64,000 nucleotides of DNA, from the IMG/VR virus record IMGVR_UViG_3300021185_002017. The stretch is one strand, 5' to 3'. The notes under the pieces are model-generated. The model searched no databases. It was not told where the DNA came from and saw nothing but the letters and a program-made list of their open reading frames with translations. Numbering within the stretch: position 1 is the stretch's first letter; every line of letters begins with the position of its first letter. Positions 1 to 64,000 of the stretch are shown one piece after another. Source of the stretch: a virus. Its lineage: Duplodnaviria > Caudoviricetes. The translations under genes were made by a program, and so were the position numbers.

Positions 1-3000
1 AACTTCGCCTGGTCCTCTATTAGAGCCTTCAATGTTTAGTGCTATGTTAAACAAGTTATCATATAGTTCTGTTATAAATTCTGTACTAACTCCTTCGGCA
101 CCTTTTAGCCATTGATCCCATGTTGATGCACCGTCTGCCATTAAAACTTTAGTATCAACATAGCTCACTTGTCCGTATGTGGAAAGGAAGTTTTCGATGT
201 CGTCAAAATCACCCTTAGTATTCATAATTGCTTTTACGAACTCTGGTAGTACACCTTTATAACTGTAGTCTGCTTCTGGTGCTGTTTTCTCTGGCTTTAA
301 GAAATCTTCAGGGTGTACTCGTTCATGGTTTTCAGCATCTGTTCTCATAAAACGGTAAACTCGTTGTATGAATGCTGGGTTATCTTTTAATTTATCTATA
401 ATAAAATTGAATCTTTCTTTATCTCTGTCTAAGTCATCTTCCGACAACATGCTTTCTTTAAGTCCTGCTTTTTGTTTAATAGTAGGATGTACTTTGTTTT
501 GTACAAAGCCTTTGAATATAGAACGCAAATCAGTATCAGGACCTGCACCACTAGCGGCTTCTCTGAAAGCTCTAATCATACTAGGATCAGGTACTACAAA
601 ATATGCTTCCATTTGTGCTTTTAAATCACTAGCAAGTAACGGAACATTTAGTAACTCTTGTATCTTCTTTTCTGGTGAGTTGTCTGGTACTGCACCTTCT
701 ACATATTTTGCTTTTTTACCAGACTTATTAGGGTGTTCAAAACCTTTACCTTTCTTTTTATATGCTTCGTTGATTTTATTACTGTCAACTTTGTTCAATA
801 AGTTTAATTGCTCTTCTAGTGGCAACTTGTCAAACTTGTTAAATGTACTTTCTTTACTCATCCTTCTAATCCTATCTCTTTGAGCTTGGGCGTCAGCTTC
901 GCTACTATGTACTGTACTAACATCGTCTCCTAGACTACCATCAGCATTTAGTCTAAAATAGTTTCCGCCACTTACTTTATAATTTTTTTCTATGTATTCT
1001 TTAGCCGCTTTAACCGCAGCCGCCCATCTTTCTGTGCCTATTGCTTTTTCATTATCTGGGCGCCAGTTGTGATTGCTGTCAAATTGATCATAAACTTTCT
1101 GTAACAAGTTTACACCTTGATTGCCTACGCCACGCTCTATTTTTAAGTAGTCTGCTAGATTACCCCAATTTGTGCTATTTGCTACACCGTTTGAAGATGC
1201 TCCTTCAAGTCCTTCTACATCAGCGGCGTCAACCATACCCGATATTGCGTTCTTTGCTTTTTGTTGTTTTTCTTGGTCTGCTTTTGCCTTCTTAGAAAGT
1301 TCTGGATTATTTACATGCCACGAAGCTGCTGCCATTGTATCAAGCGGTTCGCCGTATGGTCCTTCTGCTTCTTCACTTGGAAGTAATGGCTTGAACTGAC
1401 CCATTCCTTCTCTGCCATCACCTAAGGATGGCTCAAATTTGACATTTCTTTGCTTTAATAAATTTTTAATTTCACCATCATTTGAATTTATGTTTATGTA
1501 ATTACTTTCGTCTGCTACTCCACTAAAACCAGCATCGTAAACTTGCTGGAATTTACGAAGTACTTTCATTGCTACTTTCTCTCTCCATGTACCTTTATGT
1601 GCATCATTTGCTAATATATCACTAGCAACTAATGCCTGATGATAATGAGCAGTAGGTATACTTAGTATGTTTCCAAGTCTACTTTGTACTTTACTTTGTG
1701 GGCTTTGTAATTCTTGGGCAATATCACGGTCAGTGATCATATCTTCGCCGGCTTTAAGATTTCTATAATACGAACTTGAAACAAATATTGAACCACCAAA
1801 TTTAAATACTGGAAGTGTACCAATGTGTGGAGACCCGTGTTTTTTCTTAAACTGATCCTGTTTTACATCTAATTTTTTCTTTTTATCAATGGCTGTTTGT
1901 TGAGAATCAAATCCAAACTCTTGTGCAATTTTATCAAACCCTTCTAAGAAATTTTTTATATTAGTGGTACGCTCGCCAATTAACTTTTGTATATACTCGT
2001 CATCGTAGTAATCAGGAGTTCCTTTCTTTTTATCGTAATATCTTTCGTATGAAGATCTTAAATAATCTTGCATTGTATTTCTAAATCTGTGTGCAACTGG
2101 TTCACTAAACGCATCTGGTCTGCCTCTAACTTCATCAATAGCATTTTCCAATGTCTCTGCAGCATATTTGCTCATTGCAAAATATGCAGGACCTTCACGC
2201 ACATCTTCATGTCTAGTGCCTTTTACTTGAGGATGGTTATCAACCATATAATTGTCTTCGGCTTTATTTTGCTTAACTAGTTTTTCTGCAAGATCAGCAA
2301 TTACCTTCATGCTATCATAATATTTTGCAGGCTGGTCTTGTCTAACATCTTCTAAATGTTCCCAACGAAGTCTCATTTTTTGCAACATTTTACTCATTGC
2401 ATTTTCAATATAACTGTCTTGTCCTTGCTGTAGATCTGGATTATGATCTCTAGAAACAGCATGTTCCCATTGTGGGAATTTTTTGATATAATCTTGTAAT
2501 TTGTTTAGCTCTTTTTTCATTATAGGCATGCCGGGTTCAAACATCTCTTGGTAATCATACCCTCCGGAAATTACTCTTTTATGAAAAATTTTATATTGTG
2601 AATTAATATCAGATGATGTTTGAGTTGCTTTGTCTATAAACTCACCAGCATAATCTTTGCTTACTCTTGGAGATGCTGTATCGATAAGGTCAGCAAGTTT
2701 TTCTTTGTCTAAGCCGTCTTCGGCATGCACAGCATTCCATAGTCCTTGTACAATTCTATCTGTTTGTGCCGCAGTTAAATAATCTGGTTCTACAACAACT
2801 GTCTTTTTAAATAATCTATCGGAACCATTCTTAATTCTACTTAAACGTTCTTTATGTGTTAAGGTACCGCCTGGGTTTCTACCAATCTCAACTGATTGAT
2901 TAACATCAGGCGTAATAATTATCTTTCCTAATTGTTCGACAGTTAATTTAAATTCAGGTAATGTTTTTCTTAGTACGCCAATGCCTTTAGCATTAATAGT

Positions 3001-5274
3001 TGCACGGTTTAAATTTTGACTTATATCATAACCTGCCTGTGCTATTGCTCTTGCAAATTTGTTTTGTGCTTTCTTTAAGTATGCTTCAGCCTGTTTGCTT
3101 GGTGCTATTGTACTTGGTTGTATATAACCTGTTGTGGTTTCATCTTCTTCTAATCCATCAAGTTTTGTACCTGTACCTTTTTCGAAATCCTTTACACTTT
3201 GTTTCCATTTTTTATCAGCACCCGGAGCACTTAATTTTTTATATTCTTCTAATGTGTTAAATGCTGATGCCACTAAGTACATACTGTTAACATAATTTTC
3301 TTTAGAAAAATAACCTTTTAATACATCTATTGCAGGATGTTCGACATCTGTTCTACTTTTTACACGCTCTTCATCATCAGGTGAAATAGTATCTAGTTTG
3401 CTTATCATTCTAAACAATGCTTTTACATAGTCGTCATTGTACATCTTGTCGCTATATGCAGCAGTCAATGTTGCCGCATATCTAACAATTGCTTTTACTG
3501 CTGTATTATAATTATTATGGTAATCGTTGCCACCACCAATTCTAAATTCAATTAATTGGTTGCCTGTCTCTTTGTCAGATTCTTGTTTAAAATTAATAGC
3601 ACTGAACTTATCTCTACTAATACCGCCTTTTAATATTTCTTCAATACCTTTTATAGTTTTAGTACTGTCAGGATTTCTTTTAAGTTCACTTGCCATTCTT
3701 TTTAAGTTATCCATTTGGCTTTTTGCATAAGAGTTTCCTTCTCTGCCAAATGTACTTAATAAATATTTGTCGCCTAACAGTACAGCAAGTTTAACATCGT
3801 TAATATCTTCTTTTTCTTCACTGTCTAGACTCATTGTAACATGTAATCCAGTTGAACTATTTGTTTCGGCGCCTTGCTCTTCTAACCACTCAAATAAACT
3901 TTTCATTTCACCGAGCATTTCTTTTGGTGTGCTGTACACTGGGCTAATTATTTCTGCCCCTGTGCCACCTGAATCAATCGAACTATCATCCTCTACACGC
4001 CAATAATCTATTCCACCGCTAGTGGAATGATATTCACCAACTTGTACTTCGTTGAACTTACTGTTATTGTACATCCAGTCTTCTAATCCCGCGGACACTT
4101 CCTCTAATCCGCCGCCTCCATTTGGATTGTAAAGATAAATTCCAAATTCTGAAAGACAACTACTCCAACTACCGTACTCGTTACTTGCCCAGTCGTCTAT
4201 GCTATTACTATCTCTTGCATCATCATAGGCTCTTTCCATTGCTTCGCCTTCGTCGCGAACACCATCTGCAAGCCATTCTTTGTACTCATCGAGTAATTCT
4301 TCTTCCACATACTGACGACCCCAAGCCATAAAGTCCCAATCTTCGAACTCTTCCAATTGGTCATCGTCCATGTCTTCTACTTGATTTTCTTTGTATTCCC
4401 TTATGTCATCTTCGTCTAATTCTTGATCTATGTAATCGTTGAGATATACTTCGTCCTCTTCTCTTTCGCTAACTATTTCCCAAACAATATCACTTTCGAG
4501 GTCCATCGCCTGTTCGCTAATCCATTCATCGTACGCATCATTAATAGTATCAACCGAGCCTCGACCATCTTGATCTGCAACAAAATCTTCAATGTCATAC
4601 CAGTTATATTCGTATAACCAGTCACCCTCATCATCATCACTTCCACCATAAATATTTTCCCAACTTGTTTCGGCTTCGAATCCACATTTAATAGGTGCAA
4701 CTAATGCTTCTTTTGCTAACTTCTGACTATTAAAATTAATCTCAAATAGTAGTTCGTCACCTTGCTCACGGCGTTTATGCTCTCGAGTAAGTCTCTTAAT
4801 TTTTTGGCCTATGTGACTTTTCTTTTGTCTTTTAGTAAGCATTTTGCCAAGTTTGCCTTCACTTACTTCCTGCTCTTCGCCTGGCAGTGTAATATCATCG
4901 TCTGGATTAAGTGTAAAAAATTCTTTGCTTTTTTGGTTTTGTACAACAACTGCATCTTTGTTTAAGCCATTGTCTACTGGGCTTACAACTTTAATAATGT
5001 CGCCTTTGTCGTCTTGGTATTCAAAGTCTTGTGCTAACTCTTTTGCTTTTGATATAGTTGGCTCAACTGGTGCTGGTTGTTCAGTGTCAGTCTTATTTTG
5101 CTGACTGCTAGGACTTACTTGAGGTTTGTTTACACTTGATTTTGGTGGTTTAGCGGCTGCTGTTGCTTTAGCAGTTGAACCTGTTTTTTGTTGAGATGTT
5201 GGTGTACTTGCACCACTAGACATGCCGTACTCAGAAATTAAAGACTTTAGTGTGCGTATATCCTTCGCTTTCAT
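1..5274 (-). CDS. Giant (>1758 aa, runs off the window at position 1) probable virion/internal protein with a central putative amidoligase (COOH-NH2 ligase) domain
   Basis: Manual translation from ATG at 5274 (MKAKDIRTLKSLISE) stays open to base 1. It is absent from the ORF track, consistent with no in-window stop. Amidoligase-type motifs: CGFEAE, DDSSI, GAEIISPV, TNSSTGLHVTMS, KFSAINF, IEFRIGGG. Confidence 0.8.
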   Translation of the reverse strand, partial: MKAKDIRTLKSLISEYGMSSGASTPTSQQKTGSTAKATAAAKPPKSSVNKPQVSPSSQQNKTDTEQPAPVEPTISKAKELAQDFEYQDDKGDIIKVVSPVDNGLNKDAVVVQNQKSKEFFTLNPDDDITLPGEEQEVSEGKLGKMLTKRQKKSHIGQKIKRLTREHKRREQGDELLFEINFNSQKLAKEALVAPIKCGFEAETSWENIYGGSDDDEGDWLYEYNWYDIEDFVADQDGRGSVDTINDAYDEWISEQAMDLESDIVWEIVSEREEDEVYLNDYIDQELDEDDIREYKENQVEDMDDDQLEEFEDWDFMAWGRQYVEEELLDEYKEWLADGVRDEGEAMERAYDDARDSNSIDDWASNEYGSWSSCLSEFGIYLYNPNGGGGLEEVSAGLEDWMYNNSKFNEVQVGEYHSTSGGIDYWRVEDDSSIDSGGTGAEIISPVYSTPKEMLGEMKSLFEWLEEQGAETNSSTGLHVTMSLDSEEKEDINDVKLAVLLGDKYLLSTFGREGNSYAKSQMDNLKRMASELKRNPDSTKTIKGIEEILKGGISRDKFSAINFKQESDKETGNQLIEFRIGGGNDYHNNYNTAVKAIVRYAATLTAAYSDKMYNDDYVKALFRMISKLDTISPDDEERVKSRTDVEHPAIDVLKGYFSKENYVNSMYLVASAFNTLEEYKKLSAPGADKKWKQSVKDFEKGTGTKLDGLEEDETTTGYIQPSTIAPSKQAEAYLKKAQNKFARAIAQAGYDISQNLNRATINAKGIGVLRKTLPEFKLTVEQLGKIIITPDVNQSVEIGRNPGGTLTHKERLSRIKNGSDRLFKKTVVVEPDYLTAAQTDRIVQGLWNAVHAEDGLDKEKLADLIDTASPRVSKDYAGEFIDKATQTSSDINSQYKIFHKRVISGGYDYQEMFEPGMPIMKKELNKLQDYIKKFPQWEHAVSRDHNPDLQQGQDSYIENAMSKMLQKMRLRWEHLEDVRQDQPAKYYDSMKVIADLAEKLVKQNKAEDNYMVDNHPQVKGTRHEDVREGPAYFAMSKYAAETLENAIDEVRGRPDAFSEPVAHRFRNTMQDYLRSSYERYYDKKKGTPDYYDDEYIQKLIGERTTNIKNFLEGFDKIAQEFGFDSQQTAIDKKKKLDVKQDQFKKKHGSPHIGTLPVFKFGGSIFVSSSYYRNLKAGEDMITDRDIAQELQSPQSKVQSRLGNILSIPTAHYHQALVASDILANDAHKGTWREKVAMKVLRKFQQVYDAGFSGVADESNYININSNDGEIKNLLKQRNVKFEPSLGDGREGMGQFKPLLPSEEAEGPYGEPLDTMAAASWHVNNPELSKKAKADQEKQQKAKNAISGMVDAADVEGLEGASSNGVANSTNWGNLADYLKIERGVGNQGVNLLQKVYDQFDSNHNWRPDNEKAIGTERWAAAVKAAKEYIEKNYKVSGGNYFRLNADGSLGDDVSTVHSSEADAQAQRDRIRRMSKESTFNKFDKLPLEEQLNLLNKVDSNKINEAYKKKGKGFEHPNKSGKKAKYVEGAVPDNSPEKKIQELLNVPLLASDLKAQMEAYFVVPDPSMIRAFREAASGAGPDTDLRSIFKGFVQNKVHPTIKQKAGLKESMLSEDDLDRDKERFNFIIDKLKDNPAFIQRVYRFMRTDAENHERVHPEDFLKPEKTAPEADYSYKGVLPEFVKAIMNTKGDFDDIENFLSTYGQVSYVDTKVLMADGASTWDQWLKGAEGVSTEFITELYDNLFNIALNIEGSNRGPGEV

Positions 5275-5280
5275 CTTGTA

Positions 5281-5577
5281 TTAACGCCTTCTTCTTACTG
5301 GTCTATTGAGTGATTTTAACCTCTTTGCCATAGGATTAAATCTTTTAGTTCTACGAGCTTTACGAATCATTCGTTTGCCCATTTTGGCTTTTGTTCTTCT
5401 CAGTGTCATACGCTTTTTGAGATCAATTGGCTTTGCACATTGACTTGGATTAGCAACAACTCTGCCTGCTCGTGGACCGCTTGTACAACGGACAGCACGT
5501 TTAATCTTGTTGCCCATACGGCGCCAAACCATACGAGCTTCGAGGATTTCTCCCTCTACTATTTCATCAAGTCTCAT
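5281..5577 (-). CDS. Small, highly basic (Arg/Lys-rich) protein, probable DNA-binding head-internal protein
   Basis: Start moved to ATG 5577 (MRLDEIVE), which gives an ATGA overlap with the upstream gene. The C-terminal two thirds are R/K-rich. Confidence 0.7.
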   Translation of the reverse strand: MRLDEIVEGEILEARMVWRRMGNKIKRAVRCTSGPRAGRVVANPSQCAKPIDLKKRMTLRRTKAKMGKRMIRKARRTKRFNPMAKRLKSLNRPVRRRR

Positions 5578-5825
5578 CCTAATAAGCTCTCTAATAATAT
5601 TGCTATTGTACCTAGCAATGAAGTAACAGTAACAGCAACTATGCCAATAATCCATCCTTCCATTTTATTTAATCTTTGCTTAGTATCATCTTTAAATTCA
5701 CGCAACTCAGTTGTTATTGCTTCAATACGAAGCATGTCAGCAATGATGTGTGCTTCGATATTTCCTGAGTATGCCGGTAGTGATTCAGCAGCTTGATCTA
5801 ACTCTGGTTTTGTTTTCTTTGGCAT
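5574..5825 (-). CDS. Small coiled-coil protein with C-terminal transmembrane helix (holin/XhlA-like architecture)
   Basis: Heptad-like stretch followed by WIIGIVAVTVTSLLGTIAILL. Confidence 0.6.
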   Translation of the reverse strand: MPKKTKPELDQAAESLPAYSGNIEAHIIADMLRIEAITTELREFKDDTKQRLNKMEGWIIGIVAVTVTSLLGTIAILLESLLG

Positions 5826-5826
5826 G

Positions 5827-6231
5827 TTATAATAAATCCTGTTTTGTGAATTCCATATTTACTGAATTCTTTGTATCTATTGTGCCTGCATTTAATACAA
5901 TACCGTCAAGTTCATCAACTAATGTAGTAATGCTATGCACACTCTCACGCTCAAAAGCAAATTTAAAAATCCAGCCAGCACCTGTCATAGTTGGTGCTCC
6001 ATATCCTTCTAGTACATTAGCACCTACTCCGCTTAATGCAACTGGCTTGTTCATGATAATTGGCATAGCTCTTAAGCCAATAACTTGAACAACACTTTCA
6101 AAATCTTTTTGCGTATTGTTTGTAAAATCACCAGTATGTGTAATGTCTAATGATGTATATAATGTGTAAAATTCTATGTTTCCTGTTACAACTTCTTGGC
6201 TGTTCATTGCGCCTGATCTATTTAATGTCAT
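5827..6231 (-). CDS. Hypothetical late (virion) protein
   Basis: Start moved to ATG 6231 (MTLNRSG), with GGAGA RBS and a GATAAATA promoter upstream. Confidence 0.7.
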   Translation of the reverse strand: MTLNRSGAMNSQEVVTGNIEFYTLYTSLDITHTGDFTNNTQKDFESVVQVIGLRAMPIIMNKPVALSGVGANVLEGYGAPTMTGAGWIFKFAFERESVHSITTLVDELDGIVLNAGTIDTKNSVNMEFTKQDLL

Positions 6232-6252
6232 GTGTGTCTCCGATATATACAC

Positions 6253-6260
6253 TATTTATC
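6253..6260 (-). promoter_or_regulatory. Late promoter GATAAATA
   Basis: Exact motif in the intergenic region upstream of the ORF starting at 6231. Confidence 0.75.
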
Positions 6261-6300
6261 ATCAAACTGTTAACAGGTATCTAAAAATTTTTGCTGGTCA

Positions 6301-6324
6301 AAAAAAAGCACTCCGAAGAGTGCT
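6301..6324 (-). terminator. Intrinsic terminator AGCACTC-TTCG-GAGTGCT plus U7
   Basis: 7-bp stem, UUCG loop and U-tract. The same stem-loop occurs at 40917 and 62613. Confidence 0.85.
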
Positions 6325-6373
6325 CTTTAATGTGACGCCTTGCAACATCACGTTCCTAAGGTAGTAAGGAATT

Positions 6374-6667
6374 CTAGCCGGAAAAGGAAGTTACCCCAGC
6401 CCATGCACAGCCAGTAACACCGAATGCGTTAGTAGCATCATCAGCAATTGCTGGGCCACCTTCGTATGCAATGTATATTGCTGTAGTTGCATCTACTGAG
6501 AAACCTTCAATACCAGTAATAGTGTAGTTTTGTACAGTTATTGCTTGTATTAAAGCATCCATTTTCGCTTGGGTCATGTTTGTTGAAACTGTTGCAGTTG
6601 CAATATGTATTACTCTACCGAAACCGTTTAGGTCTTCAGTAAAACCATTTACTCTTGTTTGTGCCAT
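6374..6667 (-). CDS. Small late protein (MAQ-start family), candidate capsid decoration protein
   Basis: Has its own late promoter, GGAG RBS and terminator. N-terminus is MAQTRVNG. Confidence 0.7.
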   Translation of the reverse strand: MAQTRVNGFTEDLNGFGRVIHIATATVSTNMTQAKMDALIQAITVQNYTITGIEGFSVDATTAIYIAYEGGPAIADDATNAFGVTGCAWAGVTSFSG

Positions 6668-6712
6668 TTTGTTACTCCGATTTGAACGGGCTTACCTGTT
6701 GCCCTATGCAAA

Positions 6713-6720
6713 TATTTATC
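6713..6720 (-). promoter_or_regulatory. Late promoter GATAAATA
   Basis: Exact motif upstream of 6667. Confidence 0.75.
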
Positions 6721-6731
6721 TTATTATAGTC

Positions 6732-6762
6732 AAAAAAAATCCCCACATAGTGAGGATTTTTT
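6732..6762 (-). terminator. Intrinsic terminator
   Basis: Hairpin AAAAAATCCTCAC-TAT-GTGGGGATTTTTT followed by a U-run, downstream of 6780. Confidence 0.7.
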
Positions 6763-6779
6763 AAACTAAATGTTAAAAC

Positions 6780-7028
6780 TTAGCCAAAAGTTACAACTAA
6801 TGTTGCGCCTGTTAATGATGGTGTTGCGCCAGCGCCTTGTAAAGCGATGTGACAACCGTCATTTGCTACGTCATCTTCAATTGCTACAACGATAAAGCCT
6901 TCTGCTTGTGCTTCTGCTGTCACGTCTGCTACTGAGTTTGTTGATACATCAGTTACTGACATAATGTGAGTAGTTCCTACTAGGCCGTTAGCTGCTCTAA
7001 CTGCTGCGTTTGGGTTTGCTTGTGCCAT
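6780..7028 (-). CDS. Small late protein (MAQ-start family), candidate capsid decoration protein
   Basis: Has its own promoter, AGGAG RBS and terminator. N-terminus is MAQANPNAAVRAANG. Confidence 0.7.
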   Translation of the reverse strand: MAQANPNAAVRAANGLVGTTHIMSVTDVSTNSVADVTAEAQAEGFIVVAIEDDVANDGCHIALQGAGATPSLTGATLVVTFG

Positions 7029-7077
7029 GGTTATTCTCCTAAATATAATGTAGAGCTAATTCTTTACTCTATGTACT

Positions 7078-7085
7078 TATTTATC
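7078..7085 (-). promoter_or_regulatory. Late promoter GATAAATA
   Basis: Exact motif upstream of 7028. Confidence 0.75.
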
Positions 7086-7096
7086 AATCTAGTCAT

Positions 7097-7122
7097 AAAA
7101 AAAGGCAGTTAAACTGCCTTTT
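7097..7122 (-). terminator. Intrinsic terminator AAAAGGCAGT-TTA-ACTGCCTTTT
   Basis: Perfect inverted repeat plus U-tract, downstream of 7144. Confidence 0.8.
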
Positions 7123-7143
7123 AATATCTAAAGTTAGTTAAAC

Positions 7144-7404
7144 TTAGAATGATACATCAGCAATAACGTGTGCTGCAATGTCACCGTTTGCTAAGTTATC
7201 TGCACCTTCAACTATCATTTTAACTGTATCGCCTGATACTGCGCCAACTTTAAGTACTGAAAGGTTTAAGTTTTGAACAGAGCTAACTAATGCTGTTAAT
7301 TGAGTTGCTGAAATATTTCCTGATTGTTGTTGAAAACTTTTAAGAAATACATCTTTACCAATAAACTCGCCTGCTGCTGCTGATCTTCTATCTGCTTGTG
7401 CCAT
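7144..7404 (-). CDS. Small late protein (MAQ-start family), candidate capsid decoration protein
   Basis: Has its own promoter, AGGAG RBS and terminator. N-terminus is MAQADRRSAAAGEF. Confidence 0.7.
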   Translation of the reverse strand: MAQADRRSAAAGEFIGKDVFLKSFQQQSGNISATQLTALVSSVQNLNLSVLKVGAVSGDTVKMIVEGADNLANGDIAAHVIADVSF

Positions 7405-7434
7405 GTTAATTCTCCTGAATTGAATATATGCTAT

Positions 7435-7442
7435 TATTTATC
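7435..7442 (-). promoter_or_regulatory. Late promoter GATAAATA
   Basis: Exact motif upstream of 7404. Confidence 0.75.
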
Positions 7443-7445
7443 AAT

Positions 7446-8003
7446 CTATGCTTTAAAATCCGATTTATTTATACTAAGAGCGTCTAAGTTTCTGGCTTGT
7501 GATTTTGCTTTTCCTAATGCTGAACTAAATGTTGTTCCAAGATCTGTTGTGTTTAGACCTGCTGTTGGATTTAATTTCTTTAATATTCTTTGTCTTGTGT
7601 TGCCATCACCGGCAGTATAATCTTTGACTGCATTCTGGTTACCTACTTGGGCACCTCGTTTTTTCTTAGGCTCTGCTGACAGTTTAACTGGAGAATCAGT
7701 ATTTGTTTTATCAGATTTCTTTTTAGATTTTCTGTCTTTTGTTTGTTTCTTGCCAGTTACATATTCACTGTCTGGGTACATATCTTGTACTGCTGCTTTG
7801 ATTGCTGTTCCTGCATTATAATTTGGCTTATTAAAATATTGTAAAGCATTCATAACAACTGAAGCCTTATGGAATTGCATTGCCCACTGATACTTGTTTC
7901 CGTTAGGATCTAAAAACTCGCCGTCAAATTCTTGATTAAGTAATTCAAGTGAATCTTTAGTACCTTGGGTTTCACGCTCTGCTATAATTTCATCAATTCT
8001 CAT
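7446..8003 (-). CDS. Hypothetical protein, probable head-internal, with a basic KKKRGAQVGNQNA segment
   Basis: N-terminus MRIDEIIAE resembles T4 capsid-targeting peptides. ATGA overlap with the upstream gene. Confidence 0.65.
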   Translation of the reverse strand: MRIDEIIAERETQGTKDSLELLNQEFDGEFLDPNGNKYQWAMQFHKASVVMNALQYFNKPNYNAGTAIKAAVQDMYPDSEYVTGKKQTKDRKSKKKSDKTNTDSPVKLSAEPKKKRGAQVGNQNAVKDYTAGDGNTRQRILKKLNPTAGLNTTDLGTTFSSALGKAKSQARNLDALSINKSDFKA

Positions 8004-8806
8004 GTTTGTTTCTTCCTTCTACCAGCAGCCCAATAACCTGCTATAGCACCAATACCGGTACCTGCTTTTTTAACTGTATCAGGTTTTTCTTTAGCAAGTT
8101 TTGTTAATTTCTTAGCGGCATACCTACCTGCGGCTGCACCAATTGCTGCACCTGCTACTTTTTGTGCAAAACTAGTTCTTGGTACATCATATGCTGGTTC
8201 TGTGCTATACTTCCTATATTTAACCATAGTAGACATAGGTGTAAGTAATTCACTTCCTCTTCCTATGCTACGCATTGTTTGTAATATTTTTGTTACTACT
8301 AGTTGTCTACTTGAATACTTTAAATTACCCCAATCAGTAATAAATCTACGGTATTGTTTATACTTAGAATCTGTAATTTGTAGTTGTGCTTCTAGTCTAA
8401 AGAAGTAACTAACTGCTTCATTTTTTCTATCAGAGCCGTTTGCAATTTTTTTCATAAACATAAAATGCTTTCTAGCATCAAAGTTTATATTTTGTAAAAA
8501 AGAAGTACTTGCTACTCTGTTCTTTAATGTTATTTTATTACTCTTAGGATTTGCAATTGTAAAACATAGCATGTATAAGTCAGTAGCACTAGTTCTAAAT
8601 GTAGTATATCCACCATACTGGGAGGTTTGCTTTGCATAATTTGCTGCATAGCCATGTTGTACATCATCCTGTACCATCATATAAAGTGCAATGGTATTTA
8701 AATAAGTTAGATTAGCAACATCTCTACCAGTGAGCTGACGCATATTGCCAGAAGATCTGTATAATCTACTTTCAGATATTTCTTGATCTATAAATTCTAA
8801 TTCCAT
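8000..8806 (-). CDS. Hypothetical virion protein with C-terminal glycine-zipper-like helices
   Basis: 268 aa. C-terminal GAAIGAAAG and GTGIGAIAGYW motifs. Confidence 0.65.
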   Translation of the reverse strand: MELEFIDQEISESRLYRSSGNMRQLTGRDVANLTYLNTIALYMMVQDDVQHGYAANYAKQTSQYGGYTTFRTSATDLYMLCFTIANPKSNKITLKNRVASTSFLQNINFDARKHFMFMKKIANGSDRKNEAVSYFFRLEAQLQITDSKYKQYRRFITDWGNLKYSSRQLVVTKILQTMRSIGRGSELLTPMSTMVKYRKYSTEPAYDVPRTSFAQKVAGAAIGAAAGRYAAKKLTKLAKEKPDTVKKAGTGIGAIAGYWAAGRRKKQT

Positions 8807-10095
8807 TATCCTGTTGGCTTCCCTGTTCCAAAGTTTAATCTACTGAATTCCATTCTGTCAACTAGTTTGAGAGCATTACCAATTCTGTCAATAGCAACAA
8901 AACCTTCTCCGCTTGTGGCTTTAAATCCTTCGCCATCGGCTGCAAAAGTTTGTGTGCTTTGTAATTTTCCTAACTTAGCAATAATGGCCAACTTTGCTTT
9001 GATCAACATCATGTATAAATCATACACTGCTGTGATTTCTCCTGCATGTTGTTTAATGAATGTTACAGTCTGAACCATTTTTTCAGTTTTAGCATCTTTA
9101 GTTGCTTGTCTTTTTACTTTGTCAATTTCTTTTGTAGACTTATCAATCCATTTTACAACAAATTCTTTTGCTAAACTTTCAGGGGAGCCAAAGTCTCCTG
9201 CTCTAATCTTATTGTTTACTGTGGCTTTTAGTTGTTGTAAGAAATCTTTGCCCACTAAGTCGTTGCCTTTCTCTAACCAATTAAACACATCTTTACTAAT
9301 TTGCTTAGTGTAAGTGTCAGCGGCTTTGATAGTTGCTAATACTTCTGCTGATTCTTCAGCAGTCATTGTTACTGTACCTGATACATCCTTAATGTTTGCA
9401 TCTGTTTGCCAAACACTAGATGTACTGCCTAATCTATTTGAATCGAATCCAAATGTTGCTGTTGTATCTGCTAGTGTTGGTCCGCCTGCGTACTCTGTGT
9501 GCCACACTATACCTAGCTCAGCACTTAGCATTTGCTGTGCTAGTTCACTGTCCTTTGGTAAAGCATAAGCAAGAGTATTAGGCTTAAAATATATTAAGGC
9601 TTCACCATCGTGATTCATTTCTTTGATGTCACCTTTTTGAAACATCAAGTCGCCTTGTGCAACTGTGTCCCATTTTAATTTGCTTAAATGTTTTAAACAA
9701 TTTTTTAATTTGATTCGTAAACCACTGCCGTCTTTGTCGCCTCTGTCTGCGTGGTACTTGTCGATGTCTTCTTCAGTGAAGTTAAGTTTTGCTTTTCCTG
9801 CAAACACACCTTTAGTACCTACAAAGAATTTGCCAGTTGCTGGATCTTTACCTGCTACGATTGCAGGTGAACCGTCCCACTTAACAGTCATATCAAATGC
9901 ACCTTTTGCGTTACCTTCTAACATTTGATGCAAACTATACAAGTAATCTACTGCTTCTTTGGCTCCTTGATATCCTTTGTTAAAGATATTATCTTCAAGG
10001 TGTTCCATGTGAGTGTTCTTGCCGTCTGCTTCTAACAACAAGCTCTCATTGATTACTCTAGTTACTAGAGGTTTTGATATCTCTATAAAACGCAT
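8806..10095 (-). CDS. Ligase-like (covalent nucleotidyltransferase-motif) protein, resembling the DUF6267 phage family
   Basis: KNTHMEHLED, TVKWDGSPA (KxDG motif I), AQGDLMF, EGFVAID, LKLVDRMEFS. Confidence 0.6.
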   Translation of the reverse strand: MRFIEISKPLVTRVINESLLLEADGKNTHMEHLEDNIFNKGYQGAKEAVDYLYSLHQMLEGNAKGAFDMTVKWDGSPAIVAGKDPATGKFFVGTKGVFAGKAKLNFTEEDIDKYHADRGDKDGSGLRIKLKNCLKHLSKLKWDTVAQGDLMFQKGDIKEMNHDGEALIYFKPNTLAYALPKDSELAQQMLSAELGIVWHTEYAGGPTLADTTATFGFDSNRLGSTSSVWQTDANIKDVSGTVTMTAEESAEVLATIKAADTYTKQISKDVFNWLEKGNDLVGKDFLQQLKATVNNKIRAGDFGSPESLAKEFVVKWIDKSTKEIDKVKRQATKDAKTEKMVQTVTFIKQHAGEITAVYDLYMMLIKAKLAIIAKLGKLQSTQTFAADGEGFKATSGEGFVAIDRIGNALKLVDRMEFSRLNFGTGKPTG

Positions 10096-12960
10096 TTAGA
10101 TGCCTGCTAACTTTTTCATTTCTGACATTTGTACAACATCAGTTGGTATTAGCATAACATGTGATGTTACACTTTCTGAAATTAATACTTCGTATCCTAT
10201 ATCTGCCCAAGTAAGTCCTGCATGTTCTAGTATAGCACACATGTGTTCGTATGCTTCTGCTCTCATGCTTCTTGCCATTTTAACAAAAGTTGCGTATGCT
10301 TGTGGATCTGATTTTGCTAATCCACCTTTCTTCATTACTGGAGCTGCCGCTTGTATAAATTTATCTGCATCGTATCCTTTACTTTTTAGTTCACTTAATT
10401 TAGCAACTAATGCTTTTGCAGATGCTAAGTCACCTTGTAGTGTCTTAGACTGTAACATTTTTAACTCTGCTGTAGTAGGACCTGGTACTGCTTTAGGAGC
10501 ACCTTGTGCTGGCTGTTGTCCTTGTGGTTGTGCTGGCTGTTCACCTGCTTGTGGTTGTGCTGGTTGTCCTGGTTGTGCTGGTTGCTCTGGTGTTCCTGGT
10601 TCCTCTGGTGTTCCTGGTTCTGCTTGTTGTCCGCCACCGGACTTACCAAACATTCCACCAATTGCTGCTCCTACTACGCCTGCTGCTTTCTTTCCTAAAC
10701 TTGCTTTAGGATCTGATCTTGTTTTTTGTGCTAAGCCTGGTGTTTTACCTGATACCCAATCTTTTGCTCTTTGTATTAAACCAGGATTCTTTAATGCAGT
10801 ACCGTCACCGTTTCTGCCATACTTTGCCATTAAGTCTTGTTGCATTGCACCTTGTGCAGATCTACCTTGTGGGTCTTTCCAGCCTGTGCCGTCAAATGTA
10901 AACTTAATGCCATTAATTGTTTCTGACTTGCCTACTTTCAATTCTGGTAAATTTGAATCTTCTGCATCGCCATCTTGTGCTTGTTGTACACCTTTGCCTA
11001 TTGCGCCACTACCACCTGCAGAACCCCCTGTAGGACCGCTTGTAGTGCCCTGTGCGCCTGTTTGTTGTCCTCCGGCACCTTGTGCACCACCTTGAGGTTG
11101 ATCAGGCTGTGTGCCGCCCTGTGGTTGTTCTGGTTGCCCACCCTGTGGTTGTTCTGGTTGTTCTGGTTGTTCTGGTTGTTCTGGTTGTTCTGGTTGTTCA
11201 CCTTGTGGTTGCTCTGGCTGTTCGCCTTCTGGCTCTTCTTCTGGTGCTACTGCTTCTACACCAGCCGCTTTAAATGCCGCATCAACTTCTTCTTTTGTTG
11301 CACCTGCATTCTTTTGCAAGAATTTAGCAACATCATCTGACTCTGTTGGTGATTTAGCCGCTGTATAATCTGCTTGTAATTTCTCAGGATCTATTGCACC
11401 TTGCATACCTGTTATTGCTGCTATCTTATTTGTAAATGCTTTTACTGGAGCACTGTTAAGAATTGGCTTGATAACAGTATTAACTGCGGCAGTACCAACT
11501 GCTTTGGCTGCTTGTCCTACTTTGCCTACTGCTGACTTATATGCACCACCAACTTTTTTAGCAATGCCACCTAAATCTGGTGCTTCGCTCATTGTTTGTT
11601 CTATGTTTTCGATTAATTTATGCTCTTGTAAATGCTCCATGCCTTCGATAATAACTTTATTATCTTTAACATGTTTGTTGTACCATTCCAGCATAACAAA
11701 TACTGCTACTTCTTCACCTACTTGTTCAACTAATGCATCAAAGTCTTCGCCAACTTCTTCTGATAATACATTTTTCCACTCAGGATGTACAAAACTTTGA
11801 GTCAAGTTGTCTGCTACATCACCACCTACTTCGCTTTTTACTGCTCCACCAACTGATGCTGCAATTTGATTTCTAAATTCTCCAGCTTCTGCGGAAAATA
11901 ATCCATCCATGCCGCCGCCATTGGCTGCAACAATTTGATTGTATTCTGCAAATTCTTGTGGATCCATTAGCACACCCATTGATGAACCAAAGCCTTCTGC
12001 CTTCATTACAAGTTTGCCGTCTGTGATTTCAGCACTTCGTGCCATCATAGATTCGTATTTGTCTGCATACTCAGGACCAACATTCATTCTTCCTAAGAGT
12101 TCTTCGGTTGCTGTAGGCTGAGCTGAGAATAATTCATCTGCTAACGCATCTTCATCAGCATTTAGGTTATCGATAAACGAATCAATTTCGTCCATGCTCA
12201 TTCCTGCGTCTTGTCCTGCACTTGCTAAGTCAACTTCTTGAGCTGGGAAAGATGTTGACATTAAGTTTTCATCACCTTCTATTGGTACATCTCCAAATCC
12301 ACTTAGTATATTACCTGCAAGTCCTGCAATAGCACCTTTGGCTGCGCCTACGGCTGCTGTTTTAGCAATGTCTGCTACAGTTCCACCTGCGGCTGCTTTG
12401 ATAGCACTGTCTACTACTGTTCTAAATATTGCTGTTGTTCCTATAATACCAAGTACTGCTGGTCCACCTGCTCCTGCGACACCCATTCCAATAGTGATAA
12501 CTGTCATCATCAAGCCTTTGAATGCTGCAATGTCTTCATCATTTTCAATTGACTGAGCACCTTTTTGGATAGCGGCAACAACTGCTGATGCATTTTTGCC
12601 TGCAGGGTCTGGTAATTTTGCAACCATTACTTTTAATCTTTCAATAGGTACTGCGTTACCTACTTTAGATAGTATTGCTTTAAGTTTGGGATTACCAGTT
12701 ATTTTTGCAAATAATGGTGTTAGTTGAAGTTGAGCTTTCTTTGCTAGTTGAGCAGTGTTTCCACCTTCGCCACGATTAGTAACTAAGCTCTGAAATACAC
12801 CTTGTATTTGCTCTGGCGCAAGTGCTGCCTCGTTGAGTTTAGTTAACTCTCTAACTATTGTATTTAAATCTTCTCTAACAGAAACAGGCAGTTCTTGCCA
12901 GGCTTCGTTTATCTTAATATTTTCTGTTATTAGATCAATATCTTTACGAATTAGATTCAT
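10096..12960 (-). CDS. 954-aa low-complexity probable internal/ejection protein with Q/P/G-rich linkers
   Basis: Hydrophobic Ala/Gly helices (TVITIGMGVAGAGGPAVLGIIG), EQP tandem repeats and several (L/I)xE sites. Confidence 0.7.
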   Translation of the reverse strand: MNLIRKDIDLITENIKINEAWQELPVSVREDLNTIVRELTKLNEAALAPEQIQGVFQSLVTNRGEGGNTAQLAKKAQLQLTPLFAKITGNPKLKAILSKVGNAVPIERLKVMVAKLPDPAGKNASAVVAAIQKGAQSIENDEDIAAFKGLMMTVITIGMGVAGAGGPAVLGIIGTTAIFRTVVDSAIKAAAGGTVADIAKTAAVGAAKGAIAGLAGNILSGFGDVPIEGDENLMSTSFPAQEVDLASAGQDAGMSMDEIDSFIDNLNADEDALADELFSAQPTATEELLGRMNVGPEYADKYESMMARSAEITDGKLVMKAEGFGSSMGVLMDPQEFAEYNQIVAANGGGMDGLFSAEAGEFRNQIAASVGGAVKSEVGGDVADNLTQSFVHPEWKNVLSEEVGEDFDALVEQVGEEVAVFVMLEWYNKHVKDNKVIIEGMEHLQEHKLIENIEQTMSEAPDLGGIAKKVGGAYKSAVGKVGQAAKAVGTAAVNTVIKPILNSAPVKAFTNKIAAITGMQGAIDPEKLQADYTAAKSPTESDDVAKFLQKNAGATKEEVDAAFKAAGVEAVAPEEEPEGEQPEQPQGEQPEQPEQPEQPEQPEQPQGGQPEQPQGGTQPDQPQGGAQGAGGQQTGAQGTTSGPTGGSAGGSGAIGKGVQQAQDGDAEDSNLPELKVGKSETINGIKFTFDGTGWKDPQGRSAQGAMQQDLMAKYGRNGDGTALKNPGLIQRAKDWVSGKTPGLAQKTRSDPKASLGKKAAGVVGAAIGGMFGKSGGGQQAEPGTPEEPGTPEQPAQPGQPAQPQAGEQPAQPQGQQPAQGAPKAVPGPTTAELKMLQSKTLQGDLASAKALVAKLSELKSKGYDADKFIQAAAPVMKKGGLAKSDPQAYATFVKMARSMRAEAYEHMCAILEHAGLTWADIGYEVLISESVTSHVMLIPTDVVQMSEMKKLAGI
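11146..11199. repeat. Six perfect 9-bp tandem repeats (TGGTTGTTC) encoding (EQP)6 on the minus strand
   Basis: Read directly. Degenerate copies extend over about 11114-11225, and a second Q/P-rich block lies at about 10505-10625. Confidence 0.9.
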
Positions 12961-13219
12961 TCTTTTCTTCCCGTTGGCTCTCTTTAATAACTTTTTTTAT
13001 GCCTCGGGAGAATTTGGAAGAATCTTTAGCACGAATGCTATTGACTATACGATTGGTTAAATCCTTTGCTTGATCTTCGCTGTAATGTGCTTCGATTCGT
13101 TCAATTAAATGTATTACACTTTCAATAAGGTGTTCGCCACGGTTTTCAACCGCATGATTTCTGTCTCTGTCTACAGAAATAAGATTTAATTCTTCTATTA
13201 TACTGCGAGTTTTACGCAC
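12944..13219 (-). CDS. Hypothetical late protein, first gene of the internal-protein operon
   Basis: GTG start, AGGAG RBS at 13226-13230 and late promoter at 13248. Confidence 0.7.
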   Translation of the reverse strand: MRKTRSIIEELNLISVDRDRNHAVENRGEHLIESVIHLIERIEAHYSEDQAKDLTNRIVNSIRAKDSSKFSRGIKKVIKESQREEKNESNS

Positions 13220-13247
13220 ATTACGCTCCTGTTAATAGGCTTAACAC

Positions 13248-13255
13248 TATTTATC
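13248..13255 (-). promoter_or_regulatory. Late promoter GATAAATA
   Basis: Exact motif immediately after the helicase stop codon. Confidence 0.75.
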
Positions 13256-13257
13256 AA

Positions 13258-14640
13258 TTAGAAGTCGTCATTCTTGCGTAAAAAGTCGACCATATTAAGT
13301 GCTTGTCCTACTGTGTCCTGTGTTTCAGGTTCATCTGCTTTAATACTACTGTTTCTTTTTAGTTGATCAACTAAACTGTTAGTACTCATTGTTAGAGAAT
13401 CTTCATCACCTTCTTCTAAATCTTCAATTCTTAATGTATCTGTATCAAATTTTAAATCAACTTTGCTACCAACACCTGCACTACTACGAGTTTTCATAAA
13501 TTGTATTTGATATCTACCTCGTTCTCGCATAGCATTACTTGTAAATATACCAATAACATTATCTGCTGTATTAACTTTACTGATACCACCTGCAATATGA
13601 CTGTGATCATATTCTACTTCTTCTACAGCACTTCTTCCTAACTGCGATGCTGTTGCATGTAGTATATCACGCTCTACTGCTAAGTTACGCAACTCTTCAG
13701 ATATGTATTTGTCTTTAACAAACAAGTTTTCTGCTGATATTTTAGCACTAATAGGCATCATTAAATCTAAGTAGTCAACTAATAAACAGTCTATTTTCTC
13801 ACCACATTCAATTTCATATTCTCGTAAAAATACTCTAACATCATTTGCATTTACACCACTTGGCATTTGCTTAACTCTGAGATTACCGGCGCCTTTTGCT
13901 TTCATACGCACTCGCAAATCAACATCGTCAATGTTTTTCATAACATCTCTTGTGCCATAACCACTAACCATTGCATCTAAACGCATACTAATAAGTTGTT
14001 CACTTAGCTCTAAACTGATATAGACTACATTTAGTCCAGCCATTACCCAATTAACTGCTAAGTTCTGTAAGAATAAACTTTTACCACCACCACTTGGAGC
14101 AGCAAATATATTAATCTCGCCTCTGTTCATGCCACCATATAACTTTTGATCAATACCTTTCCAACCTGTGCTAGTTGCACCTGCTTGTTGCTTGATCCAT
14201 TCAAGCCTTTCTTTAGGATTTTCAAAATAATCTAAGCCTAGATCTTTTACAAGACCAGTTTGTACTGCCGCTTTAATTTTATTTTCTACTGTGCCGTAGT
14301 CTTGTTTTTCGAGTAAGTCTGTGCTTTCAATGATTGCTGCTTCAAGTGCCTTGTGTCTACAAAATGTTTCAAACTCACGCAAGAACCAGTTGTGATGATC
14401 TGGTGTTATATTTTCAATTGGAAGTAATTCAACACCTCCTACTGCTTGTATTTGCTCCAGTGTGGGAATAGAATTAAATTCAGTGCTGTGATTTTGTAAT
14501 AATTCAACCGAAGGACGAAACTTTCTATTAAAGTATCCAGGGTCAACAATGTTTTGACATCTTGAGAACAATGTAGGATCACTGATCAAGAACCTCAAAA
14601 ACATTTCCTGTACTTCTTCGTTGTAATCTTTTATATCCAT
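13258..14640 (-). CDS. Replicative DNA helicase (DnaB/T4 gp41-like)
   Basis: Walker A AAPSGGGKS, YISLELS, VDYLDLM, HIAGGISKVNTADNVIGI, KTR. Confidence 0.92.
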   Translation of the reverse strand: MDIKDYNEEVQEMFLRFLISDPTLFSRCQNIVDPGYFNRKFRPSVELLQNHSTEFNSIPTLEQIQAVGGVELLPIENITPDHHNWFLREFETFCRHKALEAAIIESTDLLEKQDYGTVENKIKAAVQTGLVKDLGLDYFENPKERLEWIKQQAGATSTGWKGIDQKLYGGMNRGEINIFAAPSGGGKSLFLQNLAVNWVMAGLNVVYISLELSEQLISMRLDAMVSGYGTRDVMKNIDDVDLRVRMKAKGAGNLRVKQMPSGVNANDVRVFLREYEIECGEKIDCLLVDYLDLMMPISAKISAENLFVKDKYISEELRNLAVERDILHATASQLGRSAVEEVEYDHSHIAGGISKVNTADNVIGIFTSNAMRERGRYQIQFMKTRSSAGVGSKVDLKFDTDTLRIEDLEEGDEDSLTMSTNSLVDQLKRNSSIKADEPETQDTVGQALNMVDFLRKNDDF

Positions 14641-15617
14641 TATAGCATTCTCATCTTTACTTGTGATTTAATCTTATTATTGGTTGCGTATTTAATTATA
14701 CTCGCAACGGTTAAAAGTCTGCCATATTTGGCGACTGCATCTGCGGCATCTTTTACATCAACATGCCAAGGTGGGAAACTTATTTCCCAATTAAGTTCAA
14801 GAGCTTGTTCAATTAGCTCTTTACCTGCTGTATCTCTGTCAGGACATACAATAACTCGTTTACCTAATCTATCAATTAAGTGTGCCTGTTCTGGTGTTAT
14901 GCTGTTACCAAGTATACTAACACCGTCAACAAGTATAGCATCAAACACGCCTTCTGTGACAATTACAATTTCTCGTTCACTGTCAGCAAATGTATCAACA
15001 TTAAACACATATCCTGGTTGTAGTTTATGCAAATACTTTGGTGTTTGCTTGTCTGGTGGGGCAATATGTCTTCCTGTCCAGCCTACAATTTCTCCATTAT
15101 ATGTAAATGGCACAATAACTCTTTTCTTGTTTGCTATATCGTTAAAATGTAGCAAAGGGTATATGCCTAGTAGCCCTCGCTCTCTAGCATATTCTTTTAG
15201 AGCATTGCCATCTGCTAAACTATCAATTGTTTGTACATCTTCTGGCAATTCTACTGTGTCAAACTTGCTTAAATTATAAACATAGTTAGTACCTTCTGAC
15301 TCTTGTAAGTCGTCACTGTACTTTAACATTTCAACTTGCACTGCATGTATGTCACTTGTAGTGGCACCCATTTTCATTGCTAAGTCTTTATACTTCTTAC
15401 CCATGTAAGGATTAGGAGACCAACCTGTTTTGTGTCCACAGTTAAAGCAATTAAAACTAATCTTAGCACCATTAGAAATAACACCTGCACGTTTACGGTT
15501 ATCACTGCACACAGGACAATCAAATGTAGTCCAGCCACTAGGTGTCCTTGTACTACGCACTGGAAGATTGTCTACTAACAATCTATGTATTTGCTCTATT
15601 ACAGAATCCACACTCAT
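14640..15617 (-). CDS. DNA primase (T4 gp61-like; zinc finger plus Toprim)
   Basis: CPVC...CFNC zinc finger, EGVFDA and DRD Toprim motifs. The second ATG (15617) is preferred because the first (15623) abuts the -10 box. Confidence 0.9.
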   Translation of the reverse strand: MSVDSVIEQIHRLLVDNLPVRSTRTPSGWTTFDCPVCSDNRKRAGVISNGAKISFNCFNCGHKTGWSPNPYMGKKYKDLAMKMGATTSDIHAVQVEMLKYSDDLQESEGTNYVYNLSKFDTVELPEDVQTIDSLADGNALKEYARERGLLGIYPLLHFNDIANKKRVIVPFTYNGEIVGWTGRHIAPPDKQTPKYLHKLQPGYVFNVDTFADSEREIVIVTEGVFDAILVDGVSILGNSITPEQAHLIDRLGKRVIVCPDRDTAGKELIEQALELNWEISFPPWHVDVKDAADAVAKYGRLLTVASIIKYATNNKIKSQVKMRML

Positions 15618-15623
15618 AGGCAT

Positions 15624-15652
15624 ATTATAGCAGAGTTAAATATCAAAGTCAA
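15624..15652 (-). promoter_or_regulatory. Sigma70-type promoter TTGACT-N17-TATAAT with extended -10
   Basis: -35 at 15652-15647 and -10 at 15629-15624, preceded by TGC. Confidence 0.85.
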
Positions 15653-15659
15653 ATAGAAT

Positions 15660-16448
15660 TTAGTTTCTAACGTGAATATTGGAAATAGTACTATTGGCAT
15701 CGTCCGGGTAACTTATAACTCTTACCCAGTTGCAATTGACAGAAAATGATTTATGTAGGATATCAGTGGTACCAGAAATGGCTACATTACTTACTACATC
15801 AAACCAATCTGAATGTGCATCGTCGGCATCGGGTGTTGTATGCAAACAACTTGCTTGTATTTTTATATTTCCTGTATAGGTTGAATGATACACTGCTACA
15901 CTGTGTTGGGCATTTTGGAAGTTACTATCCAAGTTACCAAAGAACGCACTCGAAACAAAAACATTGTTTGTTGGTTCTAACATTGTAGTATTAAACTGTG
16001 TAGGGATTGGTTCGAGAACTGCTTGTTCAGATATTTCAATATCTAATGCAACATCATTATTTTGATTTGAATACATTGGTAAGTCTACACCGTTCTCGTT
16101 TGTTCTAGTAATATACATTCTATATAGACCTGGGTTAATATTTTGTAAATCGCCTTCTGTGAGATGTAACTTTACCATTCCTGTGTCGCTAGTAACTTCG
16201 ATTCTTTTAGTGAGTAGTCTAGTTCTAGATGCTGGATTCACAATGTATGCAACAACATCATCTGTGAATACAGGTTGTAGTTTTCTATCGCGGTTTCTAA
16301 TATTAAAGTTGATTGTATTAGTTAACCCTTTGTGTGCTATTAGTGATTTATTGTTCATTGGTTTGTTATCCACATGTAAGTTGTCGGCCTCAATTACGAG
16401 ATCTACTGAATTCTCGTACAAATATAGTCTGTTATTGGCATGATTCAT
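15660..16448 (-). CDS. Hypothetical late virion protein (beta-rich, baseplate/adaptor-like)
   Basis: 262 aa, AGAAAGGT RBS and late promoter upstream. Confidence 0.6.
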   Translation of the reverse strand: MNHANNRLYLYENSVDLVIEADNLHVDNKPMNNKSLIAHKGLTNTINFNIRNRDRKLQPVFTDDVVAYIVNPASRTRLLTKRIEVTSDTGMVKLHLTEGDLQNINPGLYRMYITRTNENGVDLPMYSNQNNDVALDIEISEQAVLEPIPTQFNTTMLEPTNNVFVSSAFFGNLDSNFQNAQHSVAVYHSTYTGNIKIQASCLHTTPDADDAHSDWFDVVSNVAISGTTDILHKSFSVNCNWVRVISYPDDANSTISNIHVRN

Positions 16449-16472
16449 ATAATATATACCTTTCTATTACAG

Positions 16473-16480
16473 TATTTATC
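16473..16480 (-). promoter_or_regulatory. Late promoter GATAAATA
   Basis: Exact motif, back-to-back with a plus-strand variant. Confidence 0.75.
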
Positions 16481-16489
16481 TATTACTAA

Positions 16490-16497
16490 GGTAAATA
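16490..16497 (+). promoter_or_regulatory. Late promoter variant GGTAAATA
   Basis: Lies exactly 5 nt before ATG 16503, the same spacing as the GATAAATA-N5-ATG sites. Confidence 0.6.
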
Positions 16498-16502
16498 TCG
16501 TT

Positions 16503-16874
16503 ATGCAAGAAATTGATCAAGAGCGGTTTCCGTTCATTACTGGAATTACCTATGCTAGTTCCGAGTATTACGGGATAGTAGTTAATTATGATAACACTAT
16601 ACTAACAATGTACGACCTAGCAAAAATGCCAGACTTGGAAACTAGAACTTCGTTTGTTACCATGGGTGAAACTTGGTGGTGGGAATCTAATCGACTATTA
16701 CCAATTGATGTGTTTTTGCATCACGAAATGAAACCTTACCAAAAATACTTAACCACAATGGTTATGAAAGATGTAGACCATATGTTTGGTCCAATGACTA
16801 CCTTACAGAATATGTTAAAGAAGCGTATTAAGAGGAGAGGTATTCAGTTACAAAATGTTAGGCGAACAGACTAA
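16503..16874 (+). CDS. Hypothetical protein
   Basis: Start moved from 16440 to ATG 16503 (MQEIDQERFPF) on the basis of the promoter position. Confidence 0.65.
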   Translation: MQEIDQERFPFITGITYASSEYYGIVVNYDNTILTMYDLAKMPDLETRTSFVTMGETWWWESNRLLPIDVFLHHEMKPYQKYLTTMVMKDVDHMFGPMTTLQNMLKKRIKRRGIQLQNVRRTD

Positions 16875-17440
16875 CCTTCACAAATTCTATTTAACTGTAC
16901 CACAATCGCTGTAGCAAATGCAATAGCATGAGCCTTCTTGAAATAGTATTCACCGGACTCAGGTTTTACCCAAACAGTTTTCTCTATCTCTTCAAAAGAT
17001 TTGCCTTGTAAATGTTTTTTACCTGGACGAATAATAGCAAGTATCATTGCTAGTTCTTCAACACTAGTAGGTTTGTATTCTTGCAATACATTTAAATAAT
17101 TGTTTACATGGTACAACTGAGATACTACTTCGTTGTGTAGCAAAAGTTCCCACAGTGGTTCAGTGTTAAGCAGTTTGTTTAAGTGTGCTTCGTCTTTGAT
17201 ATTTGCATACACACTGTTATTAAGATAGTCAACTTTGAACCAACCCTCTTCTTCTGCTTGTTTGTGATCTATTGTGCTGTATCCTTCTAATGGAAACTTA
17301 GGAATGTTCTGAAAGTAGACACCAGTATTGTGTTTGGTAAACTTACCATCCTTCTCAATACTTGCGGGTGTATGCTTGATAAGGTCGAGAAAGTTATCTC
17401 GATTAGCCATATCAATATCTACATCAAAATTAATCTTCAC
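16871..17440 (-). CDS. Miniature DNA polymerase III alpha (DnaE)-like protein, 189 aa
   Basis: NFDVDID (cf. PDxDxD), KHNTGVYF, FKVDYLN (cf. KxDxLG), LAIIRPG, YYFKKAHAIAFA (cf. YxFNKSH). Confidence 0.8.
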   Translation of the reverse strand: MKINFDVDIDMANRDNFLDLIKHTPASIEKDGKFTKHNTGVYFQNIPKFPLEGYSTIDHKQAEEEGWFKVDYLNNSVYANIKDEAHLNKLLNTEPLWELLLHNEVVSQLYHVNNYLNVLQEYKPTSVEELAMILAIIRPGKKHLQGKSFEEIEKTVWVKPESGEYYFKKAHAIAFATAIVVQLNRICEG

Positions 17441-17681
17441 TGAACAATAAACTCCACTTCATTAGTTTTTCTTTTTTAACTTTTATTCTATCTGCTATTT
17501 GTTTATCACTTACGAGGCCACCATCACGCAAAATTTCGATCATACACATAACATCACCAATTTCTTCTTGTAACTGTTTTGTGTCACATGGCTCGTCAAA
17601 ACGAATCATCTTACTACATGCTTGAATTAGTTCTCCACATTCTTCCATTGTGATTACTAGCATTTCTTCTCTTTTCTTCAT
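17430..17681 (-). CDS. mazG: MazG-like nucleotide pyrophosphohydrolase
   Basis: MEECGELIQACSK and EEIGDV motifs. Start moved to ATG 17681. Confidence 0.8.
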   Translation of the reverse strand: MKKREEMLVITMEECGELIQACSKMIRFDEPCDTKQLQEEIGDVMCMIEILRDGGLVSDKQIADRIKVKKEKLMKWSLLFSED

Positions 17682-17682
17682 A

Positions 17683-19356
17683 TTATTTTCCATACCAAAT
17701 ATTAATATAACCTGACTTATTTTCAAATGCTGTACCATCATTTATCCATTCTGGTAAGTTAGGAACCTGTGTACCTGTGTGGTACTGTATTAGGTCTGTG
17801 ATACCATCGCCATTTAAGTCTCCAAGTACACCTTCAGGTGTTGATACAATACAGTTGTTATCTGCATCGCAGATATCTTGCTGTGGTAAAGGTGGCAGTT
17901 GATTTCGTTGATGAAATACCAAGTTACCTTCTTTGTCATTGATGTAAATATAAGGTTCACCTTCTTGATCGTAACCACCTGATGACCAATAGTCCATGTA
18001 ACCATCGCCATTTAAATCAACAGTTTGCTTATGCACACCGGCACCAGTAATAAACTTTTCTGGGAATGGATTATCTTGCATTACAAGTTCGTTGCCTTCC
18101 ATAGCAAAAAGTACTCTAATTGTGCCGCCTTCGAGTTGTGTGTTACAGTCGTACTCAGCATTCTCATTGTATTGCTCGCCGTTAGCAAGACGCTGTACAG
18201 CCGCAAACGCCAACAGCATTGGTTCACTATCTGGTGTTGGCCACCAAAGTTCAAAGTGATCCCATGCAAGTCCACCAAAGTAATATTCGCCGTCTACTGC
18301 TACAATTTCGTTACGAGCACACCAAGTTGATACTTGTGGGTCTCCCCATTCGAGACATCCTAATTCATCACATGTATCGTACACTAATGTTTCATTTACA
18401 ATACCCTGTGTTATGTCGTATATAGCAAATCCTTCTCCACCTGAACCAATAGCATAGTTAGAAGTTACAGATCTTACTTCACCAAAAGGTCTGTGATCGT
18501 TAGTATCAAATGTTTGTAAATATGCCCACTGTGCCATTTTGTATTTGTCATCATCTGCTTCGTACTCAGCACTAACATCACGCCACTTTTGGCCTTCATT
18601 ACGATATGCTAAAGGAGTATTTCCTGTAGTAAAGTCACTATCCCAATAACCAAACAATATATCCCAATTGTAATTCATATTAGGTAAAGCGGCAACGCCT
18701 TGTGCCCAAATAGGTTCTTCACCAAGTTCTTTTAGATTGTATACATTGTTGAAATCTGCTGTAAACACACCCTGCATTGAATTATGATTACTAAAGTCTT
18801 CAGCTCGTTGTCTTTGAAAATCATCTCTTGAAACAATATATGTAATATGAGGCAAGCCAATACCACTGTTAGTATCTTCTAGCATTGTAAAAAACCCTGC
18901 AATGCCTCCTTTGTCTCCACCAATTTGTACATGATTTTGACCAAAAACTTCAATGTTGTTTACATTGTACGAACCGTACCCGTCACTCAAAAGTGCTAAC
19001 ATTGTGTTTGGTGACGGATCATCGTGTACAACATCAGGGCCTTGATTGGGGTGGTCTAAGTGTCCACACATCACAAACATTATTATATCTTTGTAGTTGT
19101 CGTTATTGATATCTACTAACATTGTTTGCTGTATTCGTGATAATGTGCAAGTAGGTATATCTAACTCGCTTACTGCATCAAGGATTGATACATCTGGTGC
19201 ATTATTGTATCGCACATCGAAAGAAGGCGTACTCGGAGGTGGTGTAGTCGAGGGTGGTGGAGGTGTTTGTACTGCTGGAGCAGCAGAGCTGCCCCCGCCG
19301 CCACCGCAGCCTATTAGTAATAGTGTACAAAGTACTGCCGGTATATTCATTCGCAT
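17683..19356 (-). CDS. Lipoprotein with FG-GAP/VCBS-like Ca-binding repeats
   Basis: Lipobox LLIGC followed by G5 and a Pro-rich tether. Repeats DINNDNYKDII, DLNGDGYMD and DLNGDGITDLI. Confidence 0.8.
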   Translation of the reverse strand: MRMNIPAVLCTLLLIGCGGGGGSSAAPAVQTPPPPSTTPPPSTPSFDVRYNNAPDVSILDAVSELDIPTCTLSRIQQTMLVDINNDNYKDIIMFVMCGHLDHPNQGPDVVHDDPSPNTMLALLSDGYGSYNVNNIEVFGQNHVQIGGDKGGIAGFFTMLEDTNSGIGLPHITYIVSRDDFQRQRAEDFSNHNSMQGVFTADFNNVYNLKELGEEPIWAQGVAALPNMNYNWDILFGYWDSDFTTGNTPLAYRNEGQKWRDVSAEYEADDDKYKMAQWAYLQTFDTNDHRPFGEVRSVTSNYAIGSGGEGFAIYDITQGIVNETLVYDTCDELGCLEWGDPQVSTWCARNEIVAVDGEYYFGGLAWDHFELWWPTPDSEPMLLAFAAVQRLANGEQYNENAEYDCNTQLEGGTIRVLFAMEGNELVMQDNPFPEKFITGAGVHKQTVDLNGDGYMDYWSSGGYDQEGEPYIYINDKEGNLVFHQRNQLPPLPQQDICDADNNCIVSTPEGVLGDLNGDGITDLIQYHTGTQVPNLPEWINDGTAFENKSGYINIWYGK

Positions 19357-19393
19357 AATAATAGTCCTACCTATAATTTAAAATACAGTAGTT

Positions 19394-19421
19394 ATTATAG
19401 CAGAATTTATGTTAAAGTCAA
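19394..19421 (-). promoter_or_regulatory. Sigma70-type promoter TTGACT-N16-TATAAT with extended -10
   Basis: Read directly upstream of 19356. Confidence 0.75.
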
Positions 19422-19439
19422 GTGAATATACGACAGTTA

Positions 19440-19452
19440 AATCAACGACTTA
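19440..19452. promoter_or_regulatory. IHF-consensus-like site AATCAACGACTTA
   Basis: Matches WATCAANNNNTTR. Same offset from the -35 box as the copy at 29242. Confidence 0.5.
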
Positions 19453-20124
19453 CAGTGTTTTGTGCTTGAATTCTTCAGCCATAGGGAAGATTTTAGTAAT
19501 AGCATCCGCTACTGCCCATGCTAATTCCATATGTTCTAATTGTGTGCCGTTGTCGCCACGCAATTCAATGTAGTGAATCCAACTACGCAATGTACCATTA
19601 ACATACAAACGGCTCACAGTATTGCCTTCTGGTAGTACTGCTCTTGCTTGTTCTTTAGCAATACCATTTTCTATAGCCCAATTGTATAGCTCGGTTGTTT
19701 GCCTAATATGCTTCATTTGTTTCATACGCCAGTCTTCGTTGATTCTGCGTTGGCTTTCGTCACTGGTATCAATTGCAATACTGTTTTGGCGATTCTTTGT
19801 GTCTTGCAGTCTTGCTTCTCGTGGAATCATTTCTAATTCCTTAACAGGGTCTGCATATCGTTGACTAAACTCTTGGAAACTAAAACTCCTATGGCGTAAT
19901 AGTTGTCGTGCAATGTCTCTGGTTGTTTCAATCTCAAGACACACTGATACCATTTCAAGTGGCGACCAGTGTTTATGTTTCATTAGATACTTAACAAGTC
20001 CTGTTGCTGTTTCTTTATTATTTTGATTATCTGGATTACTTACTCTCGCACAATAGGCTACTAAGTCTAATGCTGATTCGTTGTAATCTGGTGCTTGGCT
20101 ATAACTAATTAGTTTTGCTTTCAT
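19450..20124 (-). CDS. thyX: FAD-dependent thymidylate synthase
   Basis: KHKHWSPLE, RQLLRHRSFSFQEFSQRYA, ARAVLP, NGTLRSWIHYIELR. Confidence 0.95.
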   Translation of the reverse strand: MKAKLISYSQAPDYNESALDLVAYCARVSNPDNQNNKETATGLVKYLMKHKHWSPLEMVSVCLEIETTRDIARQLLRHRSFSFQEFSQRYADPVKELEMIPREARLQDTKNRQNSIAIDTSDESQRRINEDWRMKQMKHIRQTTELYNWAIENGIAKEQARAVLPEGNTVSRLYVNGTLRSWIHYIELRGDNGTQLEHMELAWAVADAITKIFPMAEEFKHKTL

Positions 20125-20137
20125 TTCTTTCCTTTGG

Positions 20138-20860
20138 TTAGATTCCTGCCGCCCGGCAAGTTTGTTGTATCTCTTTTACTTCTTCTCTATTTTTCTTAAA
20201 CAGTTGCATCCAAAATGGAGCATCAATAATATGCTCAATCATTTTTACTTGCTCATCGTTAAGTCGTGTTAACAACTTATCTCCTGTGTTAGACAAATAT
20301 AACAACCACGGTGATATTTTTGCACTTCGAATATCATACACTGCTCTATTAGGACTTACTTCTGTAAAGTATGTTTGCCATACTAAATTATTTTCATCTG
20401 CCCATTTAGAGAGATACATTATGTTTCTTTCTAATGCTCTCATACCACTTTCTTTTTTTACATACTCTAATAAGTATTCGTCATACAAGGCATCACTTGC
20501 CCAATCCTTTAACTTTTTGCTATTCTTAATTAACCATTCGGCAAACTTTTCTGGTTCTAAATATTCGTTGCGTACACAACTGCGACCAAACTTAACAAAG
20601 CCTTCATAGTATTGACTGTTAATAAAATCATCTATGCTTTTAGATTTACTTGCACTAGTATTCATTTCATAAAACATTTGATATACTCGATAACCAAGTC
20701 TTACATGCGTCATATCTTTGTCAGCATTTCGACGCTTCTTAACACACATATGAACACTAAGAGTTCTTTCACTCTTAAAGTTCTTCCCACACCATTTACA
20801 AGTGTTATTTTCCGAAGATGTCTTTAATTGTTTTGTCGTCGTATCCATGGGACCTTGCAT
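20138..20860 (-). CDS. Hypothetical protein with an N-terminal classical-type zinc finger
   Basis: CKWCGKNFKSERTLSVHMC. The true start may be ATG 20848. Confidence 0.7.
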   Translation of the reverse strand: MQGPMDTTTKQLKTSSENNTCKWCGKNFKSERTLSVHMCVKKRRNADKDMTHVRLGYRVYQMFYEMNTSASKSKSIDDFINSQYYEGFVKFGRSCVRNEYLEPEKFAEWLIKNSKKLKDWASDALYDEYLLEYVKKESGMRALERNIMYLSKWADENNLVWQTYFTEVSPNRAVYDIRSAKISPWLLYLSNTGDKLLTRLNDEQVKMIEHIIDAPFWMQLFKKNREEVKEIQQTCRAAGI

Positions 20861-21275
20861 ATTCTTTTAGTTCATCTTTAGAGTTTATCTGCTTTAGTAA
20901 GTCTACTTCTTCACCTTTCATATGAGGGAAGATACTGTAGATAAACTCGCTTACTTTATCTTTTTTCTTTTTAGCATTAGGTGGCTTTAGGTACGGATGG
21001 AATTGTACTTTACCAACACCACATGCACTTAGTAACAACCATTGCAATTCTGGGTGCTTACTAACTTCGCTATAATCTCTATTAACAAGTTCGTTGGTCA
21101 TATAGATGTAGTGAGCGGCATCCTTGCCTTGTACACTACTTGCGTAACGCATCATCATCCATGAACTAAATGCTTTCTTTTGTTCTGGTGTTAAGTTATT
21201 GTAGTACTTCCTATCACGCTTGTCAAGTGCGGCCATAATATCCTTTAACGGTATTGCTGGTGCCTTCTTAGCCAT
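20805..21275 (-). CDS. Clamp-loader small subunit-like protein (T4 gp62-like)
   Basis: Size and motifs (FSSWMMMRYAS, KHPELQWLLL) recall gp62-type proteins. Recognised from memory. Confidence 0.5.
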   Translation of the reverse strand: MAKKAPAIPLKDIMAALDKRDRKYYNNLTPEQKKAFSSWMMMRYASSVQGKDAAHYIYMTNELVNRDYSEVSKHPELQWLLLSACGVGKVQFHPYLKPPNAKKKKDKVSEFIYSIFPHMKGEEVDLLKQINSKDELKEYARSHGYDDKTIKDIFGK

Positions 21276-21798
21276 TAGTGTTTTCCTTGTATATTTTTAT
21301 GTAATGCTCTTCGCCTTTGGCAACATTTTCTATCCATGTAGTGTCAGCAGAATCGTCTGCACTATCGCTTACATACTTGTAGCACTTAAAGTCTACTTTT
21401 CTATCAGTACATGCTTTAGCAATTGCAAATGCTTCCATGTCAACAACATGGGCAGGATATTCTAAGTCTGGATCTGTAACAAAGTTATCGCCTGTGCTAC
21501 ATGTATATCCAACTCCTAACGAAATAGTAATAGGGTCTTTTGGTAAAAATAATTCAATTGCTTCTGGGCACTTGCCTTTGTCTCGCTCAACAAAATTTAC
21601 CATTTCGTGACATCCAGATTCTAACTTAATTCCACCTGCTGTACCAAAGTTCCAAACAGTTTGTGGGTTATGTTTTTCAATAAGTCTTGCCGCTGTTAAT
21701 GCCGCATTAATTTTACCAACGCCTGTAAAGAAAACATTATCCCACTTAGCCATAGTGGGTGCTTCACTTTCAAGTGCAATTAATATTAGATCTTTCAT
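21268..21798 (-). CDS. MTA/SAH nucleosidase-like protein (PNP_UDP_1 fold)
   Basis: TGVGKINAA, NFGTAGG, STGDNFV, VDMEAFAIAKAC, YVSDSAD. Start moved to 21798 (ATGA overlap with apt). Confidence 0.85.
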   Translation of the reverse strand: MKDLILIALESEAPTMAKWDNVFFTGVGKINAALTAARLIEKHNPQTVWNFGTAGGIKLESGCHEMVNFVERDKGKCPEAIELFLPKDPITISLGVGYTCSTGDNFVTDPDLEYPAHVVDMEAFAIAKACTDRKVDFKCYKYVSDSADDSADTTWIENVAKGEEHYIKIYKENTNG

Positions 21799-22325
21799 TC
21801 GTTTATATCCATGACGCTGAATGTTTCCACTCCGCAATAGTCCTTTAGTTTAGCAGTTCCTTCTAAGAAAGTCAAGTCTATTATGCAGGCATAATTTATA
21901 TCATACCCTCCTGCTTGTTTAATTAGTTCTACCATAGCATTAGCAGTTCCACCTGTAGCACTAACATCATCTACGATGCATATTCTATCAGTATATGCAA
22001 ACTCAACACTGTCTAGCATTTCTAAAGTTTCTTCACCATACTCTAATGTATATGAATACGACTTTACTTTGCCTGGCAATTTACCTGGCTTACGAACAAT
22101 GTGTAAAGGGATACCTAGTGCTAGTGCAACAGGAGCACCCCATATAAAGCCACGAGCATCGGGTGCAACAATCTGTGTTGCTTTGATACTTCTGCAATAT
22201 GCAACGACCTTATCTACAGTGTACTTAAATGCTTTTGGGTCTTCGAGTATGCTTGATATATCTTTGAACATGACTCCCTCTATTGGGAAGTCAGGTACAG
22301 TACGGAGTATTTTATTGAGATCCAT
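21795..22325 (-). CDS. apt: Adenine phosphoribosyltransferase
   Basis: VPDFPIEGVMFKDI, DARGFIWG, VRKPGKLPG, YTLEYG, IVDDVSATGGT. Confidence 0.95.
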   Translation of the reverse strand: MDLNKILRTVPDFPIEGVMFKDISSILEDPKAFKYTVDKVVAYCRSIKATQIVAPDARGFIWGAPVALALGIPLHIVRKPGKLPGKVKSYSYTLEYGEETLEMLDSVEFAYTDRICIVDDVSATGGTANAMVELIKQAGGYDINYACIIDLTFLEGTAKLKDYCGVETFSVMDINE

Positions 22326-23418
22326 ATAAGTCTAACTGCTCCCATGGTAAATCTTCTTTTCCAAAATGCCCATAGTTTGTGGTAGTAGTTAGATCTAAAT
22401 TGAATAAATCAAATCTATCAATTATTCCCTTTGGTGTTAAGTCAACAAGTTCTTGTAATTCTGCAACTAAGTCAGGCCTGACCTCGCCGTCAGCATAAAC
22501 ATACAAACTAGTTGGTTCAACTACACCAATAGCATAACTTAGTTGTACAGTACAGTTGTCTGCTTTGCCTGATGCTACAATGTTCTTTGCCAAATAGCGA
22601 GCCATATATGCTGCTGATCTGTCGACCTTAGTGCAGTCCTTACCTGAAAAAGCACCGCCCCCATGTGGAGCATAGCCGCCATAAGTATCAACAATAATTT
22701 TTCGTCCAGTAAGTCCTGTATCTCCATCTGGTCCTCCAATAACAAATCTACCCGTTGGGTTGATTAAAAATTCAGTTTCTGATAAATTAAACACACCGTC
22801 TAACTCATCGATAATGATTTGCTCAATTCTGTCACGAACAGTTTGTATACTTACATCATCGCTATGCTGAGTACTGCAAACAATCTTGCTAATACCTACA
22901 GGTTGATTAATGCTATCGTAATCCATTGTAACTTGACTTTTACTATCAGGTCCAATCCATTCTTCGCCGTTGCGTCTTTCTTTTGCAAGTCTGCGTAGAA
23001 TTTTATGACTATAGTAAATAGCACTTGGCATATACTCAGGTGTTTCTTTACATGCATAGCCAAACATAAGTCCTTGGTCACCTGCACCAAACTCATCAGT
23101 ACCTAATGCAATATCTGCACTTTGTCCGTGTAGTTTGTTTACTACTGTTAGGTTAGCCCAATGGAAACCTTCTTGTTCGTATCCAATATTCTTAACTACT
23201 TGTCTAACTATAGATTCTACAGTTTCATCATCGATAGGCATGTCTCTTTTGTATTCGCCAGCAACAACAACACTATTAGTTGTTACAAGTGTTTCTACTG
23301 CCGCTCTATGATTAATATTACCGTTGATTATTGCATTAGCAATACTATCTGAAATTAAGTCAGATATTTTGTCTGGGTGTCCTTCGCTAACGCTCTCGCT
23401 AGTAAATTGATAAGACAT
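22312..23418 (-). CDS. metK: S-adenosylmethionine synthetase
   Basis: FTSESVSEGHPDK, GAGDQGLMFGYA, NPTGRFVIGGP, GLTGRKIIVDTYGG, GGGAFSGKD. Start moved to 23418 (GGAG RBS). Confidence 0.97.
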   Translation of the reverse strand: MSYQFTSESVSEGHPDKISDLISDSIANAIINGNINHRAAVETLVTTNSVVVAGEYKRDMPIDDETVESIVRQVVKNIGYEQEGFHWANLTVVNKLHGQSADIALGTDEFGAGDQGLMFGYACKETPEYMPSAIYYSHKILRRLAKERRNGEEWIGPDSKSQVTMDYDSINQPVGISKIVCSTQHSDDVSIQTVRDRIEQIIIDELDGVFNLSETEFLINPTGRFVIGGPDGDTGLTGRKIIVDTYGGYAPHGGGAFSGKDCTKVDRSAAYMARYLAKNIVASGKADNCTVQLSYAIGVVEPTSLYVYADGEVRPDLVAELQELVDLTPKGIIDRFDLFNLDLTTTTNYGHFGKEDLPWEQLDLYGSQ

Positions 23419-23491
23419 ATATTCTATCTCCTTTTTAATTTTATGTACCTTGTATTTACAGTTTCTGCGAACTGTATACACGGTTTACTGG

Positions 23492-24286
23492 TTACTCTCT
23501 ATCTTCGTACCAATCGTCAAACATTTCTTTAACATATTCAGTTTCTTCCATATCATAACTGACATATTTTTCTGATACATCATGCCATTTAGTGTTAACA
23601 AAACCAACACCAGCATAATAACCTTTGCCCATTGAATCCGAATAATCATAGTCAACTTGTAAAGGTTTACGGTCATACCAATATGACTCAATAAACTCGC
23701 CCATATCAGATTCAAGTTGTCCTGTTTGAAGTAACTCTGGGTCAAAGTCTTCGCCATCAGTTTCAACATACACTTCACCAAATGTACCTTTTTCTGAACT
23801 TAAGAAAAACAATGTTGGTTGATAGTCTTCTTCATTTTCAGAATCAATTTCGTCACTGCTATAACATTCTCTACTATAGATACAAGCCTCGTAGGAATAA
23901 TAATTGCTGTCATCTAATTCTTCAAACATCATTGTACTGTAGTCGTGATCTACATCTTCCTTCCACTGTATCAATCCATCTTCATAAATTGCATCTTCAT
24001 GTAATGTGATTTCAGTAACTTCAAACTCATTGTCAGCGAATGGACTATTAATGTGTTCTAGATCATCGTTCTCATTCCAACAATAAAAATCTTCCAATTT
24101 AGGTGACGCTGAATCCATCATGTCTTCGTCGTCCCACTCAATGCCTTGTAGATGCTCGATTAAATCTCCATCGCCATCTTCTGCAACTTTTGGCTTCCAG
24201 TAGTCAACAAACTCTTTGCTAACTCCGCCAACTGCTAATTCACCGCCATAACGACCGGTGTTAATTCTAAAATATCTTTTGCTCAT
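23492..24286 (-). CDS. Strongly acidic hypothetical protein
   Basis: 264 aa, visibly D/E- and aromatic-rich. Confidence 0.7.
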   Translation of the reverse strand: MSKRYFRINTGRYGGELAVGGVSKEFVDYWKPKVAEDGDGDLIEHLQGIEWDDEDMMDSASPKLEDFYCWNENDDLEHINSPFADNEFEVTEITLHEDAIYEDGLIQWKEDVDHDYSTMMFEELDDSNYYSYEACIYSRECYSSDEIDSENEEDYQPTLFFLSSEKGTFGEVYVETDGEDFDPELLQTGQLESDMGEFIESYWYDRKPLQVDYDYSDSMGKGYYAGVGFVNTKWHDVSEKYVSYDMEETEYVKEMFDDWYEDRE

Positions 24287-24780
24287 AATAATTCTCCAAA
24301 GTCTATATCTTTCACTTTGTTTGCTTCTTTAACAAACATAGCACATTTAGGTTCCTTTTTATCTTCCAAAGGAATTACCAATATATGGCCGTTTTTTAGT
24401 CTTGGGAAATACCATTTAACATCTTGGTATACATTGGTAATCTGTATTTCTTCATTGTCCGGAATGCCATTACGCATTGGGTTGAAGACTGGTGTAACAA
24501 AGCCTCTATTGTTTAGGCTTGCTAATGGAATAACTTCTAAACTACCGAAATCTTCATCGCTAGTTAGAATACTCCAATCCATAGGCATTTGTAATTGAAA
24601 CTCGCCTATCTGTAAACATATCGCTGGAGCATGAAAACTCTCTAAGAATATGAGTGGTAAGAAATAGTAGTCTTTGTAATCTGGTTCGCTAGTATCGAAC
24701 ACACAATATCTTAAATCATCTATTTCGTCTGGTACTGTATCTAGTTCGTATACTGCATTTTCAACTGTTAATATTTTCAT
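24283..24780 (-). CDS. Hypothetical protein translationally coupled to uvsW (possible degenerate Hint fold)
   Basis: ATGA overlaps at both ends, beta-rich pattern. Confidence 0.6.
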   Translation of the reverse strand: MKILTVENAVYELDTVPDEIDDLRYCVFDTSEPDYKDYYFLPLIFLESFHAPAICLQIGEFQLQMPMDWSILTSDEDFGSLEVIPLASLNNRGFVTPVFNPMRNGIPDNEEIQITNVYQDVKWYFPRLKNGHILVIPLEDKKEPKCAMFVKEANKVKDIDFGELL

Positions 24781-26234
24781 TTATACTCCACTTTGGTTAC
24801 CGAGTATCTAAACTTTTGTTCAGCATAAAATTGCTTTCTTTTTGTTAGATGTCTCTTACTATACTTTAGATTACTCGTTAAGTCAATCACTTTCAGATAA
24901 TCTTTATCTTCTGCTTTACGGATTCCTCTGCCAATGCTTTGTATAACACGAACAAAACTCTTTCCAGGTTCGAGCAATACAAGGTTAAATATTCGAGGAA
25001 TGTTAATTCCTACTGCGGCAACTCCGTATGTTGCAACAATAACTTTATTATCTGCTTCAGACACTTCAGCATATTCATCCTGCCTGTCTGTTGTTTTCAT
25101 TTTGCCACTGATAAATGTCCAATCAGGATTTCTTTCAGATAGCATTTCTCCAGTTGCAATTCGATCTATTAGTACTAATGTATTGCCATTTACTGCAAGT
25201 CCATTAATGATAGAACTAATTTGATCTATGCGTTGTGGGTCTGTGACCAACCATTTAAGTTCTTGTGCATACCCATTAAACCCTAGTGTACCATCTTGCA
25301 ATTGAAATATATCAATGTCTAAGTCTGCTAGTACGCCCATGTCTTGTAGTTCTTTACTGCTTAGTTCACCTACAACAGGACCTAAGCAACAAGTACAAGC
25401 CACTGCTTCATGTTCGTCTTTGGGTATAGTTCCTGTTAATCCCCAACGCACTGGTACATTAGAGAAAACACTGCTTAGAAGGTCTCTAAGCACATCTGCT
25501 TTTGCTTTGTGTACTTCGTCTACCATTACACATACTACTTCATCTAAAAACTGTTCTATGTCAATTGGTGCTTCACCTTTCTTTGACTTCTTAGATAGCA
25601 TGGATAAACTTTGCCAAGTACAAATGGTATGTGTCTTTGTATACTCTTTTCTATCGCCGAATAGTACTCCAACATCTAAACCTAAATTCTTGTAATCTCT
25701 TTCTGTTTGCACTACCAAGTCTTTGTTTGGTACGATTACTATTGTGCGACCATACTTCTCACACTTGTGACTCAGTACGGCTGTAATAAGTGTTTTACCT
25801 GCTCCTGTTGCTACTTGTTGTAAACACTGTGGATTCTGTAAAAACTTATTAATAACTTTAACTTGATAATCACGCAATATAACTGGCATGCCTTCAACTG
25901 GATGTCCTTTAGGCCATGCTACATGATCATAGTCTGTTGATGTAACATCTTCAAAAGACAATTGAATAGGTTGCCTTTGATCGTTTACTTCTATCTCATA
26001 ACCGGCTTCGGTTACTAATGGTAATAAACGATCAAGCAAATTAAGATAAGTTCTGCCGCCAACATCACAGAATCTTACACAGCCATCCCATCTACCTAGT
26101 TTGTATGCAGGCATATGATATGCATACGGTAAAAAGTATTTGGCTGCTTCGGATATCTTTCTGCGAGTTGCTACATCAAGTCCAACGAACTTGACATTTA
26201 CTTCATCTCTTATTTCTAAAGTTACTTTAGGCAT
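24777..26234 (-). CDS. uvsW: SF2 DNA helicase (UvsW-like)
   Basis: LRDYQ, ATGAGKT, VDEVHKAK, GLTGT, AVGINIPRI, QSIGRGIR. Confidence 0.9.
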   Translation of the reverse strand: MPKVTLEIRDEVNVKFVGLDVATRRKISEAAKYFLPYAYHMPAYKLGRWDGCVRFCDVGGRTYLNLLDRLLPLVTEAGYEIEVNDQRQPIQLSFEDVTSTDYDHVAWPKGHPVEGMPVILRDYQVKVINKFLQNPQCLQQVATGAGKTLITAVLSHKCEKYGRTIVIVPNKDLVVQTERDYKNLGLDVGVLFGDRKEYTKTHTICTWQSLSMLSKKSKKGEAPIDIEQFLDEVVCVMVDEVHKAKADVLRDLLSSVFSNVPVRWGLTGTIPKDEHEAVACTCCLGPVVGELSSKELQDMGVLADLDIDIFQLQDGTLGFNGYAQELKWLVTDPQRIDQISSIINGLAVNGNTLVLIDRIATGEMLSERNPDWTFISGKMKTTDRQDEYAEVSEADNKVIVATYGVAAVGINIPRIFNLVLLEPGKSFVRVIQSIGRGIRKAEDKDYLKVIDLTSNLKYSKRHLTKRKQFYAEQKFRYSVTKVEYK

Positions 26235-26239
26235 ACGCT

Positions 26240-26268
26240 ATTATAGTCTACTTGTATGTTAATGTCAA
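26240..26268 (-). promoter_or_regulatory. Perfect sigma70 promoter TTGACA-N17-TATAAT
   Basis: Overlaps the 3' end of the TonB-receptor gene. The uvsW ATG follows 5 nt after the -10 box. Confidence 0.85.
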
Positions 26269-27822
26269 GAAGAACTTGCGTCCTCCTGCGTCATATCCTG
26301 GTAATACTTCAACAACATCATCTAGTACATCTTGTACTGTAAATGCTAATCCAAGTTTATCAGATAGTTGTTTTCTCAATACAAAGTCTACTGACTTAAT
26401 ATCATCCAACGATGCACCATCATACGGTCCAGGGTCTCTATCAAACTGTGCTGTATAACTTAATTCAGCAGTTGTTTCACCGAAACTAGCAAAGTATGAA
26501 ATACGACCTTTGTACGCAGGTACTCTAGGTTGATCAGTATCTGTATATGCTACAAAAACATTTAAACTACCATAAGGTACAGCATACATGTCTTGGAATC
26601 TGACACCTTTGGTTTCATATTCGCCTGTGTTAACATATTGCTGAGAACTGCCATCGTAGTCAATATTTTCATCAAAGTCATATGCAAAGTATGAAAGACC
26701 TAAGTAACCAATTTCAAATCCAGTTCCTTCTTCAGGCTTCAAACCTAAGTTTGGTTTTACCCATGAGTCGCCGTATTGTTGATACAATGTAGGATTACGA
26801 TAACTTGTACTAATGTTAGCAAAGAAACCTTTACTATTATCAAAGCCAAGTCTGTATACTCTTGCATCTTCACTTACTCGTGTGCCAAACTGCAACTGGT
26901 TGTTATATGTAATAACAGCATAGCCACTAACATCATCCTGTGACTCACCAATGTAGTTTTCTTTATCGTATGTAATACCTGACACAATAGTTGTTACAGG
27001 ATTAAGATTAAAAGTATCTCTGGCATCAAAGTAATAACGATCTGCATCATTTGAATAAGTACTTACACCTTCGGTGAAGTATTCACTTTCAGTTTTGTTA
27101 TAACCAATTGTTACATGTTCGTTCCTTACACTAATGTCAGTCCTTGTACCTTCTTGTACACATTCATTTGACTGTGAAAAAGATGATGTATAACAATTAT
27201 CATAATCGTATTCATAATCTACATGTGACATTGCTAAAGTAAAACCATAAATGTCTCTGACTGATTTAATAGATGTATTTTTATAGTCATCTCTTTCAGT
27301 ATTATCGTTTCGCACACTGTCATTAGATACATCAAATGATGATACACTTATGGAGTCAAGTATTGCTACATTTAGCAATTGATGATGCTCCCCAAGTCTA
27401 AGAACTGCTTGGTCTTCGATTTTGTCATTTATAAACACTGTTCCGCCTAGGCTACCAGAGCCATAAAGAACACTGTTAGGTCCTGAAACAATGTTAACTG
27501 TCTCGAGTCCACTCACAACATCATGTGCAAAGTCATACCAGCCTGAGCCGGAATCATTTGCTGGTACACCGTTCCTGTACACGGTTGTGTGTGTAGTTTG
27601 AGTACCTCGTTCATTAAAGCCAGCAAATCCACCATATCCACCTGCTACAAATGAAGTAGCCGGCATAACAATTTCAATAATTGACATGTCGTCTGTTACA
27701 TCTGTGGTGTCTACTTGACTTACTGTTCCAACGACTACAATCTCTTCAATGAGATTAGAGTCTTCTGCTAAAACTGCATTACTCGTTGCGAGTAATAAAA
27801 GCAGTGTTACTAAGTTTTTCAT
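26248..27822 (-). CDS. TonB-dependent outer-membrane receptor (compact, BtuB-like size)
   Basis: Signal peptide, TonB-box-like EEIVVVG, plug motifs (VYRNGVP, VSGPNSVLYGSGSLGGTV) and C-terminal GRKFFLTLTYK strand. Confidence 0.88.
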   Translation of the reverse strand: MKNLVTLLLLLATSNAVLAEDSNLIEEIVVVGTVSQVDTTDVTDDMSIIEIVMPATSFVAGGYGGFAGFNERGTQTTHTTVYRNGVPANDSGSGWYDFAHDVVSGLETVNIVSGPNSVLYGSGSLGGTVFINDKIEDQAVLRLGEHHQLLNVAILDSISVSSFDVSNDSVRNDNTERDDYKNTSIKSVRDIYGFTLAMSHVDYEYDYDNCYTSSFSQSNECVQEGTRTDISVRNEHVTIGYNKTESEYFTEGVSTYSNDADRYYFDARDTFNLNPVTTIVSGITYDKENYIGESQDDVSGYAVITYNNQLQFGTRVSEDARVYRLGFDNSKGFFANISTSYRNPTLYQQYGDSWVKPNLGLKPEEGTGFEIGYLGLSYFAYDFDENIDYDGSSQQYVNTGEYETKGVRFQDMYAVPYGSLNVFVAYTDTDQPRVPAYKGRISYFASFGETTAELSYTAQFDRDPGPYDGASLDDIKSVDFVLRKQLSDKLGLAFTVQDVLDDVVEVLPGYDAGGRKFFLTLTYK

Positions 27823-27846
27823 TATTTCTCCTTATTAATATAAATG

Positions 27847-27881
27847 AAAAAAAGTACACTCCCCATAATTGAGGAGTGTAC
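27847..27881 (-). terminator. Strong intrinsic terminator (12-bp stem plus U7) between the AAA gene and the TonB receptor
   Basis: GTACACTCCTCA-ATTA-TGGGGAGTGTAC-TTTTTTT. Confidence 0.85.
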
Positions 27882-27913
27882 CAGTCGAAGCGTCTAGGCT
27901 ACTGTGGGAGTAT

Positions 27914-28945
27914 TTAAAATCCCAAACGCTTCATACAAGTGCTCTCGGCCAATCCTTTCCAGGTGTCCGGAGACATTTGTTTTAAGTCGGCTATCTTAAG
28001 TACCATTCTTAATGATATCTCTCGAAGCCTACTAGCCTTTTCATGCATAAAGTCTACGACTTCTGCATTACCTTCATCACCAAACTTGTACTCGTCTAGC
28101 ATACCGTCCTTAACAATCTGGTTGATTCTTAAGAAACGATCTTTAACACTATCCATTTCCAAGTCCATGTAGTGACATCTCGACATCAACGCCGCTAAGT
28201 GGTCTTGTATCTTCTTACTACGAACATTCTCGAAGTTCACATTAGTGATAAAGATACAACCTCCTGAGAATTCAAACCTATCTGGAATTCCTTCTCTTCG
28301 CAATGCCGCTGATTCTGACTTCCAACTAATTGTACGCTTCTTACCTGAGTCAAGTACTGCCTTCAACATGTTCAAGCATACCTCATCAAATAAGATACTG
28401 TCACAGTCATCAAACACAAGGATGTCACCTTTGTTTGAATTGTTAAACAATGTTTGGTACAAACCAATTGGTGTCATTGAACCTTTTACAACTTCTGTTC
28501 TCGGTGGACGACCTGCAAGTTTAGTTTCTGCATCGTACATATCGAGAATAGACTCAACACCAAACGACTTACCAACACCCGGAGGGCCACTTACAATAAG
28601 ACCTCTAACAACACCGTTTGCCACAGCATCAGTCATTTGGTCTAGTATATCGAAACGCTCACGGATTCTAGCCATTGCCTGCTCATCAGTTTCTTTAGGC
28701 TTAGCCTCAGTCTCTGGAGCAGTTTCAACAAGTTTCTCACCTTCGGCATCTGCTAAAGGCTCAACACTTGCTAGTGTTGGTACTACAACACGGATTGAAG
28801 TACGCTCTGGTCCTAATAATGCTGATGCATCTACAGTCACAAAGTATCCTTTCTTTCCTTGTTGAGTTGGTTTAATCAAAGGAAACACTCCTTCAATCGG
28901 TTGATTACGGTATACACCATTTTCTATTTTTACAAAGTTTGACAT
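27914..28945 (-). CDS. AAA+/P-loop ATPase of unknown function
   Basis: Walker A GPPGVGKS and Walker B LVFDDCD. Start moved to 28945 (GGGAGG RBS). Confidence 0.85.
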   Translation of the reverse strand: MSNFVKIENGVYRNQPIEGVFPLIKPTQQGKKGYFVTVDASALLGPERTSIRVVVPTLASVEPLADAEGEKLVETAPETEAKPKETDEQAMARIRERFDILDQMTDAVANGVVRGLIVSGPPGVGKSFGVESILDMYDAETKLAGRPPRTEVVKGSMTPIGLYQTLFNNSNKGDILVFDDCDSILFDEVCLNMLKAVLDSGKKRTISWKSESAALRREGIPDRFEFSGGCIFITNVNFENVRSKKIQDHLAALMSRCHYMDLEMDSVKDRFLRINQIVKDGMLDEYKFGDEGNAEVVDFMHEKASRLREISLRMVLKIADLKQMSPDTWKGLAESTCMKRLGF

Positions 28946-28985
28946 ATCTAGCCCTCCCACAGGCGTTAATTTAAACAATACATGT

Positions 28986-29014
28986 ATTATACAGTATCAA
29001 TGAGTTCGTGTCAA
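28986..29014 (-). promoter_or_regulatory. Perfect sigma70 promoter TTGACA-N17-TATAAT
   Basis: Read directly. Confidence 0.9.
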
Positions 29015-29016
29015 CC

Positions 29017-29163
29017 TTAAAATATAAGGCTAAAAATCCAAAGAACAAGTAAAATACCAGCAAAAGAACCAAGCAATTCTGCACCGTTTTTAGAGCTAAA
29101 CACAGAACCAATAATTGCATACACAAAGTATAATGGTATTAGTGCGGCTATAAACGATAACAT
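29017..29163 (-). CDS. 48-aa two-transmembrane protein (not in the ORF track)
   Basis: MLSFIAALIPLYFVYAIIGSVFSSKNGAELLGSFAGILLVLWIFSLIF, with AGGAG RBS and a dedicated promoter. Confidence 0.75.
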   Translation of the reverse strand: MLSFIAALIPLYFVYAIIGSVFSSKNGAELLGSFAGILLVLWIFSLIF

Positions 29164-29194
29164 ATTTCTTACTCCTTTTTTGCTTTATGTGTAT

Positions 29195-29223
29195 ATTATA
29201 CAGTCAAAAGCATAAGAAGTCAA
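29195..29223 (-). promoter_or_regulatory. Sigma70 promoter TTGACT-N17-TATAAT
   Basis: Read directly upstream of 29163. Confidence 0.85.
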
Positions 29224-29241
29224 GTGAAAATATCACAAATA

Positions 29242-29254
29242 AATCAATGACTTA
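29242..29254. promoter_or_regulatory. IHF-consensus-like site AATCAATGACTTA
   Basis: Matches WATCAANNNNTTR. Same offset as the copy at 19440. Confidence 0.5.
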
Positions 29255-29257
29255 CGC

Positions 29258-29719
29258 CTAATCTATTGTGATATCTTCCATTCCTGCTGTTCTTAGTTTA
29301 GTGATATGCCCAATTTGCCATTGTTTAGTATCTAGGCCTTTCATAATGCCCAAATACCTATTACGCAATAATGCAAACTGATTGCACAAATGGGTTAGAT
29401 CTATAACAGATTGCTCACCATCAACATACTTTTCAGCATCTCTGCTGGTAAGTTGTCTATTATATGTCTCGAAGAACTTCCTAAACACAACACTACGCTC
29501 CTTACGGAGTGCAATATTTAAGTGTTCAAGGATTGCTTCGATCTCTTGTAATTGATTGAATCGGTGTTCTGTAATACCGGGCAGGGAGGCACTGGCTCTT
29601 TCCAGGCTCCCTTTGATTCGGCATTCATACTTGGCACCGTCAAGTTCATTCTCGAAGTAACTAATAGCATCTACTATGTCACCAAGGTTCGAAGTAACTT
29701 TATTATACCAAGTACTCAT
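29258..29719 (-). CDS. uvsY: Recombination mediator UvsY-like
   Basis: Helical protein with RDAEKYVDGE and IMKGLDTKQWQIGHITKLRTAGMED, located downstream of uvsX. Confidence 0.7.
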   Translation of the reverse strand: MSTWYNKVTSNLGDIVDAISYFENELDGAKYECRIKGSLERASASLPGITEHRFNQLQEIEAILEHLNIALRKERSVVFRKFFETYNRQLTSRDAEKYVDGEQSVIDLTHLCNQFALLRNRYLGIMKGLDTKQWQIGHITKLRTAGMEDITID

Positions 29720-29962
29720 TTAATCCCAATCCCCGTCTTCGTCGTCTTCGTCATCATTTACTGAACTGATTTCAAAATGTGATACAATAGATGCTCTCAT
29801 AATGCCATCAAATTCGTTTAATGAATCTTCGATTTCTCCGATATCTGCGTTTTCGTCAAACACACGAACTAGTTGTTCTGCAGTTTGCAATTTGTCTTTC
29901 TTAGGGACAAAGTGCTTAATGCTATCCCACAACTCGTGTAGGAAACTAATATCATGATTCAT
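29720..29962 (-). CDS. Hypothetical acidic protein
   Basis: 80-aa ORF between uvsX and uvsY. Confidence 0.65.
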   Translation of the reverse strand: MNHDISFLHELWDSIKHFVPKKDKLQTAEQLVRVFDENADIGEIEDSLNEFDGIMRASIVSHFEISSVNDDEDDEDGDWD

Positions 29963-31058
29963 CTAATGAGTCCTCCATAGGATCAATTACATCTGGCTCA
30001 TCTACCATGTCTTCGTCAACTTCTGCAACTTCTGGAATTTTATCCCATTCATCGATAATGACTTGCAACTTGTCAGATGTCCATCCTTTTCTAAATTCCT
30101 TTATCTCTTCGCCTGTTACAGGTGAGACATAGGATAGTTTATTACCAACTTTAGTAAGTAGACTTTTCTGTTCTAGCATTTCTACTAGACCACTATAAGG
30201 GTCCATTCCGCTTTCATATGGAATCTTGATTTGCACACCTTCAAAAGGTTTGCTGTATCTAGACTTCATAACTTTACATGCGGCACGAATACCTTGTACA
30301 GTAGAAACTTTGTTTCCGTCTAAGTCTTCTTTAAGTTTTAGTTTACGCATAGCAACAACAATACTACTTGCATAGATAAAGCCTTGACCACCGCTGATTT
30401 TATCATCTGGGTCAAACATGTCTTGCGAAGCGTATGTGTGGTTAGTTGCAACAATACCTACTGGGAATGGTGCAATTTGGTTAACCATGTTACGCACTAG
30501 GGCAGTTAGAGCCTTTGGCTTTCTACCCATATCACCTTTCATGTCACCTTTTTCAAATTGTGCTACATCAGTTGGTGTAAGTAACATACCTAAACTATCA
30601 ATAACAAACAACAACTTAGGCATTTCGTCATACTCTAAATCACCGTAGTTACTTTTATAGTCTTTCATAAAGTCACTTAGTGTTTTGGCAACATCATCAA
30701 TCATGCTAACACTAATCTTGAGAAGTTTCTCAGGAGTTGTGTCTACATCTAATGCTTGTAGCCAGTCTTCGTCAAGTGCGTTTTCTGAATCAAACAATAC
30801 AACTTGGCATCCTTGATCCTGTGCCGCCTTTACAATGTTACCGGAACAGATAAAACTTTTACCTGAACCGGACTCACCTGCAAAAACACTTACTTTGCCT
30901 AGTGGAATACCTCTATTGAAGTCTCCACTAATTAAATAGTTAAGTGTGTGGTTACCTGTGCTGATCCAATCTTTTGGATCATGGAAGCCTGCACTAATTC
31001 CACTAATGGATTTAGTCACGGACGTCCTGAACTTTGTTAAGTCAAATGGTTTCTGCAT
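29952..31058 (-). CDS. uvsX: RecA/UvsX recombinase
   Basis: WISTGNHTLNYLISG, AGESGSGKS, DSENA, VIDSLGML, ATNHTY, SGGQGFIYASS. Confidence 0.93.
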   Translation of the reverse strand: MQKPFDLTKFRTSVTKSISGISAGFHDPKDWISTGNHTLNYLISGDFNRGIPLGKVSVFAGESGSGKSFICSGNIVKAAQDQGCQVVLFDSENALDEDWLQALDVDTTPEKLLKISVSMIDDVAKTLSDFMKDYKSNYGDLEYDEMPKLLFVIDSLGMLLTPTDVAQFEKGDMKGDMGRKPKALTALVRNMVNQIAPFPVGIVATNHTYASQDMFDPDDKISGGQGFIYASSIVVAMRKLKLKEDLDGNKVSTVQGIRAACKVMKSRYSKPFEGVQIKIPYESGMDPYSGLVEMLEQKSLLTKVGNKLSYVSPVTGEEIKEFRKGWTSDKLQVIIDEWDKIPEVAEVDEDMVDEPDVIDPMEDSLDES

Positions 31059-31068
31059 GTTAGTCTCC

Positions 31069-32088
31069 TTAAGAACGGTTTCTAATCATGTTCAGAATAT
31101 CATCTGCACTCGCATTACTTGCAGGAGCCGCCGCTGCTGGTTCTGCTACTGGAGCAGGCTCAGGAGTTACCGGTGCTGGTGCTGGTGCTGCAGGTGCCGC
31201 TGTTTCTACTACAGGTGCTGTTGGTGCTACCGGAGCCGGAGCCGGTGCTTGTTGAGCTGGTGCTGTAGTTGCTTGTACGCCTGATTGCACAGCATTTGCA
31301 GGAACTTCAACGCCATATGGCTTGTAGAAGTTACCCCATCTTGCTGGATCATAAAGTTCGCCATCTACACTTGCTTGGAACATTTCGCTAATTGCTTGGT
31401 AATGTTCAGCAGTAGGTTGTGCAGGTAAGTAATCTTTTAGATTAAACAAACCGTTTGCATCAATAGCTGCAAGTTGAGTTTCATCTAATGAACTCTCTTT
31501 ACGAGCCCACTTTGAAGTACTGTAGTCTGCATATTGACCTTTGGTTGTTTTACTAACACGGAAGTCTGTACCGTTAAGGTAATCAGTTGGAATATTTTCC
31601 ATATCCGGGTCCATCAAAGATGACTTGATGATGTTAAAGATTTGAGGTGAAATTACAAATCTACGAATTGGGTTTTCAGGTGCTTCCTCGTTCAAAGGAT
31701 TATCTGTAACAAAACCGTTAAAGATATATGAACGCTTTTTCCAGTACTTACGACCCATGTCTTCTAGACTTGCATCTTTAAACCAAGGACGAACCTCAGT
31801 TAATACTGGACAAGTGTCACCGTACATTTCACCGCAAGGTACTTGTACTGTAACTGGTTTGTTTTCTCCGCCTAATACACCTGGGAAGGTTAGACGAATC
31901 ATTTGACGCTCTACCCAAAAGAAGTCGTTAGTAGTGTCACTGTCAGGTAAAAACCTAAGTGTTGCACTTGTTCCTTCGTCGATATTCCAGTGTGGATAAA
32001 TTGCGTTGTCACTTTGTTGTGACGATTGATTAGAACCTTTCGATTCCATTGCCGAGAGCTTCGCTCGGATTTCTGCTAATGAGGCCAT
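31069..32088 (-). CDS. Single-stranded DNA-binding protein (T4 gp32-like)
   Basis: LRFLPD, CPV, KYWKKRSY, Pro/Ala linker and acidic tail ADDILNMIRNR. Confidence 0.88.
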   Translation of the reverse strand: MASLAEIRAKLSAMESKGSNQSSQQSDNAIYPHWNIDEGTSATLRFLPDSDTTNDFFWVERQMIRLTFPGVLGGENKPVTVQVPCGEMYGDTCPVLTEVRPWFKDASLEDMGRKYWKKRSYIFNGFVTDNPLNEEAPENPIRRFVISPQIFNIIKSSLMDPDMENIPTDYLNGTDFRVSKTTKGQYADYSTSKWARKESSLDETQLAAIDANGLFNLKDYLPAQPTAEHYQAISEMFQASVDGELYDPARWGNFYKPYGVEVPANAVQSGVQATTAPAQQAPAPAPVAPTAPVVETAAPAAPAPAPVTPEPAPVAEPAAAAPASNASADDILNMIRNRS

Positions 32089-32127
32089 GATATTTCTCCT
32101 AAAATGTTTGCCATGTTTGCCATGTGT

Positions 32128-32151
32128 GTTATCTACAACATTGTGGATAAC
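32128..32151. repeat. Inverted repeat in the gp32 leader containing a perfect DnaA box (TGTGGATAA, 32142-32150)
   Basis: GTTATCTACAA-CA-TTGTGGATAAC. A direct repeat ATGTTTGCC x2 lies at 32104-32121. Confidence 0.7.
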
Positions 32152-32157
32152 GGGTTT

Positions 32158-32186
32158 ATTATAAATGCCTAGATAAACAAAGTCAA
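32158..32186 (-). promoter_or_regulatory. Sigma70 promoter TTGACT-N17-TATAAT for the gp32-uvsX-uvsY operon
   Basis: Read directly. Confidence 0.85.
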
Positions 32187-32236
32187 CCGTTTTTTTAAAA
32201 ATGTTGACACATTTTTGTTTAACATGTTTATTTATG

Positions 32237-32260
32237 AAAAAACCCGCACTAGGCGGGTTT
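32237..32260 (-). terminator. Intrinsic terminator AAACCCGC-CTAGT-GCGGGTTT plus U-tract
   Basis: GC-rich hairpin ending the terminase operon. Confidence 0.8.
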
Positions 32261-32360
32261 AAAATGGTATTCTACTCTATGAAACAAGTCAATTGCTTGT
32301 TTATCACTAGTAGTGATGTGGACTTACTCTACACTAAGTGACGCTTCACAGCGGTTCTTA

Positions 32361-33617
32361 TTATAATATATCGTATTGCTCTAAGAAGTTTTCGTACTCA
32401 TCACCTAAGTCTTTGCTTTCAACTGTAGGTGTATTTGTGTTTGCACCAAGTAAACAACTCTTAATTGTGCCGTACTCAAATTGGCTTAACTGACCACCTG
32501 ATGTAATTTTCTTACTAACATTTTGTAAGTATTCAGATAGTTTAGTATCGTTTGCAGAAAAACTTAATTGGTTAACTTGATGTCCAAGTCTTGCTTCTGG
32601 TGTAGCAAAGTCTACTAAGTCGTTTTCTTTTAGCAAGTCTGTTAGATTGGCAAATGATTCGTTTGCTACTGCTTTTGTAATATAACTTTCAAATGCTGTT
32701 TTCTTAAGTGATAAAGACTTTAGTTGTCCTAATACATTACCAACTTTGTCATCAAAATGCGATACTGTAAACTTATCTCTTAATTCTGCATCATCATCTT
32801 CAGATAACTCAACTGCTGTTGAAGTTAAGTTTTCAATTGTTGATTCGTATGTTTTAGCACCACTTAATTTCTTAAATGTATTTTTAATGCTTTCTATGTT
32901 CTCTACTGCTAGTTGAACATACTCTGCATTATCTTCGTTCATGATTTTTGCTGTTTTAACATAGTGGACAAACTCTCTAAGTTTCTTAAGGTCTTGTGCC
33001 ATCTCAACAATGTTAGTAGCCTGTTCATCAAAAACTTCACCACCTTTTTGTACATGGCGAGCCATTGCTCTAGCCATTGCTAAATTATTTTCAGGTAGTT
33101 TAAATCTTTCGTCGCCTCTTTGTATAAAGATACTGTGAATGTTTCTGCTTCTTGAACCACGCACTTCTTCATTAACTGCTTTTTTATGTTTAACAACAAT
33201 CTTTACATTGTCCAAAGATTGGTAACTTGTTTTGCTAGACCCTGACATTGTGTCGAATCCTTCTTTAATATCTGCCATGTCTTTCTCCGCTTGTTTTGCG
33301 ATATCCTGTTTCTCTCCTACAGCCTTAATTTTTTTACCAAATATCTTGTAGTCGAATTTCATTAAATAGTCTTGAGCAAGATCCTTTAACATTGTTCTCA
33401 CTTTATGCTCACTTAAATCTTCGCTAGTATTCAGTACTAATGTTGATGTTGCTGAATCTAGTCTAACTAAAATATTAGGTTCACTTACAACAAATCGTGT
33501 AGCATCAGTTGGGTCTATAACTTGCTTGCCGTCAGCACTAAAACTGTCCACGCCAAAACCAAACCCTTTTAGTATGTTAAATGTTTTTTCTGATATAACT
33601 GGGATATTTACGCTCAT
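32361..33617 (-). CDS. Hypothetical late protein downstream of terL
   Basis: 418 aa, with a GATAAATA-N5-ATG start. Confidence 0.75.
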   Translation of the reverse strand: MSVNIPVISEKTFNILKGFGFGVDSFSADGKQVIDPTDATRFVVSEPNILVRLDSATSTLVLNTSEDLSEHKVRTMLKDLAQDYLMKFDYKIFGKKIKAVGEKQDIAKQAEKDMADIKEGFDTMSGSSKTSYQSLDNVKIVVKHKKAVNEEVRGSRSRNIHSIFIQRGDERFKLPENNLAMARAMARHVQKGGEVFDEQATNIVEMAQDLKKLREFVHYVKTAKIMNEDNAEYVQLAVENIESIKNTFKKLSGAKTYESTIENLTSTAVELSEDDDAELRDKFTVSHFDDKVGNVLGQLKSLSLKKTAFESYITKAVANESFANLTDLLKENDLVDFATPEARLGHQVNQLSFSANDTKLSEYLQNVSKKITSGGQLSQFEYGTIKSCLLGANTNTPTVESKDLGDEYENFLEQYDIL

Positions 33618-33622
33618 AATAC

Positions 33623-33630
33623 TATTTATC
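33623..33630 (-). promoter_or_regulatory. Late promoter GATAAATA (N5 to ATG)
   Basis: GATAAATA-GTATT-ATG. Confidence 0.8.
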
Positions 33631-33633
33631 TAA

Positions 33634-35211
33634 TTAGAGGAATCCGACTGGCAACGGTGCGTCACCATCATCATCATAATCGTTATCAACAATACCACTG
33701 TTAACAACACTATAAACAGCATCTTCAAATGTGCTAATATAATTAACCATACGAACTTGTAACATCATTGCCATAACTAAGTCGTCCATTTCGCCTGGTT
33801 TAGCCTTAAAACTATTGCCTCTAGAAACAAAATTCTTTAATTCACTAATAAGTACTTTACTTTTAACATGTATCCTATCCTGCTCTAGCAGTCGTTTAAA
33901 GTTTAAACATGCTTCCATTTTACTTCTATGTCCAGTATGAAAACCTTTGCGTCCACGCTTTCCTGCAACTTTTTTAGGATCATGTAAGAACTCTCCAGGG
34001 AAGTTTTCTTCACCTGTGTCTCTAATAACCACAAGTGCCGCTTCACCAATAGTATTGTTCTCTACTGTCCAGTATAAGTTTTTACATCCGCTGTTACTAA
34101 GGTACATTAACATTTCCATTAGTATTCGCATTTGTCCTTCTACTGGAGTTCTATTGTGTGCCCATTCTCCTACTTGCGTCATAGTAGATACATTCATAAC
34201 TTGTATGGCTGCATTATCGCCGCCTGTGCCTGAACTTGGGTCTAATGTTAAACTATATATGTGCTGTGGATTAGGTTTATCGTACCAACGAGCTTCACCC
34301 ATTTTACCAATCGGATCAACTCCTTCCATTTCTACTAATCGTAATGGACTAATAAGTGTTTCATCATATATGATAAATTCACATTCGTGTTCTCGTCTAA
34401 ATCTTTCTTCGCCGATTCTTGCTCGTTCTGCAGATGCCCATTCATCATCACGCTCGGGGTGTGAACTCCAAGTTGACAAGTAACCTTTAAATCCGTTGCG
34501 TCCTACCTCTTGTTCATTACCGTACTCGTCAAACAACTTGTTTGCTTCTGCCCAAATAAGTGCAAAAGTATCATCGTCACTGTTAGGCGTACTTGTTACA
34601 ATACAAGCACCACCTGTACTTAGTGTAGGAGATAGTGCTGTCCAAAACTCTTTAGCAATACGAGGAGGCACAAACGCAAACTCGTCTAAGTAGATAAGTG
34701 TTAAGGACATACCACGACCAGTATTTTCAGTTGTTGTAGTACTTACAATACGACTACCATTATCAAATGTTATACTGCCTTTGTTGTATTCTGTAACACC
34801 TGCTCTAATATGATCAGGGGCACACTCGTATGCATAACGAACTCGTTGCATAATTTCACTAGCACCACTTGCTTTGTGTGCCGCTACAAGTATTGTGCTG
34901 TCTGGTTTGAACATAGCAAACCAAAGTAAGTATCCTGCCGCTACAGTGGTTTTACCCATCTGTCTGCCTAGCATGTTAATACTAAATCTATTATTGTTGT
35001 AGTTTTCTATTAAGTCTAACTGATAATCAAATGGTTCAAAATCTATGCCACCCCTAGTAGGATGTTGTATACGCATATGATTAACCATAAAGTATAATGC
35101 ACCTGTCTCAGGGTCAGCACAATTTTTAAAGTCTCGTAAAGTCTCAGGTGTATATGCTACTTTGGCATAACCTTGTTTAACTAGACCAGTATCAACTGTA
35201 CCTCTAGCCAT
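33634..35211 (-). CDS. terL: Terminase large subunit (T4 gp17-like)
   Basis: GRQMGKTT, IYLDEFAF, TSTPN, LDPSSGTGGDNAA, VENNTIG, DDLVMA. Confidence 0.95.
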   Translation of the reverse strand: MARGTVDTGLVKQGYAKVAYTPETLRDFKNCADPETGALYFMVNHMRIQHPTRGGIDFEPFDYQLDLIENYNNNRFSINMLGRQMGKTTVAAGYLLWFAMFKPDSTILVAAHKASGASEIMQRVRYAYECAPDHIRAGVTEYNKGSITFDNGSRIVSTTTTENTGRGMSLTLIYLDEFAFVPPRIAKEFWTALSPTLSTGGACIVTSTPNSDDDTFALIWAEANKLFDEYGNEQEVGRNGFKGYLSTWSSHPERDDEWASAERARIGEERFRREHECEFIIYDETLISPLRLVEMEGVDPIGKMGEARWYDKPNPQHIYSLTLDPSSGTGGDNAAIQVMNVSTMTQVGEWAHNRTPVEGQMRILMEMLMYLSNSGCKNLYWTVENNTIGEAALVVIRDTGEENFPGEFLHDPKKVAGKRGRKGFHTGHRSKMEACLNFKRLLEQDRIHVKSKVLISELKNFVSRGNSFKAKPGEMDDLVMAMMLQVRMVNYISTFEDAVYSVVNSGIVDNDYDDDGDAPLPVGFL

Positions 35212-36040
35212 TACCGAAACCTTCTATATTATTTTCTTTTGCGTATGTCATAATAGTGTTTGCAATTTGCATATGGCCTTCTCTACTAGGATGATGACGG
35301 TAGGTTTCTCCCGGGTCTGTGTGTACAAGATTCTGTCCACTAAGATGAGAGCATGGTATAAAGTTTTTACCAACATTTTGTGCTACCCTATCTAATATCA
35401 TTCTTCCTTGTTTATGTTTGCCAGGAACCCACCAGTATATGTAATTAATATTATTTTCTACAAAGTATTGTTTTCCACGATTAAAATGATCTGTTGCTTC
35501 AGCAATGTGTTTAAATACTTCTGATCTGTGATGATGTTTTCTAGGTGGATAATTTTGTGTTACTTCTTCGTAATACTTTTCCATTTCTTCATCAGGTATG
35601 TAATCAGGACTTACTTCTTCGCAATGCTGATCTAGGTTTTCATCTAAATGTCTTTTCAAAAACCAAAGTTTAAAGTTTTCAGGACTATCTAAGTCTTCTA
35701 ACTTAGCAAAAGATTCAACATACGATACTGGTTGTATTGTGTCGTTATTGATAGATGTTAGTGTTGACCACTGCTTGTATCTTACTGCTGTTAATTCAAT
35801 TACTACTGAAAGATTTTCTGTTGTGCCGTATTTTTCTTTGTACAGTTCACAGAAGTCTATGGTTTGATCGACACTTGATTGTGGTGGTTTACCTGTGTAA
35901 GAATGATTCCAAAACCGTTCTGGCTGGATATAATCCTTTAGATATGTTGCATAACTTGGTGAAACACCAGGGAAATGGGTTGTATTTTCTTTGCTATAAC
36001 CTGCGGCGAAACTTGCACCGTTAATATATAAATCTGACAT
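35204..36040 (-). CDS. SGNH/GDSL-hydrolase-like protein
   Basis: N-terminal LYINGASFAAG (GxS) and C-terminal HHPSREGHMQIA. Confidence 0.5.
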   Translation of the reverse strand: MSDLYINGASFAAGYSKENTTHFPGVSPSYATYLKDYIQPERFWNHSYTGKPPQSSVDQTIDFCELYKEKYGTTENLSVVIELTAVRYKQWSTLTSINNDTIQPVSYVESFAKLEDLDSPENFKLWFLKRHLDENLDQHCEEVSPDYIPDEEMEKYYEEVTQNYPPRKHHHRSEVFKHIAEATDHFNRGKQYFVENNINYIYWWVPGKHKQGRMILDRVAQNVGKNFIPCSHLSGQNLVHTDPGETYRHHPSREGHMQIANTIMTYAKENNIEGFGNG

Positions 36041-36045
36041 GCAGA

Positions 36046-36053
36046 TATTTATC
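36046..36053 (-). promoter_or_regulatory. Late promoter GATAAATA (N5 to ATG)
   Basis: GATAAATA-TCTGC-ATG. Confidence 0.8.
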
Positions 36054-36468
36054 AGCGGATCAGTTTGGCCTTAAGGGTATCTCGGAGTCTATCGATGATT
36101 GTTTGCTTATCAGTAGTATATGCAGGGTCTTCTTTGCTGTCATCTGCACATGCGTCACACTCTTCACCATCTTCATGATCGTGATCTGGGTGCATAATTA
36201 CTGCTGTTTCTGGCTCTTCGTCGCCTGATACTTCGCCTTCGGGCTCTTCTTGTTTAGGTAATGTAATACCTGCAAGTTTTAAAACATCGTGTAATTCTTG
36301 CATACTTGATGCATTAGCACTTACTGTTACAGAAGCATCACCTTTTCTTTTGGTTTTGCTGTAAGAAACATTTTCGCTGTCTTGATCTTGCCCGTCCATA
36401 CCAGGGTAGCCAGGCATCATGCCTTCCATTAAATTTAATAACTTTTTGTTCTCATCATGATTGTTCAT
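36052..36468 (-). CDS. Hypothetical acidic protein
   Basis: 138-aa ORF coupled to the upstream gene. Confidence 0.65.
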   Translation of the reverse strand: MNNHDENKKLLNLMEGMMPGYPGMDGQDQDSENVSYSKTKRKGDASVTVSANASSMQELHDVLKLAGITLPKQEEPEGEVSGDEEPETAVIMHPDHDHEDGEECDACADDSKEDPAYTTDKQTIIDRLRDTLKAKLIR

Positions 36469-37166
36469 TATACTTTCCCGCCACCTGATTGACTAATAAC
36501 ATCAACTTCTTTACTTTGCTCGCCTGTGCGACCCATGTTAGGCTGATTCATCATGTCGTCGTGCATTTGTCTTAAATCATCGCCCATTAGTTGAGATTTT
36601 GTTGGATAGTTAGTAAAGTAGTCTGCACCTTTTTCTGCTTTAATTTTTTCTAATTCTGCTAAAAACTTAGTGTTGTATGCTTCACCAAATAAGTCAAAGT
36701 CTTCAATTTCTGCATTTTCGTTTTCGTAATGGTCGAAACTTTCTTGAGCTAATTCTGCTTCATCTTCGTTTACCACTCTTCCGTCATCTCTTACTTTACG
36801 CTCTGCAGCCATATCGCTTTCGATTCTTCTTGGGTCGTTAACACCGTAGCATAATACTCTACTGTGATCTAAACCTAAGTTAACTGCTAACCATACTTCT
36901 AAAATTCTTTCATTGACTGGGTACTTTAGGATAATATCTGAACTACAAACTTCACTAGTGCATTGTACGCCTTTGTAACGCACAAACTCTATTGGGTTTT
37001 CTTCTATAGGTGTTCTTTTAAAAGGAGTAGCACTAACTAAGTTATACTTTGCTAAACAACTTTCAACTTTAGCCATGTGTTCAGCACCGCAATCTGCAGC
37101 AAACTTAATTCTGTACCCGTATTCCTTGTTAAAGGATTCTGTTATATATTCGTTTAATAATTTCAT
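36468..37166 (-). CDS. Hypothetical late protein
   Basis: GAGAG RBS and late promoter. N-terminus MKLLNEYITE. Confidence 0.7.
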   Translation of the reverse strand: MKLLNEYITESFNKEYGYRIKFAADCGAEHMAKVESCLAKYNLVSATPFKRTPIEENPIEFVRYKGVQCTSEVCSSDIILKYPVNERILEVWLAVNLGLDHSRVLCYGVNDPRRIESDMAAERKVRDDGRVVNEDEAELAQESFDHYENENAEIEDFDLFGEAYNTKFLAELEKIKAEKGADYFTNYPTKSQLMGDDLRQMHDDMMNQPNMGRTGEQSKEVDVISQSGGGKV

Positions 37167-37198
37167 ATTGTCTCTCTAAGTAATCCAATCGTTACAAC

Positions 37199-37206
37199 TA
37201 TTTATC
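37199..37206 (-). promoter_or_regulatory. Late promoter GATAAATA
   Basis: Exact motif. Confidence 0.75.
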
Positions 37207-37221
37207 AATTTGAAGCAAAAA

Positions 37222-37698
37222 TTATTCGCCCTTCATAATTTTTAATAATTCGTTACGATCATATATTTGAGTAGGATTGCCGGAACCGTCGTCTGAAGCA
37301 TCGTTTTGATTCTTTGTTTTATCTAATCTTGCTTTTTTAAGCATCAAATCTAGTTGTTGTAACTTTGCTTTTGTTTTTGTATCTTTTGCTTCGAGTGCTA
37401 TTTTTAACATATTACTAGCCTCGGCAAATATTTTACCTGCGGCCATATCGCTTACATTCATACCTAATTGCATGAGCTGTGCATAACTGTCTAGTGCTTT
37501 AGTAGAGATGTCGTCCATCTCAGTTTCGTGTTCACCTAATCCTCTAATCTCTTTAAATGCATCATTAATTTTTTCTGCAACTGTTAAGCCGTTATTTACT
37601 ATCTCAATCTCTTGCTTAGTTTCTTGAGGAACTTTTTCACTTGCTAGTGCTTCGTCCATAGGTGGTAAATTAAATTCTTCTTCTAGTTTCTTTGTCAT
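37222..37698 (-). CDS. Probable terminase small subunit (gp16-like)
   Basis: Helical 158-aa protein near terL, with MTKKLEEEFNLPP and ASNMLKIALEAK, and a C-terminal RNELLKIM. Confidence 0.55.
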   Translation of the reverse strand: MTKKLEEEFNLPPMDEALASEKVPQETKQEIEIVNNGLTVAEKINDAFKEIRGLGEHETEMDDISTKALDSYAQLMQLGMNVSDMAAGKIFAEASNMLKIALEAKDTKTKAKLQQLDLMLKKARLDKTKNQNDASDDGSGNPTQIYDRNELLKIMKGE

Positions 37699-38417
37699 TG
37701 TTTAAATCCTAGTTTGATCAACTGTATTGTTCTACCGCCTATGTCTAGAGGATGAAACAATGTTTCTCTTTGCTTCTCATGATGTATTGTGTGGAAGCCT
37801 TCACCGAATGTAAGTAGTCCTACAACTAAATCATTGTGTGCTTCGCCGTTCCTGTGTGAATAAGAAAACACTAAACTGCCTATTAACTTAGCAAAACCTG
37901 CCGGTGCTAACCAAGCATATATTAGTGCAAACGGATCTATTAGTGACAATACTAGTGCATAAAATGCTATAAACTCCCAATAGTACTTAACCTGTGCCCT
38001 ATATAAGTTATCCCTTAATAAGTTACCTGCCCATTTAACATTGGGTTCTGTAAACACTTGCAAGAAGTGTGCGTAAAAGTATCCTTTGAATAAAGGACTA
38101 TGTGGGTCTTTTTCTGTATCAGTAAATTTATGATGTGCTCTATGAGTTGCTACCCAAAGTATTGCAGGGCCTACCATCATTATGTGTGCAAAGAATAACA
38201 TTACTAGCTCAAACCATTTAGGACATTTAAACATCTTGTGACTTAAATATCTATGGTAACCTAATGTTAATCCAAACAACATTATACCAGTGTACATAGT
38301 AGCACCAATAGCCCACTGTGTCGCTGTTGCATACATGAACATGGGCACAATGGCTAACATGCTGGCTACTTGTCCAGCAAAAAGACTATATTGCATTCCT
38401 GCTTTACCTAATTGCAT
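37695..38417 (-). CDS. Membrane fatty-acid desaturase (delta-9/DesC-like)
   Basis: Three His boxes HRYLSH, HRAHH (KFTDTEKDPHSP) and GEGFHTIHH, plus TM helices. Confidence 0.9.
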   Translation of the reverse strand: MQLGKAGMQYSLFAGQVASMLAIVPMFMYATATQWAIGATMYTGIMLFGLTLGYHRYLSHKMFKCPKWFELVMLFFAHIMMVGPAILWVATHRAHHKFTDTEKDPHSPLFKGYFYAHFLQVFTEPNVKWAGNLLRDNLYRAQVKYYWEFIAFYALVLSLIDPFALIYAWLAPAGFAKLIGSLVFSYSHRNGEAHNDLVVGLLTFGEGFHTIHHEKQRETLFHPLDIGGRTIQLIKLGFKQ

Positions 38418-38422
38418 AATGC

Positions 38423-38430
38423 TATTTATC
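38423..38430 (-). promoter_or_regulatory. Late promoter GATAAATA (N5 to ATG)
   Basis: GATAAATA-GCATT-ATG. Confidence 0.8.
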
Positions 38431-38431
38431 G

Positions 38432-38887
38432 TTACTTTTTGCGTTTGCGGGGATTTCGAGGTTTGTTGTTACGAAATATTTGATCTTCGTTTATAACTTT
38501 GAACCTAATGCCTTTGCGTTTGCACCATTCTTGTGCAGCCGTCCATTTAGCGGCGTTTACAGCAACTTGCATCTGCTGTCCTTTGCCTCTAGCATTTTCC
38601 ATTGTGGTTTGATTTGCTGGTTTGATCTCTATAAGTTCAACATGTTCAGCACCACTTTTGTCTATGTACTGTATCATAAAGTCTGGTACATAGTTAGTGT
38701 ATTTGCCTGTTACTGGATTTTGATATGGTATCTTAACATTTTCACTAGCCCATTTTTTTATGTTAGGGTGTGCGTCACACATACGCATAAAGGCTAGTTC
38801 CCAACTACTTCTATAATATGGTTTTTTATTGCCGGCGTACTTAGGCGTGTTTACTACTTCGTAAACACCCTGAGCGAATTTACTCAT
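38432..38887 (-). CDS. Head completion nuclease (T4 gp4-like, TnsA-type PD-(D/E)xK)
   Basis: YRSSWE, WASENVKIPY, YVPDF, IEIKP. Confidence 0.85.
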   Translation of the reverse strand: MSKFAQGVYEVVNTPKYAGNKKPYYRSSWELAFMRMCDAHPNIKKWASENVKIPYQNPVTGKYTNYVPDFMIQYIDKSGAEHVELIEIKPANQTTMENARGKGQQMQVAVNAAKWTAAQEWCKRKGIRFKVINEDQIFRNNKPRNPRKRKK

Positions 38888-39318
38888 GGCTGAATTAGGC
38901 CTGCGACCCTGCTTTTACTGTTTACAGTTGGAACAGCAATACCAACACGACTTCCTATTGGTCGTAAACTATTCATTGCATTGTATGCATCAACTGTAAG
39001 GTTAAGTGAATTTTCATTAACATCAAAATATTCTAACGGGTCTATGCCTTGTGCATCAGCCACTGTTAACAATACTTCTGTCATTGCTTTTGCTGCTGGT
39101 TTTTTGAATCCTGCTTTTTGTAACTTGCTTTCAACCATACTAGTTTTTGCAGGATCAAATGTTTTGTTAGATGCCTGTGTTAATGTTGCAAGTAATTCTG
39201 AACTTGCTTCTGGTAATGGAAATTTTACAGTAGCAGAATCTAGAAATGCATGTAATGCTCCGTCGATTATATCATACTTAGTGGCATTACCAAATGTGTT
39301 ATATAATGAGGTGCTCAT
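38884..39318 (-). CDS. Hypothetical tail/baseplate-region protein
   Basis: Coupled to flanking tail genes. Confidence 0.6.
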   Translation of the reverse strand: MSTSLYNTFGNATKYDIIDGALHAFLDSATVKFPLPEASSELLATLTQASNKTFDPAKTSMVESKLQKAGFKKPAAKAMTEVLLTVADAQGIDPLEYFDVNENSLNLTVDAYNAMNSLRPIGSRVGIAVPTVNSKSRVAGLIQP

Positions 39319-40167
39319 TTATTTTCCTTGTTTACTTCTTGTTCTAGGACTCTCTGGACTACCTAAAAATTCATTGTTTCTAGTATATGAAGGAGTTTCT
39401 CTGTCTACTCCTTGAGTTAAAAATTTTGTTACAAGATCAAATACATCAACATTTTGCTCGAACCTATTTAGATCTTGCTGGTCTAAATCAAAGTTAAACT
39501 TCTGGTTAACTGTCATACTTTCTATTTCAAAGTCTATTGAAAATGTTCTAAAGCCAGAATCAGTATAATCTAGGTCATCGGGGGCAAATCCGGTTATTTG
39601 AGGTCTAAATAAAATATATTCAACTCCTCTACCACCATGGTATTGAATTATTCTGATACTATCAATAAAATGTGTTTCTTCGTGTATATCCATTCCTGCG
39701 TCATTGCTCTTCCATGCACTGGACATAAAAGAGGCTGGAGCAATAGTAGATGTAGCATTAGTGTCCCATTGCTTAGGATCGCCATCTCTTGTAGTGCCAT
39801 CGCCGGTGCCTGTTCTATTACGAGGATCGTTATATTGAAATGCAAAGTACTTCATAAACAAAGTAAGCCATTCGTTAGCCACAGTGTCAATGACTGTCAT
39901 ACTGCAAGGGCCGTAATCGACCCCTGTCTGTATAACTCTGCGATGATTGTATTGTCTTTTGATTGTTGTAGCAAAAGATATTTCTGGTATTTTACAAGTT
40001 TGAACCAGAGAACTAATCTGTGTTCTAAAAGACCCGGAATTATCCATTGCTTTTGCCAGTCTAGGGTTAAAGTGAAATTCCACAAACCCTTGAAACTTTT
40101 GTCTAGGTGGCGTAACATCAGGTTTAAACCTGTCTGCATTACGCCAATTCCTAAAGAAAGATGGCAT
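39319..40167 (-). CDS. Tail-tube-like / baseplate tube initiator protein
   Basis: Tube fold pattern (SLVQTCKIPEISF...QTGVDYGPCSMTVID). Follows the tube gene. Confidence 0.65.
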   Translation of the reverse strand: MPSFFRNWRNADRFKPDVTPPRQKFQGFVEFHFNPRLAKAMDNSGSFRTQISSLVQTCKIPEISFATTIKRQYNHRRVIQTGVDYGPCSMTVIDTVANEWLTLFMKYFAFQYNDPRNRTGTGDGTTRDGDPKQWDTNATSTIAPASFMSSAWKSNDAGMDIHEETHFIDSIRIIQYHGGRGVEYILFRPQITGFAPDDLDYTDSGFRTFSIDFEIESMTVNQKFNFDLDQQDLNRFEQNVDVFDLVTKFLTQGVDRETPSYTRNNEFLGSPESPRTRSKQGK

Positions 40168-40181
40168 AGTTAGTTACCTTC

Positions 40182-40817
40182 TTAACCTGCTGGGCTAGTA
40201 GTCACTAAACCTGTTGCTGCGGCTGTGAATGGTGATTCATTACCAGCTCTACCGTTAACGTTATTTGTACCCGCTTCGTGTGTAGCATTATCAAATCTTA
40301 ATGTTAAAGTAACAATCTGTGACTCAGCTGCTGAATAGTCGTGATCACCGTAAGTAACGTTTTGGATGAAACATCCTTCTAAACGCCAAAACTCAGTTGG
40401 TTTGCTTATTTCAGTACCATCTAGTACTTCAATGTCAGTATCAAATTTAAAGTCGTTACTTGAAGCAGCAGTTGTTTGCTGATAGTGGTTGACTTGTCTT
40501 TGTACTTGAGCACCAACAAGTTTAGCAACACTGTTAGTAATATCATCACGAATAACAACATCTACTGTTTGCCATGTATGCTTGCCTTGTACATAAATTT
40601 TACTGTTAAAACTGTGTACTTCTACTTCGTCAACACTAACAGATGGTCTAGTTACACTTTGAACATTTTGTGTTAGTGATGTTGAATTTTGTGAACCTGC
40701 AAAAGGCGACAAAAAGTTTACACGGAAACGATACTTTAACTTAGGCATTAAAATGCCTGCTTTTTTATTAGCCTCGTCTATCGGTACTCCGAACTTATCT
40801 TTAGTTGGATTTGCCAT
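40182..40817 (-). CDS. Tail tube protein (gp19-like)
   Basis: PKLKYRFRV, VTRPSV, GKHTWQTV, WRLEGCFI, LTLRFDNA. Downstream of the sheath gene. Confidence 0.85.
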   Translation of the reverse strand: MANPTKDKFGVPIDEANKKAGILMPKLKYRFRVNFLSPFAGSQNSTSLTQNVQSVTRPSVSVDEVEVHSFNSKIYVQGKHTWQTVDVVIRDDITNSVAKLVGAQVQRQVNHYQQTTAASSNDFKFDTDIEVLDGTEISKPTEFWRLEGCFIQNVTYGDHDYSAAESQIVTLTLRFDNATHEAGTNNVNGRAGNESPFTAAATGLVTTSPAG

Positions 40818-40860
40818 TTTTATATTCTCCTAAAAAATCTATAAATGTTTTATATGCTAT

Positions 40861-40868
40861 TATTTATC
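40861..40868 (-). promoter_or_regulatory. Late promoter GATAAATA
   Basis: Exact motif upstream of the tube gene. Confidence 0.8.
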
Positions 40869-40909
40869 AGATAATGACAAAAAACATAAACTCGAGTTTT
40901 AATTTAGTC

Positions 40910-40934
40910 AAAAAAAAGCACTCCGAAGAGTGCT
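40910..40934 (-). terminator. Intrinsic terminator AGCACTC-TTCG-GAGTGCT plus U-tract
   Basis: Second copy of the same hairpin, after the sheath gene. Confidence 0.85.
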
Positions 40935-40956
40935 TTTAATTAGTTTAAGTATAAAC

Positions 40957-43770
40957 TTAACCAGTTGAACCCAAAGTATTTTGAATTCTAATCGGAATGT
41001 ATATAAACTCAACTGCTTTGACTGGCTGTATAGCAACGTCAATGTGCAATTCGTTTCTATCAATTCTCGCTGGTGTGTTATTTGATTCGTCACAAACTGT
41101 AACATAGTCAAATAAACCACGCTGTTGTATTAAACCACTAAGTAGTCTGTCAACAACTGCTTTTGCGTTATTTCTAGTAACACTGTCGTTTGGCTCAAAT
41201 AAGAACGGCTTAACTGCATCGTCAAGTTGCTCTCTGAGATAGATAACTAATCTTGAAACATTAACTCTATCCAACGCACTTGCTGATGGGTTTAATGTCT
41301 TTTGACCAAACACACTTATGCCTCTGCCTGGGAATGATGCAATTGGGTTTACCTTGTTTAAGTATAAACCGTCACGCTGTCCTTCGTTCAATGAAACTGG
41401 GACATATTCACCTTCTGCTGAGTCTAAGTATCCTACTGAAGTTGCATTACTAACTAAACCACGTTGGAAACCAGCCGGTGCAAACCAAGGGAAAGCAACC
41501 TGGTCATTGTATGCGAATGTACGCAATGCCATATGTGATGCTGGTACCATAATGTTAGTACCATCTGTGTTAGTAGTTAAACCATGTGGGTAATAAACAC
41601 CTGCTTGAGCACTTGCACTTACAAGACCGTTTTCACCGTTTTCTACTGCTGTATTAGCATTAGTTGCCCATGCTGCTGTGCTAGTATTATCGGCTTTTAG
41701 TCTAAGTGGAGCGTCAACGATTGCAAAGACTGTGTCTTTTCTGTCAACACTTAATGCTAACATTTCGTCAGTTAATTCAGGATATCCTGGAACTGCTACT
41801 AAGTTAAAGCGGTTTGTTTCGTTACGAATGTCATCGTTAGATGCAATTGCTGCTTGTAAAGATTTAGTTACTGCTTTACGCTGTGCCTTTCTTAACAATA
41901 AGCCTGTGCCATCTGCTGCGTTACCTGAGAATGATACCCAAACATCAGCAGTTGTACTTGAATCTAATGCATAGCCTTTACGCCATTGCTTAACATTACC
42001 ACCTGAAGCTCTGTAGTTCCAACCTAACATACCTTGTGGGTATAAAGATGCACTTGGAGCGTCTGCATCTAATGAAGATGCTGCTGATTGTCTAAAGTCA
42101 TCAAATAAGATACCGTCTGGTGTGCTTTGATCACCAAGATCAACTAGATTCCAACTTGAACCATCATACTTATAAAGTTTTAAGTTTTCAGTGTCTGAGC
42201 TGTCTAACCATACATCGCCACTTGCTAAAGAAGTAGTACCGTCACTTTGTAGTGTTGGTTCTGTTGCTTTAGTTTGGAAATCAGTTGTTAAACTTACCCA
42301 TGTAGTACCGTTGTGCTCTAGTAAGTCTACATTGTTAGTGCTGATGTCTGCATCATACCATAATGTAGCATTTGCTGTTTCGCCTACTGGCTCAGTTGCA
42401 CTTGGTGTATTAGCTGCTAAAGAAACTTTCCAGTTACTTGTAGTACCTGCGTTTAAGTTTAAGTCACTTAAACTAACACATGCTGAGTTTGAACCTTCAG
42501 TAAGTTTAATGTCATTACCTTTAGTACTTGTAAATGTTATAACACCTGCGTTATTCGATACTGTCACTTGGTCTGCAAATGTAGTTGTTACATTAGCGGA
42601 AGATAGTGCTGATTGAATATCAGTAACAACATCATCAACTGAAATATTACCACTTGTTGTACTTGTGATGAATACATCAATTTGTGTTGGTGAGTTGTTG
42701 ATGTTAATTTGGAATGCTTCGTCTACTGAATTAACTTTAGTATCAGGTATAGCAGTGTCGCTTACTGCGGAAGAACTTCCGAATGTAAAGCTGCTTTCAC
42801 CATTCCACATTTTTAATCTAAATGATGCAACTCTTGCGAAAGAGTCGTTAACTTGATCTAACCATAAAGCACCTGAGTTCAAAGAACCTGCTTTTGTATG
42901 ATAATCATATGCGTCTGATGCTTCACTAAGTAATGGAGCGTCCTTGCTTACGAACTGTCCTGAAACTGCATCGTACTGCTTAACTTGAACGTTTGCGCCA
43001 TTGTTAGGTGCTGTTGCTTGTAAGAATACATCACCTGCTGATAATGCACCACCTGAGAACTTAGTTGAAGGAATAGTTGTATGAGTTGCCCACTGATAGT
43101 CTGCACTTGATTTAGCACTTGACCATGCAGAAGAACCTACACTATACCAGTTACCTGCTAGTTTTTCATATATTGATATGAATGAAGCCTGAGCACCTGT
43201 GCTGTCAACTGTAACTGCTGCAAAAGAGCCGTTAGTTGAGAACGATGTTTTAGGTACAGTATTTGCATACACATCATTTTTACCTGCTAATAGAACTGTT
43301 TGTGTTACCCACTTGCTGCCGTCATATTCTTTAATACCGAATGTTGAACTGCCTGTGTCAACCCAAATAGCGTCTGCTGCTGGTTTAGCTGCTGGTGCAG
43401 TTGCACTTGCTTCTAATTGACCTAAGTCTACATCTGCTCTAAGTACATAAGCTCTGTTTGATAAGCCTAAGAAACTGTAAGCTGCTGCAAGACCGTATTC
43501 GTTTGTTTCGTCTCCGTGAACTGGTGTTCCGCCACTTGTTTTAAATGATGGGTTACCGTAGTTTTGTAGTAATTCACGCTGACTAGTTATATTATATAAC
43601 TTGTTTGCTGTTGCCTTTGTAGTATAAGCGGAAGTCGAAGTTCCATCTGGTGCTGTCTTATCTTGTGCTGTTGCAATTACGATAAGAGGAACAGTACCAG
43701 CACCTGCAGGTGCGTAGAAACTTTCGTCTGATACACTAATACTAACGCCTGGCGATACTAATGTTGCCAT
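40957..43770 (-). CDS. Tail sheath protein (gp18-like), 937 aa
   Basis: MATLVSPGVSIS, FPWFAPAGFQRG, YLNKVNPI, FGQKTL, DRVNVSRL, FLFEPND, VCDESNNTP. Confidence 0.95.
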   Translation of the reverse strand: MATLVSPGVSISVSDESFYAPAGAGTVPLIVIATAQDKTAPDGTSTSAYTTKATANKLYNITSQRELLQNYGNPSFKTSGGTPVHGDETNEYGLAAAYSFLGLSNRAYVLRADVDLGQLEASATAPAAKPAADAIWVDTGSSTFGIKEYDGSKWVTQTVLLAGKNDVYANTVPKTSFSTNGSFAAVTVDSTGAQASFISIYEKLAGNWYSVGSSAWSSAKSSADYQWATHTTIPSTKFSGGALSAGDVFLQATAPNNGANVQVKQYDAVSGQFVSKDAPLLSEASDAYDYHTKAGSLNSGALWLDQVNDSFARVASFRLKMWNGESSFTFGSSSAVSDTAIPDTKVNSVDEAFQININNSPTQIDVFITSTTSGNISVDDVVTDIQSALSSANVTTTFADQVTVSNNAGVITFTSTKGNDIKLTEGSNSACVSLSDLNLNAGTTSNWKVSLAANTPSATEPVGETANATLWYDADISTNNVDLLEHNGTTWVSLTTDFQTKATEPTLQSDGTTSLASGDVWLDSSDTENLKLYKYDGSSWNLVDLGDQSTPDGILFDDFRQSAASSLDADAPSASLYPQGMLGWNYRASGGNVKQWRKGYALDSSTTADVWVSFSGNAADGTGLLLRKAQRKAVTKSLQAAIASNDDIRNETNRFNLVAVPGYPELTDEMLALSVDRKDTVFAIVDAPLRLKADNTSTAAWATNANTAVENGENGLVSASAQAGVYYPHGLTTNTDGTNIMVPASHMALRTFAYNDQVAFPWFAPAGFQRGLVSNATSVGYLDSAEGEYVPVSLNEGQRDGLYLNKVNPIASFPGRGISVFGQKTLNPSASALDRVNVSRLVIYLREQLDDAVKPFLFEPNDSVTRNNAKAVVDRLLSGLIQQRGLFDYVTVCDESNNTPARIDRNELHIDVAIQPVKAVEFIYIPIRIQNTLGSTG

Positions 43771-43815
43771 TTTGTTTTCTCCTAATATATTAAGATACGA
43801 ATGATCGTATGCACT

Positions 43816-43823
43816 TATTTATC
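43816..43823 (-). promoter_or_regulatory. Late promoter GATAAATA
   Basis: Exact motif upstream of the sheath gene. Confidence 0.8.
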
Positions 43824-43874
43824 AGAATTAAGGTATTATTGGGCTTTATGGAAATTGAAAGGTATTAGGGGATA

Positions 43875-44537
43875 TTATACTATTTTAAGTGTTTGTTTGA
43901 ATTCGCCTGTGTTCCAGTCTCGAATGTCTTCTACTTGTTTTTCTAGATCTTTAATTGTGCCGTTGTTTGTAATAATGTAGTCTACTGGATGACCTACCCA
44001 GTTCCATTCGCTTTCGTGTACATCTGCATATTTGGTTTTCATTATCTTGTGACTAACTGCATTAGTGTGTGCTGTTTTTGCTGTTTCGAACCATTCAGGT
44101 AAATCTCCGCGTTGTACCCAAATAACAACTCCACCCATTTCTTTGATAAGATCTAATTCGTTTTTAAATCTTGCATCGCTAATAACAGTACAAGGTGTAT
44201 CTACATGTTGCCTTCGTATGCGATATTCTAAACTGTGTAGCCAAATGTTAGAATCAAAGTGTGTGCGGAGTACATCTGTACCTATTAATTGCAAGGCTAA
44301 TCGAGGAGTGAAGTTTGGGATACCTAGTTTGCGACCCCAGTATAGGTCTGCTGTTTCACGGAAGTCTCTACTTTCAATAGTATCGCCTTCCATTAGTTCT
44401 CTGGGCCAACCAAATATTGATGCAGATAAGTCTTTTAATGGAGAAGCAAAACTATCTTCAACGCAACCACGCTCTACAAACATGTTTGCGACTGTGCCTT
44501 TGCCTGAACCTATTAGTCCAACTAATCCTATTATCAT
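43875..44537 (-). CDS. Deoxynucleoside monophosphate kinase (T4 gp1-like)
   Basis: IIGLVGLIGSGKGT, FASPLK, PRLALQLIGTD, ISDARFKNE, HESE. Confidence 0.9.
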   Translation of the reverse strand: MIIGLVGLIGSGKGTVANMFVERGCVEDSFASPLKDLSASIFGWPRELMEGDTIESRDFRETADLYWGRKLGIPNFTPRLALQLIGTDVLRTHFDSNIWLHSLEYRIRRQHVDTPCTVISDARFKNELDLIKEMGGVVIWVQRGDLPEWFETAKTAHTNAVSHKIMKTKYADVHESEWNWVGHPVDYIITNNGTIKDLEKQVEDIRDWNTGEFKQTLKIV

Positions 44538-44540
44538 ATA

Positions 44541-45299
44541 TTAACCTATTACAAATCCTAGTGGGTCACTGCCTTCTTCCATCATGTGAACCGCTTCATT
44601 TAGTTTCTCTAACTCTGCTTGAGCTTCTGATTTCAGTGCATCACCGTTAAGAGTAATTGCACCACCTGCACCTGGTAAGCCTGAACTATATTTGCTTCTT
44701 GCTTCACCTAGCATAAACTTACTTTGTGCTAGTGCGTATGCACTTAACCAGTCACTTGCATAGACATCTTTTAACAGTATCATTTCTGGTATAAAGTTAT
44801 ATACACCTACTGCTACTTCTTCGTTATGTCTAACATTTCTTAAAATCTGTAATACTTTGCTGTTGCGATTCCAAATAAAGTTATATTCACTACCAAATAT
44901 ACGCCCTACTGTTTCTTTGTATTGTGAGAACGCATCATAAACTGCTAGGCCGCCTATTTGTCCTGCCTGCATCATGTACATGTTGTTGAATGCAACATCA
45001 AAAGGATCAAAGTTTACGCCGCCACTGTTAGTACCAATACCTCTACGATAAAGTCTTCTAACTTCCATTACTTCGTCTGGTAAAACATATTCAGTTACAT
45101 TTTCTTGAGTAGTAATAAAGATCATACTTTCTTCAACTGCACCAGAACTAAGTTGTCTATACTTAGCAAGTGCCTTGTTGATAGCAACATCGTAATGTTC
45201 TCTATCGAGTTCTACATCAACAATACCATCTGCTAAACGCAGTTTGATTTCGCTAATAAGTTGCTCTCTGTTTTCGTAACCTATTTTATTAATCGCCAT
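44541..45299 (-). CDS. Neck protein (gp13-like)
   Basis: LRLADGIVDVEL, YALAQSKFMLGEARSKY, LPGAGGAITLNGD. Confidence 0.8.
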   Translation of the reverse strand: MAINKIGYENREQLISEIKLRLADGIVDVELDREHYDVAINKALAKYRQLSSGAVEESMIFITTQENVTEYVLPDEVMEVRRLYRRGIGTNSGGVNFDPFDVAFNNMYMMQAGQIGGLAVYDAFSQYKETVGRIFGSEYNFIWNRNSKVLQILRNVRHNEEVAVGVYNFIPEMILLKDVYASDWLSAYALAQSKFMLGEARSKYSSGLPGAGGAITLNGDALKSEAQAELEKLNEAVHMMEEGSDPLGFVIG

Positions 45300-45304
45300 A
45301 ACAC

Positions 45305-45312
45305 TATTTATC
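45305..45312 (-). promoter_or_regulatory. Late promoter GATAAATA (N5 to ATG)
   Basis: GATAAATA-GTGTT-ATG. Confidence 0.8.
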
Positions 45313-45314
45313 TA

Positions 45315-46451
45315 CTAAAAGGCTTTTAATATGATAGTTGTGTCATTAAAACGCCCGTTCATCTTAGTATCCGTTGTCGTAAGGTCCTTAAACGCCTTAC
45401 TAAACTTAGTCTTTGCATTTCCAGTCCAGTTTTTAATTTGTTCTGCTGGTTTACGCAATGTTTTTTGTACACTCTTAGTAGGATGAAAATCTTGTAGTGT
45501 TGTTCCTTTAACAGTCATGCCGCCTTTTAGATCATCTACTACATACATGCCTACTTTACGAGTTTTTGTATTATACACCCAAATCTCTGTTGCGTCAATG
45601 ACTTCAGTTGGATTAATACTTGCAATACCTAATCCACTGTCATTAATCTGGAACTTCAATTTGCTTACAACTTTTTCTTTACTTACTGCTTTAGGCTTAC
45701 GAGTCTTTCTGTTTGCTTTGCCTGTTAAGATAAATGCATCACAAGCCGCATTAATTTTTTCATAAATGGCCAAGAAGTCTTTACGCATTTTCTTGTCCAT
45801 GAAGTTGTATGCTTCTTTAATGTCTTCGTCTTTCCATTCTACAACTTCTAATGCTTCTCGATATGCTGAATCAAAATCGTCTTTAATAATTTTTGCATGA
45901 TTAGGTTTTACAACGCCACCACCGTACACTTTCATTTCTGTAAACGGGTCAAACTTTTTAAGATCAAACTTACCAGTTACTAAATCATCAATGTGACCTT
46001 CCCAATTGCCTAATAGGCCTTGCACCTGCTCGAACATTCTTTGTTGTATACTAACTTTGGGTTTTGCATCAGCCGCCTTTGCTTCTTTCTCTTCTATGAT
46101 GTTTTCGGCTTTGTTTTCTAATGCAGGAATTTTATTTAATAGATGTTCCTTAACATCTGGGTTCATGTAGCCATTTGTTTTGTGCCAAATGTAAGTGTGT
46201 TTAGCAAACGAACTAAACCACACATCAGGAACCTTTCTTAACTTCTTGATTAGGTCTTTGTCTAAGCCGCTATCTTTTTCTAACCAAGTAAAGATTGTAG
46301 ATGCACATTTCTTGTCTGCTACTTCGTAATGTACAAAGTATTCAAACTTGCGATACAATTTAGTCTTCTCTTCGTCAGTTTTAAGGGTATGTATTTCCTG
46401 CCACTTAGGTTCTGGCATTAAATATATGTCTTTACTTTTGCGTCTGGCCAT
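45315..46451 (-). CDS. Hypothetical Lys-rich protein
   Basis: 378-aa ORF under the upstream sigma70 promoter. Confidence 0.75.
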   Translation of the reverse strand: MARRKSKDIYLMPEPKWQEIHTLKTDEEKTKLYRKFEYFVHYEVADKKCASTIFTWLEKDSGLDKDLIKKLRKVPDVWFSSFAKHTYIWHKTNGYMNPDVKEHLLNKIPALENKAENIIEEKEAKAADAKPKVSIQQRMFEQVQGLLGNWEGHIDDLVTGKFDLKKFDPFTEMKVYGGGVVKPNHAKIIKDDFDSAYREALEVVEWKDEDIKEAYNFMDKKMRKDFLAIYEKINAACDAFILTGKANRKTRKPKAVSKEKVVSKLKFQINDSGLGIASINPTEVIDATEIWVYNTKTRKVGMYVVDDLKGGMTVKGTTLQDFHPTKSVQKTLRKPAEQIKNWTGNAKTKFSKAFKDLTTTDTKMNGRFNDTTIILKAF

Positions 46452-46684
46452 TAGTCACTCTCAATTTCATAAGGATTGTTATATACTTCTTTAACCAATG
46501 CTGGCCATTGATTAAATCCGATTATGCTATTTTTATCTTTCAACGCATTTTTATCCTTGAGAAATTGAACAATTTGTATGATCCCGCTGAACTTACCGTT
46601 TAGTTGTCCAGCTCTAAACGAAAAGTAACTGTTAAGAATTACAAATGCAAGTGCTAGTAGTATCTCATTAAATTCCATACCCAT
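46451..46684 (-). CDS. Small protein with N-terminal transmembrane helix
   Basis: EILLALAFVILNSYFSF, with GGAGA RBS. Confidence 0.65.
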   Translation of the reverse strand: MGMEFNEILLALAFVILNSYFSFRAGQLNGKFSGIIQIVQFLKDKNALKDKNSIIGFNQWPALVKEVYNNPYEIESD

Positions 46685-46705
46685 GTCTCCGTGTCTAAAA
46701 ACGCT

Positions 46706-46734
46706 ATTTTAGCATTAGTTATCATCGATGTCAA
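46706..46734 (-). promoter_or_regulatory. Sigma70 promoter TTGACA-N17-TAAAAT with extended -10
   Basis: Read directly. Confidence 0.8.
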
Positions 46735-46737
46735 GAA

Positions 46738-48606
46738 CTACTTATGATTGAGTGGAGAAATTAGGTTCGTTTGCCAGTTCCTACGGCGTCCAAAGAAGAG
46801 CCAATCGATGTGTTCGTCGGCTGTTTTTGCAAAATTATTGTAGCGATCACTGACTGTTACCGCTGAAGTTTGTAAAAGATCTGATGTTAATTCGACTGTT
46901 ACAGGTTCTGTAATGTACTGATCAAATTGTTTTGGCATTAGCAATGCTAATTTTTTGTAGTCGTTGATTACTTCATATGGCACATTAGCATATTGATCTG
47001 TAAAGTCTACTACTAGCTCTACTAAACGAGGCACATAATTATTTAACTGTGCAATAGGCATGAAACTGTTGATACCTTTCCATCCACCCTTGATAGTGTA
47101 GCCACCAATAGTATGCAAATTGTATCCTGTTTGTTTCCAAAGCGAGTATCCTTCTTTGTGTTGTTCGAACCATTTACTAATCTCTGGATCAGTTTGTACA
47201 TACTCCATTAGTGATGCATAGAATTCGCTGTATTGTATGTTTGCTTTACGATACATATAGTCTGCGATAAGTGTAGTTACACCGTAACTATGCATACCCA
47301 CAACAAACCAAGAGTACTTACTTAGATCGTACATTTCTTCTTTTGTTAATGTGCTAGAACTACTAATAATGTTAATTGACTCTGCTGTTCCGTTGTTAAT
47401 TTCTTGTTCTACATCACTAGTAGTTTCATAAAAATAATCGTATGCTCTAAATGTTTCCATTCCAAAAGTTTCTTTGTCTTCTACATTCATAGGGGCATTT
47501 TCAATCAACTGTAAATAAAAAATATCCATGTTAATAACATTGTTTTCAAACATTGTATCGATAACTTTTAACCAACTGCTGTATGTTTCGCCTGGCATAC
47601 CCATGATAAGTTCTGTCATAATTGGCAAATTATATTCTTTTGCTTTTTGTGTTACTACTGCAACACTGTTAATTTTCATGTTGTCTCGTTTAACATTCTT
47701 TAACACTTCGGGTGTTGTTGACTGAAAACTTGCAGCTGGTGCATTTTGAATATTAGCGTCTAATAACTTTCTACCAATTTGGTAAACTGCATCTATATTG
47801 TTTTTTGCATAACTAGCACTAAGAACTTCTGGGATACCTGTTCGTTGTTTTGCTTCTATCATGTAGTCTGCTATTTCTAAATCTCGTTTGAATGCACCAA
47901 AGTTACTTGCAGTAAAATTAAAATAAGGCATCTTGTTATCAGCACACCAGTTAATCTCATCATGTATTCGTTGCATGTGAAACTTATGCATTTTACTTGC
48001 TGTTGCACTACCCCAGTCACAGTAAGTACACTTGAATGGGCAACCTCTGTCTGTTTCTATCGTAGGCACCCATTCTATATCTGGGTTTGCTTCTATTAAA
48101 CTATCAAACACTCCTGTTAAATATGGACTTGGTAATTTGTCTAGTTCTTTTATTCTTTCAAACTGTAATGTTTTTGGCAAGTCTTCTCCAGCAATAATGT
48201 TTCGCATCACTGCAAGAGCGGCTTGTTCGCCTTCGTTAATTGCTATAGAATCTATATATGGGTGTTTGTCAAAGAAGTTTTTATCTCGCCATGGTATTTC
48301 AGGTCCACCTGCTACAATGATAATATCTGGGTTAACTCTTTTGAGTGTTCTTAACAGTTTGTAACAGTAATTAATATTCCACATATACATACTGCAAAAT
48401 ATTACATCACAATCAACAAGTTGTTCAACTGCATCGCCTATTAAAGGTCTTTGAAAAATCCAACTGTGTATTTTAAAGTTATCTTGTATATCTTTATATT
48501 GATTTACATAACTCCACAGGCATCCTAAAGTGTACGGCAAGTACCAACTGTTCAGATGTTTTGGTCCTGTCTGAAAATTAGGCTGTATTAGTCCTACGGT
48601 TTTCAT
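46738..48606 (-). CDS. Cobalamin (B12)-binding class B radical SAM enzyme
   Basis: N-terminal B12-binding Rossmann domain (LPYTLGCL, SMYMWN, IVAGGPE, NEGE) and ETDRGCPFKCTYCDWG (CxxxCxxC), ELIMGMPGET. Confidence 0.88.
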   Translation of the reverse strand: MKTVGLIQPNFQTGPKHLNSWYLPYTLGCLWSYVNQYKDIQDNFKIHSWIFQRPLIGDAVEQLVDCDVIFCSMYMWNINYCYKLLRTLKRVNPDIIIVAGGPEIPWRDKNFFDKHPYIDSIAINEGEQAALAVMRNIIAGEDLPKTLQFERIKELDKLPSPYLTGVFDSLIEANPDIEWVPTIETDRGCPFKCTYCDWGSATASKMHKFHMQRIHDEINWCADNKMPYFNFTASNFGAFKRDLEIADYMIEAKQRTGIPEVLSASYAKNNIDAVYQIGRKLLDANIQNAPAASFQSTTPEVLKNVKRDNMKINSVAVVTQKAKEYNLPIMTELIMGMPGETYSSWLKVIDTMFENNVINMDIFYLQLIENAPMNVEDKETFGMETFRAYDYFYETTSDVEQEINNGTAESINIISSSSTLTKEEMYDLSKYSWFVVGMHSYGVTTLIADYMYRKANIQYSEFYASLMEYVQTDPEISKWFEQHKEGYSLWKQTGYNLHTIGGYTIKGGWKGINSFMPIAQLNNYVPRLVELVVDFTDQYANVPYEVINDYKKLALLMPKQFDQYITEPVTVELTSDLLQTSAVTVSDRYNNFAKTADEHIDWLFFGRRRNWQTNLISPLNHK

Positions 48607-48607
48607 T

Positions 48608-49525
48608 TTACTTAGGATCTTGGTGTGTTACCCACCACTCGATTGTTCTTTCTAAGCCTTCGTGTAAATCTACTTTTGGTTCCCATCCTAGCATTTTTGT
48701 AATTTTACGATTAGTACTGTTAAGTAAAAATATTTCACCAGGTCTATGTGGCTTGTAATTCCATTCTATTTCGCCATTCCATCCTAACTTATGTGCAATC
48801 ATGTTTGCATAGTCCTTAATTTTAATTGCATTGTCTGGTCCTATGCAAAATATTTCTCCTGCACATTTGTCTGGGTTCTCAATAACACATTTCCATGCCT
48901 GAAGTAAATCATCAATGTAAATAAAGTTTCTGTAAGGCTCTGCATAACCTAATTGAATCTTTTCATGGTTATTAATCATTTGATTAATAATTTGTTCTGT
49001 TACAAAGAAGTCGTTATCTTTTCTACCATACGCATTAGTTTGCCTAATAGCAGTAAACGGTAAGCCATAACTTCTATGTGCATATTCTAAATACTTTTCA
49101 CAAGCATACTTGGCAACTGCATACGGAGCATTCGGATTTGGTTGTGTATCTTCGTCAAATGCTATCACATAGTTTTCTTGTCCAGCTCTGATTAAATCAC
49201 TAATAGGTTGCCAGCCATACACTTCCATTGTACTAGCAAACACAAAATTCTTTAAGTTTTTAAGTTCTCTACATGCTTCAATTAAATTTACTGTACCAAC
49301 ATAATTAATATCACTAAATTCTATTTGTTCTGTAAAACTTTTCTCTACTTCTGTTCTAGCGGCTAAGTGTACTATTATTTCTGGGTCAAATCTGCGTAAT
49401 TCTTCTTTTACATTTTCGTGTTCTCTGAGATCGCAACCTAACGCACAGATTTCGTGCTTATCTTGTAGCAATGGCACCATATGTGAGCCAATAAACCCAT
49501 CATGCCCTGTAATAAAAATTCTCAA
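48608..49525 (-). CDS. NAD-dependent NDP-sugar epimerase/dehydratase
   Basis: ITGHDGFIG, HLAA, ASTMEVYG, YAVAK (YxxxK), NAYG. TTG start with GAGGA RBS. Confidence 0.92.
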   Translation of the reverse strand: MRIFITGHDGFIGSHMVPLLQDKHEICALGCDLREHENVKEELRRFDPEIIVHLAARTEVEKSFTEQIEFSDINYVGTVNLIEACRELKNLKNFVFASTMEVYGWQPISDLIRAGQENYVIAFDEDTQPNPNAPYAVAKYACEKYLEYAHRSYGLPFTAIRQTNAYGRKDNDFFVTEQIINQMINNHEKIQLGYAEPYRNFIYIDDLLQAWKCVIENPDKCAGEIFCIGPDNAIKIKDYANMIAHKLGWNGEIEWNYKPHRPGEIFLLNSTNRKITKMLGWEPKVDLHEGLERTIEWWVTHQDPK

Positions 49526-49550
49526 TTGTGTGTCCTCATTTGATAGTAAC

Positions 49551-49558
49551 TATTTAGC
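49551..49558 (-). promoter_or_regulatory. Late promoter variant GCTAAATA
   Basis: Only promoter-like motif seen upstream of the epimerase-rSAM pair. Confidence 0.5.
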
Positions 49559-49577
49559 AGATAGCGTTTTAGATCTT

Positions 49578-49585
49578 GATAAATA
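49578..49585 (+). promoter_or_regulatory. Late promoter GATAAATA (N5 to ATG)
   Basis: GATAAATA-GTGTT-ATG at 49591. Confidence 0.8.
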
Positions 49586-49590
49586 GTGTT

Positions 49591-50652
49591 ATGCCAAGAT
49601 TGAGTTTATGGAATCCAACAAAGACAAACGATTTCGATTTTATTGATCGAGTCGTTGGTGAACACCTCCACGCGGGTGGGACCGGTGTGCATTTGCACAA
49701 ATATTTAGGTACACAGGCTATTGCAGACACAAAAGACCCTACAAGGCCTGGAACTGACGGCAGTAACACTGAAGTTTTTATACAAGACTTGCTATTCTTA
49801 GAAAATAGAGATAGACGATACGATAAAAACATATACGAGTTGCGTGGACAATACAACATAGGCGACAATGACGGATTTGATTTAACACAATTCGGAATGT
49901 TTTTGGCAAACGATACCCTGTTTATGAATTTCCATATAGAAAGTATGGTTGAAACAGTAGGTAGAAAATTAATGGCTGGTGATGTAATCGAATTACCTCA
50001 CTTACGAGACGACTTATTATTAGGTAGTGACGAAGCCATAAACAGATTTTATGTAGTAACGGATGCTAGTAGACCAGCAGAAGGTTTTGATCCTCGTTGG
50101 TGGCCTCATTTATGGAGAGTTAAACTAGGTCCTATTACAGACTCACAAGAATACAGAGATATTCTTGGTACCGGCGAGGAAGAAGGCGATCTTAGAAATC
50201 TTATTAGCACTTATGCTGACGAAATTGCAATTAGTGAAGCAATCACTGAAGCAGCTGAAAAAGATGTACCGTATAATCCTCAGCAGAACGATACAGCACA
50301 TTTATATGTAGATGAAAATGCAAAAGGCAAACCTAGAATTGACTTTGCTTCTGCAGATGGTACTCCACCAAACGGAGCATCTATAGTTGGTAGTGGGGAA
50401 TCATTCCCAACTAGTGGTACAACAGATGGTGATTACTTTTTGCGTACAGACTTTGTGCCTAATAGATTATTCGAAAAGCAAGGTTCTCGTTGGAAATTTA
50501 TTAAATCAAATAGCAGTGGGTCGTGGACGGCTGCAAATAGAATACTTACAGGCTTTATTAACAATGAAAATCTTGTTAGCAACGCAGACGGGACTATTAC
50601 AGGAGAAAAAGTCAATCTAAGCCAGGTAGTTAAGCCTAAGACGGATAACTAA
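49591..50652 (+). CDS. Neck/head-closure protein (gp14-like)
   Basis: MPRLSLW start, DLLFLENRDRRYD, FDLTQFGMF, GDVIELPHL, WWPHLWRVK. Adjacent to gp15. Confidence 0.7.
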   Translation: MPRLSLWNPTKTNDFDFIDRVVGEHLHAGGTGVHLHKYLGTQAIADTKDPTRPGTDGSNTEVFIQDLLFLENRDRRYDKNIYELRGQYNIGDNDGFDLTQFGMFLANDTLFMNFHIESMVETVGRKLMAGDVIELPHLRDDLLLGSDEAINRFYVVTDASRPAEGFDPRWWPHLWRVKLGPITDSQEYRDILGTGEEEGDLRNLISTYADEIAISEAITEAAEKDVPYNPQQNDTAHLYVDENAKGKPRIDFASADGTPPNGASIVGSGESFPTSGTTDGDYFLRTDFVPNRLFEKQGSRWKFIKSNSSGSWTAANRILTGFINNENLVSNADGTITGEKVNLSQVVKPKTDN

Positions 50653-50681
50653 TGTTTAGTATTTTTAACAGAGGAAAGAAA

Positions 50682-51125
50682 ATGAACAGAGAATCAGTAT
50701 TTGAACAACTAAAAATTGACGAAGGAGTTGTTTATGAAATTTATAAAGACCATTTGGGCTACCCAACTTTCGGAGTTGGCCACCTGGTCCTCGAATCAGA
50801 TCCAGAGTTTGGACAAGAAGTCGGAACACCTGTCTCAGAAGACAGAGTTAGAGACTGCTTTGAACGTGACCTTGACACCTCAATTAGTGAGTGTGTTGCT
50901 TTATATGGAGAACAGTTCAATGAATGGCCAGGAGAAGTGCAAGAGATCTTAGTGAACATGATGTTCAATATGGGTCGTACTCGTTTAGGCAAGTTTCAAA
51001 ACTTCCGTAAAGCACTAGAAGCTCAGGATTGGAAACAAGCAGGAATAGAAGGCAGAGATAGCCGTTGGCACAAACAGGTAACTAACCGTGCTGAAAGACT
51101 AATGGTAAGATTAGAACAAGTATAA
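50682..51125 (+). CDS. T4-type lysozyme (GH24)
   Basis: DEGVVYEIYKDHLGYPTFGVGHL (E-x8-D-x5-T), NMMFNMG, SRWHKQVTNRA. Start moved to 50682 (GAGG RBS). Confidence 0.92.
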   Translation: MNRESVFEQLKIDEGVVYEIYKDHLGYPTFGVGHLVLESDPEFGQEVGTPVSEDRVRDCFERDLDTSISECVALYGEQFNEWPGEVQEILVNMMFNMGRTRLGKFQNFRKALEAQDWKQAGIEGRDSRWHKQVTNRAERLMVRLEQV

Positions 51126-51131
51126 GGCATT

Positions 51132-51575
51132 ATGGAAGAGATGAGAGAACTTAATGAGCAACGAGTTTGCGAATTATTAAATGAAATAGTAGAACTAGAA
51201 ATGGCTGGTGTTGTAAGATACGCACACAGTTCATTGATGATTACTGGACCATATAGATTACCTATTGTAACTTTTTTGCAAGAACAAGCAAATGAAAGTT
51301 TACAACATGCATTACAAGCAGGCGAATTTATAACAGGATTCGAAGGTCATCCAAGCCAAAAGATTTCTAAAATTGAAGAGAATCACGACCACAGTGTATT
51401 ACAAATACTCACCGAAAGTTTAGAACACGAAATGAATGCTGTCAGCAAGTACAAGGAACTATTAAATGAAGTTGCTGATGCGAGTATTATGTTAGAAGAA
51501 TATGCTAGAGGTCAAATTGGCATGGAAGAGCAACATGCTTTAGAAATCAAAAAGATGCTCAAGGACTTTGGATAA
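51132..51575 (+). CDS. Bacterioferritin/ferritin-like four-helix-bundle protein
   Basis: ELEMAGVVRY, NESLQHA, LEHEMNAVSKY, MEEQHA. Confidence 0.85.
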   Translation: MEEMRELNEQRVCELLNEIVELEMAGVVRYAHSSLMITGPYRLPIVTFLQEQANESLQHALQAGEFITGFEGHPSQKISKIEENHDHSVLQILTESLEHEMNAVSKYKELLNEVADASIMLEEYARGQIGMEEQHALEIKKMLKDFG

Positions 51576-51590
51576 CAAAGGTAACATATA

Positions 51591-52940
51591 ATGGCAAAGA
51601 AAAACTTAGATTACTGGTACGATGGCCAAGTTAAAAGATACTTGCAACAACTTATCAGAGTCTTTTCACATTTTCAAGTAGCAGAAAATACATCTAATGG
51701 TGTACACTACAATACTGTGCCTTGCCGTTATGCAGATCAAAGTAGAATGGTTGCACAAATACTACGCAATAACTCAGAGAATGTTGTTGCTAGTGCGCCT
51801 TTTATAGCATGTAGTATACAGAGTTTACAGGTTGCTAGAGATAGAATCATGGAGCCTAACTTTGTGAAAACTTCACAGGTTGCTGAACGAGAATTTAATA
51901 CTGCTACAGGACAATATGAATCAGGGCAAGGAAACTTGTACACTGTACAGCGATATATGCCTGTACCGTATAATTTAACATTACAAGTAGATATATGGAC
52001 AACCAACACTGATACTAAACTGCAAATATTAGAGCAGTTAATGATATTATTCAATCCTACTATACAGTTACAATCAAACAATAATCCATTAGATTGGACT
52101 AATATATTTGAACTTGAATTAACTGATGTGCAGTGGAGCAGTAGAAGTATACCGCAAGGCGTTGACGAATCAATTGATGTTGCAACAATGAGTTTTGCAA
52201 TACCTATTTGGCTTAGTCCACCTGCTAAAGTTAAGAAGCAAACTATTATACAACAAATAGTAACTGACTTACACGAAACAAACGATATAGATAGTTTAGG
52301 GTTTGATTCAGACTTAGCAGACTTTTTTGCACAGGTACCAGACACTGCTGAAATTGTTACAACACCAGGTGATTACAAATTACAAATTGACGGTGCTAGT
52401 GCGGTATTGTTAGATAGTGCATACAACGGAGTTCGTTGGGCTGACTTAATAGAGATGCAAGGCGAGTTAACAGCAACATCTAAACTTAAATTAAACTTAA
52501 CTAATGACAGCGATAATGATTTAGATGCTGTTATAGGAAGTGTATCATATAACACAATTGACCCAACAAAATTAATATTTAATATTGACCCAGAAACACT
52601 TCCAGCAGATACATTAGATAATGTAGATAAAATATTAGATCCTAGAACATCGTACCCAAGCGATGGCAGTTTAGCATCAGCAGAAACAGGACAAAGATAT
52701 TTAATAACAGAAACACTTACAAAGTCAGGATATCCTAATTGGGATATTGAGGCTAATGAAAATGATATCATAGAATATGATGGTACAAAATGGGTAGTAT
52801 CTTTTAATGCTAGTAACATTGATACTTTACAATATACAACAAACACATACACAAATAAGCAATATAAATGGTCCAATGGTTCTTGGACTAGCAGTCACGA
52901 AGGTGTTTACAATGCAACCTTTTGGCGTTTGTTGCTTTAA
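51591..52940 (+). CDS. Tail terminator/sheath stabiliser (gp15-like) with C-terminal extension
   Basis: MPVPYNLTLQVDIWTTN, LQILEQLMILFNP, WLSPPAKVKK. Confidence 0.8.
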   Translation: MAKKNLDYWYDGQVKRYLQQLIRVFSHFQVAENTSNGVHYNTVPCRYADQSRMVAQILRNNSENVVASAPFIACSIQSLQVARDRIMEPNFVKTSQVAEREFNTATGQYESGQGNLYTVQRYMPVPYNLTLQVDIWTTNTDTKLQILEQLMILFNPTIQLQSNNNPLDWTNIFELELTDVQWSSRSIPQGVDESIDVATMSFAIPIWLSPPAKVKKQTIIQQIVTDLHETNDIDSLGFDSDLADFFAQVPDTAEIVTTPGDYKLQIDGASAVLLDSAYNGVRWADLIEMQGELTATSKLKLNLTNDSDNDLDAVIGSVSYNTIDPTKLIFNIDPETLPADTLDNVDKILDPRTSYPSDGSLASAETGQRYLITETLTKSGYPNWDIEANENDIIEYDGTKWVVSFNASNIDTLQYTTNTYTNKQYKWSNGSWTSSHEGVYNATFWRLLL

Positions 52941-52951
52941 GAGGAAAATAA

Positions 52952-53374
52952 ATGACTACAGCAGCAGGAGTTTTATTTCTTGCTAAAGACACAGGAAGAT
53001 GTCTTTTTCAATTAAGAAAGGCTGAAAAGAGATTTAAAAACACATGGGGTTTCTGGGGAGGCACCATGCACAAAGCCGAAACGCCATATGCTTGTATCCA
53101 ACGAGAGTTAAAAGAAGAAATTGGGTTCGTTCCAGAACTTCAAAAATTAAATCCTATCGATGTATTCCAAAGTAAAGATAAAAAGTTTTTTTACTACAGT
53201 TTCATATATGTAGTAGACAAAGAATTTTCACCTATATTAAATAACGAGAGTGCAGGTTACTGCTGGGTTGATATTGATTGGTGGCCTTCTCCGTTGCACA
53301 CAGGAGCAAAGGTTACTCTTGTTAACAACAAAGGTGCAGAAAAAATTCACACAATCCTAGAAGTAAATTCCTGA
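52952..53374 (+). CDS. NUDIX hydrolase
   Basis: WGFWGGTMHKAETPYACIQRELKEEIG Nudix box. Confidence 0.9.
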   Translation: MTTAAGVLFLAKDTGRCLFQLRKAEKRFKNTWGFWGGTMHKAETPYACIQRELKEEIGFVPELQKLNPIDVFQSKDKKFFYYSFIYVVDKEFSPILNNESAGYCWVDIDWWPSPLHTGAKVTLVNNKGAEKIHTILEVNS

Positions 53375-53380
53375 TAAATA
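53373..53380 (+). promoter_or_regulatory. Late promoter GATAAATA (N6 to ATG)
   Basis: GATAAATA-TATAAC-ATG. Confidence 0.7.
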
Positions 53381-53386
53381 TATAAC

Positions 53387-54013
53387 ATGAAAGGCGAGGT
53401 AATAAACTTCGAAGTTCTACGGATACAAAGCGAACTTGATAATTATAGTCGCACAGAAACCTTACCACACCTACTGTTGAACGGGGCATATGATTTAGAT
53501 GAAATATTTGATGCCTACTACGATAAACTAACACCCAAACACAAACTAATTGCAGATCACTTAAAGAGTAACTATGCTACTACTTTAACTAACTGTATAA
53601 CAAGTTTGCGTATGGCTTTGAAAAAAGAGTATGTGGCGGTGATGAAGGATTTATCAACGGAACATGAATCGTTTATATTTGACCATGTTATGAACAAATA
53701 TAGACCGGGCATAAATCCTGTTAGGGCATTGTATTACGAGATACGAGAAGTAAAAAGAAATTTTAGTAGTGAGAACGACTATCATGTCTGGCTGACTGAA
53801 TTACTTACAGACAAAGGCTTTAGAAATATTCTCGAAGATGCTCTAAGAAAAGATGTAACTCGATTAGAAAAAATTATTGCTAGATACTATTTGCCAATAG
53901 TTAAAAACTCTACTGATATACCGCTTGAACTGTTTCATGCTAAACAAACTATTAGTGACTTCCGTCACTATGCTGGTGTGTTTAGAGATATAGACGGTTC
54001 TATGTTTGAGTAA
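53387..54013 (+). CDS. Hypothetical helical protein
   Basis: 208-aa ORF. Its stop abuts the convergent cyclase stop. Confidence 0.65.
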   Translation: MKGEVINFEVLRIQSELDNYSRTETLPHLLLNGAYDLDEIFDAYYDKLTPKHKLIADHLKSNYATTLTNCITSLRMALKKEYVAVMKDLSTEHESFIFDHVMNKYRPGINPVRALYYEIREVKRNFSSENDYHVWLTELLTDKGFRNILEDALRKDVTRLEKIIARYYLPIVKNSTDIPLELFHAKQTISDFRHYAGVFRDIDGSMFE

Positions 54014-56071
54014 TTATTTAGAAGTAGCAATAAAAACACCGTCCCAATCTTTAGGCAGTGTTTGAGTCTTTTGAAATTCGCAACGCTCAATCCACATATC
54101 ATAATAACCTTTCATCTTACCTTCAAAGGCATCGTGTAGTTGCTCACATAATATAATTGCTTTATCAAAGTTTTGTTTACGATATTGCATGTGCATATCT
54201 TCGTGCATTTGTCTTGCTTTTGCATACTTGCCTACTTTAATATCAAGTACTGTGTATATTTCGATGCCCACAGTCTTTCCTTTTACTGCTAGGTCATCTA
54301 CTTTAAGATAAAAGAATTTATTATGTGTGTGCTTGTAAGTGTCTCCTCCCACTAACAACAAGCAACCATATTCCTTACACTTACTTTCTATTCTCGCGGC
54401 AGTACTAACTGCGTCTCCGAGTATGTCATATGAATGTCTGGCAGTGGAGCCCATCTCCCCAATATAACCGAGCCCAGTATTAATACCAGCACCCATACCA
54501 ACTGGCGGTCTACCTTCTTTAACAATTTTATCATTGAATTCCTCTACTGCTCTAAGCATTAGTAATCCTGTGTTCACAGCACTTGCAGGATGATCTGGGT
54601 CGTCCATTGGTGCATTGTGTATGTGCATACTTGCATCGCCAATATACTTAATAACCATTCCGTCTGCATCAAGTATAGGCTGTGTAATGGCATCCATGTA
54701 ACCATTCATTATTTTTGTTAGTCCTTGAACATCATCACCAAAACTTTCTCCTAGTGGGGTGAAGCCACGCAAATCTGAGAAGCATATACTAACTTCTTTT
54801 TTCATACCTTGTTTAATTAAGTCTGGATTTTCTTGCAACATTCTAACAACTGTAGGAGAGGCATATCCAGCAAATTGTTTCTGTATTTCTGCTCGTAGTT
54901 TAAACTGTATCCAAAAGTTATTAAAACTTGCCTGTGTAAAGATTAAGAATGCACTTATTGCAGGAAAAGTAGCATCAAATAAAACTAAGTTTGCTGTATA
55001 AGAATGTACACTATAATATACAATTCCGCCTATAATAGTGACTGTAGTTACTAATCCTGCCCATATAGGCAACTTATATATTGCTAAAGCAATTAATATC
55101 ATGCTCAACAACGCACACAGAAGCTCTGTAAGCAACGATAATTCAGATCTGGTAATGTTACTCCCGTCTATAAAATTCTGTAGCATAGACGCTTGTATTT
55201 GCTGTGGTAGTACGTTGCCTCTAGGTGTGGGTACCGGATTGGCAACGCCTTCTGCACTCACACCCACAATAACGAACTTTCCGCCTAAGTTAGGCAGTTC
55301 ACTCGCATCTACATATTCGTGTTCTTCAAAAGTGTTATTAAATCGTATATATGCTGTACCATTTGGTGTTGTTACTATTGGTTCAAAGGGTGGTACTGCA
55401 AACTCTTGTATTCCTATTTCACTAGTCTTTAAAATGTAACTAGGTTTTTGTGTATAAGTCCTTAACATCTCAATAGCAAAACTAGGATATATCTTTCCCT
55501 CTACTCCAATCGCTAGTGGGTAAGTTCTTGTTTGGTTATCAGGCTGAGGAGCACTTGCTACTACTCCAATACCTGCGGCTACACTTTCTAGTGGTTCAAT
55601 ATTCGTTACGAGATTCGGCCATGTCAGCAAGTAGTTGGTAGCGGGTACTGGGCCTATCGTTCCTGTACCAATGTGCGGACCTGTACTCTTTACTCCTCTG
55701 GAAGATGGGGTTTGGGATAAAACTATGCCGTTGTCTTTCATCCAACTGGAAAGTACTGGATCTCCTCCAAACCGGTCCGTCTCCGGAAACATCACTGTTA
55801 GCCCTATCATTCCTGCATTCTTGTTTCTCAGGTCTGATATTAGTTGTGCAAAATTCTGTCTTGGCCATGGCCATTGTCCCCACTGTTGTAGGCTTTTTTC
55901 GCCAATGTTTATTACTACAACTTCGTTACTTTGTTTAACTTCATCTAATTGTTGGTAGTAATCGAATGTCTGTGAACGCAGACTTTGAACTGGTGTTGGG
56001 TCAGCAACTTTGAGAGCTGTAAGTAATACTATAGATATTGCTACGGCCCAGCCGCTGTATAACCATTTCAT
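54014..56071 (-). CDS. CHASE2-domain membrane class III adenylate cyclase
   Basis: N-terminal TM, CHASE2 (GQWPWPRQNFAQLI, VVASAPQPDNQTRTYPL), three TM helices, then cyclase FSDLRGFT, KYIGD, GINTG, YDILGDAVSTAARIE. Confidence 0.93.
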   Translation of the reverse strand: MKWLYSGWAVAISIVLLTALKVADPTPVQSLRSQTFDYYQQLDEVKQSNEVVVINIGEKSLQQWGQWPWPRQNFAQLISDLRNKNAGMIGLTVMFPETDRFGGDPVLSSWMKDNGIVLSQTPSSRGVKSTGPHIGTGTIGPVPATNYLLTWPNLVTNIEPLESVAAGIGVVASAPQPDNQTRTYPLAIGVEGKIYPSFAIEMLRTYTQKPSYILKTSEIGIQEFAVPPFEPIVTTPNGTAYIRFNNTFEEHEYVDASELPNLGGKFVIVGVSAEGVANPVPTPRGNVLPQQIQASMLQNFIDGSNITRSELSLLTELLCALLSMILIALAIYKLPIWAGLVTTVTIIGGIVYYSVHSYTANLVLFDATFPAISAFLIFTQASFNNFWIQFKLRAEIQKQFAGYASPTVVRMLQENPDLIKQGMKKEVSICFSDLRGFTPLGESFGDDVQGLTKIMNGYMDAITQPILDADGMVIKYIGDASMHIHNAPMDDPDHPASAVNTGLLMLRAVEEFNDKIVKEGRPPVGMGAGINTGLGYIGEMGSTARHSYDILGDAVSTAARIESKCKEYGCLLLVGGDTYKHTHNKFFYLKVDDLAVKGKTVGIEIYTVLDIKVGKYAKARQMHEDMHMQYRKQNFDKAIILCEQLHDAFEGKMKGYYDMWIERCEFQKTQTLPKDWDGVFIATSK

Positions 56072-56076
56072 ATCAA

Positions 56077-56084
56077 TATTTATC
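56077..56084 (-). promoter_or_regulatory. Late promoter GATAAATA (N5 to ATG)
   Basis: GATAAATA-TTGAT-ATG. Confidence 0.8.
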
Positions 56085-56589
56085 GTATTCTATTGCAGTT
56101 ATTTCTGGCTTCGGATAGCACATCATAGTTATTTGCAATCACATGAGCCATTATAAAATTTGGTGCGTATAAGTCGTTGTTTTGAATATCACGCCATTGT
56201 GAATATAATGCAGGACCTAGTAATATTAACTTTAGAAATATTATTTCTTCTGTTGAAGGTCGTTTGCCTAATAAGGGATTTAATTCTTCTACACAGTCAA
56301 ATTTTAATGCCTCTTTAGTTGTGTATACATCTAATAATTGTAATGTAAAAAATATTGTCCATTGCACATTATCAGCTCGTTCGAATGTAAAGTCTAAATC
56401 AAGTTTAGGGTGGGTGAGATGCTTAGGCATATCTTTGTACTGTTCTAATAGTACGCCGTTTATTGTTTCTTCACTGTAGCAACAATAATTACCTGCGTAT
56501 ATAAGTTGTTTTTGAGTTAATGTTAAACTGAGGGCATTTGTACTAAAAAATAAAAGCGACAACGATGCTATTATCATTGCCGCTTTCAC
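56080..56589 (-). CDS. Hypothetical exported/membrane protein
   Basis: GTG start, signal peptide, LQLLDVYTT...ELNPLLG hydrophobic motif. Confidence 0.65.
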   Translation of the reverse strand: MKAAMIIASLSLLFFSTNALSLTLTQKQLIYAGNYCCYSEETINGVLLEQYKDMPKHLTHPKLDLDFTFERADNVQWTIFFTLQLLDVYTTKEALKFDCVEELNPLLGKRPSTEEIIFLKLILLGPALYSQWRDIQNNDLYAPNFIMAHVIANNYDVLSEARNNCNRIR

Positions 56590-56669
56590 CTTACTCGCAC
56601 TCCTGAGGATTTTCAGAACAATATTTTTTGATTTGTTGAATTAACATTTTTATATCGCTCTCATTATCT

Positions 56670-56713
56670 GCCTTCTTCTCCTTTCGTGGAGACAAAAGGC
56701 TTAGTCCTTTTTT
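56670..56713 (-). other. Candidate -1 programmed ribosomal frameshift signal
   Basis: In-frame A_AAA_AAG (56713-56707), 6-nt spacer, then stem-loop GCCTTTT-G-TCTCC-ACGAAA-GGAGA-AGAAGGC (56700-56670). Confidence 0.6.
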
Positions 56714-56976
56714 GGTTCTTGCAATTCGTCAGTTTGTTTATCGACTTCCTGTTCTACAGTTTCTATAACACCACTAGCTGCTTCCGCTGCTGTAGTTGCT
56801 ATGCTAGAAGCATCTTTTAAAACCGCTTGACTTACAGTCGAAACGGCATTAACAGATCCATCTACTACGCCGGTTGTGAACTCTTTACCACCTTCAATAA
56901 CTGCACCAACTGATGCACATGACGGTAAAAATACCACCAAACTGAGACCTGCTAGAATAGTGAATAGTCTATTCAT
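56701..56976 (-). CDS. Small lipoprotein (amphipathic Ala/Val/Gly repeats)
   Basis: Lipobox-like FLPSC. Start moved to 56976 (AGGAG RBS). Confidence 0.75.
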   Translation of the reverse strand: MNRLFTILAGLSLVVFLPSCASVGAVIEGGKEFTTGVVDGSVNAVSTVSQAVLKDASSIATTAAEAASGVIETVEQEVDKQTDELQEPKKD

Positions 56977-57024
56977 AAGGTTCTCCTTAGTTTGTTGTAA
57001 CATGCGGCATGCATATTACAATAG

Positions 57025-57032
57025 TATTTACC
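57025..57032 (-). promoter_or_regulatory. Late promoter variant GGTAAATA
   Basis: Upstream of the lipoprotein gene. Confidence 0.5.
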
Positions 57033-57052
57033 TTATATAAAGGCAAGTTATC

Positions 57053-57169
57053 TTAGATTAGAAGTAATCCTATTGCAAAGCCTATGTTTAAGCCTATAGA
57101 ACAAACTAATATAAAGTCCTTATTAAACGAATATGGTACTAGTTCTACTATTTCTTTGTTATGTGCCAT
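57053..57169 (-). CDS. 38-aa single-transmembrane protein (not in the ORF track)
   Basis: MAHNKEIVELVPYSFNKDFILVCSIGLNIGFAIGLLLI, with AGGA RBS at the curlin stop. Confidence 0.6.
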   Translation of the reverse strand: MAHNKEIVELVPYSFNKDFILVCSIGLNIGFAIGLLLI

Positions 57170-57176
57170 CCTATTC

Positions 57177-58265
57177 CTAGTTGCTACCATTCACTGTTAT
57201 TGAACACCCTGCTGTGTTAAAACATATACCTGTGATGCTGTAAGTGCCTGCTGATGATGTCATGTTTTGTATTAAGTCAAGTGTGTAAGCACCAGTACCG
57301 TATGTTAAATCTATGGTTGCTGTTGCGTTATTGCTGCCTCGTTGGTTAACATCAACACTATGTCCATCACCATCTAACACAATGTCTGCCCATTTAACAC
57401 CACCGTTGCCTCGTTGATATAAGTCTACGGTGTTATTATCACCGCCTATTTCTATAAAGCCATCGTGTCCTGCTTTGCCCATTTGTGTATGCTCTACACT
57501 ATTACTATCGCCAGTAATAATATTTGCTAAATGATGTCCTGCTCCGCCGCCTGATCTGTTTGTATCTGTTTGATAACTTGCTAACGAATTATTATCTCCA
57601 GTCACAGTCCAGTATGCTTCGTGGTCTCCTACTTCGTCTGAATCTGTTGTGCCGTCGGCATGTTTGCCTTGCCATACTCTGAGATCGTTGTTATCTGATC
57701 CGGAACCCATAATAGCTCTAATATAATTGTCATCCTGCCCGTTACCCTGGAAAGCATCAATGCTATTATTGCTACCAGAAAATACTTCAAGGTAAGCATA
57801 ATGGTCATCGCCTTCTTGCCAAAGTTGTATTTCATTATCAGTGTTAGAATTACTAGTACCTGATTCTAACCAAGCATAATTGTTATCACCCATTACATCT
57901 ACTTTTAAATCAGTATAATTACCATGGGCATCTAATAATACTGCGTTGTAATCACCTTCTGTGTAGGCATCTAATGTTTGATTACTACCACTACTCCATA
58001 TACCTAAAACATTATTGTGGCCTCTTTGTTGTAGGCTTACTGTTTTTGTGGCGCCATTAAGAATGGCAGCTGAATTTGCGTTGTCTAATTTTCTAATTGT
58101 ATTGCCGGTCCCTGCTTGTAATATATCCATTGTTAGGTTATCACCTGTCTGATCTATATTTATTTCGTTGTCTTGGCCGTAGCATGCCTGTGCAGTAAAG
58201 AACATTAATATAACTAGTATACCTAAATGTGTTCCTGTTATTTTGTTTAATATATTTTTAATCAT
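57177..58265 (-). CDS. Curlin-repeat protein (CsgA/CsgB-like, long)
   Basis: Signal peptide and many QxGxxN repeats (IDQTGDN, ILQAGTGN, LQQRGHNN, LWQEGDDH, LYQRGNG, VNQRGSNN). Start moved to 58265. Confidence 0.85.
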   Translation of the reverse strand: MIKNILNKITGTHLGILVILMFFTAQACYGQDNEINIDQTGDNLTMDILQAGTGNTIRKLDNANSAAILNGATKTVSLQQRGHNNVLGIWSSGSNQTLDAYTEGDYNAVLLDAHGNYTDLKVDVMGDNNYAWLESGTSNSNTDNEIQLWQEGDDHYAYLEVFSGSNNSIDAFQGNGQDDNYIRAIMGSGSDNNDLRVWQGKHADGTTDSDEVGDHEAYWTVTGDNNSLASYQTDTNRSGGGAGHHLANIITGDSNSVEHTQMGKAGHDGFIEIGGDNNTVDLYQRGNGGVKWADIVLDGDGHSVDVNQRGSNNATATIDLTYGTGAYTLDLIQNMTSSAGTYSITGICFNTAGCSITVNGSN

Positions 58266-59433
58266 TTTGTGTAATTTTAATGTATATGCCTTCACACTGG
58301 TTCAAGCAAAACACTGTTTCTCCCGTATCTGAATCGTTAATAATAATTTGAGCCATAGAGCCTTGTGCTAATTTTATTCCTATTTTATTATTAACTTCTC
58401 TTAGAAAAAATACCTTACCATCGTATTCTGGAAAATTATTAAACTGACTAGTAGGGTCTCGACCCCATTGTTGGCTTATTAATTTATCTCCAGAGCCACT
58501 TGACAGTTTTTCTTCTGCAAGTGCATCTATATCGTCACTTAAAACTTCAAGTAAATCGTTTAAAAACTCTACATTTAAATAATCTATATCTAACTCAGAA
58601 AATTCAAATTGTCGATCTGTATCTTCTTCTAATACTGCTTGGTCTAAAAAATCTTGGTCTAATCCATCAAAATCTAATAACCCAGCATCTCCTTTTAATT
58701 GTTCCTGTTGTTCTTCTTGTGCTACAGTAATCTCTTTTGGTTCTGATACAATGAACATGTTGTCTATCATATCTAAATTTAAGTTTACTAACTTAACTGG
58801 TGGAGTTGGTATAGTTTCAAATGTGCTTACCATTACTGCTTGGTATGCTTCATCTAATATTTGTGTACCACCATCATTAGTAACTGTTATACTTCCACTC
58901 GGAGCACAGCCTTCTTCTAATTTAACTTTGTCTGTACAATCTTCGTCTGGCAATAATATTACCAAACTTCTACCCAGTTCATCTACTGTGGTAGTAAAAT
59001 CTGTTCCCCTAATACCAATACTGGCTGTGGGGGTTTGTATTTGTATATTTTCTCTTGCTACAAGTCCTAATCCACCTGTGGCAAATCTTGCTGTTCCTGA
59101 CACAAAATTTAAAGCCATTTTACTTTTATTAGGGTCTGGATCAAATACATACTCGTTAATTTCCATGTATGTATTTTCTGTTAGACTAACTTGCGTATCG
59201 TCTACAAATTTAATCTTTAATCTACCGTTAGCAGTTTCTACTTCGTCCATGCTAACAATATTTGTTTCTAGTTCTGCTTGTAATGTTTCGCCTGTAGTTC
59301 TTGAAATCTTACCTACTGAACCAGATTGTTCAAATATGCCGCCAATATTCTCAGCGGCACTTATTGAACTTGTTGCAACGCAACTAAGTAGCAAAAGCCA
59401 CTTAATCTTGCTGAACAACGCTAACCGATGCAT
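58258..59433 (-). CDS. FecR-domain exported protein with acidic C-terminal region
   Basis: Signal peptide, DEVETANGRLKIKFVDDTQVSL, QTPTASIGIRGTDF, SGSITVTN. Start moved to 59433. Confidence 0.85.
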   Translation of the reverse strand: MHRLALFSKIKWLLLLSCVATSSISAAENIGGIFEQSGSVGKISRTTGETLQAELETNIVSMDEVETANGRLKIKFVDDTQVSLTENTYMEINEYVFDPDPNKSKMALNFVSGTARFATGGLGLVARENIQIQTPTASIGIRGTDFTTTVDELGRSLVILLPDEDCTDKVKLEEGCAPSGSITVTNDGGTQILDEAYQAVMVSTFETIPTPPVKLVNLNLDMIDNMFIVSEPKEITVAQEEQQEQLKGDAGLLDFDGLDQDFLDQAVLEEDTDRQFEFSELDIDYLNVEFLNDLLEVLSDDIDALAEEKLSSGSGDKLISQQWGRDPTSQFNNFPEYDGKVFFLREVNNKIGIKLAQGSMAQIIINDSDTGETVFCLNQCEGIYIKITQND

Positions 59434-60196
59434 TTTCACTATCAATTTCTAAATTGATAACTCCTGCACATGCTGGTGTGCATGTAGCAGTCATATTTTG
59501 TATCAGTTGGAAGTCTCCATCAGAGCCTTCGTATTCTACAATCATGCTGTTACCGTCATTACTAGCCTGCTTTGTTGCGAATGCATTGTCGTCACCTGTA
59601 ATATCAAAGTTCCAAACATTGTTACTTGAATCTATTACTATACCTGATAAAGTCTGTGTGCCGGTGGCATTATTGCCAGAACCTGCAGCCCATACTTTGC
59701 TGTTAGTAAAACTAGTTGAAAAGTCATTCCTGTCACCTAGTATAATTAGATCCATGTTGTTGCTTTCAGCAGCTGCGTTACCACCAATATCTATATCAAA
59801 TAAGTTCGTAGAACCTACTACGTTTGATAAGATATCGTTATAATCAGCACTACCTGAAGCACCCATGTTCATATCCCAAATATTACTATCGCCTTGGAAG
59901 TAAAAGTCAAGAACTGCTGTGCCGTCTCCGTCAGCAATCCATGAACCAAACATCTCGTTCAAGTTACCGTCTTGTATTAAGTCTACAATTAACGATGCAC
60001 CTGTAAGTGTTAAGTCCGCACTTTGACTTGTATTCCCGGATAAACTGTTACCGTAACCAGCCTGTAAGATAGTTAAGGTTAAGTTATCACCAACTTGTTC
60101 GATTAAAACTTCGTTATCTGCACTAGCTAAGTTCATTGATAAGAAGCAAATCGTAGCGAAGACACCTGCAATCATTTTGCGTGTAAAAGTCTTCAT
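59402..60196 (-). CDS. Curlin-repeat protein (CsgA/CsgB-like)
   Basis: Signal peptide, IEQVGDNL, ILQAGYGN, LIQDGNLN, YFQGDSN, ITGDDN. Start moved to 60196 (GGAGA RBS). Confidence 0.8.
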   Translation of the reverse strand: MKTFTRKMIAGVFATICFLSMNLASADNEVLIEQVGDNLTLTILQAGYGNSLSGNTSQSADLTLTGASLIVDLIQDGNLNEMFGSWIADGDGTAVLDFYFQGDSNIWDMNMGASGSADYNDILSNVVGSTNLFDIDIGGNAAAESNNMDLIILGDRNDFSTSFTNSKVWAAGSGNNATGTQTLSGIVIDSSNNVWNFDITGDDNAFATKQASNDGNSMIVEYEGSDGDFQLIQNMTATCTPACAGVINLEIDSENASVSVVQQD

Positions 60197-60214
60197 TATA
60201 TTCTCCATATATGA

Positions 60215-61165
60215 TTAATCATTCTCATTATCCTCCGCTGACTTTTTGTCGTTAGAGGGGTTAGTTTTCAATTCTTCTGTGTCAGTACCGTCGACTGTAC
60301 CTAGTGTGATGTCATCCGATTCTAACGGATAATTTATTTTCCAGAAACCTCTTTCGTCTCCTTGTTCGATGAGAGCATACACTGCGGCTTCTATCGCTGA
60401 CCTGACCGCCCATGTTACACTTTCATTCTCTGTCATACCACTCTCAAGTTCGAGTAACTTTGTATCCATGTCAAGAAACTTGAATACATCACCACCCATG
60501 CCAACACTGAGAATAGTTTTGTATGTCTGTACATTTATGATCACTTCCCCAGTAAGTACACTAACTGCTCTAAGAGAAACTACAACGCTGTCTCTTCTAT
60601 ATTGATTAGTTGTGCCTATTCCTAGGTAACGAGCACCATTTCCACCGGTCTCAATATTAGAGTCGTAGCCTATGACGCCGCCTTCTAATATCACTCCCGC
60701 AAATAATAATGGTTGTACATCCTGTGGAGGAGTTTCAGCCGTAGCATAACTATCACGTGTGCTACGGATTATCTGTCTTTCTCTCACAAGATTATCTAGA
60801 CCCAACCCTCTTTCAACTACTCTGAACCAGGTTCCTTTAGGATCTGAATCAGCGCCTGCTGCTTTGAGTGCGTCTATTAATAAAGATTTTGCACCTTGGG
60901 TAACTGCGGTACTAAAACTAGCCGCCCCATCTGTACTCAATCTTTGTCCTGTTAAGTCGTCAAACTTGTATACTGCTACAATCGGTCTTGTTGCCGCTGG
61001 TGGCAGTTGTCGTAATTTTTTATATGTTGGTAGTTGTACTTCTCTAGGCTCTTCTATACATTCTAAAAAGCCAGTGTTACAGTTCGAATCGCCAGGCAGT
61101 GCCATACTTGCACAACCTGAGAACAAGCCTACACACATAAATGCAATTGCTATATTCTTAAACAT
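60215..61165 (-). CDS. csgG: Curli secretion channel lipoprotein CsgG
   Basis: Lipobox LFSGC, VAVYKFDDLTGQ, STAVTQGA, WFRVVER, NLVRERQIIRSTR, GGNGARYLGIG. Confidence 0.93.
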   Translation of the reverse strand: MFKNIAIAFMCVGLFSGCASMALPGDSNCNTGFLECIEEPREVQLPTYKKLRQLPPAATRPIVAVYKFDDLTGQRLSTDGAASFSTAVTQGAKSLLIDALKAAGADSDPKGTWFRVVERGLGLDNLVRERQIIRSTRDSYATAETPPQDVQPLLFAGVILEGGVIGYDSNIETGGNGARYLGIGTTNQYRRDSVVVSLRAVSVLTGEVIINVQTYKTILSVGMGGDVFKFLDMDTKLLELESGMTENESVTWAVRSAIEAAVYALIEQGDERGFWKINYPLESDDITLGTVDGTDTEELKTNPSNDKKSAEDNEND

Positions 61166-61701
61166 TAGCCGCCTATACTTCCGATTCCGATCGGTATTTC
61201 AATTTCAGTGATACTGCCATCTGGAGCAACAATGGTAAGTCTAATTACTTCCATTCCATCTTCTGTATAAGTTCTTAAGTAAGACACTGAATTACCTTCA
61301 ATCGTAAATTCGCCTGCATCTGAGTTTGTACATGTAATAACTGTTGCTGGGTCACAGAACATACTGTCTACCAATCCTTTTGATATTTGTGCGTATATTC
61401 TAGACTCTAAATTTCTTATGAATTTGTTTATTGTGCTGTTAGCATCTTCTCGTTCTGCTTGTCTTAGTGCAGACTCGATGTCGTCTTTGATTTTATCTCT
61501 ACGACTTTTTTCTTGGTTTTCAATAGTTAGGTAATGTGCTCCAGTACCTATACCATTAAAACTTGGTGATTTAAATTTGTGAACCAATTGGTCAGCGGTT
61601 GCTGTACTTGGTAGTAATAATAGCATGCCTAATAAAATGTAGCCTAGTACTAATAAAGGCGTATCCTTTGGTCTCATTTCGTTAAGTTTCTTGTCTATCA
61701 T
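61165..61701 (-). CDS. csgF: Curli assembly protein CsgF
   Basis: Signal peptide, then QLVHKFKSPSFNG, LTIENQEKS, NLESRIYAQIS. Coupled to csgG. Confidence 0.88.
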   Translation of the reverse strand: MIDKKLNEMRPKDTPLLVLGYILLGMLLLLPSTATADQLVHKFKSPSFNGIGTGAHYLTIENQEKSRRDKIKDDIESALRQAEREDANSTINKFIRNLESRIYAQISKGLVDSMFCDPATVITCTNSDAGEFTIEGNSVSYLRTYTEDGMEVIRLTIVAPDGSITEIEIPIGIGSIGG

Positions 61702-61704
61702 AGT

Positions 61705-61995
61705 CTATTCCTTCCTGTTTGTCTTTAACTGTTCTTCTGTTTGTGCATCCTTTATAATTTGTTCTTTGGCTTTATATTCTAAAACAACATTTACTTTTTG
61801 CTGTAATCTAATTAAATCTTGATCAAGCATACGAGTTTTGTCAATAACTTTAATTAAAGCCATGTGCATTTCTTCTAGAGCAGGATCAATTTCTTCTCCT
61901 ATGAACTTCCAGATAAAATACACAAAATATCCGAGGCCAACTGCCATCACTACAGGAAACCCGTAATCGTTAATAGCGTTGACTATTTCTTCCAT
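61705..61995 (-). CDS. Small membrane protein (N-terminal TM plus coiled coil; holin/BhlA-like architecture)
   Basis: DYGFPVVMAVGLGYFVYFIW. Similar architecture to 62199..62495. Confidence 0.65.
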   Translation of the reverse strand: MEEIVNAINDYGFPVVMAVGLGYFVYFIWKFIGEEIDPALEEMHMALIKVIDKTRMLDQDLIRLQQKVNVVLEYKAKEQIIKDAQTEEQLKTNRKE

Positions 61996-61996
61996 T

Positions 61997-62197
61997 TTAT
62001 TCTTCTTCTTCTACTAGTGTTGCCTCAATGTGTTCAAATCTGTCTATATCAAATTTCTTAAACACAATTGTGCCGTGTTTGTCTTCTGTTACAATAAATG
62101 TATCACCTGCTTTAAATCCTATTTGCTCTAATGATAATTCCTTGTCTAATTTCAATCCTTCCTCTGTAGTTTCTAGCTCATATTCTAGATATCGCAA
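61997..62197 (-). CDS. Small acidic protein, possibly AbrB-like fold
   Basis: LEQIGFKAGDTFIV pattern. Confidence 0.5.
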   Translation of the reverse strand: MRYLEYELETTEEGLKLDKELSLEQIGFKAGDTFIVTEDKHGTIVFKKFDIDRFEHIEATLVEEEE

Positions 62198-62198
62198 A

Positions 62199-62495
62199 CT
62201 AGTCTCTCCTTACATCAATTTTGCCTTCTTCAATGAAGTTTTCAGCTCTAGCAATACGTTCTATATCTGGTCTTAACTCTAAGGCACTACTAACTAACAT
62301 ATCAATCTTAATCATTTCGTTTGACATTGTTGTAGCTCTATTTTCTAAACTTTTACAAAAAATAGTTAAAGTTTTAACTTGCTCAACAACACCTTGGAGT
62401 ATTTGTTTTATAACTAAAAATATAAAGAAACCCATTACAATACTTCCAGCAATCGGTGCGCCAACATCGCCTATTAATTGAAAAATCTCGGTCAT
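62199..62495 (-). CDS. Small membrane protein (N-terminal TM plus coiled coil)
   Basis: DVGAPIAGSIVMGFFIFLVI, with GGAG RBS. Confidence 0.65.
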   Translation of the reverse strand: MTEIFQLIGDVGAPIAGSIVMGFFIFLVIKQILQGVVEQVKTLTIFCKSLENRATTMSNEMIKIDMLVSSALELRPDIERIARAENFIEEGKIDVRRD

Positions 62496-62585
62496 TGATT
62501 ACTCCGCCGTTTTATAATGTGTTCTTTACGGTGTTTACTGTATATGTGTATCACTCGTTATAGGAAGCCTACCTACCTATAACAG

Positions 62586-62593
62586 TATTTATG
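62586..62593 (-). promoter_or_regulatory. Late promoter variant CATAAATA heading the curli operon
   Basis: Immediately downstream of the terminator at 62607. Confidence 0.55.
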
Positions 62594-62606
62594 ACTTTGG
62601 AGCCAT

Positions 62607-62635
62607 AAAAAAAGCACTCCGAAGAGTGCTTTTTA
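62607..62635 (-). terminator. Intrinsic terminator AGCACTC-TTCG-GAGTGCT (third copy; U-tracts on both sides)
   Basis: Read directly, after the fibre gene. Confidence 0.85.
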
Positions 62636-62653
62636 TAATACCTAAGTATTGGT

Positions 62654-64000
62654 TTACATCATGTTAACTAGTACTTCGATAACGCCTTCGCCGTCTTCGT
62701 TTGCACTAATTGCTTTACCAATGATATGTCCTGCTTGTGCTGCATTGTCTGCTTTAGCCATGCCGCCTTGTGCTGAAACAAGTAAGTCACCTTTAGCAAC
62801 TGGACCGCTTACCTTACAAGGTACTCGTCCTGCTAATGCTACTGGTAATGCTATACCTGGGCAGTCTGCATTCATTAAGTGAGCTGGGTCTGTTGAGATA
62901 ACACCAACTACAGCACTGTCGCTTTCGCTGTCTGTTGCTGTAATTTCTTTCTCGCCACCAAACTTAACAACTGTGCCTGCTTCGTATTCTGCATCTGCTT
63001 CATAGTTCTCAGCCAAGTCAGCGTATCTTGCTGAAGTTGCTGTTGCACTAATTGTACCAGCACTAAAGTTACCTGAGCTGTCTCTTGCTACAACTTTACT
63101 TGCTGTGTTAGCACTTGTTGCATCAACTGATACTGTATCTGCTGCTACTACAATGTAAGATCCTGCACCAACATTTAGTGTTGCGCCACCGCTTGTAGCA
63201 CCACCTGTTAAACCAGATCCTGCTGTAACTGCTGTAATGTCACCAACTGTTGTTGAATAACCGTAACTTAAAATCTTGTCTTCAATAGCTGCTGAAGTCA
63301 TTAACGATGTATCGTTGTTTGCAAAACTCTCTGTACTTATTTGTAGTGTACTACCTGCAAAGTGAGAAGTTGTTAAACCACTTACATTTAATGTTGCTGT
63401 ACCACTTGAAGCACCGCCACTTAAACCAGATCCTGCTGTAACACCAGTGATGTAACCTGTATCTGTTAAACTAATAGCACCTGTGCTATCATCATATGTA
63501 ATACCAGTTCCGCCACTAAACAATCCTCTGATTGTAGCATCACTTCTATCTGAGTCTGTGAAACTAATTACACCAGTTGTGCTGTTGTATGAAATGTCAC
63601 CACTTGCACTAATTGCTGCTCTAGCTCTTGCAGTTGTATGGTAAAGGTTAGTTGAACCTTCACTAACACCGTCTGTATCACTCTGTGTATAACTAATAAC
63701 ACCTGTTCCTGAGTTATAAGAAAGTGAACCAGTTGCACTAATTGCTGCTCTAGCTCTTGCTGTTGTATGATATAAGTTACTTGAACCTTCTGAAACATCG
63801 TCAGTGTCGCCACTTAGTTCGCTTAAAGCATCTTTTGTATCAACTTGTGCATCAACATAAGTTTTTACTGCTAACTGTGATGGTGCTAAACTATCTGAAG
63901 CACTTGCAAAAGAGTCATCATCGTCAATTGCTGCTTGTACTCTAGCATCTGCTAATGTATTAACATATGAATCAGTAATCGAAACGCTGTCTGCTGCTAC
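62654..64000 (-). CDS. Tail fibre/virion structural protein, 5'-partial, with C-terminal autoproteolytic-chaperone-like domain
   Basis: The frame is open from the window end (449 codons), so the ORF-track start at 63523 is internal. EGSxNLYHTTARAR repeats; ARYADLAENY...GVISTDPA...VALAGRVPCKV. Confidence 0.8.
   Translation of the reverse strand, partial: VAADSVSITDSYVNTLADARVQAAIDDDDSFASASDSLAPSQLAVKTYVDAQVDTKDALSELSGDTDDVSEGSSNLYHTTARARAAISATGSLSYNSGTGVISYTQSDTDGVSEGSTNLYHTTARARAAISASGDISYNSTTGVISFTDSDRSDATIRGLFSGGTGITYDDSTGAISLTDTGYITGVTAGSGLSGGASSGTATLNVSGLTTSHFAGSTLQISTESFANNDTSLMTSAAIEDKILSYGYSTTVGDITAVTAGSGLTGGATSGGATLNVGAGSYIVVAADTVSVDATSANTASKVVARDSSGNFSAGTISATATSARYADLAENYEADAEYEAGTVVKFGGEKEITATDSESDSAVVGVISTDPAHLMNADCPGIALPVALAGRVPCKVSGPVAKGDLLVSAQGGMAKADNAAQAGHIIGKAISANEDGEGVIEVLVNMM
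63562..63809. repeat. Two 129-bp (43-aa) tandem repeats in the fibre gene
   Basis: DxDxVSEGSxNLYHTTARARAAISAxGxxSYNSxTGVIS x2. Confidence 0.85.

Follow-up and report, generated by a model that had tools for sequence, protein, structure and literature searches.

The window, that is, the whole 64,000-nt stretch of viral DNA analysed here, carries a block of co-oriented genes on its minus strand. From its upstream end, the block encodes two small membrane proteins, CsgF, CsgG, curlin-1, a FecR-domain protein and curlin-2; a 38/45-aa peptide, a small lipoprotein, an exported protein and a CHASE2 class III cyclase complete it. The features of the block and of its upstream border are as follows.

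62606..62630, minus strand: terminator-like hairpin with T-run, read from the sequence
62586..62592, minus strand: ATAAATA late-promoter-like motif, consensus match only
62495-54014, minus strand: block of co-oriented genes
62199..62495, minus strand: small membrane protein 1, 98 aa (phrog_18771, E 8e-24)
61997..62197, minus strand: doubtful acidic 66-aa ORF with TTG start, within an insertion that separates the two small membrane proteins
61705..61995, minus strand: small membrane protein 2, 96 aa (phrog_18771, E 4.4e-27)
61165..61701, minus strand: CsgF-like protein, 178 aa, Sec signal peptide (PF10614, E 8.7e-10; phrog_35372, E 2.4e-40)
60215..61165, minus strand: CsgG outer-membrane channel lipoprotein, 316 aa, lipobox FSGC (PF03783, E 1.4e-46)
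59402..60208, minus strand: curlin-1, 268 aa, signal peptide and curlin-like repeats (Curlin_rpt, E 0.037, below cut-off)
58258..59445, minus strand: FecR-domain protein, 395 aa (PF04773, E 3.8e-11)
57177..58295, minus strand: curlin-2, 372 aa; the variable slot starts with this gene (Curlin_rpt, PF07012, E 9e-14, three stretches)
57053..57190, minus strand: small TM peptide of 45 aa, or of 38 aa if translation starts at the second ATG, read from the sequence
56701..57003, minus strand: small lipoprotein, 100 aa (91 aa from the ATG at 56976 behind AAGGAG), lipobox-like LPSC
56080..56589, minus strand: 169-aa exported or membrane protein (weak match to DUF5658, E 2e-4, below cut-off)
54014..56071, minus strand: CHASE2 class III nucleotidyl cyclase, 685 aa (PF05226, E 2.8e-36; PF00211, Guanylate_cyc, E 1.5e-15)

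A co-oriented block had been claimed in a preliminary description of this DNA; every gene that it named was found where it had been placed, all on the minus strand. The gene identities it proposed were upheld by Pfam and phrog matches and, for CsgG, by comparison with E. coli CsgG structures. The 66-aa ORF at 61997-62197 was missing from its gene list. This ORF had no match in a Pfam search, is 36-46% identical in contigs whose flanks are ~90% identical, and is absent from most relatives.

The block lies behind its own terminator and late-type motif. The hairpin closes an upstream fibre-like gene and sets the block apart from it; the ATAAATA at 62586-62592 follows this clean terminator hairpin, 91 nt upstream of the first block gene. 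Of the three late-type promoters proposed earlier, ATAAATA is present at 62586-62592 and 56077-56083, while the site at 57025 has just TAAATA. Across the whole window the motif shows no enrichment (22 observed versus 26.5 expected), and 18 of the 22 lie on the coding strand. RNA-library contigs from seawater, at least 99% identical and found in four runs, cover parts of every block gene, with carried-over DNA a possible source. Over the small lipoprotein region, such contigs span 56594-57006 in four runs and carry an adapter at 57006 in two.

The block is a copy of a phage module that has been published as 'HK'-CsgF-CsgG-CsgA/B-FecR-CsgA/B-AC (Wittmers et al. 2022, PMC9599517). The Pfam search gave no support for calling the two small membrane proteins 'HK': they had no match at E<=0.1, HisKA and HATPase_c included, no kinase domain is present, and at 96-98 aa they are too short for kinases. 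The two are paralogues of each other and homologous to counterparts in Pelagibacter phage HTVC008M and Methylophilales phage Melnitz. Small membrane protein 1 has a single N-terminal TM helix and a charged helical tail, and its look-alikes in the Atlas are only viral.

CsgG matches the E. coli CsgG structures in PDB (E 2.6e-47); at its constriction the Phe is kept, Ser stands in for the Asn and the Tyr is not conserved. CsgF scored 39.3 bits against a PF10614 cut-off of 25.8; its sequence did not directly match that of the solved E. coli CsgF. The CsgF and CsgG genes share an ATGA overlap at 61165 and are followed by the first curlin-repeat gene. Curlin-1 cross-matches curlin-2 and the curlins beside bacterial CsgG. 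E. coli CsgA is 151 aa long, and both curlins, at 268 and 372 aa, are much longer, as had been described. Judged from sequence, the predicted curli-type export unit is complete, with a CsgG channel, CsgF and two Sec-exported curlin-repeat proteins. These components are shared with bacterial curli, both E. coli CsgABCDEFG and the alphaproteobacterial loci. Among the block's proteins, Pfam recognised no CsgE, CsgC or CsgD family, consistent with the earlier statement that csgE and csgD went unrecognised; alphaproteobacterial curli loci likewise lack CsgC, CsgD and CsgE (PMC9599517). The small membrane proteins are absent from the alphaproteobacterial curli loci sampled, unlike in the phage block.

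One published idea is a role in lysis timing (Buchholz et al. 2022, PMC9004378), in which CsgG/CsgF and small holin-like proteins form a gated or pinholin-like system and the cyclase sets the lysis time. The late-type promoter motif would suit this idea, as would the N-terminus of small membrane protein 2, which is weakly holin-like (phrog_4898, E 0.004). We consider it improbable. An outer-membrane pore is unable to depolarise the inner membrane, neither an endolysin nor a spanin was seen among the block's genes by Pfam and phrog, and the conservation of two Sec-exported curlin-repeat proteins alongside the pore argues for a secreted substrate.

The FecR protein consists of a Sec signal peptide, a FecR beta domain (33-234), an acidic disordered linker (232-318) and a small C-terminal beta domain (320-395). 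Its structural model (pLDDT 73.5) resembles the PupR cell-surface-signalling domain 6ovk (Z 15.3), and no outer-membrane beta-barrel is present in the modelled 395 aa. The Pfam family name FecR recalls a ferric-citrate-type regulator, and an uptake channel has been offered as an alternative function, in which an ungated CsgG imports cofactors or siderophores; the absence of CsgE means that the pore may be ungated (PMC9599517). This alternative has little chance of being correct. A FecR anti-sigma factor would have a cytoplasmic anti-sigma domain and a TM helix ahead of its FecR domain; here there is just a Sec signal peptide, and the block around it holds neither an ECF/FecI-type sigma factor nor a TonB-dependent receptor. 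Moreover, the nearest bacterial FecR relatives adjoin CHASE2 cyclases, not FecI/FecA.

The inner-membrane cyclase is laid out as a TM helix, a periplasmic CHASE2 domain, three TM helices, a catalytic domain and a conserved C-terminal tail (CHASE2, 15-325; hydrophobic stretches, 5-24 and ~313-395; cyclase domain, 423-606). Alignment to CyaB (3r5g) and CyaC (1wc0) placed the active-site residues at D433, K475, D479, D549, S556 and R560. The class III set thus includes the metal-binding Asp-433 and Asp-479, the adenine-selecting Lys-475 and Asp-549, and the transition-state Arg-560. The canonical transition-state Asn of class III cyclases is absent, with Ser-556 in its place, which makes the predicted cyclase activity or its product uncertain. 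Asn occupies this position in 218 of 233 relatives. The Asp549/Ser556 active-site pair, a derived feature of the cyclase clade, occurs in nine of the 233: in the window's clade, in that of Melnitz and in one short contig. No cNMP-binding domain was detected in the window, 89 viral loci, HTVC008M, Melnitz and three large contigs; as the phage has no recognisable cAMP receptor, the output would need host proteins as targets.

For a bacterial comparison, we used 80 loci with the closest CHASE2 cyclases, 50 of them with full flanks. A FecR-domain ORF was present in 33/80 (26/50 among the full-flank loci), with 13 of the 34 FecR ORFs no more than 400 bp away from the cyclase. This tight clustering is consistent with the earlier statement that FecR proteins act with CHASE2 cyclases. 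The bacterial FecR partners are often long and adhesin-like, without a signal peptide, and carry Cadherin_4, Big_9, FG-GAP or RTX domains. A type I secretion ABC and HlyD pair was found in 27/80 loci, and cNMP-binding ORFs in 11/80, including cNMP-EAL, CRP and a cNMP-HlyD fusion. By analogy, these neighbourhoods suggest that the FecR protein and the cyclase work as a sensor pair of a kind usually found alongside surface adhesins that are secreted. CsgG, CsgF or curlin was found in none of the 80 loci. Conversely, seven alphaproteobacterial loci whose CsgG are the nearest relatives (44-52% identity) contain CsgF and curlins but neither FecR nor cyclase. In the bacteria sampled, the curli half and the FecR/cyclase half are thus separate.

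Known viral carriers of the T8SS module are HTVC023P-type podophages, HTVC008M-type pelagimyophages and Melnitz (PMC9599517, PMC7029224, PMC9004378); podophage versions often lack the cyclase (PMC9599517). The same ordered module is found in HTVC008M and Melnitz, and the block's proteins are 34-51% identical to those of Melnitz and 25-47% to those of HTVC008M. A synteny search, as had been proposed, found the same order wherever a related viral locus had enough flank, as well as in these two phages. The window itself belongs to a marine jumbo T4-like lineage and not to the pelagimyophages: its terminase is 58% identical to that of Pseudomonas phage PA5oct and 68% to that of a 339.8-kb IMG/VR contig, versus 30-33% to those of Melnitz and HTVC008M. 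The whole module, FecR and cyclase included, was already published in 2022 (PMC9599517). What is new here is the jumbo T4-like carrier, the bacterial comparison, the swapped slot and the Asp549/Ser556 pair.

Compared with the published viral modules, the window has three extra small genes between curlin-2 and the cyclase. They lie in a variable slot between FecR and the cyclase that measures 0.7-8.8 kb in most relatives and whose contents are swapped among near-identical phages. Curlin-2 is just 37% identical in a contig in which FecR is 94% and the cyclase 97% identical. The 169-aa exported protein is substituted in relatives by versions that are 33-46% identical; the small TM peptide is 81-93% conserved in close contigs and sits elsewhere within the module in two other loci (L031 and L036). 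In a minimal Melnitz-like version (L192), the FecR stop overlaps the cyclase start.

This architecture also bears on a reading in which the module holds two unrelated cargoes of a hypervariable region, curli for fibres or a pore and FecR/cyclase for cAMP-based host reprogramming, with no signal flow between them. The two halves are apart in all sampled bacterial loci, a swap-prone slot separates FecR from the cyclase, and podophage modules are often cyclase-free (PMC9599517), all as would be expected of independent cargoes. Against this, the gene for FecR, the usual cyclase partner, lies between curlin-1 and curlin-2, 2.2 kb from the cyclase instead of beside it. The gene order is also kept in podophages, pelagimyophages and the jumbo lineage, and in bacteria the sensor pair is found together with a different secretion system and the adhesin that it secretes. 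We regard two unrelated cargoes as rather unlikely.

Linkage of periplasmic FecR and CHASE2 domains has precedents. On Sinorhizobium meliloti pSymB, an ORF for a 1216-aa FecR+TPR protein (FecR E 1.6e-15) overlaps the start of a CHASE2 cyclase gene, which fits the NsrA/CyaK pair; NsrA is required for signalling to CyaK (PMC7529298). As in the phage, the NsrA-CyaK/CyaD1/CyaD2 system (Garnerone et al. 2018; PMC7529298) has a FecR-domain envelope protein encoded beside a CHASE2 class III cyclase. NsrA, however, is large, with TPR repeats and an outer-membrane beta-barrel, whereas the phage protein has 395 aa, is Sec-exported and barrel-less, and is encoded in a curli locus; nor is it fused to a fibre protein. 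The same periplasmic linkage is shared by FecR+CHASE2 gene clusters of Campylobacterota (PMC9239204), which have a phosphodiesterase and a TPR protein as output or neighbours, and by the Burkholderia BiofilmReg operon, in which a LysM-FecR protein is paired with a CHASE2 histidine kinase and the output is two-component (PMC5192318). The curli unit is absent from both.

We favour, at a probability of roughly one half and by analogy with these systems, a fibre-coupled envelope sensor, in which curlins would be exported via CsgG/CsgF, the FecR protein would report to CHASE2 and cAMP would be set accordingly. The module would join two units that are separate in the sampled bacteria, an alphaproteobacterial-type curli locus and a FecR/CHASE2-cyclase sensor pair. 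In this analogy, export of curlin fibres from the infected cell most probably runs through CsgG/CsgF, and a state of the envelope or of the fibres may then be passed on by the periplasmic FecR protein to the CHASE2 domain, whose input would set cAMP production. The purpose may be aggregation, superinfection control or lysis timing. Points against this reading are Ser-556 in the cyclase, the lack of a recognised cNMP-binding domain, the variable slot between FecR and the cyclase, the podophage versions without a cyclase (PMC9599517), a phage FecR protein that has no barrel and no fusion to a fibre protein, and Melnitz cultures in which clumping was not seen (PMC9004378).

A broader version of the fibre-coupled sensor is possible, and we put it forward tentatively. 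The phage module may be the T8SS version of a wider, so far undescribed design that combines a secretion system, a surface repeat protein, FecR, a CHASE2 cyclase and a cNMP effector. In bacteria, the FecR domain would form the end of a type-I-secreted adhesin that stays in the periplasm, where CHASE2 would read the adhesin's retention or load; in the phage, curlins and CsgG/CsgF would replace the adhesin and the type I system, with cAMP as a signal of fibre export by the infected cell or of its engagement.

The module, first annotated ten years ago, is abundant in ocean viromes, and infected cells gain a secretion system that is missing from known hosts. Viewing FecR as a partner of the CHASE2 cyclase rather than as an iron regulator, together with the bacterial sensor pair that travels with secreted adhesins and cNMP effectors, makes the function of the module open to testing. 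Taken together, these two views open to experiment the possibility that the phage couples surface fibres to cAMP.

The open reading frames from 62495 down to 54014 on the minus strand are all co-oriented, and Pfam assigns several of their products to the families named in the preliminary description.

Members of the block with Pfam matches
minus strand, CsgF: Pfam CsgF, E 8.7e-10
minus strand, CsgG: Pfam CsgG, E 1.4e-46
59402-60208, minus strand, curlin-1 (268 aa): weak Curlin_rpt match only, E 0.037
58258-59445, minus strand, FecR-domain protein (395 aa): Pfam FecR, E 3.8e-11
57177-58295, minus strand, curlin-2 (372 aa): Pfam Curlin_rpt, E 9e-14
54014-56071, minus strand, cyclase (685 aa): Pfam CHASE2, E 2.8e-36, and Guanylate_cyc, E 1.5e-15

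Alignment of CsgG with the solved E. coli channel (E 2.6e-47) showed that the constriction Phe is retained and the adjacent Asn is replaced by Ser; a phmmer search of solved structures with CsgF returned no CsgF match. The gene block is thus confirmed as first described, with its promoters being consensus matches only. Two small membrane proteins of 98 and 96 aa at the head of the block are paralogues (phrog_18771), each with a single N-terminal hydrophobic helix and neither with a Pfam match. An Atlas search with the first of them recovered viral hypothetical clusters only, together with a weak YvrJ lead, and the label 'histidine kinase' given to such proteins is not borne out by their domain content in Pfam. 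Each conserved member of the module belongs to a PHROGs family, all annotated as 'unknown function'.

The whole block had no megablast match among phage records. A tblastn search with the cyclase led to the records of Methylophilales phage Melnitz, at 51% identity, and of Pelagibacter phage HTVC008M, at 32%, both of which have the same gene order as the window, namely two small proteins, CsgF, CsgG, a curlin, FecR, a second curlin and the cyclase; the Melnitz record already annotates the module genes as such. The CsgF/CsgG part has been discussed by Zaragoza-Solas et al. 2020 (PMC7029224) and Buchholz et al. 2022 (PMC9004378), whose main texts do not mention the cyclase or FecR. The full set ('HK', CsgF, CsgG, CsgA/B, FecR, second CsgA/B and adenylate cyclase) was described in podophage and myophage pelagiphages by Wittmers et al. 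2022 (PMC9599517), who also reported its ocean-wide distribution, expression and alphaproteobacterial affinity. The block is thus a further member of a published module. The carrier is of another kind. The window is T4-like, with tail sheath, terminase and gp41-type helicase genes, and its large terminase (33634-35211) is 58% identical to that of the Pseudomonas jumbo phage PA5oct and 68% to that of a 339,794-bp IMG/VR contig (CheckV 91% complete), but only 33% to Melnitz and 30% to HTVC008M. By these sequence comparisons, the window is assigned to a jumbo T4-like lineage and not to the pelagimyophages.

Synteny across phage contigs was examined in 89 viral loci. Every locus with enough flank kept the order small protein 1, small protein 2, CsgF, CsgG, curlin-1, FecR, a variable slot and the cyclase. 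The slot ranges from 0.7 to 8.8 kb, and in the minimal form, seen in one Melnitz-like contig, the FecR stop overlaps the cyclase start. One contig matches the window at 94% in FecR and 97% in the cyclase while its curlin-2, lipoprotein and exported protein are only 37-42% identical, which points to cassette replacement within the slot. Pfam gave nothing informative for ten slot proteins from four viral loci (L030, L031, L038 and L043) apart from a lone weak cytochrome c match. The small TM peptide (57053-57190), a slot gene in the window, sits between small protein 2 and CsgF in two other viral loci (L031:1690 and L036:3212), and so moves within the module. Residues 1-36 of CsgF (61594-61701), which make up its signal peptide region, share 74-79% identity with the N-terminal ends of curlin-2 variants in other contigs (L006:10708-10812, L040:2717-3658 and others), suggesting that leader segments are exchanged among module genes. 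On the plus strand, a 208-aa protein without a family match (53387-54013) is encoded convergently to the cyclase and recurs in nearly every related viral locus at 22-91% identity; its gene, preceded in the window by a NUDIX hydrolase gene (52952-53374, plus strand), may belong with the module.

Late-type promoters had been proposed at 62586, 57025 and 56077. ATAAATA is present at 62586-62592, behind a clean hairpin terminator that precedes the block, and again at 56077, 5 nt ahead of the cyclase ATG; the site at 57025 reads TAAATA only. The motif shows no enrichment across the window (22 found versus 26.5 expected), with 18 of the 22 on the coding strand, and the strict T4 consensus TATAAATA occurs at a single site, below chance expectation. 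ATAAATA stands exactly 5 nt before the ATG of four minus-strand genes (56077, 45305, 36046 and 33623); were it a late promoter there, the mRNAs of these genes would be leaderless, and otherwise the motif has another role. Four seawater metatranscriptome runs yielded contigs at least 99% identical to parts of every block gene, with uneven coverage peaking on the lipoprotein, curlin-1/CsgG and the upstream fibre gene. This suggests transcription of the block in seawater, though DNA carry-over is also compatible with contigs from RNA libraries. In each of four RNA libraries a contig covers the lipoprotein gene from 57001-57006 down to 56594-56600, together with the 110-nt gap next to the gene, and in two runs adapter sequence is found at 57006, downstream of a TAATAT-like element. 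The interval 56594-57006 has the appearance of a short transcript of its own, and its depth is the greatest in the block.

Active-site residues of the cyclase were assigned by alignment with CyaB (3r5g) and CyaC (1wc0). The metal-binding Asp 433 and 479, the adenine-binding Lys 475 and Arg 560 are retained; position 549 is Asp, and Ser556 takes the place of the transition-state Asn. Among 233 relatives, 218 read D-K-D-[S/T]-N-R and nine read D-K-D-D-S-R, the latter comprising the window clade, the Melnitz clade and one short contig. Since the Asp549/Ser556 pair persists across an overall identity of 51% between the window and Melnitz clades, it looks like a selected variant and not decay. The cyclase of the window's clade is a putative enzyme.

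The FecR model (pLDDT 73.5) matched the PupR cell-surface-signalling domain with a Z of 15.3, and its residues 1-100 gave a middling Z of 6.9 against the 76-residue 'cell surface anchoring domain' 5ix9; the C-terminal domain folded alone reached a pLDDT of 60.6, too low for structure search. An 'iron regulator' reading of FecR is rejected because of its domain content in Pfam. Complex prediction of FecR 31-240 with CHASE2 25-322 scored 0.00, which counts neither for nor against contact. The window, the 89 viral loci, Melnitz, HTVC008M and three large contigs were searched for cNMP-binding domains and yielded none, so any cAMP made must act through the host.

The 80 closest bacterial cyclase loci, mostly from Alphaproteobacteria, were screened using profiles derived from the phage module's own proteins. 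None contained CsgG, CsgF, curlins or the small membrane proteins. A FecR-domain ORF was present in 33 of the 80 (26 of the 50 with both flanks of at least 8 kb), and 13 of 34 such ORFs are crowded against the cyclase, at most 400 bp away. Close CsgG homologues (44-52% identity) were found in 7 of 401 alphaproteobacterial genomes, surrounded by CsgF and curlins and with neither FecR nor the cyclase nearby. With cyclase loci devoid of curli genes and curli loci devoid of FecR and cyclase, the two halves are apart in the bacteria sampled, in agreement with Wittmers et al. (PMC9599517). The proposed partnership of FecR proteins with CHASE2 cyclases is supported by these full-flank loci and by S. 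meliloti pSymB, where a 1216-aa ORF extends over the start of a 649-aa CHASE2 cyclase and encodes both a FecR domain (E 1.6e-15) and TPR repeats. By sequence, this pair fits NsrA and CyaK, for which dependence of signalling was shown experimentally (PMC7529298). FecR-CHASE2 linkage is also reported in Campylobacterota (PMC9239204) and Burkholderia (PMC5192318).

Many bacterial FecR partners are proteins of 900-1500 aa without a signal peptide and with Cadherin_4, Big_9, FG-GAP or RTX repeats, while others of about 420-445 aa are Sec-exported like the phage FecR protein. An ABC exporter (with a C39 domain in some) and an HlyD-type fusion protein accompany the cyclase in 27 of the 80 loci, a TolC-type gene in 13 and cNMP-binding ORFs in 11; the cNMP ORFs scanned with Pfam encode fusions with EAL (three) or with HlyD (one), a cNMP-SpoIIE phosphatase, a CRP-type regulator and, in two cases, a stand-alone cNMP-binding protein. 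Four bacterial loci (L144, L145, L132 and L131) share a recurrent set of type I secretion ABC and HlyD (with or without TolC), CHASE2 cyclase, a FecR-headed FG-GAP/cadherin/RTX protein without signal peptide, and an EAL phosphodiesterase with a cNMP-binding domain. In L131 such a domain is also part of the HlyD protein. From the partner domains, exporters, cNMP ORFs and FecR model matches, we infer that serving secretion-linked surface proteins is a common role of the FecR/CHASE2 pair. The signalling interpretation of the preliminary description is partly supported: it keeps its gene identities, synteny and FecR/CHASE2 pairing, and the module itself was published earlier (PMC9599517). Its proposed mechanism, in which the state of the fibre would be relayed through FecR to the cyclase, is plausible and is better framed by the bacterial comparison, by which the phage module would be a curli-based counterpart of the bacterial FecR/CHASE2 secretion-linked arrangement.

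What the first reader, a model, noticed from the sequence alone, without database searches (positions are those of the whole stretch)
56591..56713. Candidate -1 programmed ribosomal frameshift extending the curli-module lipoprotein
Seen: the 91-aa lipoprotein ends ...CCA AAA AAG GAC TAA, an in-frame A_AAA_AAG heptamer. A 12-bp bulged stem-loop (56700-56670) follows exactly 6 nt later. The -1 frame stays open for 38 codons (GLSLLSPRKEKKADNESDIKMLIQQIKKYCSENPQECE), fills the otherwise empty 110-nt gap, and stops at 56591, 2 nt before the next GTG. Established: A_AAA_AAG with a 5-7 nt spacer and hairpin is the canonical bacterial -1 PRF signal (dnaX, IS3 family). Inference: the gene yields two isoforms of 91 and about 128 aa, the longer with a C-terminal Cys-x6-Cys motif. 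Phage frameshifts are known mainly in tail-chaperone and capsid genes, not envelope lipoproteins.
Basis: partly seen in the sequence, partly recalled or inferred. Interest (0 to 1): 0.8.

Follow-up and report, generated by a model that had tools for sequence, protein, structure and literature searches.

The report
Conserved frameshift extends phage lipoprotein
A small exported lipoprotein gene of uncultured marine T4-like phages almost certainly uses a conserved, previously unreported -1 ribosomal frameshift one codon before its stop to make a second, longer form with a two-cysteine tail.

Summary
On the minus strand the 91-aa lipoprotein gene ends CCA AAA AAG GAC TAA. A 12-bp bulged hairpin starts 6 nt after the heptamer. 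The -1 frame stays open for 38 codons.

The main evidence is comparative. Among 97 distinct gene ends from about 165 viral and metagenomic contigs:
- 89 have an in-phase A_AAA_AAG or G_GGA_AAG 0-3 nt before the stop, plus a -1 ORF ending in a [Y/F]C-x3-P-x2-C motif.
- 4 have the heptamer, but the contig ends inside the -1 ORF.
- 4 (three lineages) lack both the heptamer and the extension.

Other support:
- The extension shows purifying selection only in the -1 frame.
- 14 of 88 sequences have no start codon ahead of the motif.
- The codon before the heptamer always ends in the base needed for slipperiness.
- Each lineage has its own hairpin after the site.
- Contigs from three metatranscriptomes cover lipoprotein plus extension as one piece, with no indel in the A run.

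No homologue turned up in cultured phages or in 185,579 prokaryote genomes, and the papers I read do not mention it. The family is not specific to the curli module. What the two forms do is unknown. This is a new member of a known kind. The scan noted it before only on this same stretch, not on other DNA.

The parts
57025..57032 (-). T4-type late-promoter-like motif GGTAAATA, about 48 nt upstream of the start codon
   Evidence: Sequence. A TAAATA core lies within 90 nt upstream of the gene in 83 of 85 distinct homologous loci, against 8% background. RNA-library contigs begin at 57006-57008. Promoter function is inferred.
56701..56976 (-). 0-frame lipoprotein ORF: 91 aa plus stop TAA at 56701-56703, with Shine-Dalgarno AAGGAG upstream
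   Evidence: There are 147 protein homologues of 87-100 aa. The model is a single long helix at modest confidence, pLDDT 68.5.
56917..56928 (-). Lipobox L-P-S-C (residues 17-20; Cys20 is the lipidated residue)
   Evidence: Translation. C-A-S-V-G-A-V-I is invariant in the alignment. Lipidation is inferred from the motif.
56707..56713 (-). Slippery heptamer A_AAA_AAG in the X_XXY_YYZ phase, one codon before the stop
   Evidence: It is the only in-phase copy in the 60 genes of the window. The P-site and A-site codons are invariant in 88 distinct homologues.
56670..56700 (-). Stimulatory hairpin: 12 bp with one bulged G and a 6-nt loop, starting 6 nt after the heptamer
   Evidence: z -3.9; 91% of cells paired against 46-62% when the partners are slid, with 3 pairs changed on both sides; every lineage has a hairpin here, mean z -2.75 over 88 sequences.
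56591..56707 (-). -1 frame extension: 38 codons plus stop TAA at 56591-56593. The trans-frame product would be 128 aa.
   Evidence: pN/pS is 0.435 in this frame against 1.06 and 1.46 in the other two.
56597..56623 (-). Invariant Y-C-x3-P-x2-C cysteine loop at the end of the extension
   Evidence: Y, C, P and C are the only invariant columns in 22 diverse extensions. The modelled helix plus loop has pLDDT 93-97. The same unit recurs in tandem in two signal-peptide-bearing bacterial proteins.
56547..56592 (-). 20-bp hairpin with a U-rich 3' side, directly after the -1 stop. It looks like a terminator and covers the start of the next gene.
   Evidence: -29.2 kcal/mol, z -7.6. RNA contigs of three runs end at 56571-56581. 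The consensus terminator scan did not flag it, so terminator function is inferred.
56080..56589 (-). Downstream gene for a 169-aa exported membrane protein (weak DUF5658 match). Its GTG start lies 1 nt after the -1 stop.
   Evidence: Homologues follow the lipoprotein in distant loci. An M-K-A start lies within 10 nt of the -1 stop in 21 distinct loci.

Best explanation
The gene is a late-expressed phage gene for a Sec-exported, lipid-anchored helical protein, decoded in two ways. Most ribosomes read CCA AAA AAG GAC and stop, giving the 91-aa precursor (about 71 aa once processed).

A fraction pause with the AAA and AAG codons in the P and A sites, because a hairpin 6 nt downstream sits at the mRNA entrance. 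The two tRNAs slip back one base onto AAA AAA. These ribosomes continue in the -1 frame for 38 more codons and make a 128-aa precursor.

The long form carries a flexible linker, encoded by the hairpin itself. After it come an amphipathic helix and a C-x6-C loop, which would be periplasmic and probably disulfide-bonded.

Shown here: the signal, its conservation, coding selection in the -1 frame, and one RNA piece spanning both parts. Inferred: the slip itself and its efficiency, lipidation, the disulfide, and what the two forms do. My best guess is a fixed ratio of two envelope-anchored isoforms. In this phage's lineage the frameshifted ribosomes may also be coupled to the start of the next gene.
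For: - Conservation of signal and extension: 89 of 97 distinct gene ends have an in-phase A_AAA_AAG or G_GGA_AAG 0-3 nt before the stop, plus a -1 ORF of 30-55 codons ending in [Y/F]CxxxPxxC. Four more have the heptamer, but the contig ends inside the ORF. The 4 without a heptamer (three lineages) also lack the extension, and one has a terminator straight after the stop.
- Divergent relatives found afterwards at 47-52% identity, and a still more remote lipoprotein, keep both features.
- Selection at the nucleotide level: the P-site and A-site codons are invariant in 88 sequences. The preceding codon is CCA, GAA, GCA or TCA with A_AAA_AAG and always GAG with G_GGA_AAG. One codon further up, proline is mostly CCT or CCG. 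AAA-AAG makes up only 15 of 70 Lys-Lys pairs in the window's genes.
- Coding signature: pN/pS is 0.435 in the -1 frame against 1.06 and 1.46 in the other frames. Window versus L003 gives pN 0.086 and pS 0.656.
- No independent start: 14 of 88 have no ATG, GTG or TTG before the motif, and 16 more have one only 2-3 codons before it. In many sequences the -1 frame is closed by a stop just before the heptamer.
- Hairpins: one begins mostly 5-7 nt after the heptamer in every lineage, with different stem sequences. Mean z is -2.75, and the window's subgroup shows covariation.
- Both heptamers are reported as highly shift-prone in E. coli (PMC5009743).
- RNA: contigs from three metatranscriptome runs span 56571/79/81 to 57006-08 in one piece, with no indel in the A run. 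The neighbouring genes are almost uncovered.
Against: - There is no protein-level evidence and no cultured isolate.
- No natural in-frame fusion was found among 147 homologues. The one apparent fusion comes from an error-prone contig.
- One rare lineage (L167/L168) has A_AAG_AAG, a spacer 1 nt shorter, and the extension in the +1 frame with an upstream ATG. A -1 slip cannot explain this.
- The sequences are related, so the counts are not independent events: about 25 clusters at 90% identity and 9 at 80%.
- RNA contigs drop rare variants, so low-level transcriptional slippage is not excluded.
- Whether the host has only one tRNA-Lys is unknown.
Confidence: 0.85

Rival explanations
1. The -1 ORF is a separate small gene of about 18-38 aa, translated from its own start (ATG 56647 in the window) or by reinitiation after the lipoprotein stop. 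On this reading the heptamer is a by-product of a Lys-rich C-terminus.
For: - 42 of 88 sequences have an ATG 8 codons before the motif.
- In L167 the extension frame has an upstream ATG.
- Gene callers have predicted such fragments.
Against: - The ATG column is V, I, L or F in many lineages.
- 14 of 88 have no start codon at all, and 16 have one only 2-3 codons before the motif.
- Leucine and proline codons upstream of any start change synonymously.
- There is no conserved Shine-Dalgarno in front of the ATG.
- A free peptide would have no signal peptide, yet the same Cys unit is found in exported proteins.
- This reading does not explain why the heptamer is invariant at synonymous sites, or why heptamer and extension are lost together.
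Confidence: 0.05
2. The frame change is made by RNA polymerase. Slippage on the A6-A7 run adds one A to some transcripts, and these are then translated normally into the long form.
For: - The A_AAA_AAG sites contain runs of 6 or 7 A.
- Slippage on A runs is an established alternative route, for example in Thermus dnaX (PMC5009743).
Against: - Ten distinct sequences use G_GGA_AAG, with only three A, and keep the same extension.
- Runs of 6-7 A are short for efficient slippage (my own knowledge).
- A hairpin conserved 5-7 nt downstream is the ribosomal stimulator geometry.
- RNA contigs of four runs show no inserted base, although contigs hide minor variants.
Confidence: 0.07
3. There is no functional extension. 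The heptamer, hairpin and open -1 frame are coincidental features of an intergenic spacer.
For: The heptamer string is not enriched in the window.
Against: - There is purifying selection specific to the -1 frame.
- Y, C, P and C are invariant across 22 diverse extensions.
- The arrangement is conserved down to 31% identity.
- The terminator follows the -1 stop, not the 0-frame stop.
Confidence: 0.02

Closest known systems
Phage lambda G/GT tail assembly chaperone -1 frameshift (G_GGA_AAG)
   Same: - A slippery heptamer sits a few codons before the stop of a short phage gene.
- The frameshift adds a C-terminal domain, giving two products that share an N-terminus.
- One subgroup here uses the identical G_GGA_AAG heptamer (PMC5009743).
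   Different: - The protein has no sequence similarity to G or GT and is an exported lipoprotein, not a cytoplasmic tail chaperone.
- It does not lie between the tail tube and tape-measure genes.
- A conserved hairpin follows the site here. Lambda G/GT is not known to need one (my own knowledge).
E. coli dnaX tau/gamma frameshift (A_AAA_AAG plus a hairpin 6 nt downstream)
   Same: Same heptamer, same spacer length and a stem-loop stimulator (PMC5009743).
   Different: - In dnaX the shift leads to a nearby stop and a shorter product. Here it lengthens the product.
- dnaX also uses an upstream Shine-Dalgarno-like stimulator. None is conserved here (tails inspected).
IS3-family transposase OrfA-OrfB frameshift (for example IS911 and IS3)
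   Same: A_AAA_AAG followed by a downstream structure produces an OrfA-OrfB fusion alongside OrfA alone (PMC4066793).
   Different: Not a mobile element. The second frame is a 30-55 aa tail, not an enzyme domain, and OrfB-type independent initiation is not supported.
Bacillus subtilis cdd: a -1 frameshift just before the stop adds a short C-terminal tail
   Same: The shift occurs next to the stop codon and produces a short C-terminal extension of a small protein (from my own knowledge, not checked here).
   Different: The cdd site is CGA_AAG with an upstream Shine-Dalgarno-like stimulator, and its extension has no known conserved function. Here the extension is conserved and under selection.

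Membership tests
Bacterial-type -1 programmed ribosomal frameshift site | X_XXY_YYZ heptamer in the zero-frame phase | tested here: met
   CCA|AAA|AAG at 56713-56707. In-phase A_AAA_AAG (78 sequences) or G_GGA_AAG (10) in all 88 distinct homologues that have the extension.
Bacterial-type -1 programmed ribosomal frameshift site | Stimulatory RNA structure about 5-9 nt downstream of the heptamer | tested here: met
   The hairpin starts 6 nt downstream. Homologues average z -2.75, and 93% are below -1.5. The window's subgroup shows covariation. Stimulation itself was not measured.
Bacterial-type -1 programmed ribosomal frameshift site | The -1 frame is open past the zero-frame stop and evolves as coding sequence | tested here: met
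   38 codons here and 30-55 in relatives. pN/pS is 0.435 against 1.06 and 1.46 in the other frames.
Bacterial-type -1 programmed ribosomal frameshift site | Heptamer conserved at synonymous positions across relatives, and lost together with the extension | tested here: met
   The P-site and A-site codons are invariant, and the last base of the preceding codon matches the heptamer type. Three lineages lack both the heptamer and the extension. One lineage (L167) is an exception.
Bacterial-type -1 programmed ribosomal frameshift site | Trans-frame protein detected, with measurable efficiency that depends on the heptamer | not testable with these tools
   No proteomic or reporter data. RNA contigs show only that both parts lie on one RNA piece with no indel.
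dnaX-type signal (three-part stimulator) | Shine-Dalgarno-like stimulator about 10 nt upstream of the heptamer | tested here: not met
   There is no GGAG or AGGA in the 20 nt upstream in the window. One is present only sporadically in relatives.
Bacterial lipoprotein | Signal peptide ending in a lipobox [LVI][ASTVI][GAS]C | tested here: met
   Residues 1-20 end in L-P-S-C. The Cys and the following A-S-V-G-A-V-I are invariant in 18 aligned homologues. Lipid modification was not tested.
Curli (type VIII secretion) accessory component | Consistent linkage with csgG/csgF and similarity to a Csg protein | tested here: not met
   No Pfam, PHROG or NCBIfam match. Most homologous loci have no curli gene within the 2.5-3 kb flank held on each side, and one such locus places it between the DNA polymerase and UvsX genes. 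Melnitz has the curli module without this gene.

The most novel reading that the evidence does not exclude
The frameshift may do two jobs. First, it sets a fixed ratio of a short and a Cys-loop-tipped long lipoprotein in the infected cell's envelope.

Second, in this phage's lineage it may gate the next gene. Only frameshifted ribosomes reach the -1 stop at 56591-56593. That stop lies 1 nt from the GTG of the 169-aa membrane protein, inside a 20-bp hairpin that buries this start. Synthesis of that protein would then depend on the recoding event.

A sister lineage (L167) has the tail in the +1 frame behind AAG-TAA-AAG. This hints that the family can switch recoding mode, perhaps by a hop over the stop.
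Probability: 0.25. Interest if true: 0.8.

Novelty: new member of a known kind. Interest (0 to 1): 0.72.

Why it matters
Programmed frameshifts in tailed phages are known almost only from tail chaperone genes, with a few other reported cases such as capsid, lysin and polymerase genes (PMC10885494). Here the same device is used in an exported lipoprotein.

The case is conserved across a wide, abundant and uncultured group of marine T4-like phages, including the curli-carrying pelagimyophage and Melnitz-like group. Current annotation misses the long isoform and its conserved Cys-loop domain in every one of these genomes.

The comparative data form a clean natural mutagenesis series for frameshift signals. 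They include two heptamers, two stop positions, several unrelated hairpins, three losses and one frame switch.

The work also corrects the picture of the phage curli cassette: this gene is a widespread late gene that merely sits inside the cassette in one clade.

Tried and rejected
- In-frame fusions: none among 147 homologues. The longer ones only have upstream start codons.
- A profile of the extension against 1.84 billion proteins returned only fragments of the same -1 ORF. It also found two secreted bacterial repeat proteins and one error-ridden fusion.
- P0098, with an odd C-terminus, comes from a long-read contig with homopolymer errors and was discarded.
- Cultured phages: no match by tblastn or blastn.
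- Cellular genomes: no relative in 185,579 species.
- Function: Pfam, PHROGs, NCBIfam and PDB sequence searches gave nothing significant for the lipoprotein or the extension. The lipoprotein model is a single helix of modest confidence, so no fold search was run.
- The genomic context of the bacterial repeat proteins gave no functional hint, nor did the atlas search.
- The nearest held virus record, G001, does not contain the locus.
- No complex prediction was run, because I make no binding claim.
- The consensus scan did not call the 56547-56592 hairpin a terminator.
- No tRNA genes are present in the window.

Full report
**Observation**

All features lie on the minus strand.
- A 91-aa ORF (56976-56704, stop 56703-56701) starts behind an AAGGAG ribosome-binding site. 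It encodes a signal peptide ending in the lipobox L-P-S-C.
- It ends CCA AAA AAG GAC TAA, so A_AAA_AAG (56713-56707) sits in the X_XXY_YYZ phase.
- Six bases later a 12-bp hairpin with one bulged G spans 56700-56670. A 91-nt stretch around it folds at -19.6 kcal/mol, z -3.9 against shuffles.
- The -1 frame is open for 38 codons to TAA 56593-56591, one base before the GTG of the next gene.

The heptamer string is not enriched in the window: 27 copies against 31.7 expected. It is, however, the only in-phase A_AAA_AAG in the 60 genes of the window. The single in-phase G_GGA_AAG, in the cyclase gene at 55493-55499, runs into a -1 stop after three codons.

**Context**

The window comes from an uncultured phage related to the curli-carrying Melnitz and pelagimyophage group. 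The gene order is csgF, csgG, curlin-like, FecR-domain, curlin repeat, lipoprotein, a 169-aa exported protein with a weak DUF5658 match, then a CHASE2 adenylate/guanylate cyclase. Melnitz itself goes straight from curlin to cyclase and has no lipoprotein.

**Comparative test**

The lipoprotein retrieved 80 IMG/VR loci and 80 metagenome loci, plus a few contigs fetched by exact protein look-up. These reduce to 97 distinct gene ends.

| Class | Distinct ends |
|---|---|
| In-phase heptamer 0 or 3 nt before the stop, plus a -1 ORF ending in [Y/F]C-x3-P-x2-C | 89 |
| Heptamer present, but contig ends inside the -1 ORF | 4 |
| Neither heptamer nor extension (three lineages) | 4 |

In the first class the heptamer is A_AAA_AAG or G_GGA_AAG and the -1 ORF has 30-55 codons.

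The three lineages without the signal end as follows:
- One ends CCT AAA CAG GAC TGA and is followed at once by an intrinsic terminator.
- One ends AAG CCT GAA TAA.
- One ends GAT AAG TAA, with the next gene following immediately.

The rule also held in relatives examined after it was formulated:
- A 52%-identical protein from a Tara contig.
- 47-51%-identical metagenome loci.
- A much more remote lipoprotein that no longer has the QTDELQ motif, yet ends CCA AAA AAG TAA with a 55-codon -1 tail.

**Selection on the nucleotides of the site**

In 88 distinct sequences the P-site and A-site codons never vary: AAA AAG in 78 and GGA AAG in 10. The codon before them encodes four different amino acids but always ends in A with A_AAA_AAG:

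| Codon before the heptamer | Count |
|---|---|
| CCA | 40 |
| GAA | 31 |
| GCA | 5 |
| TCA | 2 |
| GAG (with G_GGA_AAG) | 10 |

One codon further upstream, proline is CCT 21 times, CCG 4 times and CCA 2 times. In the window's own genes AAA-AAG is only 15 of 70 Lys-Lys pairs. The sequences are related: about 25 clusters at 90% identity, 9 at 80%, and a minimum pairwise identity of 31%. The counts are therefore not independent events, but the pattern holds in every cluster.

**The extension is coding, and only in the -1 frame**

On a codon alignment of 36 distinct extensions, pooled pN/pS is 0.435 in the -1 frame and 1.06 and 1.46 in the other two. Window versus L003 shows 14 synonymous and 8 non-synonymous differences in 38 codons (pN 0.086, pS 0.656). 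Across 22 diverse extensions the only invariant columns are Y, C, P and C.

**It is not a separate gene**

- The ATG at 56647 aligns with V, I, L or F codons elsewhere.
- 14 of 88 sequences have no ATG, GTG or TTG anywhere before the conserved motif. Another 16 have one only 2-3 codons before it, which would cut off the conserved helix.
- In the group where the heptamer abuts the stop, a -1 frame TGA lies immediately before the shifted AAA AAA. The -1 ORF therefore opens exactly at the slip site.
- All 147 database homologues are 87-100 aa or have merely longer upstream starts. None is a natural fusion.

**The stimulator**

Every lineage has a predicted hairpin starting mostly 5-7 nt after the heptamer, but with different stems in different lineages. 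Stem types include GCCTnTTCTCC, GCCATTC, CTTCATC and TCCTTTTCTC, plus a longer composite stem in the stop-adjacent group.

Over 88 sequences the mean z is -2.75 and 93% fall below -1.5. In a 13-sequence alignment of the window's subgroup, 91% of cells pair against 46-62% when the partners are slid, and three pairs change on both sides. The stop codon lies in the spacer, either directly after the heptamer or one codon later.

Both heptamers are described as highly shift-prone in E. coli (PMC5009743).

**RNA evidence**

Six metatranscriptome runs hold the stretch. In three of them a single contig of 427-436 nt covers 56571/79/81 to 57006-08. That is the lipoprotein ORF plus the whole extension, with no inserted or deleted base.

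Over 14 kb the RNA-library contigs are patchy, and the flanking curlin, 169-aa and cyclase genes are almost empty. This argues against DNA carry-over. Contigs cannot prove transcript ends or exclude minor slippage variants.

The boundaries fit a late-promoter-like GGTAAATA at 57025-57032. A TAAATA core lies within 90 nt upstream in 83 of 85 loci, against 8% background. They also fit a very stable hairpin at 56547-56592 (-29.2 kcal/mol, z -7.6) directly after the -1 stop. In 49 of 84 loci a strong hairpin with a T run follows the -1 stop, not the zero-frame stop.

**Rivals**

- Transcriptional slippage is unlikely as the main route, because the G_GGA_AAG subgroup has only three A and keeps the same tail.
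- A separate small gene and a chance ORF are contradicted by the points above.

**What the products are**

- The lipoprotein models as one long helix at modest confidence, pLDDT 68.5.
- The extension models as a disordered linker (the part encoded by the hairpin), then a helix over residues 12-32, then the Cys loop. The C-terminal half has pLDDT 93-97.
- A profile of the extension finds the same helix-YCxxNPxxCE unit repeated three to four times in two bacterial proteins with signal peptides. The E-values are 9e-5 and 2e-4. This fits a periplasmic, disulfide-forming module but says nothing about function.
- No family or solved structure matches either part.

**Not a curli component**

Only one clade has the gene between curlin and cyclase. 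Most loci have no curli gene within the 2.5-3 kb flank held on each side, and in one such locus the gene lies between the DNA polymerase and UvsX genes.

A DUF5658-like membrane protein follows the lipoprotein in several distant lineages. In 21 distinct loci its M-K-A start lies within 10 nt of the -1 stop. This suggests, but does not show, translational coupling to frameshifted ribosomes.

**Exception**

In two short contigs from different samples (L167, L168) the end reads GAA AAG AAG TAA AAG. The spacer is 1 nt shorter, and the homologous tail lies in the +1 frame, which is open from an ATG 62 nt upstream. A -1 slip cannot produce this. It may have its own start, or use a forward shift or hop at the stop. 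It remains unexplained.

**Prior knowledge**

The two papers that describe the phage curli operon do not mention a lipoprotein or a frameshift (PMC7029224 and PMC9004378). A survey of phage frameshifts lists tail chaperones and a few other classes but no lipoprotein (PMC10885494). No cultured phage and none of 185,579 prokaryote genomes carries the gene. Earlier notes of this scan mention it only on this same stretch.

**Verdict**

This is a real and conserved recoding signal, very probably a -1 ribosomal frameshift. It is a new member of a known kind, and the biological role of the two isoforms is unknown.

Noticed in passing
L167:440-640 and L168 (contigs from two samples): A divergent relative ends GAA AAG AAG TAA AAG. 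Its spacer is 1 nt shorter, and the homologous Cys-loop tail lies in the +1 frame, open from an ATG 62 nt upstream. A -1 slip cannot explain this. It may have its own start or use a forward shift or hop at the stop.
   Followed up: partly
window 56547-56592 (minus strand): A 20-bp hairpin (-29.2 kcal/mol, z -7.6) with a U-rich 3' side lies directly after the -1 stop. It buries the GTG start (56589) of the 169-aa gene. RNA contigs of three runs end inside it. The consensus terminator scan did not flag it.
   Followed up: partly
L056:2400-3400 and most loci L023-L081: The same lipoprotein with its frameshift tail lies outside any curli module. In L056 it sits between the DNA polymerase and UvsX genes, just after two small membrane-protein ORFs of 55 and 91 aa.
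   Followed up: partly
P0149 and P0150 (L172-L175): Two bacterial proteins with signal peptides consist of 3-4 tandem copies of the helix-YCxxNPxxCE unit that forms the phage extension. They match no family, and their gene neighbourhood gives no hint of function.
   Followed up: partly
window 59340-60740 and 62600-64000: In the same metatranscriptome runs, contigs also cover the 268-aa curlin-like gene, the start of csgG and the gene with a Peptidase_G2 domain. The FecR, 372-aa curlin and cyclase genes are almost uncovered.
   Followed up: no
window 55493-55499 (minus strand): This is the only in-phase G_GGA_AAG in the window's genes, inside the CHASE2 cyclase gene. The -1 frame stops after 3 codons, so it is most likely chance.
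   Followed up: yes
L083:4001-4840, L169:1338-1823, L170:432-917: A DUF5658-like exported membrane protein of 161-180 aa follows the lipoprotein in distant phage lineages, both with and without the frameshift tail. This suggests a conserved gene pair.
   Followed up: partly
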